A DNA stretch of 64,000 nucleotides, from contig RDOB01000003.1 of NCBI GenBank assembly GCA_011364965.1, positions 160,001 to 224,000 of the forward strand, written 5' to 3'. This DNA is from Candidatus Heimdallarchaeota archaeon (GTDB taxonomy: Archaea > Asgardarchaeota > Heimdallarchaeia > Hodarchaeales > Hodarchaeaceae). Below are positions 1-64,000 of the stretch, piece by piece. Both the position numbers and the translations under genes were made by a program. Numbering within the stretch: the stretch's first letter is position 1; the number at the start of each line of letters is the position of its first letter. Under the pieces are notes generated by a model. The model was not told the DNA's origin and ran no database searches. It saw only the letters and a program-made list of their open reading frames with translations.

Positions 1-2
1 AA

Positions 3-68
3 GGATTTGGACACAAATATATACTTGAAAATAGGAAGCTGCTTTCTGAACGTGAAAATAAATCTTGA
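3..68 (+). CDS. Possible C-terminal end of a gene entering from the left edge (…GFGHKYILENRKLLSERENKS*)
   Basis: Open frame from the window edge to TGA at 66-68, converging on the 85..348 gene; too short to identify. Confidence 0.3.
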   Translation, partial: GFGHKYILENRKLLSERENKS

Positions 69-84
69 TTTTCGGTGAAATTTG

Positions 85-348
85 TTAATACCATTTCTTC
101 TCTTCAACAATTTCCTCATTAGAATAATCACTTAAGAGCTCAAATTCAATTAAATCACTTAATATACACGATTCAAACTGAAATTTACGACAAAAGGATA
201 TCCAAGGACAATCAGACTCGCAATAGGGGTGGGGAAGTGATTTAAAGTACTCTGATGATTTACGCAATTTGGAAATCAGAATTTCACGGATTGAAGATCC
301 TTGGTAATCCAAATCCATGTGTAAAATAATTAAATCGGATCTTCTCAC
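85..348 (-). CDS. Small hypothetical protein with a C-x3-C-x5-C Cys cluster
   Basis: 87-aa ORF; GGTGAG SD 6 nt upstream of the GTG start; YCESDCPWISFC motif. Confidence 0.55.
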   Translation of the reverse strand: MRRSDLIILHMDLDYQGSSIREILISKLRKSSEYFKSLPHPYCESDCPWISFCRKFQFESCILSDLIEFELLSDYSNEEIVEEKKWY

Positions 349-485
349 CTGAATCTCACCTTGATTACATTTTATGGAAAAAGCTCTTTATAAAGACTTC
401 TATGGCTTTTAAATACCTTTCAGGAGAGGGAGATAACCGAAAATGACGAAAATGAGAATCTGAAGACAAAATAATAGATATCATA

Positions 486-1283
486 CTATTCATAGCTATA
501 GCTAAGATCTGGAAATGTAGTATCACGAACTTCGCTGTTATACTGTTGAACCGCTTTCAATATTTGTTCTTTCAAATTTAAATATCTTTTAACAAATTTT
601 GCTTTGAAATCAAAGTACCCCAGCATATCATAAGTTACAAGAACTTGCCCATCACAATAAGGACCCGCGCCAATTCCGATTGTCGGAATCTGAATTGATT
701 CTGTTATTTTCTTAGCAACTTTCCATGGAATACCTTCAAGTACTAAAGAAAAAATACCCGCAGATTCTAGCTCCACAGCTTCCTTAAGTAAATATTGAGC
801 TGTCTCTTCTGTTCGAGCTTGTACTTTGAATCCTCCAAATCGATAATAAGATTGGGGAGTTAGACCAAGATGACCCATTACGGGGATTCCTGCATCAAGA
901 ATACCATGTATTGCAGCGACACGCTCACTTCCTCCTTCTAATTTAATAGCTTCGGCATTCCCTTCTTGGACAAGTCTAATGGCATTTCTAATTGCTTCTT
1001 CAACAGATATTTGGAATGTACCGAACGGCATATCTCCAATAACCATTGCTCTTTTGACACCTCTAGCAACTGCTTGTGTATGGCGAATAGAGTCTTCTAA
1101 AGTCACTTTCAACGTAGTAGCATGACCATGGACTACCATTCCCATAGTATCCCCCACAAGCAAAAGATCCGTACCTGCCTCATCTAAGATAGAGGCCATC
1201 ACAAAATCGTATGCTGTAAGCATAGTAATTTTATCTTGTCTTTTTTTCATTTCAATAATTTCAGGCGCTGTAACTTTCTTCAA
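486..1283 (-). CDS. panB: 3-methyl-2-oxobutanoate (ketopantoate) hydroxymethyltransferase
   Basis: ITMLTAYD, LLVGDTMG, KLEGG, GHLGLTPQ, IGIGAG..CDGQVLV motifs; GAGGTGA SD before TTG. Confidence 0.97.
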   Translation of the reverse strand: MKKVTAPEIIEMKKRQDKITMLTAYDFVMASILDEAGTDLLLVGDTMGMVVHGHATTLKVTLEDSIRHTQAVARGVKRAMVIGDMPFGTFQISVEEAIRNAIRLVQEGNAEAIKLEGGSERVAAIHGILDAGIPVMGHLGLTPQSYYRFGGFKVQARTEETAQYLLKEAVELESAGIFSLVLEGIPWKVAKKITESIQIPTIGIGAGPYCDGQVLVTYDMLGYFDFKAKFVKRYLNLKEQILKAVQQYNSEVRDTTFPDLSYSYE

Positions 1284-1292
1284 ATGATCACC

Positions 1293-2078
1293 TCAAATTT
1301 CTAATGCACTCTCTTCGGAAGCTAGTTTTTTCAAACGAAAAACTATAAATTCTAGAGCTTCTCGTAAAAGCTTTTTATTTTCTAATGTCCCTCTAAGCAT
1401 TTTTATTTGATCAGGAGAGGAGTTTTTCAGTTCCTTAGCTATCTCAATCATTTCAGTAATTGATCGCGTAATATTGTTGGTAATTGAAACGGTAGCAGTG
1501 AGAGATGTCCTAGAGAGAGGATTAAGATCAACAGTTACGATATTTTTCCCCAGATTCCTTAAAGCCATGGATCGATCCCCGTCCTCTAAGGGAACAAAAA
1601 CACAATCGGATTGAGCAATTCCTCTTGAATCAACAATTCGACGTAAATGAGATAGTTCTGGTATTGTTTCTTGCATATCAGGATCTATTCCTAATACCTG
1701 ATCCGCACCTGCGTCGTCAAGAACCTTTTTGATTGCTAATTCCCTTTCTTTTGTTCTATAAAAGAGATTAATCTCGAGAGGCGCCCCTAGCTCTTTACTC
1801 AACGCAACCAGTTCTTTGGGACATAATACAGCAACATTCCCATTTACAGATATTACTGGTTTTTTCGCTTCAAGTAATAATATTACTGCAAGAGTTTCTT
1901 GACGAATAGCAAAATTAGGAGTTCTCTCTCCCAGTAAATAATCAAAAGCTTCTCCACGTCCATGAGCAATTAATCCTGCTTCAGCAACAATATTTTTATG
2001 CATTCCTTCAATTATAACCTCTCTCGTTCTCAGGGATTCATATCTTGGATGATCCTTTGGAATTTCATGTAGAGTAAT
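1293..2078 (-). CDS. Archaeal phosphopantothenate synthetase (PPS); start extended to ATT at 2078
   Basis: GLIAHGRGEAFDYLLGE, ISVNGN, VPLEDGDR, DLNPLSRT motifs; the conserved N-terminal IPKDHPRYESL is in frame upstream of the track's ATG (2003). Confidence 0.93.
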   Translation of the reverse strand: MTLHEIPKDHPRYESLRTREVIIEGMHKNIVAEAGLIAHGRGEAFDYLLGERTPNFAIRQETLAVILLLEAKKPVISVNGNVAVLCPKELVALSKELGAPLEINLFYRTKERELAIKKVLDDAGADQVLGIDPDMQETIPELSHLRRIVDSRGIAQSDCVFVPLEDGDRSMALRNLGKNIVTVDLNPLSRTSLTATVSITNNITRSITEMIEIAKELKNSSPDQIKMLRGTLENKKLLREALEFIVFRLKKLASEESALEI

Positions 2079-2980
2079 TAGTTACACCTCTTGATTGTAT
2101 TTTCACATATTGTTTCGTAATTAATAGGAATTTTCTTTTTTAGAATAATTATATCTTTTAGATTCCGATAAAATATGAAGAATGCTTCTCCAAGCATAAT
2201 TTGTCCTCCAAAAACATTTGCAGGAAGCACAGTTAATTGCTGCTTTAACCTTGGGGAAGCCAAGTTTGCTTCTTTAGTAAATTTAGCGCACAAGAAAATG
2301 AAATTTTCAAATGTTGGCTTTTTTTGCAATTCTGAAATGAGTTCAGTACCCGATTTGTTAATAGCAGCCCTTTTAGCAGAGTTTGTAAGAACTAAAGAGG
2401 TTTTTAAAGGTCCTAAATGTACAGTACCGATATTCCATTCGTTATACCCATTTAAAGATACAGTTTTCCCTATTCCAGGGGCACCCTCTTGAATTCGGAG
2501 CTCTGCACCTCCTTGGTACAGTCCAATAATATCTCCAAGTCCACCCCGTGCTAAAACTTCTGCTGTATGTGCAATTTGAAATAATTTCATATCTGGATAC
2601 CCAAGATCTAGAAATTCATTCACTGCAAACGCTGTGCCGAGTGCACCAGCCGCAGAGGCGCCATACCCCGAGGATAAAGGAATTTCAAATTCATGAGAAA
2701 TTTGGAAATTTTTTAGTTCAACATCTGTTCCTAGTAAATCTAATACTTTAGAGGTGACCAAAGCTTCTTTTCGAGAAATTTCTTGGTGATCATAATAAAT
2801 TTCGATTCTCTCTCGTTTGCTTGGTTGAATTGTTGTTATTACGCCACGATTTATTGATAAACCAGCTCCCCGTGAACCCTTGAAAAGTGGATCAGGATGC
2901 ATATCTCTGATTTCAAAAATTCCTGTTAAATGACCTGCAACCCAATAAGAGACCTTTTTAGACACAAAAAATTCCTTCAC
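2078..2980 (-). CDS. Pantoate kinase (GHMP kinase family, archaeal PoK)
   Basis: GHLTGIF, GSRGAG, PLSSGYGASAAG, AH.AEV...GGLGD motifs; in CoA operon. Confidence 0.93.
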   Translation of the reverse strand: MKEFFVSKKVSYWVAGHLTGIFEIRDMHPDPLFKGSRGAGLSINRGVITTIQPSKRERIEIYYDHQEISRKEALVTSKVLDLLGTDVELKNFQISHEFEIPLSSGYGASAAGALGTAFAVNEFLDLGYPDMKLFQIAHTAEVLARGGLGDIIGLYQGGAELRIQEGAPGIGKTVSLNGYNEWNIGTVHLGPLKTSLVLTNSAKRAAINKSGTELISELQKKPTFENFIFLCAKFTKEANLASPRLKQQLTVLPANVFGGQIMLGEAFFIFYRNLKDIIILKKKIPINYETICENTIKRCN

Positions 2981-3897
2981 TTCAGTGGATATCTTTCAAG
3001 ATGTCGGACTAGATCTGCGATTGCAGAGTTCACAGGAGCTTTCAATCCAAGTCTTTGACTTTCATCAGCAATATATCCATTTAAATAGTCAATCTCGGTT
3101 CTACGACCTCTTTCGATATCTTGAAGCATACTGCACTTGTTATCCTTGGTTTTTTCAATAACCTGTAATATGAAATCTTTAGTTGTTGAAAGATCTTCAT
3201 CTGGGAGGTGATATTTTGCTACAGCAAGGCCTTCTTGAAGAATTGCATCAAAGATCTTTCCTATTGAGCTTTTTTCTAGAATTCTACCATTAGGTACATG
3301 CAATAAAGCACCCAAAGGACATATAGTAGCATTTGTAAGTAATTTATGCCAAATTTTTACTTCCATCGATTGCGTTCTTTTCGTGTCAAAACCAGATTTG
3401 CGCAACATACTCTGTATAAGCGATCCAAAACCATTCTCCTTACCTGCAATTATTCCAAACGTTGTTTTACCAAAAGCCACATGTTTAACGATTCCAGGAT
3501 GGATTAATTCTGCAGCCTCAGTTGTTATTGCACGAAAGATAGAATTCTCGGGTAAACTCTGTTTGAATGCGTTTTCGTTCCCAATTCCATTTTGTATAAT
3601 AAATATCGGAACTTCAGGAGAAATCTGACCCTTTAGTGTTTTTGCAACATTTTTATTATCATAAGCTTTAGTTGTGACTAAAACTGCCTCGGGAGAAATG
3701 ACCTCAGGTTGAAAATCAGCTTTTGCAGGAAAATGTGATATAAATTCGTTTCCATTTTCAATGATACGTAATCCAAATTTATTAATTTCATCTATATGAG
3801 GAGTACGTCCAATTACAGATATATTATGACCTGTATAAGCCATCCGACCAGCAAATAATGATCCAATACTTCCAGCACCGTATATTGCAATACTCAT
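2977..3897 (-). CDS. panE: Ketopantoate reductase
   Basis: GAGSIG Rossmann motif, TTKAYD, QNGIG, WHKLLTN, SMLQDIERGRRTEIDYLNG. Confidence 0.95.
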   Translation of the reverse strand: MSIAIYGAGSIGSLFAGRMAYTGHNISVIGRTPHIDEINKFGLRIIENGNEFISHFPAKADFQPEVISPEAVLVTTKAYDNKNVAKTLKGQISPEVPIFIIQNGIGNENAFKQSLPENSIFRAITTEAAELIHPGIVKHVAFGKTTFGIIAGKENGFGSLIQSMLRKSGFDTKRTQSMEVKIWHKLLTNATICPLGALLHVPNGRILEKSSIGKIFDAILQEGLAVAKYHLPDEDLSTTKDFILQVIEKTKDNKCSMLQDIERGRRTEIDYLNGYIADESQRLGLKAPVNSAIADLVRHLERYPLK

Positions 3898-5144
3898 ATC
3901 ATTTTCCTCCTTGAGAAGTCAGTTATGATTATTTCTGCAATTTTGATCCCAATCTGAGTTTTTGAATCACTAATAACTATTGGAGTAGAATTAGGTAGAA
4001 GTATGATAATATCATTTCTCTGGGCTTCAAATCCCTTCCCAAGTTCACCAACCCAATTAGCACATACCATTTGAACCTTATTCTTCTCCATAAAGGCTTT
4101 CGCCCTATTAATTAACTCATCTTCGGAAACTCCTACTTCTGCTTTGTAAGCAACAATATAGAGATCGTGATACCTTTCACGTATGGTTTTTATCATCTTT
4201 TTGGTAGGAGTAAGCTCGAGAACCAAATTTTCTTGTTGAGATTTAATCTTACCAGGTTTGTAAATCGGTTTATAATCAGAGACCGCTGCTACAGAAATTA
4301 AGGCATCATACGAAGTTGATGATAGTTCTTTTTCAACAGCTTCTAGCATATCACTAGTTGATTGGACTACTTGATAAGAAAAGCCTAATGTAGATAAATT
4401 CAAGGAATGGTTTGCCCCTATAATTAATTTAAGCTCTGCTCCAAATTTAATAAGGGCATTAGCAAGAGAATTCGCAGATAAACCTGAAGAGGGGTTGGAA
4501 ATAAACCGAACATCATCCAAAAATTCACGTGTCGCTCCACCAGTTAGAAGGAATTTCTTCCCTTTCAATGGTTTTACGTCATCAATAAGGTTGAAAATCT
4601 GATCCATCAGAACAGAGATTGGGGGAAATTTGTATTTATTTTCAATCTCAGATCGCTTTTGGAAGTGAATACCTAAATTCTGCAATTTTTGGATATTCTG
4701 TTCCATGATGGGATTATCCAATAACACAGTATGGGCAGCAGGCACAATTAACATAGGAATTCCAGCTCCGTAGGCAGCTAAGGCTGCTAATGTAACAGGC
4801 CCATCTGCAATTCCGTGAGCTAGCTTAGCTATCGTATTAGCTGATGCAGGGCATATTAAAAATAGATCAATTTTATAATCAGGATGAAAAGTCCATTTTA
4901 CATGTTCAGATAATCCAGTAATTTCAGTATACGGAGTTTTATCCATACACCAAGTTAAAGAATCGATAGCAACAAATCGAGTTGCTTCTTGAGATAACAC
5001 AACAATAGGTTCACCCGAATACCGGATAATTTCTCGTATTAAATGTGGAACTTCTATTGCAGCAATGGATCCAGTTACACCAATCAAGATTCTTTTTCCT
5101 TCTAATTGGAGACCTTTGGAACCATAAATTTCGGATGTAACCAT
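3894..5144 (-). CDS. coaBC: Bifunctional phosphopantothenoylcysteine decarboxylase/ligase (archaeal type)
   Basis: GVTGSIAA, PASANTIAKLAHGIAD, TGGATREFLDDVRFISNPSSG, AAVSDY, YKAE motifs. Confidence 0.95.
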   Translation of the reverse strand: MVTSEIYGSKGLQLEGKRILIGVTGSIAAIEVPHLIREIIRYSGEPIVVLSQEATRFVAIDSLTWCMDKTPYTEITGLSEHVKWTFHPDYKIDLFLICPASANTIAKLAHGIADGPVTLAALAAYGAGIPMLIVPAAHTVLLDNPIMEQNIQKLQNLGIHFQKRSEIENKYKFPPISVLMDQIFNLIDDVKPLKGKKFLLTGGATREFLDDVRFISNPSSGLSANSLANALIKFGAELKLIIGANHSLNLSTLGFSYQVVQSTSDMLEAVEKELSSTSYDALISVAAVSDYKPIYKPGKIKSQQENLVLELTPTKKMIKTIRERYHDLYIVAYKAEVGVSEDELINRAKAFMEKNKVQMVCANWVGELGKGFEAQRNDIIILLPNSTPIVISDSKTQIGIKIAEIIITDFSRRKMI

Positions 5145-5371
5145 TATGATCGATCCCGATTTAGGGAATCCATAGATTCCTTTTAAGAATCAGGGTTTAA
5201 CTCCATTCCTTTGTATAAGTTGAATATACAGTATTGTTTTGATAATACAAAGATGTAAAAAAACCTCAAAACACTTAAGCTTAGATATTTGTTTTCTCTA
5301 AATAGACAATTGAGCATAAATTCCTTGTTGTTTCATTCTATGCCAGAAAAATTGAATCTTGGTGGTCGTGA

Positions 5372-6250
5372 ATGTCGTTAACTCAAATTTTTGGAGATCT
5401 GATTCTCAATAATCCTATAGAAGGTATTTTCTTCACAATTTTTGCATTTTTTGTGGGTATTTTGTCTTCAGTTTTGGGAGTTGGAGGTGGATTCATTACT
5501 ACTCCCTCCTTAATACTTATGGGAGTTCAAGAAGCCTATGCAGTTGGTACAGTCCTTGTAATGATTATTTTTACTGCTTTATCCTCGTCTATAGCATATT
5601 ATCGTAGTTCAAAATTGACTGAATATAGAACAGGACTTCTTGTAGCGATTACTACAGTAATTGGAGCCATAGCTGGTAGTACATTGAGCTCAATAATGGC
5701 AACTCAGAACCCAGCTCTCTTTAGAGTGGTTTTTGCTGTCTGTCTTATTCCCATTGCGATTAAGATGATTATTTTTCCTAAACAACGAAAAAAAGGGGGA
5801 GCTAGCATTGATGAAATAGAGCATGATGAAGTAATTTGGCTTGGTTTTGAGAAAAGAGAATTATATTGCACCATATTAGGATTAATTGGTGGATTCTCAT
5901 CTGGATTACTCGGTATTGGAGGAGGGGTCTTAATGGTTCCAATATTGGTTCATGTGGGCAAATTAAGTATGCATAAAGCTGTTGCAACATCAATGTTCAT
6001 AATGATCTTTACAAGTATTGCAGGAGCTGTTGTAAAACTTGGAATGGGTCAAGTTCATCCAGATCTAGCCTTTTTTCTAATTATAGGAATAATTATAGGA
6101 GCCCAAATTGGGCCTTATATAATCAAACGTATTCAAACCACGCGGCTGCAGCAAATTTTCGGATGCATGATGATTATTGCATTAATTTCTATTGCAATCG
6201 GAAGAGATCAAATCGTAAGGATTATTCAAGAAATTTTCTTATTAGTCTAA
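5372..6250 (+). CDS. TauE/SafE-family membrane transporter
   Basis: Duplicated G(V/I)GGG..(T/V)P motif, AVATS, about 8 TM helices; divergent from the CoA operon. Confidence 0.88.
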   Translation: MSLTQIFGDLILNNPIEGIFFTIFAFFVGILSSVLGVGGGFITTPSLILMGVQEAYAVGTVLVMIIFTALSSSIAYYRSSKLTEYRTGLLVAITTVIGAIAGSTLSSIMATQNPALFRVVFAVCLIPIAIKMIIFPKQRKKGGASIDEIEHDEVIWLGFEKRELYCTILGLIGGFSSGLLGIGGGVLMVPILVHVGKLSMHKAVATSMFIMIFTSIAGAVVKLGMGQVHPDLAFFLIIGIIIGAQIGPYIIKRIQTTRLQQIFGCMMIIALISIAIGRDQIVRIIQEIFLLV

Positions 6251-6322
6251 TCTGATAAATGCATCAAACAAAAAAGTAAAAGCACTAGGTTATAAACCCC
6301 TCAAGTTATATATTGAATAGAA

Positions 6323-6342
6323 TATCATATAATAATATGATA
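6323..6342. promoter_or_regulatory. Inverted repeat TATCATAT-N4-ATATGATA, putative operator upstream of the response regulator
   Basis: Perfect 8-bp arms in an intergenic region; AT-rich, so chance cannot be excluded. Confidence 0.35.
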
Positions 6343-6404
6343 CAAATGTTCAATTATGAATATAATATTTCTGAACCAGAACGATTTTAAGAGAGGGTAT
6401 ATTA

Positions 6405-6791
6405 TTGAAAAAACATAGGATTTTAGTTGTTGACGATGAGGAGGATACAGTTGAACTAGCACGTATGGTTCTGGAATACGAAAATTATGAAGTTATTTCT
6501 GCTAGCAATGGAGAGGATGCATTAGAACTCCTCAAAGAAAACAGAAATAGACCGAATTTAATTTTATTAGATGTTCTCATGCCAAAAATTAGTGGACTAG
6601 AAGTTTGTAGATGGATAAAAGAGAACAATGAATTAAAAAATATACCAGTTCTACTATTTACTGCAAAGGTAGGTAAAAAAGATAGGCAAGCAGGTGAAGA
6701 AGCAGGGGCAAACGCATATATCAATAAACCATTTAGCGCAGAGGACTTACTAAATCTAATTAAAAAGCATCTAGATAAAGAAGAAAATTAA
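6405..6791 (+). CDS. Stand-alone response regulator receiver domain
   Basis: ILVVDDE, LLDVLMP, FTA, KPF. Confidence 0.95.
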   Translation: MKKHRILVVDDEEDTVELARMVLEYENYEVISASNGEDALELLKENRNRPNLILLDVLMPKISGLEVCRWIKENNELKNIPVLLFTAKVGKKDRQAGEEAGANAYINKPFSAEDLLNLIKKHLDKEEN

Positions 6792-6797
6792 CTCAAT

Positions 6798-7121
6798 TCA
6801 AAACCTTAAATTTTCAATAAAAACTCTCATTGATGGAAATCGCTCCCCTAAAGTCACCAAAAAATTCCTTGTGCAATTAACCAAACGAAACGTTAAATTA
6901 ATTCTCCTATCAATATAATCAATTGAGGAATGAATATCAATTCCATAGTTTCGTTGTTCTAGGAATCGGAAAGTGAAATGCCAGCGTTTTAATGACTGAA
7001 GATAGAATTGAAACTGCTCTTCATTCACTACAACTAATAAGTTAGAAGGAGAATTCTGTACAATTGAAATATACCTCTTTCCAGGTTTAATCAAGGAAAT
7101 AAAATTGTCAAGACTAGTCAT
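6798..7121 (-). CDS. Hypothetical protein
   Basis: 107-aa ORF starting directly after the FAH gene stop (translational coupling). Confidence 0.6.
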   Translation of the reverse strand: MTSLDNFISLIKPGKRYISIVQNSPSNLLVVVNEEQFQFYLQSLKRWHFTFRFLEQRNYGIDIHSSIDYIDRRINLTFRLVNCTRNFLVTLGERFPSMRVFIENLRF

Positions 7122-7919
7122 TTAATCTACTCCAATCTCAAGAGTACCAATTGATTGAATTGTGGCTGTAATTTTGTCTTCTCGTGCAAGAGGCCCGACA
7201 CCGCTCGGAGTGCCTGTAGCAATGATATCTCCAGGCTCCAAAGTAGTGATTGTGCTACAATAGCTGATAATGTCAGGGATAGAAAAAATCATTTGACTTG
7301 TATTACCTTTTTGACGGATTTTACCATTGACCTTCAATTCTAAATCCAAATTTTGTGGATTTAAAATTTCATTTTTAAGCACAATAAATGGACCAAGAGG
7401 ACAAAATGTATCAAATCCTTTAGATACAAACCATGGACGTCCTTCTTTCTTAGCAATTGCCTGAAAATCACGTGCTGTAATATCCAGAAGAATAGAATAT
7501 CCAAAGATATAATCTATACTCCTCAATGGCTCTATATTTTTTCCTTTTTTGCCTATTACTACCGCTAATTCTATTTCATGATGGATTTCCTCAACCTCAG
7601 GAGGAAAATATATGTTTCTATTCGGACCCAATAAAGAAGACGGAGGTTTTAAAAACAAAGACGGAATTGGAGGAAGATTTCTTGGTTCAACTCCCATTTC
7701 CACCGCATGGTCTGGATAATTCTTGGCTAAGCAAATAATTTTTGAAGGGTTGTTAATTGGCAAATCTAAGGGAGGAATATTATCTAAAAGTTCATATTCT
7801 GAAGTTTCAATTAAGGAAAAATCGAGAATTATCTCTTTAAGACTACCTAGACTAATATATTTCTTTATAAGAGAGGCTTCTGAAGTGATTACACTATTTT
7901 TAGAAATTCCGATTTTCAT
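7122..7919 (-). CDS. Fumarylacetoacetate hydrolase family protein
   Basis: KIICLAKNY.DH, FLKP, HEIELAVVIGK, KGFDTFCPLGP, GDIIATGTPSGVG. Confidence 0.95.
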   Translation of the reverse strand: MKIGISKNSVITSEASLIKKYISLGSLKEIILDFSLIETSEYELLDNIPPLDLPINNPSKIICLAKNYPDHAVEMGVEPRNLPPIPSLFLKPPSSLLGPNRNIYFPPEVEEIHHEIELAVVIGKKGKNIEPLRSIDYIFGYSILLDITARDFQAIAKKEGRPWFVSKGFDTFCPLGPFIVLKNEILNPQNLDLELKVNGKIRQKGNTSQMIFSIPDIISYCSTITTLEPGDIIATGTPSGVGPLAREDKITATIQSIGTLEIGVD

Positions 7920-8152
7920 AAAGGCTCCTCATGTTTATAATTTGGATGGATACGCTCTATAATCTGAATAATAGAATAATATTTATTTATTCTTAATGAT
8001 TTGACGTTAAATCAACTTTGGAACGAGTTCAAAAACTTTCTTTTTAATTCCTCATTCGCCTTCTAGAGATTCGAGATCGGTATAAGCTAAAAAACTTACA
8101 TACAATTGAAGCTTAATAATCAACAAGAGGAAATTATTGATTATTATGAGGT

Positions 8153-9091
8153 ATGAATGTGAAATATCTAGTAACTGGTGGCGCAGGATTCGTCGGGAGC
8201 CATCTAATTGAATCATTACTTGCTGAAAATCATGAAGTGGTATGTTTAGACAATTTCAGCACAGGAAAAGAAACCAATATTGAGGGATTCAAAGAGAATA
8301 TAACAATAATAAATGGAGATATAAGAGATCCAAATAAGGTTCGTGTAGCCCTGAAAGATGTTGAAGCTGTTTATCATCTCGCTGCTCAAATTTCTGTTGC
8401 TAGATCTGTGAGAGAACCAATATTTGATGCTTCAGTTAACATTGAAGGGATAATAAATCTTCTTGAATCGATATTAACATCAGATATTAATCGTTTAATT
8501 TTTGTAAGTACTGGGGGTGCAATTTATGGTGAACCTTTACAAATCCCAGCAACAGAAATAACTGAAGAAAAACCTATTTCACCTTATGGAATAAGTAAAC
8601 TTACTAGTGAAATCTATTTACAATGGTACCATAAAATACATGGGATTTCCTATTCAATTATCAGACCAGCAAACATTTACGGTCCTAGACAAGATCCTCT
8701 TGGAGAGGCAGGAGTCATATCCATATTTCTGGGAAATATTTATTCAAATCAGCCTGTTACAATTTATGGTGACGGAACAGATACTCGTGATTATATTTTT
8801 GTCAAAGATATTGCTAATATTTGTATGAAAGCAATGGAATCTTCATATTGTAACACCTATAACGCAGGAACGGGAATAGAAACTAATTTATTAGATCTTG
8901 TTAAAGTCATTGAAGAAGCTACAGGTCAAAAAGCTGAAAAAGAATTTAAACCTCCCCGACCAGGTGATGTGAAACATATAGCGCTTGATTCTTCAAAAGC
9001 ATTAGATGATTTCAAGTGGAAACCTCAAAATGATCTTCTCAGTGGAGTACGAACCACTTGGAAATGGTTCCTTTCAACGCAGAAGTCCTAA
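8153..9091 (+). CDS. NAD-dependent sugar epimerase/dehydratase (GalE-like extended SDR)
   Basis: TGGAGFVGSH, STGGAIYG, YGISK, RPANIYGPRQ. Confidence 0.93.
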   Translation: MNVKYLVTGGAGFVGSHLIESLLAENHEVVCLDNFSTGKETNIEGFKENITIINGDIRDPNKVRVALKDVEAVYHLAAQISVARSVREPIFDASVNIEGIINLLESILTSDINRLIFVSTGGAIYGEPLQIPATEITEEKPISPYGISKLTSEIYLQWYHKIHGISYSIIRPANIYGPRQDPLGEAGVISIFLGNIYSNQPVTIYGDGTDTRDYIFVKDIANICMKAMESSYCNTYNAGTGIETNLLDLVKVIEEATGQKAEKEFKPPRPGDVKHIALDSSKALDDFKWKPQNDLLSGVRTTWKWFLSTQKS

Positions 9092-10098
9092 ATCCCAGCA
9101 ATTATCTTAACTTTTTCCTCTTGCTCTTTTATCCATTTCTCATCTACATTTGGAGACCCAAACCATTTCCAAAATGATCCCACAACTGGAGGATCAAGTT
9201 TGACATCCAATCTAGGATTTTGAGCTACTAAGAAAAATGCTTGCCATAATTCTCCAACAGCAGTTTGGTATAGACGCTTAATTATTTTATCATCTGCTTG
9301 AGCCTTTAATGCTTTGGAATATTGATTTAATCTTTTCTCTGATTCATTTATAGATACAAATGCCGTTAAAATCCACATTTCCCTCTCTGTTTTCACATTT
9401 TTTCTATAAAGATGTTCTGCTAATAATTCTAACTCTTTTCTTGCATTGATTAGCTTTTCGTAATTAAAAGAAGGAATTTGTATTAAATTGGCAAAAAATT
9501 GAAAGAGTTTTATATCTAATTGGTTTAATGAGTCCAATAGGAGAGAAGCAGGACCAATATCAAAATCATTTTTTTCCATTAAAGGAATACATATAGCCTC
9601 TTCGGCTGCTTTTATCAACCAGATGTAGGCGTCTGCTAACATATCCTCTTGAATTCGATTATTCATTCTACTAAGTAAAACCTGTGTTGTTTGACGTTTC
9701 AACTCAATCACTTCAGATTGCCACTTGATCTGAGGAGCTAGTTGAACCCATTCTTTTAAACGACCTCGAGGGTCGTAGATAATGTCAGAATTGCGTAAAA
9801 GTCTTATCACTGTCGCAATTTGCCAATAAGGTACGCTTTTCCTTCCCTCAAGAACATCTGTAAAAAATGATGGAGGAGCAAATGTTAATTTTATTTCATA
9901 TTCATCACTTTCTGATAGATCAGTTACCCTAGTTTCTTTTAAATCCCTTACACCCTCTCTCACTGCCCAAAGGTTGACTGTTGATTCTAGTTCTTGAAAC
10001 TCATCATGAATAAGCAGTCGCCCGATTTCTTGGTGTTGTGCCTCAATTCTCCCCAATAGAGTTGTTATGATGCGATCTAGAGCGATATTATCGATCAA
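9088..10098 (-). CDS. Hypothetical protein, possibly a degenerate nucleotidyltransferase fold plus helical (HEPN-like) domain
   Basis: GGAGGT SD + TTG; IIYDPRGRL motif typical of the NTase C-terminal strand, followed by an all-helical region. Confidence 0.6.
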   Translation of the reverse strand: MIDNIALDRIITTLLGRIEAQHQEIGRLLIHDEFQELESTVNLWAVREGVRDLKETRVTDLSESDEYEIKLTFAPPSFFTDVLEGRKSVPYWQIATVIRLLRNSDIIYDPRGRLKEWVQLAPQIKWQSEVIELKRQTTQVLLSRMNNRIQEDMLADAYIWLIKAAEEAICIPLMEKNDFDIGPASLLLDSLNQLDIKLFQFFANLIQIPSFNYEKLINARKELELLAEHLYRKNVKTEREMWILTAFVSINESEKRLNQYSKALKAQADDKIIKRLYQTAVGELWQAFFLVAQNPRLDVKLDPPVVGSFWKWFGSPNVDEKWIKEQEEKVKIIAGI

Positions 10099-10265
10099 AA
10101 AGATACCTCCTTTTTATTTTATTTCTATTGAACTTCTGATGATATCATTAAAATTATCTTTGTTTTTATAAAATATGAGCTTATAGAGAATTCGGAAAAA
10201 AGGGGGATAATGATTTTTAATAAATTATTATAGCTGTATTCTTGAAGAAAAAGTAGGACTCTACA

Positions 10266-12668
10266 ATGATAAAATATCATTTAAATGTCTCTAAAATTGG
10301 AATAATTTTCCTAGTAATCTTAATTATTCCTAACATTACAGTTAACAGCAATCAAACTCCAACTAAACAATTATCAAATCAATTGAATTCAACACAAGAA
10401 ACCACGAATATTAATGTTCTCGTTGTACTTATGGAAATTCCAAATGACCCCCATCATCCAAGTCATACGACTGATTATTATGAAACCCTATTTTTCTCAA
10501 TGAGTGGTAGTTTGAGCGTTGCGGAATATTTTATGAATACATCTTATGGTGTTGTCCAATTATATGGTATTGTTCTTGGCTGGTATGAAGCAGAGAATGA
10601 ACTCGAGTTTTATGGTGCAGGAAATCGGATTCCTCCAGGTGCTGACACTCAAACCCAGCTTTTAGCAGATGAGGCGAGATTAAATGCCCAGAATTCGAGT
10701 TTCGATCCAGTAAATTTCGATTTATTCATTGTTATTCATTCAGGGGATGGTCAAGAATATTCTGGAAATTCAGATGATATCTGGTCCCACGCTTCGAGCT
10801 TTTGGTACCAAGATAATGAAGGGTGGAAATTATTAGAATACACTATGAATCATGAATTTGTGGATTATGAAACTCCATCTCATGAATTAGGTCACGCGTT
10901 AAAATTCCCAGATCTTTATGACTTATATTACGAACACGATTTTGCTGGGCCTTATGCTATGATGGATGGAGGCCCTGGACATTTTTCTATTTGGAATAAA
11001 TATTATAGTCATGTCTCAAGGGGAGATTCCCCTCAGCTCCTCGCGCAGGAACATAGATATCAGATTCAAAATTATAGTGATGATACTTTCATAACTATTA
11101 ATCCGATAGCATTGGAGCAACCGAGTGGAATCATGTGGTTAGAAATTGGATGGGACTCAACTGGCTTCACAGATCCAAATTATGGAAGAGGATGGACAAT
11201 AAGTGTACGAGAGGATCTTGATTATGATAGGTTTCTCCCTAAACACGGTGTTGTACTAGCTCGTATCCAAGTTGGGCCGAGAAGTACGTATCAAACACAA
11301 GTAACTGCTGATGTGTATCCTCCATGGGATGTCATCGATTCACATCCTGAAACGAGTGAAAATAAAGATGACGCAGCATTTTCTCTGACAGATGGAGACA
11401 TAGTTTCTTATAAGTCTGGAAACGGATGGGCGATGCAAATTATTGAAAAGTACTCTAATTCATCCTATTTAATTCAGATTACAAATGAAACTAATATCCC
11501 TACTGTAAGAATAATCGATAATAATCAAACAATATCTGGAATATTTCCCCTAAAAGCAATCGTAAATAGCTTTATTAATAAGTCAATCGATTTTGCAGAG
11601 ATTTCTATCGATAATGGAGGTTGGAAGCCAATGGAAAAAATCCATGATGAAGAAGGTAACTTTACGTTTAATTGGGACACAACTAATGAACGAGAAGGAA
11701 GTCACTTAATTCGTGTTAGAGCAGGTGACTCTTCTACTATTCCTTATATTGGACATTCTGAATTTATAGTAATTGAAGTTAATAATTCAAAAGGTACAAT
11801 CCTTATTATTGATGATGATCTAGGAAGATCTGCTGAAGAACCAGTCTTAAATGCATTAGATCAGTTGGGGTATAATGGGGATTATGAAATAATTGAAACC
11901 ACATCTTTCTCTGAAGCAGAAGTATCTGCAGAGGAACTGTCAAAATATGACATTATTTTTTGGATTGGTAATCCTTCCATATCACCTCTGAGCAATTCTC
12001 ATATAAATACAGCAGAATTCAACGAAATAAGAAAATATACTCTTCAGGCAACGTTGGAAAATCCTGCTCAGATCATATTCATGTCCAGTTACAATATTTT
12101 TGACTTAAGTAATCAAAATGAAGTTAATAGTCAACAAGTTTCAGAGATTTTCAAAGCTACAAGTCCCCAAAACTTCCGAGCGCCTGTTACTTTGCTGCAA
12201 GGATCTCATTTTTTAGAGAACTTACCAAAGTTTACCTTAGGAGACACTTCCACTTTACGTTCCAATCGTAGTTGTGATGGAGAGGTTGTAGACTTACTTT
12301 CTGGTGCAATACCTATATTGAAGGATATTGATCCAGAATATAATGGATACGATACTAAAGGTTATATCGTTCAACAAGGATTTGTAAAGCTTGTAAATTA
12401 CCTTTTCCAACCTGAGATGGTACCAAATGAAATTTTCGCGGATCTGATTGACAAAACATTAGATTTTCTAATCTCAGGGGAAAATATTGTCACTCAAACA
12501 ACAACTACTAGAACTACAACTTCTATACTAGATTTAGGGGATCTTCTGTTGCCTGCAGGAATTGTTATTGCTATAGTTGGAGGAATTGGAACTGTGGTTT
12601 ACATGAGAAGAGGAATCAGGAAAGAATCTAAGGTATCATCCTACTGGTTGAAATCTGAAAAAAACTAG
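10266..12668 (+). CDS. Membrane-anchored M6 (immune inhibitor A-like) zinc metalloprotease with an Ig-like domain
   Basis: Signal peptide; IHSGDGQE..DIWSH; HELGHALKFPDLY; WDTT…G.H.IRVRA Ig-like module; Thr-rich linker, C-terminal TM helix and basic tail. Confidence 0.88.
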   Translation: MIKYHLNVSKIGIIFLVILIIPNITVNSNQTPTKQLSNQLNSTQETTNINVLVVLMEIPNDPHHPSHTTDYYETLFFSMSGSLSVAEYFMNTSYGVVQLYGIVLGWYEAENELEFYGAGNRIPPGADTQTQLLADEARLNAQNSSFDPVNFDLFIVIHSGDGQEYSGNSDDIWSHASSFWYQDNEGWKLLEYTMNHEFVDYETPSHELGHALKFPDLYDLYYEHDFAGPYAMMDGGPGHFSIWNKYYSHVSRGDSPQLLAQEHRYQIQNYSDDTFITINPIALEQPSGIMWLEIGWDSTGFTDPNYGRGWTISVREDLDYDRFLPKHGVVLARIQVGPRSTYQTQVTADVYPPWDVIDSHPETSENKDDAAFSLTDGDIVSYKSGNGWAMQIIEKYSNSSYLIQITNETNIPTVRIIDNNQTISGIFPLKAIVNSFINKSIDFAEISIDNGGWKPMEKIHDEEGNFTFNWDTTNEREGSHLIRVRAGDSSTIPYIGHSEFIVIEVNNSKGTILIIDDDLGRSAEEPVLNALDQLGYNGDYEIIETTSFSEAEVSAEELSKYDIIFWIGNPSISPLSNSHINTAEFNEIRKYTLQATLENPAQIIFMSSYNIFDLSNQNEVNSQQVSEIFKATSPQNFRAPVTLLQGSHFLENLPKFTLGDTSTLRSNRSCDGEVVDLLSGAIPILKDIDPEYNGYDTKGYIVQQGFVKLVNYLFQPEMVPNEIFADLIDKTLDFLISGENIVTQTTTTRTTTSILDLGDLLLPAGIVIAIVGGIGTVVYMRRGIRKESKVSSYWLKSEKN

Positions 12669-12685
12669 CTGATTAATTCATTATA

Positions 12686-13585
12686 CTATGTTTCTGAGGT
12701 ATCAGATTTTACATTAAGGTAAATCCCTAATAGAATTAAAGATCCACCAACAATAGTAGAAGGAGGTAATGGTTCTACTAGGATTATAACACTTAGTAAA
12801 CTTGCCCCAACAGACTCTCCTATAACTGATAATGAAACTGTTTGCGCAGATATTTTTTTCATTGCAAAAATGAGCATTGCGTGTCCAAGTAGGCTAGGGC
12901 CGATTGCCAATAGAAAAAACCAAATAAAATCTTCTAGAGGAAAATTAAAAAGATTTTCACTCAGTATTAAGGAATAAAACAATAAAAATATAGAACAAAA
13001 TAAATTCACCATGAAAACATAAGGAATGTTAGGTACACTCCTAGAAGTTCGCATTAATCGACCAATAACAAAATAAAAAGCTATCATAAGAGCACCAATT
13101 AATGCAAGGATAACACCTTCGGGGAATAAAGTGGTCGAATCTTGACTAGAAACCGAACTGATGAAAAATACTCCAACAAACGCAAGAAATAGTCCAATTA
13201 GTTGATAAATTGTAATTTTCTCCTTATATAAGAAAAATTGTATTAACATTACCCATAATGGAGAGGAATTAACGACTATCACAGAAATAGCGACAGTTGT
13301 ATATTGTAAACTCTGAATCCAAGATAAAAAATGAAGAGAAAGGAAAAATCCAGAAATAATAAAATATTTTAGGTAATCCCAACTGAGATATTCTATGATT
13401 TGACTTCGTGCTTTAGAGTAAAGAATTATTGGAATCAATAATATAATAGAAAGAGTTAAACGCCAAAAAGCTATCACAACTGCAGGAGAAGTGCAAAAAC
13501 GAATTAAAATAGCCGCCCAAGAAACCGCAAAAATAGCAAGAAACAAGCTTAGGTGATAGGTTTTCTTAGAATCAGCCATAGGCAT
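12686..13585 (-). CDS. EamA/DMT-family transporter
   Basis: About 10 TM helices; AFWRL, LHFLSW..SL.YT.VA motifs. Confidence 0.9.
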   Translation of the reverse strand: MPMADSKKTYHLSLFLAIFAVSWAAILIRFCTSPAVVIAFWRLTLSIILLIPIILYSKARSQIIEYLSWDYLKYFIISGFFLSLHFLSWIQSLQYTTVAISVIVVNSSPLWVMLIQFFLYKEKITIYQLIGLFLAFVGVFFISSVSSQDSTTLFPEGVILALIGALMIAFYFVIGRLMRTSRSVPNIPYVFMVNLFCSIFLLFYSLILSENLFNFPLEDFIWFFLLAIGPSLLGHAMLIFAMKKISAQTVSLSVIGESVGASLLSVIILVEPLPPSTIVGGSLILLGIYLNVKSDTSET

Positions 13586-13735
13586 AGCAAATCACAAATA
13601 GTGTTTTTAAGTCCACGATTTTAACAATAACAGCATTGAAGAATTTTTAAATATTGTTAGGACAACCAAAAAAAATCCCTCTTAAATGGTTTTATCATTA
13701 TTTCTCCATTAAATTCATTAGGATTACGTGACTAT

Positions 13736-14617
13736 ATGTTAAAAATCAATGATTCAAGGAAATTTGCCCCAAGAATAGGTGCGCACAAATCTATCGCGAT
13801 ATCATTAGATTTAGCAGTAGATCGTGCATTAGAAAGCACCTGTGAATGTTTGCAAATTTTCACACGACCTCCACGTCGATGGGAGGCTGGAGAAAGTAGT
13901 TTAACTTCGGAAATAAGAAATAATTTCCTAAAAAAGTGTGAAAAAGCAAATTTCTATGATACAGCTATTCATATGCCTTATCTCCCAAATTTAGCTTCCC
14001 CTGATGACACTTTATATCAAAAATCTATACAAGTACTCTCAGAAGAAATAGAAAAATCATTCTTACTTAAAGCTCCATTCGTTATAACACATTTAGGAAG
14101 TCCTAAAGAGAGAAACGAAGACTTTGCTTCAGAAAGAGTTGCAAAAGCATTAGATATCGCCTTATCCGATCTTAAATCCCCAACAATGGTATTATTGGAG
14201 AATTCCACCGCGCGAAGAAAAAATTGGGGGACTAAATTTAGTCATATTGAAAAAATATTATCCAAAGTAACTAATTCAGCCCATATTGGCGTTTGCTTCG
14301 ATACAGCTCATGCATTTTCTGCTGGATATGATATTCGAACCACAGAGGGTTTACACGCGGTAATTGACACAATAAATGACAGCTTAGGTAAAGAGAAATT
14401 AAAATTAATCCATTTAAACGATTCAAAAGGAAAATTTGGATCTGGAGTTGACCATCACGAACATATTGGACAAGGCAATATTGGAATCGATTGTTTCAGG
14501 GAATTAATGCAGAATCCACGCTTCAAAAGGATTCCAATGATTATTGAAACGCCTAAAGAAGATGATCAGAGTGATATTAATAATATACAATTACTAAAAA
14601 CATTGCGATCAAGTTGA
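13736..14617 (+). CDS. nfo: Endonuclease IV (AP endonuclease)
   Basis: IGAH.SIA, QIFT, H.PYLPNLAS, LLEN, CFDTAH, HLNDSK, DHHEHIG.G, ETP. Confidence 0.95.
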   Translation: MLKINDSRKFAPRIGAHKSIAISLDLAVDRALESTCECLQIFTRPPRRWEAGESSLTSEIRNNFLKKCEKANFYDTAIHMPYLPNLASPDDTLYQKSIQVLSEEIEKSFLLKAPFVITHLGSPKERNEDFASERVAKALDIALSDLKSPTMVLLENSTARRKNWGTKFSHIEKILSKVTNSAHIGVCFDTAHAFSAGYDIRTTEGLHAVIDTINDSLGKEKLKLIHLNDSKGKFGSGVDHHEHIGQGNIGIDCFRELMQNPRFKRIPMIIETPKEDDQSDINNIQLLKTLRSS

Positions 14618-14662
14618 TTTATGATCTCATCCAAAGTTAAATGCTTAGTGAGAGGTAAATAA

Positions 14663-15220
14663 ATGAAAATATCGATTAAGAATTTGCAAAATAGTTATAG
14701 ATTTATGTACCCGAGACCTACAGTAATAGTAACATCTGGTACAATCAAAAAACCAAGTGGGCTAACAATTGCTTGGAGTATGCCTCTTTCAGTCGATCCT
14801 CCTCTTGTAGGAGTCTCAATCACGCGTAAACGTTATTCATACTCAGTTATAGAACAATATAAAGAGTATGTAATAAATATCCCAAATAGTTCTCAAGTAA
14901 AAGAAGCGCATTATATTGGAACGGTAAGTACAAGAGACACGCCACAAAAAATCAAAGATATTGGATTCACGCTCGAAAAATCTAAAATGGTAGAAGCCCC
15001 CCGAATAAAAGAATGTCAAATTAATCTTGAATGTAAATTAATTGAAATTAAAGCAACAGGTGATCATGATTTATTTATTGGCGAAGTAATTGATATAGCA
15101 ATTGACCCTACAATCACTGACAATTGGGCTTTTAATTTGGCAAAATTCCAACCAATTTATTGGAGACAATCAAAAAGCTCCAAAGAAACATTTAAGTTAG
15201 ATTTATCGCGTGAAGACTGA
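14663..15220 (+). CDS. Flavin reductase-like FMN-binding protein
   Basis: YPRPTVIVTS, S.DPP, LEC…GDHDLFIGEV. Confidence 0.9.
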   Translation: MKISIKNLQNSYRFMYPRPTVIVTSGTIKKPSGLTIAWSMPLSVDPPLVGVSITRKRYSYSVIEQYKEYVINIPNSSQVKEAHYIGTVSTRDTPQKIKDIGFTLEKSKMVEAPRIKECQINLECKLIEIKATGDHDLFIGEVIDIAIDPTITDNWAFNLAKFQPIYWRQSKSSKETFKLDLSRED

Positions 15221-15232
15221 GGAAAAAAATCA

Positions 15233-16303
15233 ATGAATGAATTGAGTATCTCAAACCAGCAGGTTTATTTTAAATCAGCTGAAAATATGGAAGAAATCCC
15301 CTCTGAATCGGTAACATTGGTATGTACATCTCCTCCCTACTGGAACGTAAGAGATTACGGAGGAAAACAGATTGGTTACGGCCAAAGTTATCAAGAGTAT
15401 ATAAATTCATTAAATAAAGTTTGGTTTGAATGTATTCGGATTTTACAGCCTAATGGTAAATTCGCAATTAATGTACAGCCATTACCACTGGAAAGTAGGA
15501 GATCAGGATACGGACGAAGAGTTATCCAAAATATCATTTGGGATATCGAAAAATTCATGCGAAAAAATCACTTCTACTTGTCTGGGATGCATTATTGGGA
15601 TAAATCTGAATTCATTTCCAATGTTTCCTGGGGAAGTTATCCCAAAAGTACAAACATAGCGTCTAATACGAGCTTTGAACAAATCTTTGTGTGGGTGAAA
15701 CCAGGTAAGACTCGCAATGTCCCTAAAGAAGATCTTGCGCAAAGCATTCTTCTAAAGGAGGAATGGAGACATTGGGCTGTAAGGTGTATTTGGGATGATA
15801 TTTCTCCTGTCATCAAAATAAACTCAAGAGGAGAAAATAGGTTTGGTCATTCAGCTCCGTTTCCAGAGGATATACCTTATAGATTAATTAGAATGCACAC
15901 AGCATTTAATGAGGTAGTAGTGGATCCATTTCTCGGTTCTGGAACAACATTAAAAGTCTGTCGACTAACAGGACGTAAAGGTATTGGTTATGAGATAAAT
16001 GAAGAATATCGAGAATTAATAGAATCGAGAATAAAAGAAGATTGGGGTATTCCTAAAATACAGCCACAGTATAAAGTATGGGGATCCGAGGACTTCTATA
16101 AAGTTATTGTTGGAACAATGGAGACTGTAAAAATCAATCCCGACATTCATTTTGATGTACTAGTTTCAAAGCTCAAGCAACTCCTACCAGAGAAAATGAC
16201 AATTTCATGGACCGAGCATCTGAAGAAGAAATTCCAAACTGAACACAAAGCAAAAAAGATGGAAAAAAATAAGTCCCTTGACAAATTTTTGAAAATAGAT
16301 TAA
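15233..16303 (+). CDS. Orphan beta-class DNA amino-methyltransferase (likely m4C)
   Basis: TSPPYW catalytic motif N-terminal to HSAPFP and DPFLGSGTT..GIGYEIN SAM-binding motif; no adjacent restriction endonuclease. Confidence 0.92.
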   Translation: MNELSISNQQVYFKSAENMEEIPSESVTLVCTSPPYWNVRDYGGKQIGYGQSYQEYINSLNKVWFECIRILQPNGKFAINVQPLPLESRRSGYGRRVIQNIIWDIEKFMRKNHFYLSGMHYWDKSEFISNVSWGSYPKSTNIASNTSFEQIFVWVKPGKTRNVPKEDLAQSILLKEEWRHWAVRCIWDDISPVIKINSRGENRFGHSAPFPEDIPYRLIRMHTAFNEVVVDPFLGSGTTLKVCRLTGRKGIGYEINEEYRELIESRIKEDWGIPKIQPQYKVWGSEDFYKVIVGTMETVKINPDIHFDVLVSKLKQLLPEKMTISWTEHLKKKFQTEHKAKKMEKNKSLDKFLKID

Positions 16304-16601
16304 AACACACACAACTATATAAAAGTTCAATAACTTTCTTGCCATTCTACAGCTAGAGAAAATAAGAATCCAGAAATTATATGGATCTGTTTTCAATCAA
16401 ATCAAATCCCCTCATTGCTATTATTTTTTTCTTAATAAACGTATTTTTTTTATATTTTAAAAAATAAAATTTATTCTAGAATACAAGGAGTCAAGTGTTT
16501 ATACTATAGAGAAATGACCCTTTTGCACATACAATGAAGTATCTGATATGGGTTCTAGACACTCAACATTTGACTCTTTGATCGAGAAATACCGAACCAA
16601 A

Positions 16602-16617
16602 CGAAAATGTTTATAAA
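16602..16617 (+). promoter_or_regulatory. BRE/TATA promoter of the histone gene (CGAAAA..TTTATAAA)
   Basis: Canonical archaeal BRE-TATA ending about 60 nt upstream of the histone ATG. Confidence 0.65.
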
Positions 16618-16678
16618 GAATGACAAAATAGAGAAAATTGCTGGTAAACTACCAGCGGAGAAAAAGGTGAATAATAAA

Positions 16679-16882
16679 ATGGCAGGATTTGCATCCGCAC
16701 GCGTTGAGAAGTTAATTCGCAACGCTGGTGCCCACCGTGTGTCAGCTGACGCTATTGATCGACTGAATGAAGTACTCACCGAGTATGGTACAAGCATTGC
16801 TAAGTACGCAGTCGAAATTGCGCGCCACTCTGGTCGAAAGACCATTAAAGAGTCTGACATTAAATTGGCGGCAACTAAATAA
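16679..16882 (+). CDS. Archaeal histone (HMf-like, 67 aa)
   Basis: ARVEKLIRNAGAHRVSADA…ARHSGRKTIKESDI histone fold; AAGGTGA SD 8 nt before ATG 16679. Confidence 0.96.
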   Translation: MAGFASARVEKLIRNAGAHRVSADAIDRLNEVLTEYGTSIAKYAVEIARHSGRKTIKESDIKLAATK

Positions 16883-16889
16883 ATAATCT

Positions 16890-16933
16890 GTACCTAGAAT
16901 CAATCTGGTACGATCCTCTCCCTCCTTTTTTTT
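16890..16933 (+). terminator. Stem-loop plus T8 tract after the histone gene
   Basis: GTACC(T)AGA-ATCAA-TCTGGTAC hairpin, then a pyrimidine run and TTTTTTTT at 16926-16933. Confidence 0.6.
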
Positions 16934-16945
16934 ATTCTACATTGC

Positions 16946-17350
16946 TTAAACATTTGGTTGAGCACGTTCAGTTCGTAATTTCTCGGTTTGAAGCTGCTGA
17001 ATTCGGTCTATTTCTGCTAAAAGTGTCCTAATACTTGTGGGTTTAGTAAAAAAACCGATTGCTCCCGATTCCAGAGCTTCTTTCTCTACCCGTTTTTCAG
17101 CACTTACAAATAATACTTTTGCGTTTGGGTCTTTCTTAAGAATTTCTCTCATAGCAACTAGACCGTCAAGAACAGGCATCCTATAGTCCAAAATGATTAT
17201 ATCAGGTTTAATTGGCAATTGTCCAAATTTCTCGATAGCTTCCTTCCCATTGGATGCACTATCTACTACTTCATGACCCTCCATCATAAGCAATTTAGTA
17301 TATATGAGTAGTAGGTCTCTCTCGTCATCTACTAGGAGGATGCGGGCTAT
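16946..17350 (-). CDS. Stand-alone response regulator receiver (CheY-like); start extended to ATA at 17350
   Basis: ARILLVDDE is in frame upstream of the track's start; ILDYRMP, VSA, TKP; GAGGT SD 7 nt before ATA. Confidence 0.9.
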   Translation of the reverse strand: MARILLVDDERDLLLIYTKLLMMEGHEVVDSASNGKEAIEKFGQLPIKPDIIILDYRMPVLDGLVAMREILKKDPNAKVLFVSAEKRVEKEALESGAIGFFTKPTSIRTLLAEIDRIQQLQTEKLRTERAQPNV

Positions 17351-17562
17351 TGTCTTTACCTCTTTAGTTTATTCTTTGATTTAGTTGAAAAATTGTGATT
17401 ACAAATAATCGGGAATGGATGATAGTGTAAGTGTTATTTAAATGTTTAATTATTGTGATTTACTTTATTCAAGCTTGTTTATTAAATCCATCTTTTTAAA
17501 AATTAATATTTCTTCATAACAAGCAGGATTTTACAAAAAATAGATTCCATTCCAGCTTTTAA

Positions 17563-18678
17563 TTAAACCGTTAATTCAGGTTTGCTTAATTCTTCCCCCA
17601 AATAATTCATTAAAGGTACTAAACTGGCGTCCAATCTAGTAATAAATGTACTATGTGGTAAGGAAAGGAAATACCTAAATGAATGGTCGAATGGGATATC
17701 CTCAGTGTTCATTCGTTGGATGAAATCGAATTCAGCCTCATAAGCTGCTCTAAAAGAGGGAAATACAGATATATAGAAAATGTCATGAGCTGATTGTACT
17801 AAAAATGCAGGAGTAAGACTAACATCTATAATGGTAATGGCTTTTTCTAATGACGATTTTTCAGTTGACATGATTGTGATATGTGATAGAAAAGCAATTT
17901 TATAACCTAATTTTCCCAAATTTGGCAAGATTCGTGTTGTTAACATTCCAGTTTGAAGAAAAGTACGAAGCCAACGAGTTGTGGTTGTTTTAGGCTTCCC
18001 TAGCTGATTAGCTATTTTTCTTGGCGAGCTCCCAGGATTGTGAAGCAATGAAAGAAAGACTTCCCACCCTAGTTTAGTAATATTCAATTCTTGGTCAATG
18101 GGAAGAAATATCTGTTTTAAAGGAGAAGTTGGAGATGATTCATCAAGGTAATATTCTAAGCTTCGAGAAAAATCGAGAACTCTTGGAAATTTGGAAAGGA
18201 ATACTGGAAAATTTAATTTATAGTGGGAACTGAATTGAATTTGTTCTTGATAGGCCAAATTATCGAATTTCATCATACTATTAGCCAAATCAGAATAATT
18301 TCGGTTAAAACTACTGATAAATGAGAGGTTACTCTCAACAAGGGAAAAAAAGACACTGGGAATTTCCCTTAAAAAGCTAAATGTCTCAGAAATTTCTCTG
18401 TCAGGACGCTTTGATTCCTTTTGACAACAACTTGATATCGTACGCAAATCAATATTGAATATTTCAGCACCCATAACACTTATATTTGGTAAATAATATT
18501 TACGGAAGTATTTTTGCTTCATTAATCGTTTCTTTATTGTAGCGAAGGTTGAATGTTTTATTCCAACAATAGATGCAATTTCAATATCAGGAGAAGATGG
18601 ATATTGAATTATGCTAGTTAGTACCTTTTTCTCTCTTGTAGAAAGATCATTAGTTAATTTTAACGCATTACCTGGCAT
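17563..18678 (-). CDS. Doubled HTH (Lrp/AsnC-like) putative transcription regulator, paralog B
   Basis: Two wHTH-like segments (IASIVGIKHSTFATIKKRL; IANQLGKPKTTTTRW), each followed by P.L..LG and an alpha/beta domain. Confidence 0.7.
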   Translation of the reverse strand: MPGNALKLTNDLSTREKKVLTSIIQYPSSPDIEIASIVGIKHSTFATIKKRLMKQKYFRKYYLPNISVMGAEIFNIDLRTISSCCQKESKRPDREISETFSFLREIPSVFFSLVESNLSFISSFNRNYSDLANSMMKFDNLAYQEQIQFSSHYKLNFPVFLSKFPRVLDFSRSLEYYLDESSPTSPLKQIFLPIDQELNITKLGWEVFLSLLHNPGSSPRKIANQLGKPKTTTTRWLRTFLQTGMLTTRILPNLGKLGYKIAFLSHITIMSTEKSSLEKAITIIDVSLTPAFLVQSAHDIFYISVFPSFRAAYEAEFDFIQRMNTEDIPFDHSFRYFLSLPHSTFITRLDASLVPLMNYLGEELSKPELTV

Positions 18679-18690
18679 TTCTGAAACTTC

Positions 18691-19800
18691 CTAGGAAATT
18701 TGTTTTAACAAATATCCTTCTTGCTCCCTCAAATAATGAACCAAACTAGAAAATGACTCTTTATAATCTTTCAAGGAAATAATATTATCTAACGACATAA
18801 CAATTTTATTTAGATCAGAAGGTAAATTAAATCTATTCATTTCACCAAAGAACCTACCCTCGACCTCTCGTAAATCATAATAATCGTGAAATATGGAGAA
18901 GAATATTATTTTGTCATAAGTTAAAAATAAATCAGTAGGGGAAAAATATTGTTGAATTAATGTCCTGATTTTCTCACGATCAACTTTCTCTAGACCTTGG
19001 ATAGACACTGTCGCAATTAATTGAATATTAAAACCAAGAGTGGTCAAATCAGGTATATATCGTTGCTGATATAAATTGAGACTTTGGAATTTCTTAACCC
19101 ACCTAGTAATCGTATTTCGAGGTTTCGAGAGTTGTTGGCATAAATCTACAATTGTTGCGTTTGGAAATCTTATTAGTGAATCAAATACCTGCCAACCCAA
19201 GGGAGAAATTTGGCTTATATCAACCTCTGTTCCATTAAATATAGGAACAGTAGGAGGATCAGGTACTTTTATTTCCCAAATGTTTGCTAGAGCTTCAGAG
19301 TATTGTAAAAACCTATAAAATCCTCCTGATGGAAATGATATTATATATCGAGTTAAATCCGTTGGAGAAAGCAATTTAAAATCTAAGTAATAATGAACGA
19401 ATGAATGATGAACTATTGTGAAATCTGTATAGTTTCTATTGATCAATATTACTAATGCACGACTCGGAGATGGCTCAATACTAGTCTTTACTACATTATA
19501 TAATTGTTGTAATCGCTCAAACGCATCAGATTCTGATATTGTCGCTAAAGCTTTTGAATTAAGCTTTGCAATTGTTAATGAAAATAATTCAGCACCTAAT
19601 ACCCGAAAATTTGGGACATTAATGGGATATAGGAGTGGAGAGGAGCCCTCAGGTTCTAAAATCTTCTTTTTAACTGTTGCAAAGGTTGATCGCTTCACAC
19701 CTAGTTTTTCTGCAATAAAAGAATCCGAACTCATTGGATAAGACAATAATCCCACTATTACTTGCTTTTGATTTTGGGAAAGTTTAATTGAAACTGTCAT
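18691..19800 (-). CDS. Doubled HTH (Lrp/AsnC-like) putative transcription regulator, paralog A
   Basis: IAEKLGVKRSTFATVKKK and LSKPRNTITRW segments; collinear with the downstream paralog. Confidence 0.7.
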   Translation of the reverse strand: MTVSIKLSQNQKQVIVGLLSYPMSSDSFIAEKLGVKRSTFATVKKKILEPEGSSPLLYPINVPNFRVLGAELFSLTIAKLNSKALATISESDAFERLQQLYNVVKTSIEPSPSRALVILINRNYTDFTIVHHSFVHYYLDFKLLSPTDLTRYIISFPSGGFYRFLQYSEALANIWEIKVPDPPTVPIFNGTEVDISQISPLGWQVFDSLIRFPNATIVDLCQQLSKPRNTITRWVKKFQSLNLYQQRYIPDLTTLGFNIQLIATVSIQGLEKVDREKIRTLIQQYFSPTDLFLTYDKIIFFSIFHDYYDLREVEGRFFGEMNRFNLPSDLNKIVMSLDNIISLKDYKESFSSLVHYLREQEGYLLKQIS

Positions 19801-19977
19801 AATCCGTAAATCCTAATTTTTCAACCTTAAACCGAGTTCCTCTTAAAGACCTTAATAAAATGATGTAACATATTTTTCTTATTTTTAGTATGAAATTCAT
19901 GGTAAATGAAAATATTGGTAAAAAGGATCTAAAAAGGGAACTTCTTTACAAAAAATAAAAAGAGAGTAAAAACAGAA

Positions 19978-20586
19978 TTAAAGTAAATCTAACGCCCCTT
20001 TGAGCTGAGCTTTCTCCTCTTCGGTAAGACCTGCCTCGCTAGGAGTTAACAAATCCGCTTCATCTGCTAACCTCATGGAAATTTGAAGGGATTTCTCAAG
20101 ATAGTAGCTAGCTTTCTCCTCCATGCGTTTATGCTTATAGGCAGTCGATATTATGTATAAACTAGTTGCCATTCCCTTTTCATAACCAATATCTTCAGCT
20201 ACCTCTAAAGCTTCCTCTGTAAAATCGAAAGCTTTTATGAAGTCTTTCCGTTCCATCGCTAAGACCCATGCTAAATTTAATAACGCTTCCGCAATACCTT
20301 TCTTGTAATTATGGGCTCTAGCAATAGCTAAAGATTCCGCAGTAATTTCTAAAAACTTATTAAAGGCATTATTCTTCCAATGGAATATTCCAAGTTGATT
20401 CTTAAGGTCTACTTCTGGTTGGATAAATGAGAGTTTTTCAGCATCTTTAAGTGATTTTTCTAGTAATTGTATCGCTTTTTTGAAAGCACCATCCTCAGCA
20501 ATTGATACTGCCTTCTTTATTACTCCCCTGAATTTGGCTAAGGTCTCAGGATCAATTGTTTTAGCTTCTCCAGACATTTTGTTCAC
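19978..20586 (-). CDS. TPR-like helical repeat protein
   Basis: Repeated A/SL.IA…..KG.A..L.N(L/I) MalT/TPR-type repeats. Confidence 0.8.
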   Translation of the reverse strand: MNKMSGEAKTIDPETLAKFRGVIKKAVSIAEDGAFKKAIQLLEKSLKDAEKLSFIQPEVDLKNQLGIFHWKNNAFNKFLEITAESLAIARAHNYKKGIAEALLNLAWVLAMERKDFIKAFDFTEEALEVAEDIGYEKGMATSLYIISTAYKHKRMEEKASYYLEKSLQISMRLADEADLLTPSEAGLTEEEKAQLKGALDLL

Positions 20587-20797
20587 TTAGGTAGCTCTTG
20601 TGTGTTTTAAAGGATGGATGGATTAATTTGAAGAACACTTCTGATACGATATATTCGCTTATCTCTCTAATTTAAGCTCTTCGTTTTTATTTTTTTCTCA
20701 AAGAAAAGAAAGTCTACAAATGTTAGCTTAATTTTCCTTTATAGGAATTCCCCTATCGCAAAGAAAACCTTTAGAACGGAAAAAAAATATTTAGATA

Positions 20798-21538
20798 TTG
20801 AGTAAATCTGCTGTAGCTGTTTTAATAATGAAATTAGAGGAAAATTATACACCAGGCCGATTCCTACAGCGTCCCAATCGATTTTTATCTATAGTCGAAA
20901 TCACAGCTGGAGAAAACTCTACTGAACACGTTAAGGCGCATGTTCCTGATCCAGGACGATTAAAGGAATTATTGATTCCAAACGCAGAAATAATTTTAAG
21001 AAAAAGTGATAATGTATCTAGAAAAACCAATTATTCCCTTGTAGGAGTAAAAAAAGGAAAAATATGGGTAAATATTGATTCACAAATAGCTAATAAACTC
21101 TTTTTATCAGATTTTATGCAGATCCCCTCTTTTCTAGAATACAAAATCATAAAATCCGAATTTACTTTTGGTAGAAGCAGAATAGATTTCCTTTTAGAAC
21201 ATCGAAAAATCCAAAAAAGAGCTTTATTAGAAATAAAAAGCGCTACTTTAGTGGAGAATGGAGTAGCTCTTTTTCCAGACGCCCCAACGGTAAGAGGAGT
21301 CAAACATCTTAATGAATTGATATCATCATTAGATACTGGGTATGAAGCTTTTGTGGTGTTTGTAATTAAAAGAGAAGATGCTATGTCTTTTACTCCAAAT
21401 GTAAAAACAGACCCCATATTTACAAAAACTCTTTTTAAAGCAATGAAAGCTGGAGTAAAGGTAATCACTGTCAAATGTTCTTATGACCCTATAATCAAGA
21501 GAGAACTTTCATTTAAAAACGAAATAGATTTTCTTTAA
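20798..21538 (+). CDS. sfsA: SfsA DNA/RNA nuclease (start may be ATG 20828)
   Basis: RPNRF, HVPDPGRLKEL, SRIDFLL, EIKSATL, FPDAPTVRG.KHL.EL. Confidence 0.95.
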   Translation: MSKSAVAVLIMKLEENYTPGRFLQRPNRFLSIVEITAGENSTEHVKAHVPDPGRLKELLIPNAEIILRKSDNVSRKTNYSLVGVKKGKIWVNIDSQIANKLFLSDFMQIPSFLEYKIIKSEFTFGRSRIDFLLEHRKIQKRALLEIKSATLVENGVALFPDAPTVRGVKHLNELISSLDTGYEAFVVFVIKREDAMSFTPNVKTDPIFTKTLFKAMKAGVKVITVKCSYDPIIKRELSFKNEIDFL

Positions 21539-21720
21539 AATAATATGTAGTAGTCAAAATCCATTTAAATTTACGGAATAAAACTCTCATTGCCTTATTT
21601 TTAGATATCAATAAAAAGTAATTAGATCAATCTCATCCATGGATATCTAGAAGAATAACATTTTGACTTCGCAGTTTTTAGCTTATATTGTTGTATTTGA
21701 ATTGTCAACCTGCGGGTAAC

Positions 21721-22824
21721 ATGATGAACTGGAGTCAAGTGATATTTCATATTGATCTTGATTCTTTCTTTGCTTCAGTTCACATAAAATATAACCCTTT
21801 TTTACAAGATTTACCAGTTATAATCGGCGCAGATCCCCGGAATGGAAACGGAAGGGGGGTTGTGTCAACTTGTTCATATGTAGCTCGAAAATATGGTATA
21901 CACTCAGCCATGCCCATCTCGCAAGCTTTTCGTCTTTGTCCAGAGGGAATATATGTATGCTCTGGAAAGCAGATCTCCTTTCCAACATATAATGAGGAAT
22001 CAATCAAAGTGATGGAAATTTTAGAATCATATGCAGATAAATTTCAACAGGCTGGAATAGATGAAGCTTACTTGGATGTGTCAGAATCGTGGAATAGATA
22101 TGGTTCGTCTCCTATGGCACTTGCAAAGATTATTCAAGATAGGATTTTTCATAAATTATCTCTTTCAGTTTCAATTGGCATTTCAGAAACAAAAAGTATA
22201 GCAAAAATAGCTTCGGATCTCGAGAAACCAAAAGGAATTACTTCAGTGCATAATTCCGAATTAGAAGAGAAAATCTATCATTTATCAGTAAGAAAAATCG
22301 TCGGAGTAGGTAAAAAAACTGAAAAAAGTCTTCAGAAGCTCGGAATAATAAATATCGGTCAAATCGCATCATTGTCCAGAATTAAAATCTATTCTTTGTT
22401 GGGAGACTATGGATTATATTTACAGAAGGTAGTTAAAGGCTTAAATGTTCGTGAGGTTGGATATTCCTCTTCAGAGCGTAAATCGATTGGATCCGAACGT
22501 ACATTTGGTAAGGATCAAAGTAATTGGCAATTAATTGAACAACGAGTTAATGAAACCATTCACAGGTTAATTGAAAATTTACATAAGAAAGAATTACTCT
22601 GTAGAACAATAACAATTAAAATTCGTTTTGAAGGATTTGATACCTATACCAGAAGCCATACTTATCGGAATTATATCAATAATGAAAATGTTATTCGAAA
22701 CACGGCAATGTTATTACTCCAGGAATATGTTCATTCATCAAAAAAAGTTCGATTGATCGGAGTACGGTTTTCTAATCTGAAAAGTTGTGAAAAACAAATG
22801 ATTTTAACTTCTTTTATAAATTAA
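21721..22824 (+). CDS. dinB: Y-family DNA polymerase IV (start likely ATG 21721)
   Basis: HIDLDSFFASV, STCSYVARKYGIHSAM, GIDEAYLD, AKIASD..KP.G; C-terminal PIP-like QMILTSFI. Confidence 0.95.
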   Translation: MMNWSQVIFHIDLDSFFASVHIKYNPFLQDLPVIIGADPRNGNGRGVVSTCSYVARKYGIHSAMPISQAFRLCPEGIYVCSGKQISFPTYNEESIKVMEILESYADKFQQAGIDEAYLDVSESWNRYGSSPMALAKIIQDRIFHKLSLSVSIGISETKSIAKIASDLEKPKGITSVHNSELEEKIYHLSVRKIVGVGKKTEKSLQKLGIINIGQIASLSRIKIYSLLGDYGLYLQKVVKGLNVREVGYSSSERKSIGSERTFGKDQSNWQLIEQRVNETIHRLIENLHKKELLCRTITIKIRFEGFDTYTRSHTYRNYINNENVIRNTAMLLLQEYVHSSKKVRLIGVRFSNLKSCEKQMILTSFIN

Positions 22825-22961
22825 GCCCGAAATTCCTATCTAGTACTCGGATAACATAAAAATCCAAATAAGAAGGTTAAAATTATCTGATCGATAAAGA
22901 TAGGGTATAATGTCATTTAACCCTTCCAAGTATCAGATTAAGTAAATGAGGATGAATTCCC

Positions 22962-24539
22962 ATGGTTTATCGATTAACCAAGATGAAAACGAGAACAAAG
23001 ATATTATTTTTTATTATAATCTGGCTATTTTCTGCTTTTTGCGCAGTCCTAGGGTCAATGTTTATTGCCACTGCTATTATTCTGCCAAATACTCCTTATG
23101 AAATTACAAGAAATCCTGTTATTTCAGAAATTCGGCAACAGATGGGACCACTGATCTTTTTAGGATACTGGGATCAAGAAAATGGAATTTATTACCCAAA
23201 CATAACTATTGCTGATGATGGAGAACGTGTTTACGCTCTGACTGATACTGGTCTAAGAATTGAAAATTTTAGATTTTGGTTTGTTGAAGAAGTCAGACAA
23301 AACGGATCGATAGTATATTTTATGGGAGATCCAGATGCTACCGATAACTGGGGAAAACTTGAATTCTACAGTTACTTGGGAGTGATTTGGGAAATTGAGG
23401 CAAAACCTGAGCATATAAATGTCAATTTTAGAACAAAAGAAATTGGATTAAAATATAGGCCAGGTGAGAATTACCCTATATATAAAAGAATAATTGATGC
23501 TCCAGTAGGATCAGAAATTCCCGAAAAACCAGAATTTATTGGAGATTATTTTATTGTTCAAACACGGGGAGTATTGCAATGGTTATCACGGATTATATCG
23601 GATATTTACAATAACCTCCTTGGCGAGTTTCTATTCATTGGTCGAACTCTTCTTACAACTGTAGCAATAGGGGGAGGTATAGGAATTCTTATGGCCTTTT
23701 TTCTTATTATTACTAAATTAGCGCATATATTTGGAGGACAGAGATGGACCTTTTATTTGTTGAAATCTCTTAACGGAAAATTAGGAAAACTAGTCCGATT
23801 TATCCCATTTTTCGACTTTAATGGGGAATTTTTTGTTGAAGAACGATTTGTCGACATTATTGATCTTTCAACAGTAAGATCAACCTTCAGGGAGCTTTTC
23901 AAACAACGATGGTATGATATGATATTTTTTCCAACTGCACTGGCCTCCATCCTAACGATTTTCTTTGTCCAAAATTATCCTGGAGAGGATAAAATTGAAG
24001 CGTTAGCTCTAAGTCCACTAATCTCTCCCATTGTATTAATTTTACTCCTAGTTTACTTCCCAGCCATTTGGGCATATAATGAAGGAGGATTTAAACGGTT
24101 AGAAATCTCTCCCCAAGGAGATATTATTGCTGTAAAACCTTTAGGGAAAATTCTGAGAGATGGATTGGGAATCGTGGTAGGATTTTCTGGTATTATTTCT
24201 CTTGGAGCCTTAGCTGTAGAAGTTACACAAGCAATAGCCAAATATCCAAAATCCACTGGTCAAATAGAAGTTGCAGGGTTCACTTTTGATATTTTTGGGT
24301 TAATTCTCCTAGGTTTTTGGACTATAGGATTATTTCTCCTTCTTTTGGGTTCCATTATTGTTGGATCTTCTTTATTAGCAGCTAATTACCTCCAGTCAGC
24401 TCATCTAGAAACAATTGAAAATATCCGAAAAAGATCTGAAAAGGAAGACCTAATTACCAATTGGGGTTCTGTTTCCTACCAATTTAAACCAAAAGCAGCA
24501 GAAACCATTTATATGAAAGGTGATGAACAAAATCAATGA
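22962..24539 (+). CDS. Multi-pass membrane protein of unknown function with an N-terminal extracellular domain
   Basis: 525-aa ORF, GAGGA SD, one N-terminal TM and about 5 further TMs. Confidence 0.75.
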   Translation: MVYRLTKMKTRTKILFFIIIWLFSAFCAVLGSMFIATAIILPNTPYEITRNPVISEIRQQMGPLIFLGYWDQENGIYYPNITIADDGERVYALTDTGLRIENFRFWFVEEVRQNGSIVYFMGDPDATDNWGKLEFYSYLGVIWEIEAKPEHINVNFRTKEIGLKYRPGENYPIYKRIIDAPVGSEIPEKPEFIGDYFIVQTRGVLQWLSRIISDIYNNLLGEFLFIGRTLLTTVAIGGGIGILMAFFLIITKLAHIFGGQRWTFYLLKSLNGKLGKLVRFIPFFDFNGEFFVEERFVDIIDLSTVRSTFRELFKQRWYDMIFFPTALASILTIFFVQNYPGEDKIEALALSPLISPIVLILLLVYFPAIWAYNEGGFKRLEISPQGDIIAVKPLGKILRDGLGIVVGFSGIISLGALAVEVTQAIAKYPKSTGQIEVAGFTFDIFGLILLGFWTIGLFLLLLGSIIVGSSLLAANYLQSAHLETIENIRKRSEKEDLITNWGSVSYQFKPKAAETIYMKGDEQNQ

Positions 24540-24649
24540 AGCTTCTCATCAATTCTCCCTTTAACTTTCTCTACTGAAAGTCACATATACGACTCTCAAA
24601 ACCTAGTCAATTTATAACTTTAAAGATTAGTGGAATATGGGATTAAAGA

Positions 24650-25183
24650 GTGATCAGAAAGGAAGACATTACAGCACTCCAGCAGGAATACGCAAATCTT
24701 GATTCACACGATTACTCAAGTATTTATGAGTATGTAACAAAAGTAATTAGGTATTTTTTGAACAGATCACGGTATGGCATCTTACTTGGATTGGTTGAAC
24801 TCGGATATAATCAAGGAAATTTCGTTGGAGGTTTTCATTTAGTGGGTACAAATGAAATTTATCTCAATAAATCCGCTCTAAGAGTGATGCGTAATGAGAC
24901 AACTTTCGAGCTCTACCAAGCATATTTATTCCATTTATTGCTTCACGAAAGTATCCATGCAATAGGAATTACAAACGAAGGAAAAACACGCGACCTAGTT
25001 CGCAAAATATCTCTCTCACTTTTTGGTTCACGGCATCCGGTAGGGAGATTAGCGATTTTTGGCTTAGGAGCATATTTTCCATATACTTTCAGAGATGAAC
25101 GTTTTGATACAGATTCCCATGAAATCAGAAATCCCGAATATATATTGCTGCGACATCGAGAGAGCGAATTGACTTATATCTAA
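24650..25183 (+). CDS. Small zincin-like (HExxH) metalloprotein
   Basis: LLLHESIHAIG…E motif. Confidence 0.7.
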   Translation: MIRKEDITALQQEYANLDSHDYSSIYEYVTKVIRYFLNRSRYGILLGLVELGYNQGNFVGGFHLVGTNEIYLNKSALRVMRNETTFELYQAYLFHLLLHESIHAIGITNEGKTRDLVRKISLSLFGSRHPVGRLAIFGLGAYFPYTFRDERFDTDSHEIRNPEYILLRHRESELTYI

Positions 25184-26355
25184 AGTTTTTTTTCTCTACT
25201 GAGAAATTTCACTGCAGCATTAGCTAGAATTGCTGTTCCGATATACAATACTGAATCATCTATATCAAAATCGGGTGCATGATGTGAAGTAGCGGGATTT
25301 AATTGAACCCCTAAGTAGTAAAAAGCACCTGGGATGGAATCTGAAAAAACTGAAAAATCCTCAGCTCCCATTCCTAATCCTCCTTCAATAATCTTTTCTG
25401 TAGGGAGAATTTCTATAGCAACCTCTCGAAGAAGAGTAACCAATTCGCTATGATTATTAATGGAAGGATAACCCTTAATAATTTTCAATCGATAATTTCC
25501 CCCGAAATTACGAGAAAGCTGAAATGCTCGTTCTAAATCCTTTTGCAGTATTGAACGGACAGATGGATTTAATGAACGGATGGTTCCGTCTAATTCAACT
25601 TTGGGAGGTATGATATTGGCTGCTGTTCCACCGTGAATTTTACCAAAAGATATCACTGCGGGTTCCAAGGGGTCAATTCGTCGACTAATTACTGCTTGAA
25701 CTGCATTAATTACCTGAGCACTAATAAAGATAGGATCAATTCCTAAATGAGGATACGCGCCGTGACAACCTTTTCCTGTGATCTCACCCGAAAAAGTATC
25801 AACAGCAGCAGAAAAATATCCTGATTTTATTTGAAAGACTCCTGATTCTAACTCTGCATTGACATGTTGCCCGATAATAGCATCCACCCCATCCAGTACG
25901 CCATCCTTTAGCATTGCATCGGCACCTCCAACTCCATCTTTATCTTGACCTTCCTCAAAAGGTTGAAAAATAAATTTTATTGACCCTTCAGAGAGATTGA
26001 CCCCTGCTAATAATTTCGCCACTCCTAGTAACATCGCCATATGAGCATCATGACCACATGCGTGCATTACACCTGGAACTTTTGAAGCATATTCAACAGT
26101 TTTTATATCATGAATAGGTAAGGCATCCATATCTGCGCGTAAAGCAATACAGGGGTTTCCCTCACCTAATATTCCTACAAGTCCGGTTCTTCCGATATTT
26201 CGTTGAACTTCAACCCCGAATTCCTCCAAGAGGCTTGAAATATACTCTGCTGTCTTATATTCATTAAATCCTAGTTCAGGATACTGATGAAAATGACGTC
26301 TCCACCCAATGATTGAAGATGAAAGCTCCTTACTCTGTTCTAAAATCGATACCAT
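25180..26355 (-). CDS. M20 family amidohydrolase
   Basis: RRHFHQYPELG, LRADMDALP, MHACGHDAH, FQP.EEG, AEDFS, HH.PDF. Confidence 0.95.
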   Translation of the reverse strand: MVSILEQSKELSSSIIGWRRHFHQYPELGFNEYKTAEYISSLLEEFGVEVQRNIGRTGLVGILGEGNPCIALRADMDALPIHDIKTVEYASKVPGVMHACGHDAHMAMLLGVAKLLAGVNLSEGSIKFIFQPFEEGQDKDGVGGADAMLKDGVLDGVDAIIGQHVNAELESGVFQIKSGYFSAAVDTFSGEITGKGCHGAYPHLGIDPIFISAQVINAVQAVISRRIDPLEPAVISFGKIHGGTAANIIPPKVELDGTIRSLNPSVRSILQKDLERAFQLSRNFGGNYRLKIIKGYPSINNHSELVTLLREVAIEILPTEKIIEGGLGMGAEDFSVFSDSIPGAFYYLGVQLNPATSHHAPDFDIDDSVLYIGTAILANAAVKFLSREKKL

Positions 26356-26459
26356 TTTAATCCCACTATATCATTTAATAAATAAACCCATCTGGTAGGA
26401 CTTAAATCATTTAATCCTAGAACTACATATGGACATAAAAACAAATAGGTGAGAATTAT

Positions 26460-26687
26460 ATGAAGAAAATAGGTGGATTAGCGAAAGGAGTAGGCAAAGA
26501 AGCATTAAATACGGCATTAAATGCTGCAGTTAAAGAAATTATCAATGAAACAGGCGCAAAAGAAATTGCAAAAGAACGATTGCTTGAAGCAGGGAAAAAG
26601 ATCATGGGTGATACAAATATCCCCACGAAGGAAAAAATGCAGAAAGAGTTACTAAAAACTCTCATTAAAAAAGAACTGGGACTATAA
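26460..26687 (+). CDS. Small Lys/Glu/Ala-rich amphipathic helical protein
   Basis: GGTGAG SD before ATG; 75 aa with a biased helical composition. Confidence 0.65.
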   Translation: MKKIGGLAKGVGKEALNTALNAAVKEIINETGAKEIAKERLLEAGKKIMGDTNIPTKEKMQKELLKTLIKKELGL

Positions 26688-26840
26688 TTCCAATAAAAAA
26701 ATTAGTCAACTCATTTAGAGCAAGAGAGAGTAATATTCTTAAGCTACTGATCAAGGTTTATATGTTCCTTTTATTATTCTAATCGCAAGCTAGTTCTGTA
26801 AATAAGCAAAACCAAATATTGAAGAACAAAAAGAAGGAAC

Positions 26841-28073
26841 TTAGATTTTTCCTTCTTTTACATCCTGAAGGAACTTTCTAGCAGAATAAATTTCATCCTT
26901 AGTCTTTGAAATTTGCTCTTTAATCTCGGGAAGGACGCTTTTCTCTCCAATCATACCTGAGACAGTACTATATAAATCATCAATTATAATACTATTTGCT
27001 ACAATTACTTTACTAAGCTCATCAACCTGAATACGTTTTTCTCGATCTCTCAAGATACTTCCCAGTTCCTCTAAAAACGCAGTTTGGACACCAATCAGCC
27101 CGAGCTGTATGCTCTCCTCGACTCTTCTGGGAAGATCCACCTTTACTTTTTCTTGTTTATGCTGACGTATTTTATTTTCTAACCACGATTTTATCATTAC
27201 GATCTCAGGGATACCTGAAAGATCTGGTAATTGTCTATCCTTAGGAAAACGCCATTCATGTTGAAGCTGACTAATTAAATCTGATGTTTTAGCTTTTATC
27301 ATTCGCGATAGAGAGTATTCAACAGAGCTTATTATCAACCGATCCATGTTTAACACCAGTGCACGAAAAATGTCATTCAACTGGCCCCATTTGTTTTTGT
27401 TTTCAGGAAGAGTCAGCTCAAGTATACGAGTGGGAAAATACTCGATAATCTTGGAAATCAACCGAAATTCATCATCAATTTTAGATAATCGGCCCGAAGA
27501 TGACACCTCGATTTGTTTCCAATATGGAGGATTAATTTTTATATCACGAATGAGGGTGAACAGATACCTTTGAGGATCATTAATTCTAGAAAGAGAAATT
27601 TGAGATTTAAAATTGATCTTATGTCCTCGGTTATGGATAATTTCTCTATATTCTTGGCGAGCTCGTTTCTCGATTCCCAAGGCGCCAACTAAGAGAATTC
27701 CATATTTCATATCATTAATATTAATTCGAAATTCTTTATCGAACTTTATATCAACAGGTAGCTTTCTATCCCAATCTAAACCGTCTTTACCACGGATAGA
27801 GATATCTTTGCCTTTGGAGTAAAATATAAGTTCATGGTTTCCAATTTGCTGGAACGTAATACCGTCAGAGGCCACAGGAGTAAATTTCACATAGTCATCG
27901 TTGAATTGCTGATATAATAAATGGAAAAGCTCACTCTTACCGAATCCTCGTGGCCCCAGAATCATTAATGGAAGTTTTATTTTACCCTGAAAGAGCTCAA
28001 AATACCCCAGCTCACCATGAATGGAAAATAAGGGAGTTGGAGTCAATTTACGCTCAAGGTGTATCACGAACAA
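26841..28073 (-). CDS. Divergent P-loop NTPase (GTPase-like N-terminus) with a helical C-terminal half
   Basis: LMILGPRGFGKS Walker A after a hydrophobic strand; coiled-coil-like C-terminus. Confidence 0.7.
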   Translation of the reverse strand: MFVIHLERKLTPTPLFSIHGELGYFELFQGKIKLPLMILGPRGFGKSELFHLLYQQFNDDYVKFTPVASDGITFQQIGNHELIFYSKGKDISIRGKDGLDWDRKLPVDIKFDKEFRININDMKYGILLVGALGIEKRARQEYREIIHNRGHKINFKSQISLSRINDPQRYLFTLIRDIKINPPYWKQIEVSSSGRLSKIDDEFRLISKIIEYFPTRILELTLPENKNKWGQLNDIFRALVLNMDRLIISSVEYSLSRMIKAKTSDLISQLQHEWRFPKDRQLPDLSGIPEIVMIKSWLENKIRQHKQEKVKVDLPRRVEESIQLGLIGVQTAFLEELGSILRDREKRIQVDELSKVIVANSIIIDDLYSTVSGMIGEKSVLPEIKEQISKTKDEIYSARKFLQDVKEGKI

Positions 28074-28077
28074 TCAT

Positions 28078-28093
28078 TCCTATGAGCATAGGA
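28078..28093. promoter_or_regulatory. Palindrome TCCTATG-AG-CATAGGA overlapping the ribosome-binding region of the P-loop gene
   Basis: Perfect 7-bp arms ending 5 nt upstream of the start codon. Confidence 0.45.
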
Positions 28094-28185
28094 TTTTGAA
28101 AATTTAAAAGTTTTACATTATACTGAATGAAAAAAGGAAGGAGATGAGATCTTAGAATATATTCAAGATACTCCCTTAATTTTTT

Positions 28186-29439
28186 CTAACTTTGAAGCAC
28201 AGGATTGGCTTTTGAAGATGTAATGTTCAACTGCAATGCAAGATATCCGAAAATCACCAGAATCATACAAAGACCACAAAAAGCTAATGTTGAATCCCGC
28301 GAGAAAGCGAAAATTTCGAATACAAATGTTAAAGCTATATACACAAGCGATCCAGTAAATGAGATAATAGAGCTAAATGTGGCTCTAACGTTTGAAGCTA
28401 TTTTCTGCTGCAAATATGACTGCATTAGCGGCGTTCGAATGCCCCGAGTTACTTGAGTAGATAATGAAATAATAAAAACTCCGAAGAGATTTGGCATTGC
28501 TATCAAAGCCCACAAATAACTCATATCAATGACGAGGATAAAGAAAAAACTGTAAGCATAAGAAAATATCCCAATTTTGCTTCGAATTAGCATTGAGCTT
28601 GTTGCTGCTACAATATTAAAGCCAGAAAGAATAAAACCCATTTGCAAAGGCGTAATGAAAAAATCATCTACGAATCGATGTTGGACAGCCCAAAAACCAA
28701 TTTTACCGAAAACTATACCTGTTAAGCTGAAAATTATGATTAACTTAAGCTCATTATTCCTAAATAAACCATTCAACGCATTTCCGATAGCAATTTTGGG
28801 AGACTTTGCTTTCATGCAAGGGGGTTCCCTATAACCAAAATATACTAGAATTGCTTGTAAAATATGACCTAAAAACGCGAAAAATATCGGCAAACGGATT
28901 AAGGTAAAAGTTGCTATGTAACCACCTAAAATAGCTCCAATAGCTGCTCCTACAAACGTTATTGTCATCCTCTGGGACATTATTTGGCCAAATAATCGAT
29001 CTACATCTTTTTGTTTCTGGATTAATAATGAATCATAGATAAGAGCGGTATCGCTTCCAGTTGCAAACGCAAGTCCGATTCCAGCAACGATTTCTGCCAT
29101 TGCAAATGCCAGGAACGTGTTTCCAAATGCATATAACAACATAGCTAAACCAAAGAATCCATGAAAGATAGTAAGTGATCCTTTTCGACTCCAATAATCG
29201 GCAATTGACCCGCTAGGTACTTCCAAAAGTAATAGGGGCAAAACAAATAGTCCTTGAAGGAAAATCATTTCATGGAAGTGCAAACCAGCTTCTTGCCAGA
29301 GTAAGACAATTACTGGTACCAATAAAACTGTGATATCTATCGCAGTTATTTGAAAGATATGAATATTTCTCTTAATATCACTTGATGTAAATTCAGCTCT
29401 TTCTTCAGTTAATTGATTCATCAGAGACATTCTGAACAC
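28186..29439 (-). CDS. MFS transporter
   Basis: LEVPSGSIADYWSRK, TGSDTALIYDSL, RATFSS; about 12 TMs. Confidence 0.92.
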   Translation of the reverse strand: MFRMSLMNQLTEERAEFTSSDIKRNIHIFQITAIDITVLLVPVIVLLWQEAGLHFHEMIFLQGLFVLPLLLLEVPSGSIADYWSRKGSLTIFHGFFGLAMLLYAFGNTFLAFAMAEIVAGIGLAFATGSDTALIYDSLLIQKQKDVDRLFGQIMSQRMTITFVGAAIGAILGGYIATFTLIRLPIFFAFLGHILQAILVYFGYREPPCMKAKSPKIAIGNALNGLFRNNELKLIIIFSLTGIVFGKIGFWAVQHRFVDDFFITPLQMGFILSGFNIVAATSSMLIRSKIGIFSYAYSFFFILVIDMSYLWALIAMPNLFGVFIISLSTQVTRGIRTPLMQSYLQQKIASNVRATFSSIISFTGSLVYIALTFVFEIFAFSRDSTLAFCGLCMILVIFGYLALQLNITSSKANPVLQS

Positions 29440-29796
29440 AACTTATTACTCATAAAATAATAATTTTAATATTTATTTAGATTATCACCTTCTAACCACA
29501 AATAAAACTAAAAGCAGTGGCATAATCACCATTTAAAGGTGTCATATAAGATTTAAGGAAGATTTGGATGCTGAAGACGAGCAAAAACATTATGGTTGGA
29601 ATGGCAACAAAATCTTCACAAAAAAATTAGGCGTACACGATACCGGGTGTGACGAGTGCCATAAAATTGACACAAGATGTCGCATTTAGACTCATCATCA
29701 ATAATTCCAACCTATTTTTCTCCTTATTCATTTCCTCTTATAAATTTATATTTCGAGGTAATGATCATTTTAGAAAGAAAACCTCCCCTAGATAGA

Positions 29797-32010
29797 TTAG
29801 TTTACAGATATGGAATTATTCCTGCCTTTATCTTCTTGAAGTTTTAATTCACGATCTAATTTTTTTCTCTCAGAGCGGATTTTCCACGCAGATGTTTCGG
29901 AGAATACAACAAGACCGACTAAAATAAGCATTTGGAGGATCAAATATGGATCATTTGTCCAGAGGTAGTTAATCACATACCCCAGAAGACATAGAAGAAA
30001 TATTCGACTTAAATTCCGGCCTATCAATGCAATTACATCTTTAGAATTACGGGCTATGATTGAATACCAATCAAGGATGTTTACAAAAATCAGTTGTACA
30101 GTAAGCATACCTAACGCGTACCATGTCCAAATAGTAAATCCACCAATTGTAAGAATTCCAGTATATCCAACTTGATCCCAGAACATCTCATGAAGGAAAG
30201 TTCCTGCTACATTAAATTGAAACAGAGGCACAGAGTATGATCCCTCTAGATTATTTGTTGTGAGAATAATTATAAAAGCTAGAATGGCCTCGTAGAACGA
30301 CAAAAATAGCATCTCAAATGTTAAAAAGATGGATTTAAGGAATAAAGATATCCCACGTCGAAATGCTGAAGGAGGTGCAGATTGTTGAACCACAATAGGT
30401 TTTTGAAGAATTTCAGGAGGAGGGTGCACTTCAATAGGGCGAGAATAAATTTTTGGAGGAGTCTTTGACATGGATTCTATATGAGGAGTAATCGATTCAG
30501 ACTCCGCTTTATGACGAGGAATAGAACGCATGATTTCTACTGGAAAGTTGAACTTGTCAGGTAAAGCGGAATCCTCAGTAGTGCCAAGTGAAAGAAGAGT
30601 ATAACCGAACAAGGAGCGTAACACATCTCCCCCGAATCTATTGGTGGCTATTTCAGCAATTATAAGCATAGTGATCAGAAGAATATATGCATAACTACGG
30701 CCGATTTGATCAGGGAGAAAAGCAGCAATTAACAAACCTTTCAGAGTTAATAATCTTATTAACCAAGTAATCAAGTCAGATTCGCTATTAAATAACGTAG
30801 GATCTAATGAATTATCTGCTTTATATCGATAATAGATAATTGATCCAATTGCAAAAGTCAATGCAATTAAAGAAAGAAAAATGAAAACACCAGCCTGAAT
30901 CTGAGTATAATCTTCAAAAGAAAACGCGTTAAAGTAGTGATAATGGGAATAAAGGGGGGATAAAAATGAAGGTAAGTACATCCACGGGTATATAAAAGTT
31001 GAGAGGAAAGTAACCAATAACACGAATCCTAATAGTTTTTCGGGTTTAGTTAACTGCTGATAATATGATTTAAAGGAACGGATTTGGGGTTGGGGAGTTG
31101 TATCAGAAACCTGCAATAATTTTGCACCCAAATTGGCAAATAACGGAGCAAGCTTTTCTGTCCAAAATTGGGAATAAAATCGCCTTTCAATAAGGACAAC
31201 AATTAACAGAAAGACGAGAGCGAAGAAAAGAGTATAATGGTGATAATAGTATAACGACATCTTTAGTATTATTGTAGTGATGGTCAAACGGGATATCCAA
31301 ATCAATACCAAATCATCTATTCTACGATTTGCATTTTGTTTGAGAAATAATCTTTCTTTTATTCGGTCAACAATATATCCTTCCCATCCAAAGAGGAGTA
31401 GAAGTAAAATGATTGAACTAATTGCAAGATTATAAGCCCAATTACTGACTTGATCAAAATCTATGACGTAAATATCACTAGAATAGAGCCAGGTATAAAA
31501 TTTATGCATTGAAAAAGGATCATATGTAATTAATGCTAGTAAAGCTAATCCCACAATCCATAGGAAAATCAATCGATAAGCAGTAAAAAGGGGTGATATT
31601 CGATATATGCTTATAAATTTGGATGCAGATTGGACTGTTCCCTCATCAGAATCCTCTTCCCTTTTTGAAGAAGAAAAAGCTTTTGAAACGGTCTTTCTGA
31701 GTGATGTTCCTATCTTCTGTTGGGATTTTGGAGAAAAACGTTCTAATGGTTCAGTAGAATCTAAATCATGATATTGCTCTCCAATTTCAGAAGGACTTCC
31801 GCATTCTTCAATCGCTTTTAAGACATCAGCATACTGAACCTTCTTCCCTCGACATAATTCCTCACTCCGCAAATATATAAAATCATTTATCTCATTGAGG
31901 AGCCCATCAATTTCATTGGGATGAAGTTGAGTATGTTTCCGTAAATATTCTTCCACACTATCAATATATGACCGAATAAAATTCTTCGCATCAATTTCGA
32001 AAGATTTCAT
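29797..32010 (-). CDS. HAAS-domain multi-pass membrane protein with three repeated TM modules
   Basis: N-terminal YIDSVEEYL…EI…AIEECGSPSEIG (HAAS/DUF1700-like); directly downstream of padR. Confidence 0.75.
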   Translation of the reverse strand: MKSFEIDAKNFIRSYIDSVEEYLRKHTQLHPNEIDGLLNEINDFIYLRSEELCRGKKVQYADVLKAIEECGSPSEIGEQYHDLDSTEPLERFSPKSQQKIGTSLRKTVSKAFSSSKREEDSDEGTVQSASKFISIYRISPLFTAYRLIFLWIVGLALLALITYDPFSMHKFYTWLYSSDIYVIDFDQVSNWAYNLAISSIILLLLLFGWEGYIVDRIKERLFLKQNANRRIDDLVLIWISRLTITTIILKMSLYYYHHYTLFFALVFLLIVVLIERRFYSQFWTEKLAPLFANLGAKLLQVSDTTPQPQIRSFKSYYQQLTKPEKLLGFVLLVTFLSTFIYPWMYLPSFLSPLYSHYHYFNAFSFEDYTQIQAGVFIFLSLIALTFAIGSIIYYRYKADNSLDPTLFNSESDLITWLIRLLTLKGLLIAAFLPDQIGRSYAYILLITMLIIAEIATNRFGGDVLRSLFGYTLLSLGTTEDSALPDKFNFPVEIMRSIPRHKAESESITPHIESMSKTPPKIYSRPIEVHPPPEILQKPIVVQQSAPPSAFRRGISLFLKSIFLTFEMLFLSFYEAILAFIIILTTNNLEGSYSVPLFQFNVAGTFLHEMFWDQVGYTGILTIGGFTIWTWYALGMLTVQLIFVNILDWYSIIARNSKDVIALIGRNLSRIFLLCLLGYVINYLWTNDPYLILQMLILVGLVVFSETSAWKIRSERKKLDRELKLQEDKGRNNSISVN

Positions 32011-32023
32011 TTATTAACAACCT

Positions 32024-32431
32024 TCATTTTTTCTTTTGATCGGTAATTTCTTGGTACCAATTATATACAAACGAATGATAATCAAAGTATGTATCAATCA
32101 TCTCCTCGATCATATCTTCACCTTTCAAAGTAATAGTATAAATTCTCCGGGGTAAACCAGGAGAATCATTATCATCAGCAAGGATTGAAGAAATTAATCC
32201 ATCCTTTTCCAACCGACTTAATAAGGGATAGATAGTCCCAGCTTTTAATTCAATACCAGTCTCTCGAATGAGTTTGATAAGACCATATCCATGAGCTTCT
32301 TCTGTACGTAAGCGAATTAACATCAGTATCATTAGCTGAAGAAGCCCACGTCGAAGATCACGTTCCCAACTTTTAGTGATAGCAGATCTAGGACGAGGGT
32401 TTGTCATAGTTCGATTTTTGTCTTCAGACAT
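32024..32431 (-). CDS. PadR-family transcriptional regulator
   Basis: LRRGLL.LMIL, HGYGL, GTIYPLLSRLEKDGLI, PRRIYTIT.KG. Confidence 0.95.
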   Translation of the reverse strand: MSEDKNRTMTNPRPRSAITKSWERDLRRGLLQLMILMLIRLRTEEAHGYGLIKLIRETGIELKAGTIYPLLSRLEKDGLISSILADDNDSPGLPRRIYTITLKGEDMIEEMIDTYFDYHSFVYNWYQEITDQKKK

Positions 32432-32516
32432 GGGATTCCTAGCCTATGTTGGAATTCGATTGGAATGTATGTGAGTTACGAGGAGATATTATATGTTTCA
32501 AACGCTGTTAGTGCAC

Positions 32517-32555
32517 CTATATATCGGTATACATTATATAGTTGTGCTTTATAAA
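32517..32555 (-). promoter_or_regulatory. padR promoter: TATA (TTTATAAA, 32548-32555) followed by CTATATA-N11-TATATAG inverted repeat (putative operator)
   Basis: Inverted repeat at 32517-32541 lies just downstream of the TATA box on the minus strand. Confidence 0.5.
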
Positions 32556-32631
32556 TTGCACGATTCATCCATCTATAACGGATGTAATGCATATCATTTG
32601 ACGAATGGTCAGCGATGGGACTAACATTGGA

Positions 32632-33735
32632 CTAGGGATTAAAAGAGACGACCTTATAGGGAGGGAGGAACGCAAAATATTTCTGAATAATGCCATCCGC
32701 TTTCGCAAATTGGCTTATTTCGCCCGAATCTAGCGTGGGGCCAAAAAGCTGCACAAATTCTCTTGTAAATTCTTTCAATGCTGACTGAATTAATTTGGAT
32801 GACCGATCTGCTATCAAAAATCCCACTACATTTTGACAAGCTTCGAAAATAAAGAGATAGTTATCAGTTTGAATGTATCTGATCCGCTCTGCGTCTGAGA
32901 TGACATTTTGGACAAATTGAAGGTTAGCAGTCATCAGATGAGGAATAAGGGTATTACTATCAGGACCCAGTTTTTTCGCTTCGAAAAGAACATCAAAAAT
33001 CGATAACCCTAGATTCATGTTCATAACAGACAAGCGGTAAACATTGAAAGGCACCATTCGCAAAACGCGCTCATCCCGGATAATTGAAACTAAAGCTAGC
33101 AAGACTCCGAGAGCAATTGTAAACATTTCTATCCCCCAGATAGCTAATGAGATTTTTGATGCTATTAAAAACGCAGGGCCTAATATTGGCAACAAACAAC
33201 CGACAAAGAGTAACAATGAAGATTTCAAGAGCTCAGAACGAATGAATGGAATAAATTGAAGTATTTGATAACTTACGACCACCCCTGCTAGGAATAGATC
33301 TACTCCAAAAACTATCCGAGAAAAATCTGCTAAATATGGACCAATTACTGGATCCCACCAGACCGTATCTGGTATAAAAGCTAAGACAATTCCATTCCCT
33401 GCTCCTAAAGCTGCAAGAATTAAGATTGAATTTGATGGCTTTTCGAATCGCAATGCTTCTAAGAAGAAGATTAAGGTACAGACTATCAAGCATAGAAAGA
33501 GAATGGACGTACGAAAAATGAAATCCATTTGTACGGGATAATTTGTTCCAATTAAATATAAAATGGCATGAGAAAGGAAAAAAGGCACTAAAAAAATATG
33601 TATTAGTATCAGGTAGACTAATGGAAGGGATTTAATCTTTCTGTATACTCGTAATGCAAAAAAAAGGTCAATAAGAGTTAATCCTAATGAGACCAAGGCA
33701 ATAGCTGTATATTGGAACTCATTAGGTGAAAGCAT
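32632..33735 (-). CDS. Seven-TM membrane protein fused to a C-terminal longin/roadblock-like domain
   Basis: 7 hydrophobic helices, then LSVMN..GLSIF / LI..LMTAN.QF / I.TD.Y.F.F / GFLIAD / L.EF..EF..LF…G…F pattern. Confidence 0.75.
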   Translation of the reverse strand: MLSPNEFQYTAIALVSLGLTLIDLFFALRVYRKIKSLPLVYLILIHIFLVPFFLSHAILYLIGTNYPVQMDFIFRTSILFLCLIVCTLIFFLEALRFEKPSNSILILAALGAGNGIVLAFIPDTVWWDPVIGPYLADFSRIVFGVDLFLAGVVVSYQILQFIPFIRSELLKSSLLLFVGCLLPILGPAFLIASKISLAIWGIEMFTIALGVLLALVSIIRDERVLRMVPFNVYRLSVMNMNLGLSIFDVLFEAKKLGPDSNTLIPHLMTANLQFVQNVISDAERIRYIQTDNYLFIFEACQNVVGFLIADRSSKLIQSALKEFTREFVQLFGPTLDSGEISQFAKADGIIQKYFAFLPPYKVVSFNP

Positions 33736-34067
33736 GTGAAAAACTATGAGTGCTTCTCTATTTAAGATTTCGATTTACATTATTGATGCAATTTAATTAA
33801 GATAAACCGTATAAAATAAGATTTCTTACCTTAAAAGGCCAATTTTTGGTCTGAAAAAATCAGAAGCTAGATTTCTAATGGCATCGATAGAATCCAAACC
33901 AGAATTAAAGCTATTATTATCAATTGAAGCATTTAAAGGGATAGATTCAATGATATTGGAAGTTGAGTTGTAGTTCTATTCCGTAATAATAATTCTCTTA
34001 AATAAAAAATTTTATTTGAATTACAAAGAATATACTTGAATTTTTAATTGTGAGGAAGTAAATAAAT

Positions 34068-34316
34068 ATGTCTTATTGTCCAAATTGCGGTACTGAAGTA
34101 GGAGGAGCAAAATTTTGTCCAAACTGTGGAGCTGCTCAAGGAAGTTTTGAAGGTTCAGGGCCAAGAGGCGCCACTAGAGAACCACAACATGTATATGTTT
34201 CTACTCGTCATCAATATGATGATGGGATTTGTTTACTACTTTGCTGTTGTTTGAGTCCAGTAGCTGCTATTATCTACTACTTGCTAGCAGAACATCCCGA
34301 TCAACGTTATGATTAA
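34068..34316 (+). CDS. Zinc-ribbon protein with a Cys-rich C-terminal TM segment
   Basis: CPNCG…FCPNCG ribbon; GICLLLCCCLSPVAAIIYYLL; GAGG SD. Confidence 0.8.
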   Translation: MSYCPNCGTEVGGAKFCPNCGAAQGSFEGSGPRGATREPQHVYVSTRHQYDDGICLLLCCCLSPVAAIIYYLLAEHPDQRYD

Positions 34317-34354
34317 TAATAATTAGTACATTTTATCATTTAGTACTGAAAATT

Positions 34355-34888
34355 ATGGCAAATACAAAACTCAATAGACTTAAGGGGTTCATTCGCTATT
34401 CTCTAGCGCATCACCCAATTTGCTGGCAGTATAGAAATCATCTAATTAAATTTAAAGGATGGTACTTTTGCTTAGGATGCACAGGGTTCTATAGCGGCTT
34501 TCTCGCTGGTATAGTTCTGATCTTTGGAGGTTTATTTAGTAAGATTTCTTGGATAAATCTCATCTTCATCGCAATCATCTTTTGGATTCCCACTATACTC
34601 AGATTAGTAAATATTAAGTATTTCAACACCCCTAAAAGGTCACTAAGACTAATTTTTCGTTTTCTATTAGGAATAGGTATTGCTTTAGGTATTTATTCTA
34701 TTTTTTTTGCTCCTACACCTCTCTTACAAATTATTCAGATATTAATTGGCCTTCTATTCTATGGTATTATCACTGTATATCGCGTAAGGAATGGCCCCCA
34801 AGAATGGAATCGCCTTTGTGAAACATGTACATTTACAAGGAACAAATCTTGCCCAGGTTTGAGTCCATTATTTATTTGGAGAACTTAA
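34355..34888 (+). CDS. DUF2085-like membrane protein with His/Cys metal-binding motifs
   Basis: HHPIC..H…FCLGCTGFY.G, 4 TMs, C-terminal CETC…CPG. Confidence 0.65.
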   Translation: MANTKLNRLKGFIRYSLAHHPICWQYRNHLIKFKGWYFCLGCTGFYSGFLAGIVLIFGGLFSKISWINLIFIAIIFWIPTILRLVNIKYFNTPKRSLRLIFRFLLGIGIALGIYSIFFAPTPLLQIIQILIGLLFYGIITVYRVRNGPQEWNRLCETCTFTRNKSCPGLSPLFIWRT

Positions 34889-35287
34889 AATTACACAAAT
34901 TAGTCAGCTTTCTGCTTTCGGTTCCCAATAACTCTAAAAATTTTGGAATTAATTTTGAAAGATGAACTCCTCCTAAAATTTAATCTAAGACTATAATGTA
35001 TAAATGGAAAATTGTTCATTTTATCCCTACGATTATATGTCAATAAATCCACTTTGGTTTCATTTTCATCATAAATGCTTCTAATTCCTAAAAAAGAACG
35101 AAATATGGCTTTTCCGCCTTTTAGATAAACATTTAAATACTAATATTTTGTTTTCTAAGCAGGGAATATTTAGAAATCTATAATCAAGAGAAAAGACTTG
35201 ATGTAAAATAATATAGACATCTGTCTTCAAAATATCTAAAAGTACCAAAAATAAGGAAAATATATCGTAAAAGAGCTTGAAATCGAA

Positions 35288-36355
35288 ATGAGTAGGAATT
35301 CTCGTAAAAAATCCCCAAATAAGACAATTACTGAAATTGATTCGACTCTAAAAGAGCCGTTAGATATTGTTAGAGATGTAAAGACTGATACGAGACTGGT
35401 TAAACTCCAAAAGATGGTCGGACGTACGACTTTCACCGAATCCAGAAATCTAGCTACATTAATCCCCTGTGAACGATTATACTTAAAATTTGAAGGAAAT
35501 AATCCAACTGGAACCCAAAAGGATCGTATAGCGGTAGCTCTTGCTAACAGCTGTGCTAAACTTCCATATGGAGGAATTACAACTGCTTCATGTGGCAATT
35601 TCGGAGCTGCAATCGCATATGCCTCGAATTATTATCGCATTCCCGAGATTCACATTTTTATCCCTCGAAATTATCATGTTCCCAAAAGTAGATTGAAGAT
35701 TATCAATGATAGTAATGCAATTATCCACTTGGTAGATGGAACTTACGAAGAAGCGGTGATATTATCCTCTACCATGGCACGAGAGAACAATTGGTTTGAT
35801 GCAAATCCAGGAATGAACGGTACATCGGAAATAAGTATTAACGCTTATGCTGAAATAGCTTTTGAGATAATTAGTGACTTACGTCGGGCACCTGATTATG
35901 TTCTATGTCCAGTTGGAAATGGTACCACTATTGCAGGCATTCATCTTGGATTCAAGAAACTTTTTGATTCTAAAAGAATTCCAAAACTCCCTAAAATGGT
36001 TGCATGTAGCACTAGACGTGGAAATCCAATAGTAAAATCGTATAAAATGAAAAGTCGAATTATAAAAGACCTGACACCACAAGACATTGTAGAGACCAAA
36101 ATTAACGAACCTCTCACCAATTGGCATTCGTTTGATGGACAAGAGGCTTTAGATGCTTTATATGAATCCGGAGGTTTCGCTGAAACTGCTAGTGAAACAA
36201 AGATGCTTGAATTTACTCGTAGTCTTAGAATTGAAGAAGGATTGAATGTACATCCCGCTTCTGCTTGTACACTTGCGGTATTAGCTAAAACCACTAGTAA
36301 TAATGTAATGCTGAAAGGTACATTTATATGCATCCTAACTTCAAGATATACTTGA
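35288..36355 (+). CDS. Fold-type II PLP enzyme (threonine synthase-like)
   Basis: LYLKFEGNNPTGTQKDR, ASCGNFGAAIA, PVGNGTT, EGL…PASA. Confidence 0.9.
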   Translation: MSRNSRKKSPNKTITEIDSTLKEPLDIVRDVKTDTRLVKLQKMVGRTTFTESRNLATLIPCERLYLKFEGNNPTGTQKDRIAVALANSCAKLPYGGITTASCGNFGAAIAYASNYYRIPEIHIFIPRNYHVPKSRLKIINDSNAIIHLVDGTYEEAVILSSTMARENNWFDANPGMNGTSEISINAYAEIAFEIISDLRRAPDYVLCPVGNGTTIAGIHLGFKKLFDSKRIPKLPKMVACSTRRGNPIVKSYKMKSRIIKDLTPQDIVETKINEPLTNWHSFDGQEALDALYESGGFAETASETKMLEFTRSLRIEEGLNVHPASACTLAVLAKTTSNNVMLKGTFICILTSRYT

Positions 36356-36456
36356 AATCTCGAATCAAAGACAGTAATTCTTTCCTTTAACTGTCTAATA
36401 AACAAATAATTGGAAAGAATCTCTCAGTTTTTACTCTACTTCATTAACAAAGAAAA

Positions 36457-37602
36457 TCAATTAAACCTAAATTCCTTTTTCTTTACAGTAATTTTTTCTA
36501 TTCTCTCAAGATCCAGTTCAATCCCAAGTCCTACGCTATTTTGAGGAACATTAACCATCCCATTTATAGACTGAATTGGAGGATCAATAATATCTTGTAA
36601 AAATAATGTGTCGCTACCACTAGAATCACTAGGATAATTGTATTCATCTTGTGCCTCTAAAAATAAGTTAACCATTCCACCAATACCAGTTTCGAGCATA
36701 CCTCCTCCCCAGCAACCAATTTGATTTTCAGAACAAAATTTGGCAATCTTTACTGCATCTGCTATCCCACCAACTCGGGTTACTTTAATATTAATACATT
36801 GACATGATTTTATATGATATGCCCGTTTTGTGTCAGCGAATGATGTGATCGATTCATCTAAGCATATTGGTGTCTTTAATTCCTTTTGTAATCTACTATG
36901 ATTCACGAGATCATTAAAGGCAAGTGGTTGCTCTATCATCATCAAATTGAATTGGTCTAATTTTTTAAGGTGATTCATATCTTCTATAGTATATCCACCA
37001 TTTGCGTCAACCATTAAAGGTAAATTATCACCATATTCTTTTCTTAATGCTTCTAGAGGTATAGTATCCCAGCTATATGGCTTAATTTTAATTTTAATTC
37101 TTTTATAACCAGCATTCATTGAATCCGTAACTTCTTCAAATAATTGATTTATATCGTTGTTATTTGGAATTCCCAAACTGATTCCCACAGGAACACTCGT
37201 TCTTTTACTTCCAATAAGCTTCCCCAAAGAACAATTTTGCTGTTCGGCCTTTAATACCCAATAAGCCATTCCAAATCCACCTTTAGTGATGGGATGGCCA
37301 CGAATAGGATGAAAAATTTGTTGAAATTTAATAGGATCGGTTAATTCTCTGCTTTTTACCTTTTTTTTTAGTAAAGGTAACATAAAATCATTTAAAATAT
37401 GCCATCCTGTCATAGTTGTTTCATAACAATAAGAAGGATCATATGTTAATGGTATTTCTCCCCATCCAGATAAGCCTTCCTCATCGATAAGCTCCACTAA
37501 AATAGATTCATTATGAGTTTGTACGCCAAAACTCATATAAAATGGTTCAATTAAAGGTAAACGTACCTCACGTAAAATGACCTTGTTTAACATCAATACC
37601 AC
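36457..37602 (-). CDS. Enolase-superfamily OSBS / N-succinylamino-acid racemase (NSAR-type MenC)
   Basis: YCYET, KIKIKP, MVDANG, EQPL, CLDES, NIK..RVGG, GGMLETGIG; no other men genes in the window. Confidence 0.88.
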   Translation of the reverse strand: MVLMLNKVILREVRLPLIEPFYMSFGVQTHNESILVELIDEEGLSGWGEIPLTYDPSYCYETTMTGWHILNDFMLPLLKKKVKSRELTDPIKFQQIFHPIRGHPITKGGFGMAYWVLKAEQQNCSLGKLIGSKRTSVPVGISLGIPNNNDINQLFEEVTDSMNAGYKRIKIKIKPYSWDTIPLEALRKEYGDNLPLMVDANGGYTIEDMNHLKKLDQFNLMMIEQPLAFNDLVNHSRLQKELKTPICLDESITSFADTKRAYHIKSCQCINIKVTRVGGIADAVKIAKFCSENQIGCWGGGMLETGIGGMVNLFLEAQDEYNYPSDSSGSDTLFLQDIIDPPIQSINGMVNVPQNSVGLGIELDLERIEKITVKKKEFRFN

Positions 37603-37678
37603 AACTTACGAATAGTAAATAATTTTAAAAAGTTTTAGATTTCTTTCTAAATAGATAAACATAACTGGGCAGATTATT

Positions 37679-38734
37679 TTGGAAAACTATTTAGATTCTA
37701 AGAAATTTAAGGGCACAATTTTGGCGAAAAAAAATGATGAAATAGTTTTTGCTCGAGCAACAGGTTTTGCTAACTTATCTTTTCATGTTCCAAACAACAT
37801 GGAAACTATATATGGTATTGCTTCTATTGGGAAGTTACTCACCGCTATAGGTATTTTATTTTTATTAAAAGAAAAAAATATGAGAACAACTGACGCCATA
37901 TATCCATATTTAGAGATGCTTGATGCTGATATACCGAAACCATTAACTTTTCACCATTTACTGACACATACAAGTGGAGTCGAACGTTATTACACAATCG
38001 ATCCATATTTCCACGACCAGACATCTGGGAACCAAGATCAATGGAAAACATTCTGGAAAAAACACCCTAATTTCTTATTACAAACACCAATTGATTATCT
38101 CCCTTACTTAAATGATGTAGATTTCTTTTATCCAATTGGTGAGACTTTTTACTATACCAATACATCTTATATTTTACTTGGTATTCTAATTCAAGTCCTA
38201 AGTGGGCAAACATATAGTGAATATGTAACACACCGAGTAATAAAGAGGCTTAAATTAGAAAGAACCTTGTTTTTGGCTTTTGATGAAGTATATGAAAATG
38301 TTGCAGAAGGATATACACCCTTTTATCATCAAGGGATTATTAAAGGGTGGAAAAAGAACATTTATCGATTACCTATTGTTGGTTCGGCAGATGGTGGGAT
38401 TTTTAGTAATGTTTATGATTTAGATAAATTAATCAGTGAACTAAGAAATAAAAATGGCATACTATCTGATATTACCTATGATATTCTCCATCCCCACGTT
38501 CTAATGAAAAATGAGGAATCATGGAAATCCTTTTATGGTTATGGAATTACTATGATGTATCATGAAGGGGAGCTCTTTCGATATGGATTAGCAGGAGGGG
38601 ATTTTGGAGTGGCTGCTGGAGCTTATTATTACCCTAAAGAGCAATTATCTATAATTATATTATCTAATTATAATACGAGTGATGATAATTGGATGTTTAA
38701 CAAGGAATTTCATATGCAGTTCTTAGATCTTTAG
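37679..38734 (+). CDS. Serine hydrolase, beta-lactamase class C / D-peptidase family
   Basis: ASIGK (SxxK), LLTHTSG, YYTN (YxN), ADGG; the usual H(T/G)G triad reads LAG; no signal peptide. Confidence 0.88.
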   Translation: MENYLDSKKFKGTILAKKNDEIVFARATGFANLSFHVPNNMETIYGIASIGKLLTAIGILFLLKEKNMRTTDAIYPYLEMLDADIPKPLTFHHLLTHTSGVERYYTIDPYFHDQTSGNQDQWKTFWKKHPNFLLQTPIDYLPYLNDVDFFYPIGETFYYTNTSYILLGILIQVLSGQTYSEYVTHRVIKRLKLERTLFLAFDEVYENVAEGYTPFYHQGIIKGWKKNIYRLPIVGSADGGIFSNVYDLDKLISELRNKNGILSDITYDILHPHVLMKNEESWKSFYGYGITMMYHEGELFRYGLAGGDFGVAAGAYYYPKEQLSIIILSNYNTSDDNWMFNKEFHMQFLDL

Positions 38735-39252
38735 AATCGACATTCCATTGTAATATCCCCTTTTTCATCTTCATTGATAACCTTAAATCCAAATTTCTCG
38801 TAATAGGTTTTCAGTAATATCCCACGTTCTGTAGATAATTCAGTATCCAATTTAATCCCCGTAAATCCATTCATTTTTGTCCAATTAATAAGATATTTCA
38901 TAATCGAGGCACCAATCCCTTTTTTAGCAATGATTGTAGCGATTGTATCAAGGTAGAATAGATTAGAGTCACTATTAGGTTCTCTATAACCTAGCAGAAC
39001 CGCAATAGGATCTCTTCCCTTTATAACAAAAAAAAATAATCTTTTTGAATATTGAAACCTAGTTTGAAGCTCTTCTTTTGTATAGCGTAAATCCTCTCTG
39101 AAATCAGCTCTCTCAATGTTAAAATACCAGTTCATAAATTTCTTTGTCAAACGATCGGGAAAAATTAGTTTCATTGGAGTTTGTAGCTTTTCCTGCAGCT
39201 CTATTTCTAAATTCTTCCAATAAGAAGGATTAATGTTTGTCATCTTGATCAT
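38731..39252 (-). CDS. GNAT-family acyltransferase
   Basis: FYLDTIA…KKGIGASIM (motif A), YYEKFGF. Confidence 0.88.
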   Translation of the reverse strand: MIKMTNINPSYWKNLEIELQEKLQTPMKLIFPDRLTKKFMNWYFNIERADFREDLRYTKEELQTRFQYSKRLFFFVIKGRDPIAVLLGYREPNSDSNLFYLDTIATIIAKKGIGASIMKYLINWTKMNGFTGIKLDTELSTERGILLKTYYEKFGFKVINEDEKGDITMECRF

Positions 39253-39320
39253 TTAAATAAGATTATTTTAAAAAATTCATATAAAACCATATTAAATTGA
39301 AATCTGAATTTAAAGGATTA

Positions 39321-40316
39321 TCAGATTTCTAGTTTGTATCTTTTACAAGCGGATTTTATTAATCGTAAAATTAAATCATTATAAGGATAACCACTTTTAA
39401 TAGCCATATAAGGATAAAATGAGAAATCTTTATTTTCTAAGTCAAAATCCATTCCAGGCAATGGATTTATTTCAAGAGTATAAATCTGGTTATTTTTATC
39501 CATCCGAAAATCAATTCTAGCGAAATCTTTTATATCTAGAACTTTACAAATATTCAGAGATGTGTCAACAAGTTGCATAGATAACTTATCTGTAATATTC
39601 GCTGGACAAATGTAGTGATCTAGATCATCGTATGTAGTTTTAGCGCGCTGACCAAAAACTCCACCAACTTCTGAAGGTAATTGAGAAAAGTCAATTTCCA
39701 AAATAGAGAGAACCTCAAATTCTTCATTAATTCCCCCAATTACACCAACACTAAATTCTCTTCCTTGGATAAATTCTTCGACTAATATTGGTTGTCGATA
39801 AGTTGCAAACATCTCATTTAGTTTTGTTGTAAGTTGTTGATTATTGTGTACTACATTGTCTTCATTAATTCCTACCGAAGATCCCTCTTCATTTGGCTTT
39901 AGAATAACTGGATTAATCATTTTATAATTTTTAAGATCATCTAAAGTCTTAACGGTAAAGAAATGTGGAGTAGGAATCCCGTGATAAGAAAGTATTTTTT
40001 TTGTCCAGGCTTTGTTTAAACATACTGCCGTTGTTAATACATTTGATCCAATATATGGAATATTAAGCATTTCAAGCATTGCGGGGACATGAGATTCACG
40101 ACTGTCTCCACGTAAACCCTCAGATCTATTAAACACCAGATCGGGTTTAGCTAGTTGTAGATTTGCTACAAAATCTTCATCAGCTTCTATAAAAGAATAT
40201 TCATGACCATTTTTCTCAATCGCATTCCTTATCAATTCAATTGTATGTGGTGGATCATATTCAACTTGAAATTCAGACTCATCCAGTCGGGTATTCACAC
40301 ATAAAGCAATTTTCAT
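39321..40316 (-). CDS. D-Ala-D-Ala ligase-like ATP-grasp ligase
   Basis: FNRSEG..G..RESHVP..LE.LNIPYIGS, KP..EGSSVGI, EEFI.GREF, ARIDFR, LEINPLPG. Confidence 0.9.
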   Translation of the reverse strand: MKIALCVNTRLDESEFQVEYDPPHTIELIRNAIEKNGHEYSFIEADEDFVANLQLAKPDLVFNRSEGLRGDSRESHVPAMLEMLNIPYIGSNVLTTAVCLNKAWTKKILSYHGIPTPHFFTVKTLDDLKNYKMINPVILKPNEEGSSVGINEDNVVHNNQQLTTKLNEMFATYRQPILVEEFIQGREFSVGVIGGINEEFEVLSILEIDFSQLPSEVGGVFGQRAKTTYDDLDHYICPANITDKLSMQLVDTSLNICKVLDIKDFARIDFRMDKNNQIYTLEINPLPGMDFDLENKDFSFYPYMAIKSGYPYNDLILRLIKSACKRYKLEI

Positions 40317-40356
40317 TTTGTAACGCTCAATTTTATTATAGTTTTATAATTTATCT

Positions 40357-41730
40357 CTACATTTCAAATAAATTAATTTCTTCACGGAATATTGACATTA
40401 ATTCATTTTTGTACTCTTTAGGAACCGAGATGCTATCATAGATCTTGATAAAAGTATTAAATAATTCATTTTCACGATCTTTCGCTTCTTGATATAATTT
40501 ACTCTCTTTAAATTCCATAACCAAAGGTGAATTATTTCCCCTTTTAGCTGCTAGATAGAAATTAAAAAGCTGTTCATCGCGGCCTAGTCCTGTATTTGCA
40601 TAGGTTAAGGAGGAACTACCTCCAAATAAAGTAAAAAGGTTCTTATTTTGCTTAGAAAGCATATTATGTGTCAATCCAATAGCTTTCGGATCCATACCTC
40701 CTGCAATAGAAAGAAGAAACATCTTTGCACAAACTGAACATTCATGACACCATCTATATTCTTTTCCTGCTTCTGTACTTGTAAAACAACTCATCTGATA
40801 ATCAGCATATTGTGAATAACGTCTAATAAGTATTCGTTGAATAAAAATGTCCATCAGTGGTTCAATTAGACTACCTGTTCGAACTGTTCGGCCTGTAAAT
40901 AATTGAGTGATTTGATCAATATGAGAAGTCCATACATGTGTTTGATCATAACAGGGATATATCCTCCATTTCCCCTCTTCATCAAAATATGTAGCTGCAG
41001 TTGATTGCTCATTCCCGAAAAGAATGTACTTACCTTTAAATGCATAAGCAAATGGGATCAAAGATAACGCATATTCAGTGTTTTGAAGACCCCAGCCAAA
41101 TTCGGACTCAGGGAGACCAAGAAACGTGTAATTCCGTAATTTTCCTGTCTCATGTATTAAAATACTTAATTCTTTATTGAATTCCTTTTGAAATCTTTCT
41201 CCTAAAAGAGTTTTATGTTTTTGTTCATATTTGAGACTATCTTCAACGATATAAATCATCTTTGGATCTAATCCGAGTTCTTCTGCTAAAGCAAATGTTA
41301 GAAGTGAATCTTTCCCAAAACTCATAGATACCAAAGCTCTATAACCATCTTCAACAGGATAATGACCTGGATATAATATATCAGACTCCTTATAAATGAA
41401 ATCTAATGTTAAGAATTTTCGTACCACTTCATCCGTATTCGTTCCATCTACCTCAGTATTAGAGGGGATGTCGAAAATAAAATTTTGGAAAAGATATGGT
41501 TCTAATATTGGACGAGATGTTGAAAATTTTATTCCTGAAACTCCTGGCAATACCATGGGTAAGTGCATTGTTGCAATTAGTGCAAGATTGTCCTTGAAGG
41601 CATTTTTTACAGATTTAGGAACAGAAGACCAAACATTTTGAGGGTATTGTGTTGAAAATTCATTATTATTAAAAAACAAGCTTAATCCAGTATCGTTAAG
41701 TTTTACATCAATTTCTATAATATTTTTCAT
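40357..41730 (-). CDS. MurL-like PP-loop (adenine nucleotide alpha-hydrolase) enzyme, putative ATP-dependent peptide epimerase
   Basis: SMSFGKDSL PP-loop, GNEQS, SCF…WCHECSVC..MFL resemble the MurL order GGKDS / SNE.SA / SCN / WCG.C.KC. Confidence 0.7.
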   Translation of the reverse strand: MKNIIEIDVKLNDTGLSLFFNNNEFSTQYPQNVWSSVPKSVKNAFKDNLALIATMHLPMVLPGVSGIKFSTSRPILEPYLFQNFIFDIPSNTEVDGTNTDEVVRKFLTLDFIYKESDILYPGHYPVEDGYRALVSMSFGKDSLLTFALAEELGLDPKMIYIVEDSLKYEQKHKTLLGERFQKEFNKELSILIHETGKLRNYTFLGLPESEFGWGLQNTEYALSLIPFAYAFKGKYILFGNEQSTAATYFDEEGKWRIYPCYDQTHVWTSHIDQITQLFTGRTVRTGSLIEPLMDIFIQRILIRRYSQYADYQMSCFTSTEAGKEYRWCHECSVCAKMFLLSIAGGMDPKAIGLTHNMLSKQNKNLFTLFGGSSSLTYANTGLGRDEQLFNFYLAAKRGNNSPLVMEFKESKLYQEAKDRENELFNTFIKIYDSISVPKEYKNELMSIFREEINLFEM

Positions 41731-41788
41731 CGCAGGATACCAAGTACTTGGTGAATCAATGAATAGGGATTAGTAGACAGAACTAAAA

Positions 41789-42703
41789 TTATCCTTTATA
41801 CCTCTTTGCCATCTCAATTATATGGCTTACCCTCCAATCTTCAAAATGAAACCCTTCACCCCCAGTAACTGTATCCGTGGAAGTTACATCTGGGAATCTT
41901 TCTTTAAGCTCCTCTTCTATATTTCTAATCATTTTTATGTTTGGAGCAAAGAAGCTTAAAATAACTACGGGCTTTTCCACAACTATCCATCCAACCCAAA
42001 AGTTCTCAGTGAAAGCTCGCATCGAATTTTGAAAAAATTCTATCTTATTCGATTCCAGTTTCAACGTGCAGAAGATTGTGAATATAATTAATTCTTCGGA
42101 TGAACCAGGAGACAATATTGTCGAGAAATAAATGAGCTCTGTTCTAGAAAGACGATCCAGTCTTTTCTTCAATGTTCGAGTTGAAATTTGAGTTCGTTCT
42201 GAAAGGGTTTGTAATGGCATTCTACCATTATTTCTTAGTTCAGTAATTATTTTATAATCTGCAGGAGCGATTTCAGGTTTATCGCTTATTGGTTTTGATA
42301 ATAACAAGAAAATTTCAACTTTCTCTACATATGAAATAGACTTTAGCCAATTCTCAAGCTCTATAACTTCTGAGCTTGATTTATATGTAAAAACAGCGAT
42401 TAGTTTATTCCCGATCCCCACACCAACTGTGAAAACTAGCTCATGGTTACCAATAATATCCACTACTTCTTCTAAGCGTTCTGCCGCATTAGAAACGTTG
42501 ATTCGCGCAAGTCCAGTTTCTTCGCCTAGAATTCCAAAGCTCAATTCACATGAATATCCTTTGATAACACCCTCTTTTTCCAATTTATTAACGCGCTTTT
42601 TTACAGCATTGAGACTCAATTTTACATTTTTGGCAACAGTAGAAAAAGGCATTCGGCTACTTGAATGAAGTAATTTTATAATTTCAAGATCCTTTGAGTC
42701 CAT
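41789..42703 (-). CDS. Tandem-duplicated Lrp/AsnC-family regulator
   Basis: MDSKDLEII..L….R.PF…V.KRV..LEKEGVIKGY; second D.KII.EL..NGR.P HTH. Confidence 0.9.
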   Translation of the reverse strand: MDSKDLEIIKLLHSSSRMPFSTVAKNVKLSLNAVKKRVNKLEKEGVIKGYSCELSFGILGEETGLARINVSNAAERLEEVVDIIGNHELVFTVGVGIGNKLIAVFTYKSSSEVIELENWLKSISYVEKVEIFLLLSKPISDKPEIAPADYKIITELRNNGRMPLQTLSERTQISTRTLKKRLDRLSRTELIYFSTILSPGSSEELIIFTIFCTLKLESNKIEFFQNSMRAFTENFWVGWIVVEKPVVILSFFAPNIKMIRNIEEELKERFPDVTSTDTVTGGEGFHFEDWRVSHIIEMAKRYKG

Positions 42704-42879
42704 CTGAATTTCTATCCAAGGTTATGATGGGAATCAAAAGAACTTTTTCTGGTTTTTGAATCCTAGAGTGCAAAATTGGGAAGCTAAATTTCGTCCCATA
42801 TGAGCTTTTCTTCACTTTAAAATGTCAAAACGTTTAAATTAGTAATTAATTGTTAATTAAATTAAAAATAATTCATGAG

Positions 42880-43140
42880 ATGGAAACTATGAAACAAGAA
42901 AAAAGATTAATTCCCCAGAAAATCGCTTTGGAATTATGTGAGGAAGTTCGTATTAAAAACCAGAAACAAAATTGGCCTTTTGGCATCGGGAAAATGCAAT
43001 GCCATTTCTGTTGGTATTTTGGGAGGAAAGCCTATAATGCAGGTAACCCAGAGAAATTATGCGCGTTCGGTGCAGATAATAATCGTGGGTGTTGGCAAAT
43101 CAACAAATTGTTTGATACTAGGATGTATTCACAAAGCTAG
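42880..43140 (+). CDS. Small Cys-rich hypothetical protein (start uncertain)
   Basis: C…QCHFC…LC…NRGC.QIN pattern; divergent from the Lrp gene. Confidence 0.6.
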   Translation: METMKQEKRLIPQKIALELCEEVRIKNQKQNWPFGIGKMQCHFCWYFGRKAYNAGNPEKLCAFGADNNRGCWQINKLFDTRMYSQS

Positions 43141-43187
43141 AAGTTAAGATGGAATTCAAGGATTTGGAGCTAATAAAGCATATTGAA

Positions 43188-43216
43188 ATATAAATTTCTT
43201 ATATAAATTTCTTATA
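43188..43216. repeat. Tandem 13-bp direct repeat (ATATAAATTTCTT x2 + ATA)
   Basis: Exact copies at 43188-43200 and 43201-43213, upstream of the MalY/PatB gene. Confidence 0.8.
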
Positions 43217-43290
43217 CAAAGAGTTATTGACTGCGATTGACCAAAGTCCTAAAATTAAATAGTCCTCCCCATAGATTGGTGACAATTAAA

Positions 43291-44472
43291 GTGAATAATA
43301 CTTATAATTTTGATCAAGTAATCGATCGTCGAAAAACAGATTCAATTAAATGGAATGATGAATTTCTAAAAGAATATTTCAAAGGAGAAAACCTTCTTCC
43401 ATTATGGGTTGCAGATATGGACTTTCGGGCTCCTCAACCAGTAATTGATGCTCTTGTGGCACGAGCAAAACATGGAATTTTTGGGTATGGAACTGCAGGT
43501 TGGCCTGAGTATTTTGAAAGTGTAATTTCATGGTTTTCTAGACGATATAACTGGAACATCAAAAAGGATTGGTTTGTTCATGCCCCTGGAATTGTTCCAG
43601 CGTGTTATTATATAATTCAGCGATTCAGCCATCCGGGGGATAAGATTATCATTCAAAATCCTGTGTATTATCCCTTTGCATCTGGAATCATATCAAACGG
43701 GAGAATTGTTGCCTCTAACGACTTGAAACTGGAAAATGGTAGATATACAATGGATTTTGAAGACTTGGAGAAGAAAGTTAAAGATCCACTTACAAAAATG
43801 ATAATTTTATGCAGTCCCCATAATCCTGTTGGGCGTGTGTGGATAAAAGAAGAATTAGAACGGTTGGGAGAAATTTGTTTTAGTAATGGAGTCTTAATAG
43901 TTTCAGATGAAATTCATTGTGATTTGACCTATCCCTCCATCAAACACACCATTTTTGCATCTATTTCGGAGGAACTCGCTCAAAATACCATCACATGCAC
44001 TGCAGGGAGTAAAACCTTTAATCTTGCAGGTTTGCATCATTCAAATGTCATAATTTCGAACTCTAAATTAAGAGAAGAATTTAAAACTCAATTAAGAATA
44101 AATGGCTTGATGACACCAAACATTTTTGGAACACACGCCTTACAAGCTGCGTATAGTAAATGTGAAGATTGGTTAGACGCTCTGATGGTATATTTACAAA
44201 AGAATTTAGAATTTTTAAAGAAGTTTTTAAGGAAGAACTTCCCACAAGTGAAAATTATTGAACCTGAGGGTACATATTTAGTTTGGATGGACTTCAGAGA
44301 ATTAAACCTATCAGGAAAAGATCTTCAATCCAAGTTAATTGAAGCCAAGGTTGCACTTGATCCAGGACACATTTTTGGATCTGGAGGAGAGGGATTCATG
44401 CGCATCAACATTGCTTGTCCCCAAAGTACTTTAGAGGAATCATTGAATCGAATAGTAAGGGCATTTATTTGA
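43291..44472 (+). CDS. MalY/PatB-family PLP cystathionine beta-lyase (start likely GTG 43291)
   Basis: YNFD..IDR..T.S.KW, PLWVADMDF, LCSPHNPVGRVW, SDEIHCDL, SKTFNLAG; GGTGA SD. Confidence 0.93.
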   Translation: MNNTYNFDQVIDRRKTDSIKWNDEFLKEYFKGENLLPLWVADMDFRAPQPVIDALVARAKHGIFGYGTAGWPEYFESVISWFSRRYNWNIKKDWFVHAPGIVPACYYIIQRFSHPGDKIIIQNPVYYPFASGIISNGRIVASNDLKLENGRYTMDFEDLEKKVKDPLTKMIILCSPHNPVGRVWIKEELERLGEICFSNGVLIVSDEIHCDLTYPSIKHTIFASISEELAQNTITCTAGSKTFNLAGLHHSNVIISNSKLREEFKTQLRINGLMTPNIFGTHALQAAYSKCEDWLDALMVYLQKNLEFLKKFLRKNFPQVKIIEPEGTYLVWMDFRELNLSGKDLQSKLIEAKVALDPGHIFGSGGEGFMRINIACPQSTLEESLNRIVRAFI

Positions 44473-44482
44473 TTAAAAGTGT

Positions 44483-46360
44483 TTATGCAAGTGGTAGGAC
44501 AACTTCAACCTTTGTGCCTATTTTTAGAATTTTATCTCGATATTCAATCAGATAATATCCTTGAGAAAATTCAACAGCTAAATTGAGCATCACATATCCT
44601 AGCCCAGTCCTTATATCGAGATTTTGAAGTGGATCTTGTAAAATTTCCCTCATTTCTTCCTGAATGCCCAAACCATTATCAGAGAATGATATATGTACAA
44701 AATTAGGTGTTCTTTCTTCAAGCTCAATAACAAGTTCCTTTTTAATGGTAGCATTATATATTAATGCATTCAACCCTATTTCAACAAATGAACTTTGTAA
44801 TATCGGATTATACCGCACCTTTATAGGTTTTGAGAGAGTATTTCTTAATATAATGTCTTTTTCCTCGTTCTCTTTAAGGATATAATCAATATTAATCTGT
44901 TTTACAACTTCTTTCATTAATGATTCAAGATCCATTAAATTCTCTTTGACTGAATCACTAGTTAAAAATCTTAATTCTCCTATTTGGTGTATAAGATGAC
45001 TTATTTTCTCAATTTTTTTATAGGTTGTATTCAAAAACTGAGGGTCTTTCTTTGATTCCTGCAATTCTATGGCAAAAAAATGCCCCTGTAGTGCATTTCT
45101 AAGATCATGACCAATGATATTGAACAAAATGTCAGCTCTACGCTTCTCTGAGAGAAGTTGTTCTATTGGAGGGGAATAACGCAAAACTGCAACCCCAAAG
45201 ATTCCAAACGCTGCAATAAACACGATAAGAATGAATACAATGAATATTAGCCCATTTGTTAATAAATATTGCCCGGCACTCTGTTCCCATATCTCTGCCA
45301 AGTCCTGAGCTATTTCTGCTATTTCAGCTTTCTCTACAACAATAGTTAGTATCATATTCGGATCTTTGATATGCTGGAAAACAATTAATTTTTCTTTGAT
45401 TTCACCATTTGTTGTCAAGAGCATCGCTGTGAAGTTCCCCTGCGGATTTTCAATAATATAGTCCAATTTATCAAGAAGATCCGTGTTATTAATGCTGGAG
45501 AGGTTTTCAGCCTGTATTAGTTCATCATATCCGCGATGAATAGAGGTGATATTAGATTTAACGAGGATATTTAGTGATGGGTCAATTAAGATAGCATAAC
45601 CACTATTTTTATACTCAATAGCAGAGATTCGTTCACTGATCGACTCAAATGATAGGTCAATGCCCAATACACCAAAAAAATCGGAATTATTGAAAAAAGG
45701 AATAGATAATGTAGCTACTAGCCGATTAGCTAAAGCATCTGTATATATAGACCAGAACGTTCCATTCTTTTCTTTCGCTCCAATATACCAAGGTCTTTGT
45801 CTTGAATCGAATTCTGAGCTTGGAGTAATCTCTGTGAGATTTACATAAGGAAAAAACCTGTTAACACCAACCTCTGTTCCTAAATACACCTGATAAACTG
45901 ATGGGGAGTTCACAAAGGAAGAAAAATAAATTCCTATAGATGAAAAGACAGATAATGTTTGATTAACTGTATTATTAAGAGAAACGAAACTAGGAATGAA
46001 TATGTCTCCGATTCCGACGTCCGAAGAGAGACCCCAAGCTCCTCCAGGGAATTGCTTTATTAAAGTCCATCGATCATCTTCTATAGGACTTAATAAGAGA
46101 TTTTGCACAAAACATCGTAGATTAAGAATTTCACTGTTATAGCTGGCAAAATAAGTCTCTAGAATTCCTGTTTCAGCATATACACGGTATTTCAATTCCG
46201 ATTGAGCAGCAGAGAATGCCTGATCTTTTGCGATCTCAGTAGCTTGATTCGAAGTTTGGTTGATTAAATGAAAACCAATTATTGTCGCAATAAGTAGAGG
46301 TATAATTGCCAATATTCCAAAGATGGCTATGATTCGTGGAGAGATCTTACGATAATTCAT
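44483..46360 (-). CDS. Membrane sensor histidine kinase with an extracellular dCache domain
   Basis: 2 TMs; FDSRQRPWY…YTDA…GVLGID Cache motifs; GHDLRN H-box; N-box, DNGLG and GLG boxes. Confidence 0.9.
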   Translation of the reverse strand: MNYRKISPRIIAIFGILAIIPLLIATIIGFHLINQTSNQATEIAKDQAFSAAQSELKYRVYAETGILETYFASYNSEILNLRCFVQNLLLSPIEDDRWTLIKQFPGGAWGLSSDVGIGDIFIPSFVSLNNTVNQTLSVFSSIGIYFSSFVNSPSVYQVYLGTEVGVNRFFPYVNLTEITPSSEFDSRQRPWYIGAKEKNGTFWSIYTDALANRLVATLSIPFFNNSDFFGVLGIDLSFESISERISAIEYKNSGYAILIDPSLNILVKSNITSIHRGYDELIQAENLSSINNTDLLDKLDYIIENPQGNFTAMLLTTNGEIKEKLIVFQHIKDPNMILTIVVEKAEIAEIAQDLAEIWEQSAGQYLLTNGLIFIVFILIVFIAAFGIFGVAVLRYSPPIEQLLSEKRRADILFNIIGHDLRNALQGHFFAIELQESKKDPQFLNTTYKKIEKISHLIHQIGELRFLTSDSVKENLMDLESLMKEVVKQINIDYILKENEEKDIILRNTLSKPIKVRYNPILQSSFVEIGLNALIYNATIKKELVIELEERTPNFVHISFSDNGLGIQEEMREILQDPLQNLDIRTGLGYVMLNLAVEFSQGYYLIEYRDKILKIGTKVEVVLPLA

Positions 46361-46482
46361 GTTTTACAGGTCTTCTTATTTTTTTTTTAATATTAGCTTA
46401 GCCATTGATTTTATCCCTTTTAATTATTCGCGATTTAAAGCAATAAACACCAAATAAAATCTATAGATTCAAAAAAAATTAA

Positions 46483-47019
46483 TTATTCTTTTTTGTATAT
46501 TTGAATTCCATTTATCAACTCTAAAAATGAGAATCCGTGAATCTGCAAAAGAGCTTTTAGAGATTTATTAAAGGACTTAATTGCTATTTTTCCATCAGCT
46601 CGACATACTCGAGCAATTTCGTTTAGCACCTGCTCCATTAGAGACCGATCTCTCAACATTCTTGGCAATCCAAAGAAAAATACAAGATCTATACTGTCCT
46701 CAGGAACTGGAATATCCTTTGCATTTGCTAAATATACCTCCACGTTCGAAATATTTGATTTTTGTAATTTCTCTTGAACTTTACTAATCGCTAATGGATG
46801 GATATCTATTGTGGTCACTTTCCCTGTTTTAGTTACAAGATTACTGGCTGGAATTGTAAAAAAACCTGGTCCACATCCAATTTCAAGAACATTTTGTCCT
46901 TTAGCTAATCCTGCATCAATCAGGGTCTTTTCAGGATTTGAAAACTTTCTACGAAGAGGATTGTCGTGAATAAAAGCCATTATTTGGAACGCCCAATTTG
47001 AACTTGTCTTCTCGAGCAT
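46483..47019 (-). CDS. Class I SAM-dependent methyltransferase
   Basis: VLEIGCGPGFF, IDI, SIDLV. Confidence 0.9.
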   Translation of the reverse strand: MLEKTSSNWAFQIMAFIHDNPLRRKFSNPEKTLIDAGLAKGQNVLEIGCGPGFFTIPASNLVTKTGKVTTIDIHPLAISKVQEKLQKSNISNVEVYLANAKDIPVPEDSIDLVFFFGLPRMLRDRSLMEQVLNEIARVCRADGKIAIKSFNKSLKALLQIHGFSFLELINGIQIYKKE

Positions 47020-47092
47020 TATTATAGCCCTCTTTACAGAAACTAAATTAATTTCAAGTAAACCATGATTTTCCTAAAAAGATAGTAAAGAA

Positions 47093-48229
47093 TTAATCCT
47101 TCCCAAATCGAGTAAAAAGGATAATTCCTATAATTGTCACAATTAAACAAAAGATACTGACTACTAAGACATCTATGAGTATAGTTTCACTTAGTGCTGG
47201 CGCACCACGTAGGAAAAGGGATGTTAAAGCATCAGTAACATAAAAGCTGGGAACGAGTCGACCAAGATCCTCAGAGATAGGTACGAATGTTCCAAGAAAC
47301 ATTTGAGGAAGAATAAAAATGAAACTGACTCCTGTTGCAGCACCAGGACTATTAACTATGGTTGCAGTTATTAATCCAAAACCTATATTACATATAACCA
47401 GAAGTAGGACGAGTACAAAAGCTATGAAAAATCCTAAGAATTCAGTTTTTGGAGTAAAACCCATAATTCCCGCCATTATAAAGATAATACTGACTTGAAC
47501 AATGGCAAGAAGAGTATTAGCAAATATAGTGCTAGTAATAATTTCAGATGGAGTTGTAGGCGTCACTTGAATCCGATTCAACAATCCAGTAGCTCTTTCT
47601 TCCGTGAAGCTCTCTGCTATGATCATTGTTGTGAATATCGCAGCAAATGCAAACATTCCAGGAGCCATAAAGTCAAATTGCGTAAAATGTTCAGCATCAA
47701 CTTTTTCAGCAGTACCCAATTGAATAGGCTGAGGAGTATTTGAAAAATCTTCTCCATAAAGTGTTTGCATTATTATTTGCTGAATTAGAGGAGGAATAGC
47801 ATTACTTACAATTAGAGATCCTTCATCCACATATAAATCAACTGTTGCATTATACCACGAACTAGGTGTTATTGGATCTGCCCAGAAGGAATCGCAGCTT
47901 TGACCGAAGTTCGTGGGGATAATAACTACCGCGTCGACTCGTCCTTGTTGAAGATCAGAAACTGCAGTACCAATATCGTCATAGCTTGAAATACTCATTA
48001 CTTCGCTATCTGAGAGATTGGTTTTGAACCAATCTGACCAATCCGAATTATCAAGATCTACCACTCCAATACTATAGGTCGTTTCTCCAGTTCCAAATGA
48101 TCCAAAAGCTAAACCAAATGCAAGAGTAAGAATCAGGGGAAATATTAATGTTAAAAATAAATATCCAGGAATTCGAATATTCTTCTTGAGTTCTTTCTTT
48201 GTTAATGCTGATAATGTCTGTATTTTCAT
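47093..48229 (-). CDS. ABC-2 type permease
   Basis: KELK, VVDLD, EERATGLL.RI.VTP; 6 TMs. Confidence 0.92.
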   Translation of the reverse strand: MKIQTLSALTKKELKKNIRIPGYLFLTLIFPLILTLAFGLAFGSFGTGETTYSIGVVDLDNSDWSDWFKTNLSDSEVMSISSYDDIGTAVSDLQQGRVDAVVIIPTNFGQSCDSFWADPITPSSWYNATVDLYVDEGSLIVSNAIPPLIQQIIMQTLYGEDFSNTPQPIQLGTAEKVDAEHFTQFDFMAPGMFAFAAIFTTMIIAESFTEERATGLLNRIQVTPTTPSEIITSTIFANTLLAIVQVSIIFIMAGIMGFTPKTEFLGFFIAFVLVLLLVICNIGFGLITATIVNSPGAATGVSFIFILPQMFLGTFVPISEDLGRLVPSFYVTDALTSLFLRGAPALSETILIDVLVVSIFCLIVTIIGIILFTRFGKD

Positions 48230-48234
48230 ATACT

Positions 48235-48981
48235 TTACACCTCTTCTCGAATTTTCCTTCCTGTAATCTTAATAAATACCTCTTCTAAATTCTCTACATT
48301 ATGCTCAGCGAGAAGGGCTTTAGGAGTGTTTAATGCTATTAATTTTCCGTTATCAATTATCCCAACACGATCGCAGAGAGCCTCTGCTTCTTCAATATAA
48401 TGCGTTGTGAGGATAACTGTTTTTCCTTGGGTTTTCAAGTCCCTTATAAACTGCCATACAGCACGACGAGATTGAGGATCCATGGCCACGGTTGGTTCAT
48501 CTAGAAATGCAATATCTGGATCATTAATCAAAGCCATCACAAGACTAATTCTTCTAATCATTCCTCCACTATAGTCCCCTGCTTTTCGCTTAGCATCTTC
48601 TCCCAATCCTATTTTCTCGATAAGATCCTGTGCGCGGTTTTTAAGGATGTTTTTCGGCATATGATGTAAATTCCCAAATAATTCCACATTTTCTTGGCCT
48701 GTTAGATAGGTATAGTATGCAGGTTCCTGAGGACAGACACCAATTATCGATCTTAGGTGTCTTGCGTCTTTTAGAACATCATATCCCCCCACAACAGCTT
48801 TTCCAGAGGTAGGTTTTAACAAGCCAATAAGAATATTGATAGTAGTAGTTTTTCCAGCACCATTCGGCCCTAATAAACCGAAAAGTTCCCCCGCATTCAC
48901 TGTAAAACTTAAATCATCAACTGCTGTAATACTTGAGAATTTTTTTACTAAATTTTGGACATTAATGCCATTTGATTTCAT
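48235..48981 (-). CDS. ABC transporter ATP-binding protein (DrrA-like)
   Basis: GPNGAGKTT, YSGGM, LDEPT, TTHY. Confidence 0.95.
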   Translation of the reverse strand: MKSNGINVQNLVKKFSSITAVDDLSFTVNAGELFGLLGPNGAGKTTTINILIGLLKPTSGKAVVGGYDVLKDARHLRSIIGVCPQEPAYYTYLTGQENVELFGNLHHMPKNILKNRAQDLIEKIGLGEDAKRKAGDYSGGMIRRISLVMALINDPDIAFLDEPTVAMDPQSRRAVWQFIRDLKTQGKTVILTTHYIEEAEALCDRVGIIDNGKLIALNTPKALLAEHNVENLEEVFIKITGRKIREEV

Positions 48982-49432
48982 CTACTCACCCATAATTTCG
49001 TTTTTCTTTTCCTTCTAGCAAAATCGCTTTGAAAGAGTGCTCAAAATTTCTAACCCTTTGCTATCCATCAAGAAATTAATATGTTCTTTAAGAAGGAGCG
49101 AAAAAGAATTTAGTATTAATGGTAAGGATTGTGGTAAAAAAATTTTTAAAAAAGTTTTAGTACCGAAAAAAAATTAATAATTATATTTTTGTTAAATTGA
49201 GAGCAATAAATTCAAAAAACAGCCAAATGATCCTAGCTAAATGTTTTTTTCTAGATTTATTTATTAGAAGATAAAAGAGTAATAAGATCAAGATAATTTT
49301 TGCATTATCAATGAGAAGAATGGATGAGGGAGAACCGTTTAATCAACAAACTAGATTTTTATGAGAGCAAAATTAACAATTCTAAGTAATTTGGGTTCCT
49401 TTTCAGATTTTAAACTCAGGAAGATGAAAATC

Positions 49433-49704
49433 ATGTCTGCCAATCCCCCGAATGAAATAAATCCAGATTTAAATCTCTCAGATTATAAAATTACTAATAA
49501 GGACGCTTCTGGCTTATTATTGCAATTTTAAGTATTTCAAGTCAAATTGCATGGATTGCAGAAAATGCATGGTTCAATGCCTTCGTTTTTGATGCTTTAA
49601 TACCTGACCCTCAACCTGTTGCAATGATGGTTTTCTTTAATGCGATTACTGCAACTGTCACCATTTATATAATGGGAAGTCTCAGTGATGAAAAATATGA
49701 ATAA
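49433..49704 (+). pseudogene. Frameshifted, truncated N-terminus of an MFS transporter
   Basis: After a frameshift near 49500 it reads RFWLIIAILSISSQIAWIAENAWFNAFVFD..PDPQPVAMMV…TATVT…MGSLSDE* (MFS TM1-2 plus start of motif A). Confidence 0.6.
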
Positions 49705-49727
49705 ATCTCTGTGAATCTTTTGGTAAG

Positions 49728-49787
49728 TCCAGCAAGAATACCGTGATATTCGTAGATTGGCACGTTCCAACTTATTCCTTCTTCTGC
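49728..49787 (-). pseudogene. Fragment resembling DUF1801/YdhG-like proteins
   Basis: AEEGISWNVPIYEYHGILAG with unrelated-looking flanks. Confidence 0.45.
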
Positions 49788-49848
49788 TTTTAGAATAGCG
49801 AGTTATAAAGTAAATATCACCCTGCATAGATGATTTTATAAACTCAGG

Positions 49849-50451
49849 ATGAATACTATGATTATGCGCAAGCCATTAATTACTACATTCAAAAAAGAGT
49901 TGTCATTAGAACAACGTGAAGAATTACTCAGAGTATTGAAAGCCCGTTTTGAGGAAAACATGAACCGCCATAAAGGTCTTGAATGGGCAAAAGTACATGC
50001 TAAGCTGGAAGCAAATACTGAAAAACTGTGGTCACTCAATGAAATGGAAAGAACTGGCGGTGAACCAGATGTTGTTGGTTATGATAAAAAAACAAGCGAA
50101 TACATTTTTTATGATTGTTCTGCGGAAAGTCCTAAAGGCCGAAGAAATGTTTGTTACGACCGTGAAGGGCAGGAAGCGAAGGAAAAGCGAGGGGTGCATC
50201 CAGAAGGTAACGTTATTGATATGGCAACGACCATGGGCATTGAGCTTTTAACGGAAGAGCAATATCGAGAGTTGCAGAAACTTGGAAATTTCGATACGAA
50301 GACGTCTAGCTGGGTGAAAACACCTTCTGATATTAGAAAACTCGGCGGTGCCATCTTTGCTGATCGCCGTTACGGCAATGTCTTCGTGTATCATAACAGT
50401 GCGCCTTCTTTCTACGGCGTTAGGGCGTTCCGTGGTTCGCTAAGGGTTTAA
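49849..50451 (+). CDS. DUF4256-family protein, bacterial-like
   Basis: LKARFE.NM.RH..LEW, MERTGGEPDVV, DCSAESPKGRR..CYD, KTSSW..TP..IR.LGGA…R.FRG.L.V. Confidence 0.88.
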   Translation: MNTMIMRKPLITTFKKELSLEQREELLRVLKARFEENMNRHKGLEWAKVHAKLEANTEKLWSLNEMERTGGEPDVVGYDKKTSEYIFYDCSAESPKGRRNVCYDREGQEAKEKRGVHPEGNVIDMATTMGIELLTEEQYRELQKLGNFDTKTSSWVKTPSDIRKLGGAIFADRRYGNVFVYHNSAPSFYGVRAFRGSLRV

Positions 50452-50625
50452 ATTTTGTTATCTAATATTTTCAATCCCATTCTTAGTGTATTATTTTCAT
50501 TGAATATCCTAGAGTAACTTACAATTAAAAAGTTCACAATAAACTCTATTTTCCAGAAAATCCGATTTATGGAAAATTTATCACTATTTTAAACAATTTA
50601 TCATTTATTTTGGAAACTCACACTA

Positions 50626-51045
50626 TCAATGATTACTAAATTCCAAAGAGAGGGAATTAATGCAGTATCTTAAACCACCCATTTCTTTAGGACCATCATT
50701 AAAAACATGTCCAAGATGACCTCCACAGGTTTTACATAATACTTCTTTTCTGATCATGCCATGGGAAGTGTCTTTTCGGGTGATGACAGTACCTTCCTCA
50801 TTATTGGCAAAACTTGGCCATCCGCAGTTCGAATGGAATTTCTGATCTGATTTGAAAAGTACAGTGCCACAACCTCCACATTTATATTCCCCTTGCTCAA
50901 AATGATTCCAAAATTTGCCTGAAAAAGCCTGCTCTGTACCAGATTGTCGTAAAACAAAAAATTGCTCTGGTGCGAGTATTTTTTTCCATTCATCATCAGT
51001 TGTTGGGATTTTTTTATCTTTTTTCATTTCAATTTGATTATTCAT
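50626..51045 (-). CDS. msrB: Peptide-methionine (R)-S-oxide reductase
   Basis: GTE.AF.G, CGGC, CGWPSF, CGGHLGHVF.DGP, RYCINS. Confidence 0.97.
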   Translation of the reverse strand: MNNQIEMKKDKKIPTTDDEWKKILAPEQFFVLRQSGTEQAFSGKFWNHFEQGEYKCGGCGTVLFKSDQKFHSNCGWPSFANNEEGTVITRKDTSHGMIRKEVLCKTCGGHLGHVFNDGPKEMGGLRYCINSLSLEFSNH

Positions 51046-51061
51046 GGTAAGTGTTTAAATC

Positions 51062-52417
51062 TCACTCTAAATTTCTCGTAGGATTATAATAAAGAATAGG
51101 GATTACGCATGGGAAGAGATCTGAGTTAATTGAATCACCACTTAGTAGATAAGGAGTATCAACGATATTATCGAAATCTAAATCTGGTTCGGTCCAATCG
51201 TTCCAATAATTAAATGAAATATTATTTTTCAATCCTAAATTGGTCCTATCTAGACCTTGGGATGTTCCAAGTGTCTCTGTTGGGTTGTTACTAATAAAAT
51301 TATTTCGATAAATGGTATTATTGCTGCTTAGTTCTAAAAATAATCCTAATTGAACAGAATGAACAACCAAATTTTGGTATATTACACAATCATTCGTGTT
51401 TAGAAGAGTGATTCCGCCAATTATGCTTTGAGAGATTGTATTTGCTATAATGGTACAATTATTAGAGTGTGATTCCAGATAGATTCCAAAATTATTTCCT
51501 ACAAATTGATTTTCAATTATCGTTACATTGTGTGAAAAGGAGAGGCCCAAGCCATAAATATCATTAGAAACGTTATTCTGCTTCACCAAGCTGTGAGGGG
51601 AATATCTCACGGTAATACCTTGGGTTCCAAAGCCCTCAATTCGATTAAACGTAATTTTGCTATAGGGTGAATCACTAATGGCGATAGAATGTGCATATTG
51701 ATTCCTTATTATTGAATTGTTTGTAATAGTATAGTATGAAGATCGGCCTACCTCGATACCTGCATAAGCGCTTTCATATACAGCATTTAATTGGATAATT
51801 GTGCCTTTCGACTCTGTTGTGTAAATACCATAATGTCCACTATAATTTACTGTATTTGATTGGATTATACAATTATTAGATTTTAAATGAACAGAAATTG
51901 CATCTTGTCCTGTATGTACAACTGTATTTTTACTTAAATTGCAATTTGGAGAATTCTCTATCCAAATCCCCACTTTTCTAGTATTTGAAACAGAGTTATG
52001 AGTAATCAATCCCTCATTCACTTGACTAAAAAAAATCCCATTTTCACTAGCACCTTGTATAGAGTTTGCTTTGACTTCAACATTTGAAACATTCAATAGA
52101 TATAAGCCATATGAACCATTAGTTAGAATATTTCCTTCAACACGAAAATAAACCCGTGTGTGCTGAATATCAATTAACTTTCCAGACGGTGCGGATAAAT
52201 TCAAACCCATAATTATATATGGGGTTTCTTTTGAGCCACTACCAAGCCACTCTTCTTCCAGAGCAACTGATTTAAATTCATTATCCCCCCTTATTGAAAT
52301 CTGGTCTTGAACTGTTGCATCGCTATCAGGCAAAGATATTAAAAAAATTATGAGTCCAACAGACATCGTCATTAGTAATATTATACCGATTCCAATTTGA
52401 ATTTTTCTAAAAATCAT
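51062..52417 (-). CDS. Membrane-anchored right-handed parallel beta-helix (NosD-like) protein
   Basis: N-terminal TM; GSGSKETPYII; repeated GI.L..S.N..I..N; NYWND..PD.D…IVD.PY. Confidence 0.88.
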   Translation of the reverse strand: MIFRKIQIGIGIILLMTMSVGLIIFLISLPDSDATVQDQISIRGDNEFKSVALEEEWLGSGSKETPYIIMGLNLSAPSGKLIDIQHTRVYFRVEGNILTNGSYGLYLLNVSNVEVKANSIQGASENGIFFSQVNEGLITHNSVSNTRKVGIWIENSPNCNLSKNTVVHTGQDAISVHLKSNNCIIQSNTVNYSGHYGIYTTESKGTIIQLNAVYESAYAGIEVGRSSYYTITNNSIIRNQYAHSIAISDSPYSKITFNRIEGFGTQGITVRYSPHSLVKQNNVSNDIYGLGLSFSHNVTIIENQFVGNNFGIYLESHSNNCTIIANTISQSIIGGITLLNTNDCVIYQNLVVHSVQLGLFLELSSNNTIYRNNFISNNPTETLGTSQGLDRTNLGLKNNISFNYWNDWTEPDLDFDNIVDTPYLLSGDSINSDLFPCVIPILYYNPTRNLE

Positions 52418-52681
52418 GTTTACTCTTCTTCTATTTATAATTTGGATTTTAAAAAATAAATCCTTTGTATAGGAGATAAGAAAATAAACTCTAACTTATT
52501 TTTAAATTCCTTTCATGTCTTTGGATAAATATTTAACAATTTATGAAATTTAGAAAGGAATCTTTAATTAAAAAAGCTATGATGATTGTATATTGCTAGG
52601 AATGTTTTTATTTTAAATGAGGATTGCATAGAGAATCCATATTTCATGGATTAATGAATAAAGGTGAACAAGATGGATACT

Positions 52682-52702
52682 ATTGGAGGAGACTCCTCCA
52701 AT
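52682..52702. terminator. Perfect inverted repeat ATTGGAGGAG-A-CTCCTCCAAT directly after the DUF2804 stop codon
   Basis: 10-bp arms, 3 nt past the stop. Confidence 0.55.
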
Positions 52703-52705
52703 TCT

Positions 52706-53731
52706 TTACCACCGCCAAAATATGTCTTCAGCATGGCCAAGCAAATTAGAAATTTGGATTTTTTCACCATCATCGAGAACTACTTCTCCGTGATACAAAC
52801 CATGCAGGATTGACGAATTCAAGTAAATAATCCCAAAATTCAATTTCTCACGGAAAGGGAGAATGGGAGACAACTCCATTTCAAATCGATTGTCATTTGA
52901 AGTAAATGTCCACGATTGAGTAGGATCGCGATTTTGATGGTGAAAAGTTACTTCATCGAGTTTATGGGCTTTACCATCGTAAAAAATTATGTTTTCGGTA
53001 TGTGTTGATAAATCTCCAAATCCATAGCCAATATTAAATGCAACTGGAACCCCATCTAGTAATCCACAAGCAGAACCCCATAACCAGTGAGTTTTATAAG
53101 GCCAAATCCCTCGGCCCCAATCCATTAAGCCGAAAGAGGATTCGGGTTCAAATGAATATTCTTGGTTTCCTATTTGAAGAGTTCCTGTGGCTGGCATGAA
53201 ATTAATTTTGTGATTATAATAAAATAGACGTGAATCTTGTTCATATCCAGTTACAACAACCGTATTATCCATCTGAGGCTTATCAGTGAGAGTAATATTC
53301 CCTTTTATGCCTTTCTTTCGGAAAGTAGGATCATCAATTGATAAAATTCTTTGATTACCTCTTTTTTCAATAGTAGCTTGAAATTTATTTGTGGGAAATT
53401 CTACAATACTATCATCAAGAGAACTACGAGGCAGTAATTTAGAAAGAGTAAAGAATTTGAATATACCTCTTCCATCTCGCTCTTTATGTTTGAAATCTAA
53501 CCAAACATAACTCATCTGCGTAAGATATCCTATGTCTCCAATTGTGAGTTGGAATCCAAAATCCTTGTTTAAAATCGAATAGTGATCCCATTCTTTAATT
53601 CGAGTCCATTTTTTCCCAATGTTTTCTTTATTATACTTTAAGATAGGCTTTCTAGCCCATCCACGTTGTAATAGTGATCCATCTTCTTTAAAAAGGTTCG
53701 AACTTTCGATTATCTCATTTTGCAGTCCCAT
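52706..53731 (-). CDS. DUF2804-family protein
   Basis: GWAR.P, RIKEWD.Y, FYYNHKIN, DWGRG.WPY.T.W.W, TEN.IF.DG..HKL, GHAE…RW. Confidence 0.85.
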   Translation of the reverse strand: MGLQNEIIESSNLFKEDGSLLQRGWARKPILKYNKENIGKKWTRIKEWDHYSILNKDFGFQLTIGDIGYLTQMSYVWLDFKHKERDGRGIFKFFTLSKLLPRSSLDDSIVEFPTNKFQATIEKRGNQRILSIDDPTFRKKGIKGNITLTDKPQMDNTVVVTGYEQDSRLFYYNHKINFMPATGTLQIGNQEYSFEPESSFGLMDWGRGIWPYKTHWLWGSACGLLDGVPVAFNIGYGFGDLSTHTENIIFYDGKAHKLDEVTFHHQNRDPTQSWTFTSNDNRFEMELSPILPFREKLNFGIIYLNSSILHGLYHGEVVLDDGEKIQISNLLGHAEDIFWRW

Positions 53732-53767
53732 ATATACTTCCTCAAAATTGGTGATTGTTTCTGATAT

Positions 53768-53980
53768 TCAGTCCATATCTAATAGTTCAGATTTAATTTT
53801 AGAAAATGATCCTTTTATCTCTCTTTGCCAAGCTGGTAACTTTACCCTTTCATCAAAAAATGCTCGTTGGAAGACTCCTTCTATGAATCCGATTCTCTCT
53901 TCACCGTAACCCAATTGTAGCAAATAGTGTAAAAACTCTAGAAAAAATGGGTTAAATTTGACTGAGTGTGTTTTGGTCAA
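53768..53980 (-). CDS. Small hypothetical protein
   Basis: GAGGT SD before TTG; directly upstream of DUF2804 and co-oriented. Confidence 0.5.
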   Translation of the reverse strand: MTKTHSVKFNPFFLEFLHYLLQLGYGEERIGFIEGVFQRAFFDERVKLPAWQREIKGSFSKIKSELLDMD

Positions 53981-54446
53981 AAGGATCTACCTCAAAACAA
54001 AGATTTCTAGTTTCATCTAGAGGAGAAAATTAGAACTGATGAAAACGAAGAATATTAAAAAGGTGTTGAATAAGAACGCGAAGAATCAATTCTTCATATA
54101 TTAGATAGGAGGATCATCATGAGTACCTACAACTTGGAGTTTAAATTTTTATAAAGGGGGAACTAGAAAAATAAACACTAGCCTAAATGCAGCTGTAAAA
54201 CTAGCTACTCAAAAATTTGAATCTATTAGTTAAATTCCACCATTAAATAGATTTGAAACTCTGCCAGTAAAATATTTTCACAATTAATAGATTTTCTCAT
54301 ATCGTGTAAAGGATGTTTTCTTTATTAAATTTTTGAAGGTTTAATCTTTATCCTCATCAAGATTACTTCTAGACTTGGGATTGAATAATCTCATCCCTTT
54401 TTTAGGGTTAAATACACTAAGTAGATAGATAAATAACATCCAAATA

Positions 54447-54644
54447 TTATATCTTAAGTAGTGTGATTGGACCATCATATTTAAGAATCCGTGTGAGAAT
54501 TTCATCAAAATTAAAGGAATTAGGATCATTTTTATATATGAATTCATCATTAGATTTAAAAAAACAGCTCTCTGAAAAACACAAGGTTACTCCTGTTATA
54601 TCATCAGAGATTTGTTCAGGAATGCAATATGCAGGTTGACTCAT
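54447..54644 (-). CDS. Small hypothetical protein or gene remnant
   Basis: AAGGTGA SD before ATG; 65 aa, no recognisable motif. Confidence 0.35.
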   Translation of the reverse strand: MSQPAYCIPEQISDDITGVTLCFSESCFFKSNDEFIYKNDPNSFNFDEILTRILKYDGPITLLKI

Positions 54645-55039
54645 TAGCGATTATCACCTTTTTTTTAGTAATTTCTCTTCTTTCTTATAATTTTTGAACC
54701 GAGAGGTAGATTTCTAAGAATTATTGCAGTTATCAATAAAAATATGAAATCTAATGTGCTGAAAACCGTTCAAATGCTTTAGAATATAAGGAGGATGGAA
54801 AAGGAACAAATAATGTTTCTTTTTTTGCTTTATATATCAATAGTTTTGATTATTAGAAATTTTTAACTCTTAATATGTTACATTTGACTTCCTAATACTC
54901 ATGTACGTCTAATTTCCTAAAGATTATAATCAATTTCCTCAATCACAATTCTGTAGAATATATAAATAGACTGAATAGAATGCCCTGATTTAGCCTATAA
55001 AAGCTTTGATACGTTTTTCGGTCCATAAGAGGAATTATT

Positions 55040-55726
55040 ATGAGTGAAGTATTAATAAAAACTGATTTTTTGGGAAAAGATTATGTTACAGGTGAAGTTA
55101 CCGTCAATGCTCTAAAAGAAGTCAATTTGAGTGTAGAGAAAGGAAAATTTGTTGTAATCATTGGACCTTCTGGATGTGGGAAAACAACCTTGTTAAACCT
55201 AATTGGTGGAATTGATAGACCTTCAGAAGGATCGATAACTGTCGGTGCTAAAGTGATAACCAATATGTCTGAAAAAGAGTTGACTGGATTTCGGAAAGAA
55301 GATATAGGTTTTATTTTTCAATTTTATAATTTAATTCCTGCACTAAATGCTCTGGAAAATGTTGAATTATCAGCTAGACTGAAATTTCCCAAGGATGCAT
55401 ATGAAAGATCTCTCGAAATGCTTAAAAGAGTAGGATTGGAAGAAAAAATCAATAAATACCCATCTCAACTTTCAGGTGGTGAGCAGCAACGAGTTGCTAT
55501 TGCTCGTGCTTTAGCCAAAGAACCAAAAGTTGTATTAGCCGATGAACCAACTGGAAATCTTGATTCTAAAACAGGTAAGGCAATTATTAATTTAATGTTG
55601 GATATATGCAGAAATCAGAAAACAACATTCTTAATTGTAACCCACGATGTGTCAATTTCGGAACTCGCGGATCAGATAGTTCATTTACAGGATGGGCAAG
55701 TTATCAAAACTTCAGCTATCTTTTAG
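55040..55726 (+). CDS. ABC ATP-binding protein (LolD/MacB-like)
   Basis: [47 protein letters not shown]. Confidence 0.95.
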
Positions 55727-55746
55727 GATCCAAATAAGGTGGTTAT

Positions 55747-58185
55747 ATGACACGTACACGATTCTTATCACTAAAGAAAGTTTATCGAGATATTTTTCGG
55801 CACAAAAGTCGTACTTTTCCTATACTTCTATTAATAGTATTTGGAACTGCTTTTGGCATTGCATTCCTCCAAATGGGTGTAAATTTAAAATTAACAAATG
55901 ATTCAATTAATGAATCAATGGAAATGGGAGATATCTGGTTTGGGACGCGTCCATTTGATAATAGTGTTTTCAATGCAACCTTAATTGATAAATGGAATCA
56001 AACAGGGTTTATTGAAGCTGTACAGGCACGGATATTTATTACTGGATATGTTTTGCTTCCTGATGATGTTAAAATTCCTGTTGATATCATTTCTCTACCC
56101 AATTCGACTAGAGCTGCTGTTAATGATATAATAATACCTGAAAACACCTATTTTACGAATTTTCCTGAAATAAAAGATGGAGCATATGTTTCTGAACCCT
56201 ATCTTCCTCAATTCGGTTGGAAGCAAGATCAAACACTTCAAATTCAAACAACAAGTGATGGGAATTTGAAAAATTTCACTCTCACAATACTCGGAGGACA
56301 ATTTAGTGCAGAATATCCATTCAGGAAAAGTGATTACTCTAAACTTAATTTAATCTCCGATCTTATTATTAAACTCAACATCTATGTTCGTGAGGATTAT
56401 CTCCAACAAGAATTGTTTAATGGTCTTCCAGTTTATAACCAAATTGTTTTAAAGCTAAAAGACTCAAACAAGATCCAATCTATCGTTGAAGAAGTATCTG
56501 CATCCAGATTTTCAAAAGAATATATTTTCACAGTATCAGAGTTTCCACGATTTCTCAAAGATATGCCCACAATGATCGAGTTAATAGGTTCTGTGTTTGC
56601 TGGATTTATTCTTTTGTTAGCTTCCTTTTCAATATATTTAACGGTGAATCGATTTATAGAAGAAGAGAAACCTCAAATTGGAGTCTTAAAAGGACTGGGA
56701 TATGGAAATGAATATGTTCTACGACAATATCTTCTTTACGGAGTTTTTTTCGCAATAATTGGTATAATTCCTGGAATTATTCTTGGATATATCTTAGACT
56801 TAGTAATTGTTCTAATGATCTCTGAAATCATGTTTTCCTGGCCTTTTACTGTCCAAATAGTTACGCTGGAGTTTATTTTAATAATGCTAATCTCAGTTTC
56901 CATTACAACAACACTCGCTTGTTTTCTATCAGCCCGTACTGCAGTTAAAATTTCTCCCCAAGCAGCAATAAGACCAAATATTTCACTTACTCTGAGCTCG
57001 AAATCTAAGATCGAGAGAATACTTGAATTGATTTCCCGAAAGCGACTACTTCCTGAAATAAAGTATTTCTTACGTGTTGTCTTTCAAAAACCCAAGAAAA
57101 CTATTTTTTCACTTACAGCACTGAGTAGTGCAGTTGCTTTATTTGTCATGATGACCAGTTTCGTAGTTGCGATAAACAGCGGAACAGATGCAGTATTAGA
57201 AGCTGAATTATGGGATTTGAATTTTGAGCTCTCTCGTCCAGTAAGCTTCCAAAATGTTAAAAATAATTTAATGAGCAATGTAACCTTAACTGATTTTGAT
57301 ATTGAGCCAGCATTCACAGATTTTGCGAAAATTAAGGTAGAAAAAGACTTGGAAATTTGGACTAATATCATATTCTATGGTATTCGGACAAATACCTCTA
57401 TGAAAGATTTTGAGAGGAATTTATTCTCTCAAAATAATTCACTGATTATATCACCCGATATAGCAAAAATATTCAATATTGAAGAAGGAGAATCCTATTC
57501 ACTAATTGGACGCAATAATACAGAGGTTACAATAGTAGTACAGACAATACTGACTAAAAATTCCTTATCGGGCTTTTTTGTTCCTCTAGAGTTAGCCATG
57601 ATTTTATCATTTGGAGATTTGAGCTTAGAACAAGCAAATATTTTATTAGTAGCCTCTGATAATCCAGCTGCTCTTTCAGAGGTGAAAGATATATTAGAGG
57701 AAGAGGATTACGTTCAGAACGTGATCACCGTAGATTCTTTAGTGGCATCTATTCGCTCATTCATTGATATAATGATCATTGGCTTTCTACTATTTGAATT
57801 CGGAGCTGCACTAATGGCTGCTATTATTATATTTGGGATTATGTCTATAGCCACAGCAGAGAGGAAGAATGATTTTGCTGTAATGAAAGCACTGGGTATT
57901 AATAACAAGCGTATATATCAAATATCATTTACTGAAACTTCAGTCTTAACTATTATAGCAGGAGTAGTTGGATTCATTTTAGGGATCTTATTAGCTATCA
58001 CTCTTACTGAGTGGATTAAAAACATACTCTCAACGACAATGGCGCCTATTTCCACTTCAATAGTAGATTTCATCATAGCTCTCATTTTTGCTTCCGTTAC
58101 GCTTTACTTAGGGCAATTCATGGCTCTTAGAATCGCCTTGAAACAAAGTATTTCAGAAGTTACGAAGGATAAACTCTTTGCTTAG
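55747..58185 (+). CDS. FtsX/MacB-type ABC permease (duplicated)
   Basis: Two FtsX halves: E..QIGVLKGLGY and ER..FAVMKALG. Confidence 0.9.
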   Translation: MTRTRFLSLKKVYRDIFRHKSRTFPILLLIVFGTAFGIAFLQMGVNLKLTNDSINESMEMGDIWFGTRPFDNSVFNATLIDKWNQTGFIEAVQARIFITGYVLLPDDVKIPVDIISLPNSTRAAVNDIIIPENTYFTNFPEIKDGAYVSEPYLPQFGWKQDQTLQIQTTSDGNLKNFTLTILGGQFSAEYPFRKSDYSKLNLISDLIIKLNIYVREDYLQQELFNGLPVYNQIVLKLKDSNKIQSIVEEVSASRFSKEYIFTVSEFPRFLKDMPTMIELIGSVFAGFILLLASFSIYLTVNRFIEEEKPQIGVLKGLGYGNEYVLRQYLLYGVFFAIIGIIPGIILGYILDLVIVLMISEIMFSWPFTVQIVTLEFILIMLISVSITTTLACFLSARTAVKISPQAAIRPNISLTLSSKSKIERILELISRKRLLPEIKYFLRVVFQKPKKTIFSLTALSSAVALFVMMTSFVVAINSGTDAVLEAELWDLNFELSRPVSFQNVKNNLMSNVTLTDFDIEPAFTDFAKIKVEKDLEIWTNIIFYGIRTNTSMKDFERNLFSQNNSLIISPDIAKIFNIEEGESYSLIGRNNTEVTIVVQTILTKNSLSGFFVPLELAMILSFGDLSLEQANILLVASDNPAALSEVKDILEEEDYVQNVITVDSLVASIRSFIDIMIIGFLLFEFGAALMAAIIIFGIMSIATAERKNDFAVMKALGINNKRIYQISFTETSVLTIIAGVVGFILGILLAITLTEWIKNILSTTMAPISTSIVDFIIALIFASVTLYLGQFMALRIALKQSISEVTKDKLFA

Positions 58186-58252
58186 AAAAAATCTTCTATG
58201 ATATCCATAGACCTTTAAAAAAGATTTGAAATTTCAAATCCACCTCGAATTA

Positions 58253-59626
58253 TTAATGTTTTATATTATTAGTTGGAGTAGCTAGGATATTATAATCGGA
58301 ATAGATATATATTAACCCTTTAGGATTTTCCTGGATAAATTTATCCACAAAATTTCTTAAAGTTAGTTGAGGGTCGAAACCAGCCTTCAATGGTTGAACA
58401 CGAAAAATATCTTTGAGTAAAGATGAATTCATTTCAGAATAAACGTATAGTTGACCTTTGGTCAGTTGCAGTACTCGGAATATGTCTACTGCGTTTTGTA
58501 TCCCAATTTCAAACGTGGTTGAGCTACATTTTTCTTTAATAATCCATTGCATAGCTTCTAAATACGGCTTGTTTTGGACTTCTCGCATGGTATTAAGATA
58601 GTCTTGGGGCCCAACTCCCTCAACACATCCTGCAAGGAGAACAATGCATCCACCCTCTTTAACTGCATGACTAGCAGCATTAATGCCTTTTCCTGCTTGA
58701 TAGAAATTGATTGATGGCTTTGATATTATTACAAGATCAGCTTTTTCCGAAATCTGCACATCACGTATTATGGACAAGGCTTCTAATGCATTATCATGAA
58801 TGGCAATAGGATTTCCAGCCTTAATACTGATAAAATTTCCAGATTCCATGATAGAATCAATAACAAAAACAGAATGTCCTACTGATTCCAATTTCAATAC
58901 AATATCTCTAATATCTTCTATGCAAATATTCTCCTTAATATTCCCCATTCGGCATTCAGATTTAAATCCAGTTGTCATATCAAATATTCGTGAGTGATTG
59001 ACCCGAACAGTGTTTCTTGAGCTCACTCCAGGCACAAAGAGTTTTACACTTCCTGCTACTCCAGCAAAATAATGATATTCACTATCGCTTAGGGGAATGA
59101 TAATACTACTATCTAATGCTCGTTTATCTATCTGAATAGGAGTTTCATGTGAAGAAAAACCCATTTGAATATGATTTATCATGTCATCACAGTTGTGAAC
59201 CCAGATTTTATCCTTCCATCTATCAAATAATGCCCCCAATATATGAGATCGAATCCGAGTGTCTGTTGGAGGAGTATGAGTCCCAGTGGCTATTAGTAGC
59301 CATATATCTTGTTTATCTACTCCGTAACCTAAAAGAGCTTTCTCTAAATATGGGAGAAGAGCTCTTGTGTGTATATTTGGACGCGTGTTATCATCAATTA
59401 AAATCACAATGGGTTTCTTAGTTTTACGATATTTTAAATGAACAAGTTCTTTAAGATTAGGAGAATCTATGGCATTTTCTATTGCATGTTTAAATGCTAA
59501 AGGAAGATTATTTAAAGGAGCAACTCTGGGAATTTTCAGATATTTATAGTTGGCATTCCGAGGAATAAAATGTGAAATTTGTGTTGCCTCGTAATAAATT
59601 GGAGTATCTGCAAAATTTTTTATCAT
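58253..59626 (-). CDS. larA: LarA-family (nickel-pincer) racemase/epimerase
   Basis: DDNTRP, ATGTH, HYFAG..G..K…PG, NH, NFYQAGKG, GC.EG.G; substrate unknown. Confidence 0.82.
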   Translation of the reverse strand: MIKNFADTPIYYEATQISHFIPRNANYKYLKIPRVAPLNNLPLAFKHAIENAIDSPNLKELVHLKYRKTKKPIVILIDDNTRPNIHTRALLPYLEKALLGYGVDKQDIWLLIATGTHTPPTDTRIRSHILGALFDRWKDKIWVHNCDDMINHIQMGFSSHETPIQIDKRALDSSIIIPLSDSEYHYFAGVAGSVKLFVPGVSSRNTVRVNHSRIFDMTTGFKSECRMGNIKENICIEDIRDIVLKLESVGHSVFVIDSIMESGNFISIKAGNPIAIHDNALEALSIIRDVQISEKADLVIISKPSINFYQAGKGINAASHAVKEGGCIVLLAGCVEGVGPQDYLNTMREVQNKPYLEAMQWIIKEKCSSTTFEIGIQNAVDIFRVLQLTKGQLYVYSEMNSSLLKDIFRVQPLKAGFDPQLTLRNFVDKFIQENPKGLIYIYSDYNILATPTNNIKH

Positions 59627-59742
59627 ACTAAACCGACAACCGAATAAAATTCCTAAAAGTTTTAAGATTTATTTATACACGTCTCTAAGGCACTAAATTA
59701 GAAACAGCATTCTGAAATAAGTGGATCCATTATGAATTTAAC

Positions 59743-60315
59743 GTGGGAAAAAGAATGGTACGAGCTTTTATTTGTGTGGAAATTACAGATAAAGAAGTTT
59801 TGACTGTAATAGGAAATATTATTACTCAATTAAAAAGAATTCAAGGTGTTAAACCAGTAAAACCAAATCAAATGCATTTAACTTTAAAATTCCTAGATGA
59901 GATCACAGAAAAGCAGATTCATCAAATCAAAGAAATTCTAAATTCATGGCAAGATGAGAAGTTTGAGCTTTCACTTGAAGGGATTGGATGTTTTCCAAGT
60001 CTAAAAAGAATAAGAGTGATCTGGATTGGAATTAAAGAGGGTAAAGACACTTTGATTCGATTTGCAACAAAAATTGATTCAGAATTGGGAAAAATCGGAT
60101 TCCCAAGAGAAACACGGTCTTTTACTCCTCATTTAACTCTGGCACGTATCAAATATTTAAAGAATCATGACAAACAGGGATTAATTAGATTGATTCAAGA
60201 ATTTGAACAGATAAACGCTGGAAAACAAATTATTCAGAAGATTATCTTGATGAAAAGCACCCTCACTCCGAGTGGGGCTATATACGAAGTTCTTCATTCA
60301 GTATCCTTAAGTTAA
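59743..60315 (+). CDS. thpR: RNA 2',3'-cyclic phosphodiesterase (2H phosphoesterase)
   Basis: RAFI, HLTLKFL, RVIWIG, FTPHLTLAR, STLTPSGAIY. Confidence 0.95.
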   Translation: MGKRMVRAFICVEITDKEVLTVIGNIITQLKRIQGVKPVKPNQMHLTLKFLDEITEKQIHQIKEILNSWQDEKFELSLEGIGCFPSLKRIRVIWIGIKEGKDTLIRFATKIDSELGKIGFPRETRSFTPHLTLARIKYLKNHDKQGLIRLIQEFEQINAGKQIIQKIILMKSTLTPSGAIYEVLHSVSLS

Positions 60316-60387
60316 AATTATGAATATAGTCCACTCTCTGAAAAATGCTTGAAAGAGTATGAATCCCGTATTGGATCACTTAAAAAT

Positions 60388-60558
60388 CTAATTTTTCCTA
60401 TCTTTTTGCGCTACTGCTGAAATAGATTGACTGTATGCCAATTTCCTACAGTCATTACACAAATGTTTGCTTGGATCAGTAGGATTAGGATGAACCTCTA
60501 CACTTGGGGATTCTATGCGGCCACAGCGGTCACATGAATAACGTTTCCCGATTTTCAT
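60388..60558 (-). CDS. 56-aa zinc-finger protein, below the ORF-track cutoff (MKIGKRYSCDRCGR…HLCNDCRK…)
   Basis: Translated by hand: two CxxC pairs; GGTTGAG SD-like site before ATG. Confidence 0.7.
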   Translation of the reverse strand: MKIGKRYSCDRCGRIESPSVEVHPNPTDPSKHLCNDCRKLAYSQSISAVAQKDRKN

Positions 60559-60780
60559 AAATCTCAACCGTCTTACGATTTTATTTGTTTGGATGTAATA
60601 ATTTTCATATACAACCGAAATTACATTATCAACCTGTATAAAGCAAAATAGTCTTTTAAAGAATTTCTAGAAAAACTTTTCGGTCTTTCCCCAATACCTA
60701 TTTGAAGCACCATTTTGTAGAGCGATAAAAGCTAACCCAAGATCTCCATTAGGTACTAATCTTCTGTTGGATGAAATAAT

Positions 60781-61710
60781 ATGTCTGAAGCCACTTCTGA
60801 TCTGAAATATGATCTTATCCGTAAAACAGTCAAACTAAGTGCATATTTCGGCTACAGATTAGAAGCTAAAGGTATACAAAATCTTATAGCTAATTTAGAC
60901 ATATTTCGAGGTGGCTCCATATTCGCTGGTAATCATGAAAGTGTTATTGACGCGTTTTTAATGGGATTGGTGGTTCCAAAGGAACTCAAGTCAAAGCGTA
61001 TCTATTTCTTAGGAAAGAAAAGCGCTCTCTGGCGTAACAGATTTTGGGGGCAGCTTATGGATTATTTTGGTGTAATCCCAGTAGAAAAACGTGGAAATCA
61101 AGAAGCGGTCAAAAGAGGCATTGAAGTATTAACACGAAAACAGGCTTTAGGGATTTTCCCCGAGGGTCATATCCGATATTCACGTAAAACCTTAGAAGGA
61201 AAGGTGGGTGTAGCGAGATTTGCATTTGAAACTGAATCACCAGTTATTCCAGTAGGGATAATCGGTACAGATGGTGTACTACCATATGGAGGCAATTGGC
61301 CAAGTTTAGGAAAGAAAGTTTCACTCGCGGTTGGGGAGCCAATATTTTTGGCAGACTGGTATGACAAAAAGGATATGTACGATCCATATGCCTTACGAGC
61401 AGCAACTGATTTAGTAATGAATCACATTCGTAAGCTCTCATCTGGGTATGGAATTCGAGTTGAAGATGCGTATAAACTTCGGTGTATGGAAGGAGTCCAT
61501 CAGATTGTAACTCCTAGAAGATTGGTCCCAATAGAATTTCAAAGAAAAAGAAAGACCCTCGCAGATTCTTTTGAAGACTGGCTAGGCAGTGTTCCTCAAA
61601 CTCAACACGAAAAACAAATCAATAAATCAAAAGACAAATTTCCTGAGGTTCAATCTGCTTCAGGAAACACTACAAATGAATTCTTAGCTTGGTTGGATGA
61701 TCAACTATAA
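60781..61710 (+). CDS. Lysophospholipid acyltransferase (PlsC-like)
   Basis: GNHESVID (HxxxxD), FLGKK, IFPEG, GVAR.A…PVIPVGI. Confidence 0.9.
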   Translation: MSEATSDLKYDLIRKTVKLSAYFGYRLEAKGIQNLIANLDIFRGGSIFAGNHESVIDAFLMGLVVPKELKSKRIYFLGKKSALWRNRFWGQLMDYFGVIPVEKRGNQEAVKRGIEVLTRKQALGIFPEGHIRYSRKTLEGKVGVARFAFETESPVIPVGIIGTDGVLPYGGNWPSLGKKVSLAVGEPIFLADWYDKKDMYDPYALRAATDLVMNHIRKLSSGYGIRVEDAYKLRCMEGVHQIVTPRRLVPIEFQRKRKTLADSFEDWLGSVPQTQHEKQINKSKDKFPEVQSASGNTTNEFLAWLDDQL

Positions 61711-61914
61711 TTGTTGATTACATTACCAATTTTCTCCTTAAAAACGCATAATTTTCTTTTGGGTATTTATTTATGTTCAATCAGAAAAATAATTAGATAA
61801 ATACCATCTAATATTGTACAGAATTGTAGTCTTTGGTTTAAAATTAAAAATTAGTCCACATTTTCGATTTTCTACATTATTATGTAAGATGAGTGAAATT
61901 GAAATATAAGTTTA

Positions 61915-62256
61915 CTACATTACCCTCTTTAATTTTAATAAATCGGTAACACTACCTTTTATCTTCAATTTACCTGATGTGAAGGCTTCCATGGCCTTAA
62001 TTTCTTTATTCACGACCCCAAGCCATGTTTCAGGATCTGTAATTATAAGTATGTCGTAATTAGCTGATTTATCAATTGGACCTTCCTGTAATTCACCTGC
62101 TTTTCCTTTAGATAGCTGAGTTGTCCAAGTTTTATTGAAATCTGCAAAGGAAAATCCAACTTTTTTATCCCAATTTTTGAAACGTTTCTGATTATCTTCT
62201 TTAGAAAGTTTTGAGAGAATTTTATTTATTCCTTCGATTACTTCACTTTCGGACAT
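61915..62256 (-). CDS. SCP2 sterol/lipid-binding domain protein
   Basis: D..I.TD.ETW…AMEAFTSGKLKIKGS…LLKL; GAGGT SD. Confidence 0.88.
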   Translation of the reverse strand: MSESEVIEGINKILSKLSKEDNQKRFKNWDKKVGFSFADFNKTWTTQLSKGKAGELQEGPIDKSANYDILIITDPETWLGVVNKEIKAMEAFTSGKLKIKGSVTDLLKLKRVM

Positions 62257-62394
62257 TTTTATTCCTTACCTCAAATCTATCGAGCGTTATATTTGGTTAG
62301 ATTTTAGTTTTATATATACCTGTCCAGGATTAATTCTTAAGCTACCTAATAATTTATTTGCAATTTGCTTGTCTCAGAGAAAATTATACAGGAA

Positions 62395-63765
62395 ATGTTA
62401 AGAATGCTGAAAAGAGAAGATATGGAACAATATATTGATAAGAATCTTCCTATAGCCTTAGAGAATCTATTTGAACTAATTAGAATCCCAACAGTAACAG
62501 CAAAGGGTGGGGAACATTCCTCTGAAGCATTGGAGGTATTATCTCGTATATTTATGCAGTTGGGCTTTCATACAACGATATTTAAAACAACAGGACAACC
62601 TATTTTTACTGCTTCATTAGATATCAGAAAAACAAAAACCCTGCTATTTTATGATCATTATGATGTACAACCTGCAGAACCACTGGATCTATGGGAAAGT
62701 CCACCGTTTCAACCCGAAATACGTGATGGAAAAATCTATGGACGAGGGGTGGCCGATAATAAAGGTGAAATAATAGTTAGAGCAGCTGCTGTTAAAATGG
62801 TGCAAGATCTGAGGGGAGAATTACCTGTGAATGTAAGATTTTTGATTGAAGGTGAGGAAGAGGTTTCTAGTCCAAATTTAGGAGAGTTTGTAAAGAAAAA
62901 CCTGAACTTTATAAAAGAGAGTGATGCATGTATTTGGGAATTTGGTGGAAAAAATGCCACAGGACAAAAAGAAATATGGGCAGGTGTAAAGGGAATTTGT
63001 TATGTCCAGTTGAAGACATCAGGACCAAAAAAGGATCTTCATTCAGCACTAGGAGCAATAGTAGAAAATCCTGCAAACCACTTGATTGCAGCGCTTGCTT
63101 CATTACGTGATGATAAAACAGATGAAATTCTGATTAAAGATTATTATAAAACAATTCTACCTCCAACGAATTCTTTACTTACTGCAATAGAAAAAATAGC
63201 TGAAGAATTTGATACTGAAAAACAAAAGAAGGAATGGGGAGTCCAAACGTTCATTCAGGATCTTCAGGGTTTAGATTTACTTAAAAAATATTATTTAAGT
63301 CCGACATGCACAGTTTGTGGAATATGGGCTGGCTGGCAGGGAGAAGGAGGAAAAACAGTACTTCCGTCAACTGCCCACGCAAAATTAGATTTCCGTTTAG
63401 TCCCGGACCAAACTCCAGAGGACGTAATAACCAAACTAAAGGCGCATTTCGCTGAAAATTCTTTCAATATTGAGATTGAGTGGTATGAAGGCTATCCACC
63501 AGCTTACACACCATTGACGGATCCTTTTGTAAAAATAACAGAGAAAACCTTTATTGAAATTTATAAGCACAAACCTATGATTCATCCGTGGAATGCAGGA
63601 TCAGGACCACTTTATCTTTTTGCAGATCATGTACCAGTGCTATCGATTGGAGTGGGGCACGCAGGGAGTAATTCTCATTCTCCCAATGAAAACGTAATTC
63701 TTGAAGATTTTAAACAAGGACAAATTGCAATAGCACGATTAATGGAGAATTTTAGTCGGGTCTGA
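62395..63765 (+). CDS. M20/M25/M40 metallo-dipeptidase (start uncertain, 62365-62422)
   Basis: YDHYDVQP, YGRGVADNKG, EGEEE, DLHS, HSPNE. Confidence 0.93.
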   Translation: MLRMLKREDMEQYIDKNLPIALENLFELIRIPTVTAKGGEHSSEALEVLSRIFMQLGFHTTIFKTTGQPIFTASLDIRKTKTLLFYDHYDVQPAEPLDLWESPPFQPEIRDGKIYGRGVADNKGEIIVRAAAVKMVQDLRGELPVNVRFLIEGEEEVSSPNLGEFVKKNLNFIKESDACIWEFGGKNATGQKEIWAGVKGICYVQLKTSGPKKDLHSALGAIVENPANHLIAALASLRDDKTDEILIKDYYKTILPPTNSLLTAIEKIAEEFDTEKQKKEWGVQTFIQDLQGLDLLKKYYLSPTCTVCGIWAGWQGEGGKTVLPSTAHAKLDFRLVPDQTPEDVITKLKAHFAENSFNIEIEWYEGYPPAYTPLTDPFVKITEKTFIEIYKHKPMIHPWNAGSGPLYLFADHVPVLSIGVGHAGSNSHSPNENVILEDFKQGQIAIARLMENFSRV

Positions 63766-63768
63766 ACT

Positions 63769-64000
63769 ATGAATTATACGTACCCCAAAATGATCCATAC
63801 CTCAGATGGGATTATAAAAACGCAGAATGGAAAAATTGTGCTCATTAAACGTGGATATGAACCATTTAAAGATTATTGGGCTTTACCTGGTGGAATAGTT
63901 GAAGAAAGCGAATCGGTCGAGGAAGCACTAATCAGGGAGATGAAGGAAGAAGCTGGAGTTTTAGTTATTCCGAGGGAAATCCTAGGTGTTTTTTCTGCGC
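63769..64000 (+). CDS. Nudix hydrolase (partial, runs off the window)
   Basis: Translated by hand: LIKRG.EPFK..WALPGGIVEESESVEEALIREMKEEAG (Nudix box). Confidence 0.9.
   Translation, partial: MNYTYPKMIHTSDGIIKTQNGKIVLIKRGYEPFKDYWALPGGIVEESESVEEALIREMKEEAGVLVIPREILGVFSA

Follow-up and report, generated by a model that had tools for sequence, protein, structure and literature searches.

A conserved four-gene cassette pairing a distant MurL homologue with a Ddl-family ligase in an Asgard archaeon, and the hydrolase/racemase-like gene pair inserted in it

What would an archaeon make with relatives of bacterial peptidoglycan enzymes? This question is raised by a run of seven genes in a window of 64,000 nucleotides from an Asgard archaeon, whose genome is 87% complete. 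In a preliminary description of the window, a MurL-like epimerase, a Ddl-like ligase, a GNAT protein, a D-peptidase-like hydrolase and an NSAR-like racemase under an Lrp regulator were proposed to act together in the synthesis and recycling of a peptide with D-residues, and our analysis has supported this interpretation in part. The seven open reading frames were found exactly where it had placed them, with the same order, spacing and motifs:

41789-42703, minus strand: tandem (doubled) Lrp/AsnC-type regulator, 304 aa
40357-41730, minus strand: MurL-like PP-loop (QueC-fold) protein, a predicted carboxylate-adenylating enzyme, 457 aa
39321-40316, minus strand: Ddl-family ATP-grasp ligase, 331 aa
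38731-39252, minus strand: GNAT acyltransferase, 173 aa, with weak GNAT matches in Pfam
37679-38734, plus strand: S12-family (beta-lactamase-fold) serine hydrolase, cytoplasmic, 351 aa (PF00144)
36457-37602, minus strand: OSBS/NSAR-subfamily enzyme of the enolase superfamily (MR_MLE), 381 aa (TIGR01928)
35288-36355, plus strand: threonine-synthase-like fold-II PLP enzyme, 355 aa (PALP, NF004996)

The regulator gene is followed on the same strand by the PP-loop gene after 58 nt, and the ATP-grasp and GNAT genes come after further gaps of 40 nt and 68 nt. The GNAT and hydrolase genes are convergent and overlap by 4 nt, the hydrolase and MR_MLE genes are divergent with 76 nt between them, and the MR_MLE and PLP (PALP) genes are convergent with 101 nt between them. 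The region consists of two separable units. Unit A, the cassette, lies under the tandem Lrp (41789-42703), occupies 35288-36355 and 38731-41730 and comprises the genes for the MurL-like PP-loop protein, the Ddl-like ATP-grasp ligase, the GNAT protein and the threonine-synthase-like PLP enzyme. It is split here by the insertion of unit B (36457-38734), the divergent pair of S12 hydrolase and OSBS/NSAR-family genes. The cluster is flanked by amino-acid genes, one for the C-S lyase PatB and another for a dCache histidine kinase.

The comparison of related loci has shown that unit A is a recurring set. All four of its genes were present in 49 of the 55 loci encoding a close homologue of the PP-loop protein, which were drawn from Asgard classes, Bathyarchaeia and Spirochaetia, and the recurrence of the PP-loop/ATP-grasp/GNAT/PALP set in so many of them places the arrangement far above chance. 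The triad of PP-loop, ATP-grasp and GNAT genes, on which the earlier proposal was built, is strongly kept in other genomes; the GNAT gene is retained in 50 of the 55 close loci and the ATP-grasp gene always adjoins the PP-loop gene. The PLP enzyme had been regarded as a mere abutting neighbour and its presence in the same 49 loci does not bear this out; the PLP gene belongs to the core of the cassette as its fourth member and converges with the other three. This convergent orientation was found in 40 close loci, all archaeal, and in nine others (Spirochaetia, two Borrarchaeum and one 'Rickettsiales'-labelled locus) the operon begins with the PLP gene. Among the distant loci, the PP-loop gene is paired with an ATP-grasp gene or with a second PP-loop paralogue in 23 of 26, and pairing with a ligase is a habit of the PP-loop family. 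The cassette was detected in 36 of the 301 sampled Asgard genomes and was absent from 20 other genomes of the same genus. It is accessory, and its patchy distribution looks laterally spread.

The PP-loop protein carries the expected motifs SFGKDS (residues 137-142), GNEQS (239-243), SCF (314-316) and WCHECSVC (327-334, the WCxxCxxC motif), and is built from an N-terminal domain (1-125), a core with the PP-loop and a Cys4 zinc ribbon (~130-348) and a C-terminal helical domain. It has no Pfam match, and its match to the MurL model NF041275 is weak (20.4 bits, E 1.5e-4) and far under the equivalog cut-off of 700 bits; the same model was weakly matched by 43 of 71 members of the family. A comparison by hhalign of this family with a MurL clade, whose members reach 360-397 bits with the MurL model and show the gene order MraY, MurL, MurD-like, gave a probability of 99.7% and an E-value of 6.5e-26 over residues 103-445, a stretch that takes in the PP-loop, the Cys4 zinc ribbon and the helical domain at the C-terminus. 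Moreover, the Atlas neighbours of the protein are named as MurL family and carry the Pfam 38.1 domains MurL_N and MurL_epimerase_C. Judged by these profiles, the protein is a true but distant MurL homologue, and the MurL-like identity first suggested from its motif order is borne out at that distance.

In structural comparison, the AF2 model (pLDDT 96) shows a QueC-type fold that carries a Cys4 zinc site in its C-terminal part, and the folds closest to the core (residues 130-348) are QueC of B. subtilis (3bl5) and CBASS Cap9 (9nto), with Z 14.3 and 175-191 aligned residues; QatC (9y02) also shares the core fold and the zinc site. QueC, Cap9 and QatC are all carboxylate-adenylating enzymes. The cysteines C315, C328, C331 and C334 are invariant across 90 sequences, and no epimerase is among the closest solved structures, whose products are amides or nitriles. 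Grouping of the protein with QueC, which had been named beforehand as a result that would refute the proposed system, is therefore half correct: the core is nearest to QueC and Cap9 at the level of fold only, whereas the sequence profiles group with MurL. The QueC Pfam model PF06508 has no match to the protein at E 0.01 and is weakly matched by seven of 90 relatives (best E 6.3e-5). Unlike the QueC-type enzymes, the protein also possesses additional N- and C-terminal domains, and the cassette has no deazaguanine or defence gene context.

In Xanthomonas oryzae, MurD2 and MurL form an alternative D-Glu route for peptidoglycan, in which MurL follows the ligase MurD2, consumes ATP with release of AMP and inverts the C-terminal residue that has just been added (PMC8788868, PMC5808125). 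The cassette is similar in that an ATP-dependent ligase gene adjoins the gene of a PP-loop/Cys4 enzyme homologous over ~330 columns. It differs in having a Ddl-type ATP-grasp ligase and not a Mur ligase, in having the GNAT protein and the ThrC-like PLP enzyme as obligatory partners, in its hosts (archaea and Spirochaetia) and in a host genome with no UDP-MurNAc pathway. The PP-loop protein itself also departs from the MurL clade. The GGGKDS of the clade reads SFGKDS, the invariant Arg of SLLRPL is changed to Glu (SLIEPL), and no Cys of the protein aligns with Cys-382, which is invariant in the MurL-clade sample; epimerase chemistry may therefore be lost. In the genome, at its 87% completeness, no Mur ligase (Mur_ligase_M) was found, in agreement with the absence of mur genes first remarked in the window. 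The search for alanine racemase (PF01168) in the same genome also gave no match, and one gene of the Asp/Glu-racemase family is located elsewhere in it.

The ATP-grasp ligase contains the Ddl C-terminal domain (PF07478 Dala_Dala_lig_C, E 2.7e-36), matches the Ddl chains of the PDB with E about 1e-23 and retains the equivalents of R255, D257, E270 and N272. Its assignment as a Ddl orthologue was ruled out by the lack of a match to the Ddl N-terminal domain (PF01820 Dala_Dala_lig_N) and by scores under the NCBIfam Ddl cut-offs (186 vs 243 and 163 vs 246 bits). The GNAT protein has an intact acyl-CoA motif (GKGIG) and an AF2 model with pLDDT 92.6, whose closest folds are the N-alpha-acetyltransferases Naa50, RimI and Ard1, such matches being generic. 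The PLP enzyme scores 332 bits on NF004996, over the cut-off of 266 that was reached in none of 14 control genomes, and has the lysine motif NPTGTQKDR; a canonical ThrC is encoded elsewhere in the genome, apart from the cassette.

The hydrolase of unit B belongs to PF00144 (E 3.7e-33, 115 bits against a cut-off of 27), carries the expected SxxK and YxN motifs as SIGK and YTN, has no signal peptide and matches 3tg9 (E 7.5e-51), Pab87 (2qmi, E 7.5e-30) and an alkaline D-peptidase (4y7p, E 2.5e-17). The S12 peptidases are mostly D-stereospecific, the archaeal Pab87 included (PMC2651629), and the present hydrolase may share this specificity; in comparison to Pab87 it has no C-terminal domain (351 aa vs 447 aa). 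The MR_MLE enzyme scores 286 bits on TIGR01928, over the cut-off of 200, and is thereby placed in the OSBS/NSAR subfamily. Its PDB matches include 1wuf (E 7.5e-83) and the NSAR of Amycolatopsis (1sja, E 1.1e-67), and the alignment to 1sja showed that the KxK motif, the D/E/D metal ligands, the second Lys and the following Arg are all kept. Membership of this MenC-like gene in a complete menaquinone pathway had been named as a possible objection to a racemase. The best genome matches stay under the cut-offs for both MenD (38.7 bits vs 244) and MenB (156 bits vs 343), the genome being 87% complete, and with no such partner a racemase role is likelier than OSBS. Unlike NSAR operons, unit B has no adjacent M20 L-desuccinylase or N-succinyltransferase; neither an M20 gene nor a dedicated succinyltransferase was found in the window, and the only GNAT protein of the cluster belongs to the cassette.

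The earlier proposal had counted the hydrolase and NSAR-like genes as parts of the general system, and this was not sustained, both being absent from all 80 related loci. Among the sampled Asgard genomes, the racemase clade was likewise found in none of the other 300, although 35 of these bear the cassette. The divergent pair was seen in only five other MAGs, with identities of 80-82% and, for the hydrolase, 68-72%. It adjoins unit A in three of the six genomes bearing it, in three different layouts; at one of the loci (L122) the hydrolase gene and the PP-loop gene share a strand, the former ending 7 nt upstream of the latter. The sequence seen for three of the MAGs contains unit B but no cassette. 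Unit B is a separate, rare two-gene unit outside the general cassette system. The five MAGs share one accession series, so co-mobility could explain the adjacency of the two units as well as a common function could. Neither the hydrolase/NSAR-like pairing nor its placement beside a MurL-like cassette is described in the literature searched.

With moderate confidence, we consider that the cassette makes a small amino-acid conjugate and that unit B is a turnover pair which has landed in it. We infer the substrates, the order of the steps, any epimerisation and the link between the two units from the gene content, homology and fold, together with the conservation and distribution of the genes. 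Synthesis would be independent of the ribosome and the product would most likely be an N-acetylated dipeptide-like molecule. The ThrC-like PLP enzyme would first provide or remodel one amino-acid building block. The Ddl-family ligase would then turn a carboxylate into an acyl-phosphate, and one amide bond would be made. Next, the MurL-like PP-loop enzyme would adenylate this product at its free, C-terminal carboxylate, converting ATP to AMP and PPi. It may then either invert the alpha-carbon, as in MurL, or let ammonia or an amine react with the acyl-adenylate, as in the QueC-fold enzymes. Finally, the alpha-amine would be capped by the GNAT protein. Unit B probably turns over or salvages this product or related D- or N-acyl compounds, and its embedded position hints that D-amino-acid chemistry is involved.

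A stronger version of this scheme, in which the cassette provides the first non-ribosomal pathway in archaea for an N-acetyl peptide with a D-residue, the MurL-like enzyme inverts the L-residue added by the ligase and the S12/NSAR pair forms the turnover arm, can be put forward only tentatively. To our knowledge, MurL has so far been known as a peptidoglycan enzyme only and its mechanism is unexplained. In the conserved compact cassette, a relative of MurL is combined with another kind of ligase, and this in archaea in which no murein ligases were found. If the PP-loop enzyme epimerises, then ATP-driven C-terminal epimerisation after ligation would be a wider strategy, beyond peptidoglycan, and archaea would gain a dedicated pathway for D-amino-acid peptides. 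The D-peptidase-like and N-acyl-racemase-like genes beside the cassette in three genomes give an independent hint at the chemistry of the product, that is, an N-acyl group and a D-centre. As there are only four genes and these fold with high confidence, direct in vitro reconstitution of the cassette is possible.

Among the alternatives, amidation survives best, although we regard it as unlikely. The PP-loop enzyme would then amidate in the manner of QueC or AsnO, with no epimerisation, and the product would be an all-L N-acetyl-dipeptide amide or a similar compatible solute. In NAGGN synthesis, Ngg joins a GNAT to a peptide-bond-forming activity and the amidotransferase AsnO amidates the C-terminal residue (PMC8070244), and these enzyme classes correspond to the GNAT protein, peptide-bond ligase and PP-loop-superfamily enzyme of the cassette; the NAGGN product is a small N-acetyl dipeptide, as is predicted for the cassette. 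The making of amides from adenylated carboxylates by QueC and Cap9 and the unmatched Cys-382 also favour amidation, as does the conversion of peptide C-terminal carboxylates to nitrile by AS-like PP-loop enzymes (PMC13060819). On the other hand, AsnO is of the asparagine-synthetase type and takes its amide nitrogen from glutamine, whereas the PP-loop protein has no glutaminase (GATase) or Asn_synthase Pfam domain. The three-part MurL profile homology, the absent or weak QueC Pfam matches and the two D-chemistry genes found repeatedly beside the cassette argue in the same direction. Further, Ngg performs both N-acetylation and peptide-bond formation, which the cassette splits between genes; the PLP enzyme has no counterpart in NAGGN synthesis and is not obviously needed for an osmolyte; and no sequence kinship is detectable beyond the superfamily. 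Should amidation be correct, the cassette would represent an NAGGN-like small-molecule route assembled in sediment archaea from unrelated parts.

It is improbable that the product is a secreted antimetabolite or signalling dipeptide, built by the ligase and exported by MFS pumps, with the GNAT protein or the ThrC paralogue giving self-protection. Dipeptide antibiotics of the ATP-grasp type, bacilysin and tabtoxin among them, combine ligase, exporter and acetyltransferase in this way and offer a precedent, and the patchy, seemingly lateral distribution agrees with it. Several lineages have MFS transporter genes next to the cassette or in its vicinity, these being recognized by Pfam or as called genes at three loci (L006, L053 and L086) and by sequence clustering with the MFS gene of L006 at three more (L018, L027 and L031). 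The cluster in this window, however, has no MFS gene, no warhead-building genes are kept among the conserved neighbours beyond the four, and an identity of 55-60% between phyla exceeds what a cluster for a specialised metabolite would suggest.

A shade more improbable still is a wholly catabolic region, in which D-amino acids or D-peptides from bacterial wall debris are imported or salvaged and converted to L-amino acids. The NSAR family performs such a conversion of D- to L-amino acids via N-acyl forms. The resemblance of the hydrolase to Pab87 and the alkaline D-peptidase (PMC2651629), the flanking PatB and dCache genes and an M55 D-aminopeptidase gene near unit B at one locus (L123) are consistent with salvage, but two ATP-consuming enzymes, the ATP-grasp and PP-loop proteins, are hard to justify in it and nearly all cassette-bearing genomes are without the hydrolase/racemase pair. 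A murein- or pseudomurein-type cell-wall pathway, suggested by the resemblance to MurL, Ddl and PBP-like families, or a QueC-type nucleoside modification, suggested by the fold of the PP-loop core, is highly improbable, given a genome in which no Mur ligase was found, a locus without the MraY- or MurD-type neighbours typical of MurL-clade loci, the absence of the cassette from the 20 genomes of the same genus, the missing QueC Pfam match and conserved neighbours that include no que or tgt gene.

The cassette likely has its local regulator in the tandem Lrp. This protein contains two HTH domains of the AsnC/Lrp type (HTH_24/HTH_AsnC; residues 1-48 and ~147-194), its NCBIfam matches of the LysM/LrpA type being under the cut-off, and in several Thorarchaeota loci the cassette is preceded, a few kb upstream, by a gene for an Lrp-like protein of ~300 aa.

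The seven open reading frames of the preliminary description were found exactly where it had placed them, and every motif that it had named was recovered in the encoded proteins. The genes of the region are as follows.

35288-36355, plus strand: threonine-synthase-like PLP enzyme (NF004996, 332 bits, cut-off 266)
36457-37602, minus strand: OSBS/NSAR-subfamily enzyme (TIGR01928, 286 bits, cut-off 200)
37679-38734, plus strand: beta-lactamase-fold protein (PF00144)
38731-39252, minus strand: GNAT, weak family match
39321-40316, minus strand: Ddl-family ATP-grasp (PF07478, E 2.7e-36; under every NCBIfam Ddl cut-off; no Ddl N-domain match)
40357-41730, minus strand: PP-loop protein, 457 aa (no Pfam match; weak NCBIfam MurL match, E 1.5e-4, 20 bits against a cut-off of 700)
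41789-42703, minus strand: two-domain AsnC/Lrp-type HTH regulator, 304 aa

Along the minus-strand run the genes stand 58, 40 and 68 nt apart. The Ddl omega-loop alignment of the ATP-grasp (K215/Y216) was found to be ambiguous between two templates. The Lrp gene is flanked (window 43237-46360) by genes for a PatB-family C-S lyase (TIGR04350, 473 bits) and for a sensor histidine kinase of dCache type, which suggests an amino-acid-sensing neighbourhood.

The conservation analysis has shown that the PP-loop, ATP-grasp, GNAT and PLP genes form a four-gene cassette. The triad of PP-loop, ATP-grasp and GNAT genes is conserved elsewhere, as the reading of the preliminary description required, the latter two lying directly downstream in 50 of the 55 loci that carry a close homologue of the PP-loop gene; the loci lacking the complete set are mostly at contig ends. 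The ThrC-like PLP gene is also present in 49 of the 55, convergent in 40 of them and opening a co-directional operon in the other nine (Spirochaetia, Borrarchaeum and one MAG labelled 'Rickettsiales'). The PLP enzyme had earlier been rightly noticed beside the set and wrongly regarded as a mere abutting neighbour; since it is kept in these 49 loci and no further neighbour was found to be conserved across lineages, it is a core member of the cassette. It is a ThrC paralogue, a canonical ThrC being encoded elsewhere in the same genome, and the NF004996 cut-off was reached in none of 14 model genomes. Looking for the residues of the threonine-synthase phosphate site gave no usable guide to its substrate. 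Of 26 loci that are more distant (DPANN, CPR-like, Methanosarcinales and Brocadia), 23 have the PP-loop gene paired with an ATP-grasp gene or a second PP-loop paralogue, which makes the pairing of a ligase with a MurL-like enzyme customary in this family, as is also known for MurD2/MurL (PMC8788868, PMC5808125). An apparent PP-loop/ATP-grasp fusion ORF in one locus (L041) was rejected as an artefact caused by a run of N. MFS transporter genes recur near the cassette in some lineages, and in 19 loci, most of them labelled Thorarchaeota and a few Promethearchaeota or only 'archaeon', a TPR-repeat protein of about 420-440 aa adjoins the PLP gene (L004:12176-13507 and 18 others) as a lineage-specific cassette neighbour. 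In one Spirochaetia locus (L043:1688-2887), the operon of PLP, PP-loop, ATP-grasp and GNAT genes is preceded, a few kb upstream, by an M20 peptidase gene and a DUF5058 gene; in NSAR pathways the L-deacylases are M20 enzymes.

The PP-loop family is compact, with about 300 matching clusters at 50% identity among 1.8 billion proteins, and relatives of 55-66% identity are spread over Asgard lineages and Bathyarchaeia. The MurL model was weakly matched by 43 of 71 diverse family members (best E 3e-12). For comparison, a MurL-clade sample was drawn from the small genomes of one class, that of G001, which carries the NCBI label 'Gammaproteobacteria' yet looks CPR-like in size and neighbours. A full-length MurL-clade match at E 1e-30 or better was found in 93 of 401 genomes of this class, with top scores of 360-397 bits. 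The gene adjoins a MurD-like gene in each of the ten best loci that were fetched (L100-L109), and in six of these it also follows a MraY-like gene. These loci come from G104, G235, G281 and other genomes of the class, which are small (about 1 Mb) and CPR-like, with some contigs labelled 'Gammaproteobacteria'; about 15 of the MurL-clade matches sit in open frames of 750-1090 aa and may be MurL-MurD fusions.

The profile-profile comparison of the PP-loop family with this sample gave a probability of 99.7% (E 6.5e-26, residues 103-445), and the MurL kinship judged from these profiles is therefore real but distant. SFGKDS replaces GGGKDS in the PP-loop protein, a Glu (E290) stands where SLLRPL of the sample has an invariant Arg, and no Cys is aligned with the invariant Cys-382 of the sample. 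Clusters neighbouring the PP-loop protein are labelled 'MurL family' in the Atlas, and the newer Pfam families MurL_N and MurL_epimerase_C are present in some of the proteins in these clusters. In the AF2 model (pLDDT 96), the best fold matches of the core (residues 130-348) were QueC and the QueC-like Cap9 (Z 14.3), the remaining PP-loop enzymes scoring Z 11 or less; QatC and QueC were the top ranks in Foldseek. A phmmer search of PDB sequences gave no match to the protein, and no solved chain named MurL was found in the PDB sequence and fold searches. Grouping with QueC, which the preliminary description had regarded as contrary to its reading, holds for the fold and fails for the profile, where the protein falls with the MurL clade. 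The two lines of evidence thus predict an enzyme of the MurL branch that has the QueC fold and adenylates a carboxylate.

The hydrolase and the racemase-like enzyme had been proposed as parts of the same system, a claim which did not hold for the system in general, as none of the 80 related loci carries their genes. Homologues of the racemase in the same genus reach only 40-44% identity, and its 80%-identity clade was not found in the 300 other Asgard genomes sampled, of which 35 have the cassette. A protein search placed the clade in five MAGs of a single accession series, labelled Odin, Hod, Thor, Promethearchaeota and Hermod. In these the racemase is 80-82% and the hydrolase orthologue 68-72% identical, and since the genes are divergently paired in all five, the pair is a two-gene unit of its own. 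Three of the six genomes have it beside the cassette, with a different layout each time: in the window it stands between the GNAT and PLP genes, in L122 the hydrolase gene precedes the PP-loop gene on the same strand with a gap of 7 nt, and in L086 the pair is about 6.5 kb from the cassette. The three remaining pair-bearing MAGs showed no cassette within the sequence available. With the cassette present in only about 12% of Asgard genomes, it is unlikely that chance brought pair and cassette together three times in three layouts; this speaks for a functional link or, at the least, for co-mobility. All catalytic positions of Amycolatopsis NSAR are retained in the racemase-like protein. Its membership of a complete menaquinone pathway, which the preliminary description had weighed against it, finds no support in the genome, where neither MenD nor MenB exceeds its cut-off. 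The hydrolase has SxxK and YxN motifs and no signal peptide, and is related to alkaline D-peptidase and to Pab87, an archaeal D-stereospecific peptidase (PMC2651629). Near the pair in the Odinarchaeota-labelled MAG (L123:2651-5578), two adjacent major-vault-protein-domain genes (Vault_3, MVP_shoulder) were found a few kb away beside a flotillin/Band_7 gene, and in the Thorarchaeota-labelled contig L122 the racemase-like gene has a small GTPase gene of Arf/Ras/Roc type (9616-10197) about 750 nt away.

In the proposed chemistry, the PLP enzyme would provide an amino-acid building block, the ATP-grasp would make one amide bond via an acyl-phosphate and the MurL-like enzyme would adenylate the free carboxylate of the product. 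This product may then be inverted at the alpha-carbon, for which MurL is the precedent, or amidated, for which QueC and NAGGN/AsnO (PMC8070244) are the precedents. The GNAT would acetylate the alpha-amine; Naa50, RimI and Ard1 match its fold best, though GNAT similarity is generic. Epimerisation is tentatively preferred for the PP-loop step, with a probability a little short of even. Amidation or another acyl transfer is a possible but less probable outcome, and the remainder of these rough odds falls to some other chemistry. The adjoining D-peptidase-like and N-acyl-racemase-like genes modestly tilt the odds towards an N-acyl product with a D-centre. A search for mur genes, proposed earlier, gave no Mur ligase domain in the window genome (87% complete), in which no alanine racemase was found either. 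No que or tgt context was found around the cassette, and a cell-wall or QueC-type role is unlikely.

No paper describing the four-gene cassette was found in the literature searched. New with the window are the embedded hydrolase/racemase unit, which recurs beside the cassette, a tandem Lrp gene immediately upstream, and the lack of the cassette in same-genus genomes. The cassette is accessory: of the 301 Asgard genomes sampled, 36 have it, with a concentration in one family (25 of 76), and it was found in none of 20 other genomes of the window genome's own genus. Its high identity and patchy spread over Asgard, Bathyarchaeia and Spirochaetia point to probable lateral transfer among sediment anaerobes. 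Island borders could not be drawn from flanking genes in same-genus genomes, as synteny is not conserved and in one of them (G539) 72 kb separate the homologues. Some contig labels look doubtful (among L013, L047 and L067-L079). L013, labelled 'Actinomycetota', has a cassette of the Bathyarchaeia type and shares its sample of origin with the Bathyarchaeota contigs L011 and L042, and the PP-loop pairs of contigs labelled 'Gammaproteobacteria' or 'Enterobacteriaceae' (among them L071, from a genome of about 1.5 Mb) resemble those of CPR-labelled loci.
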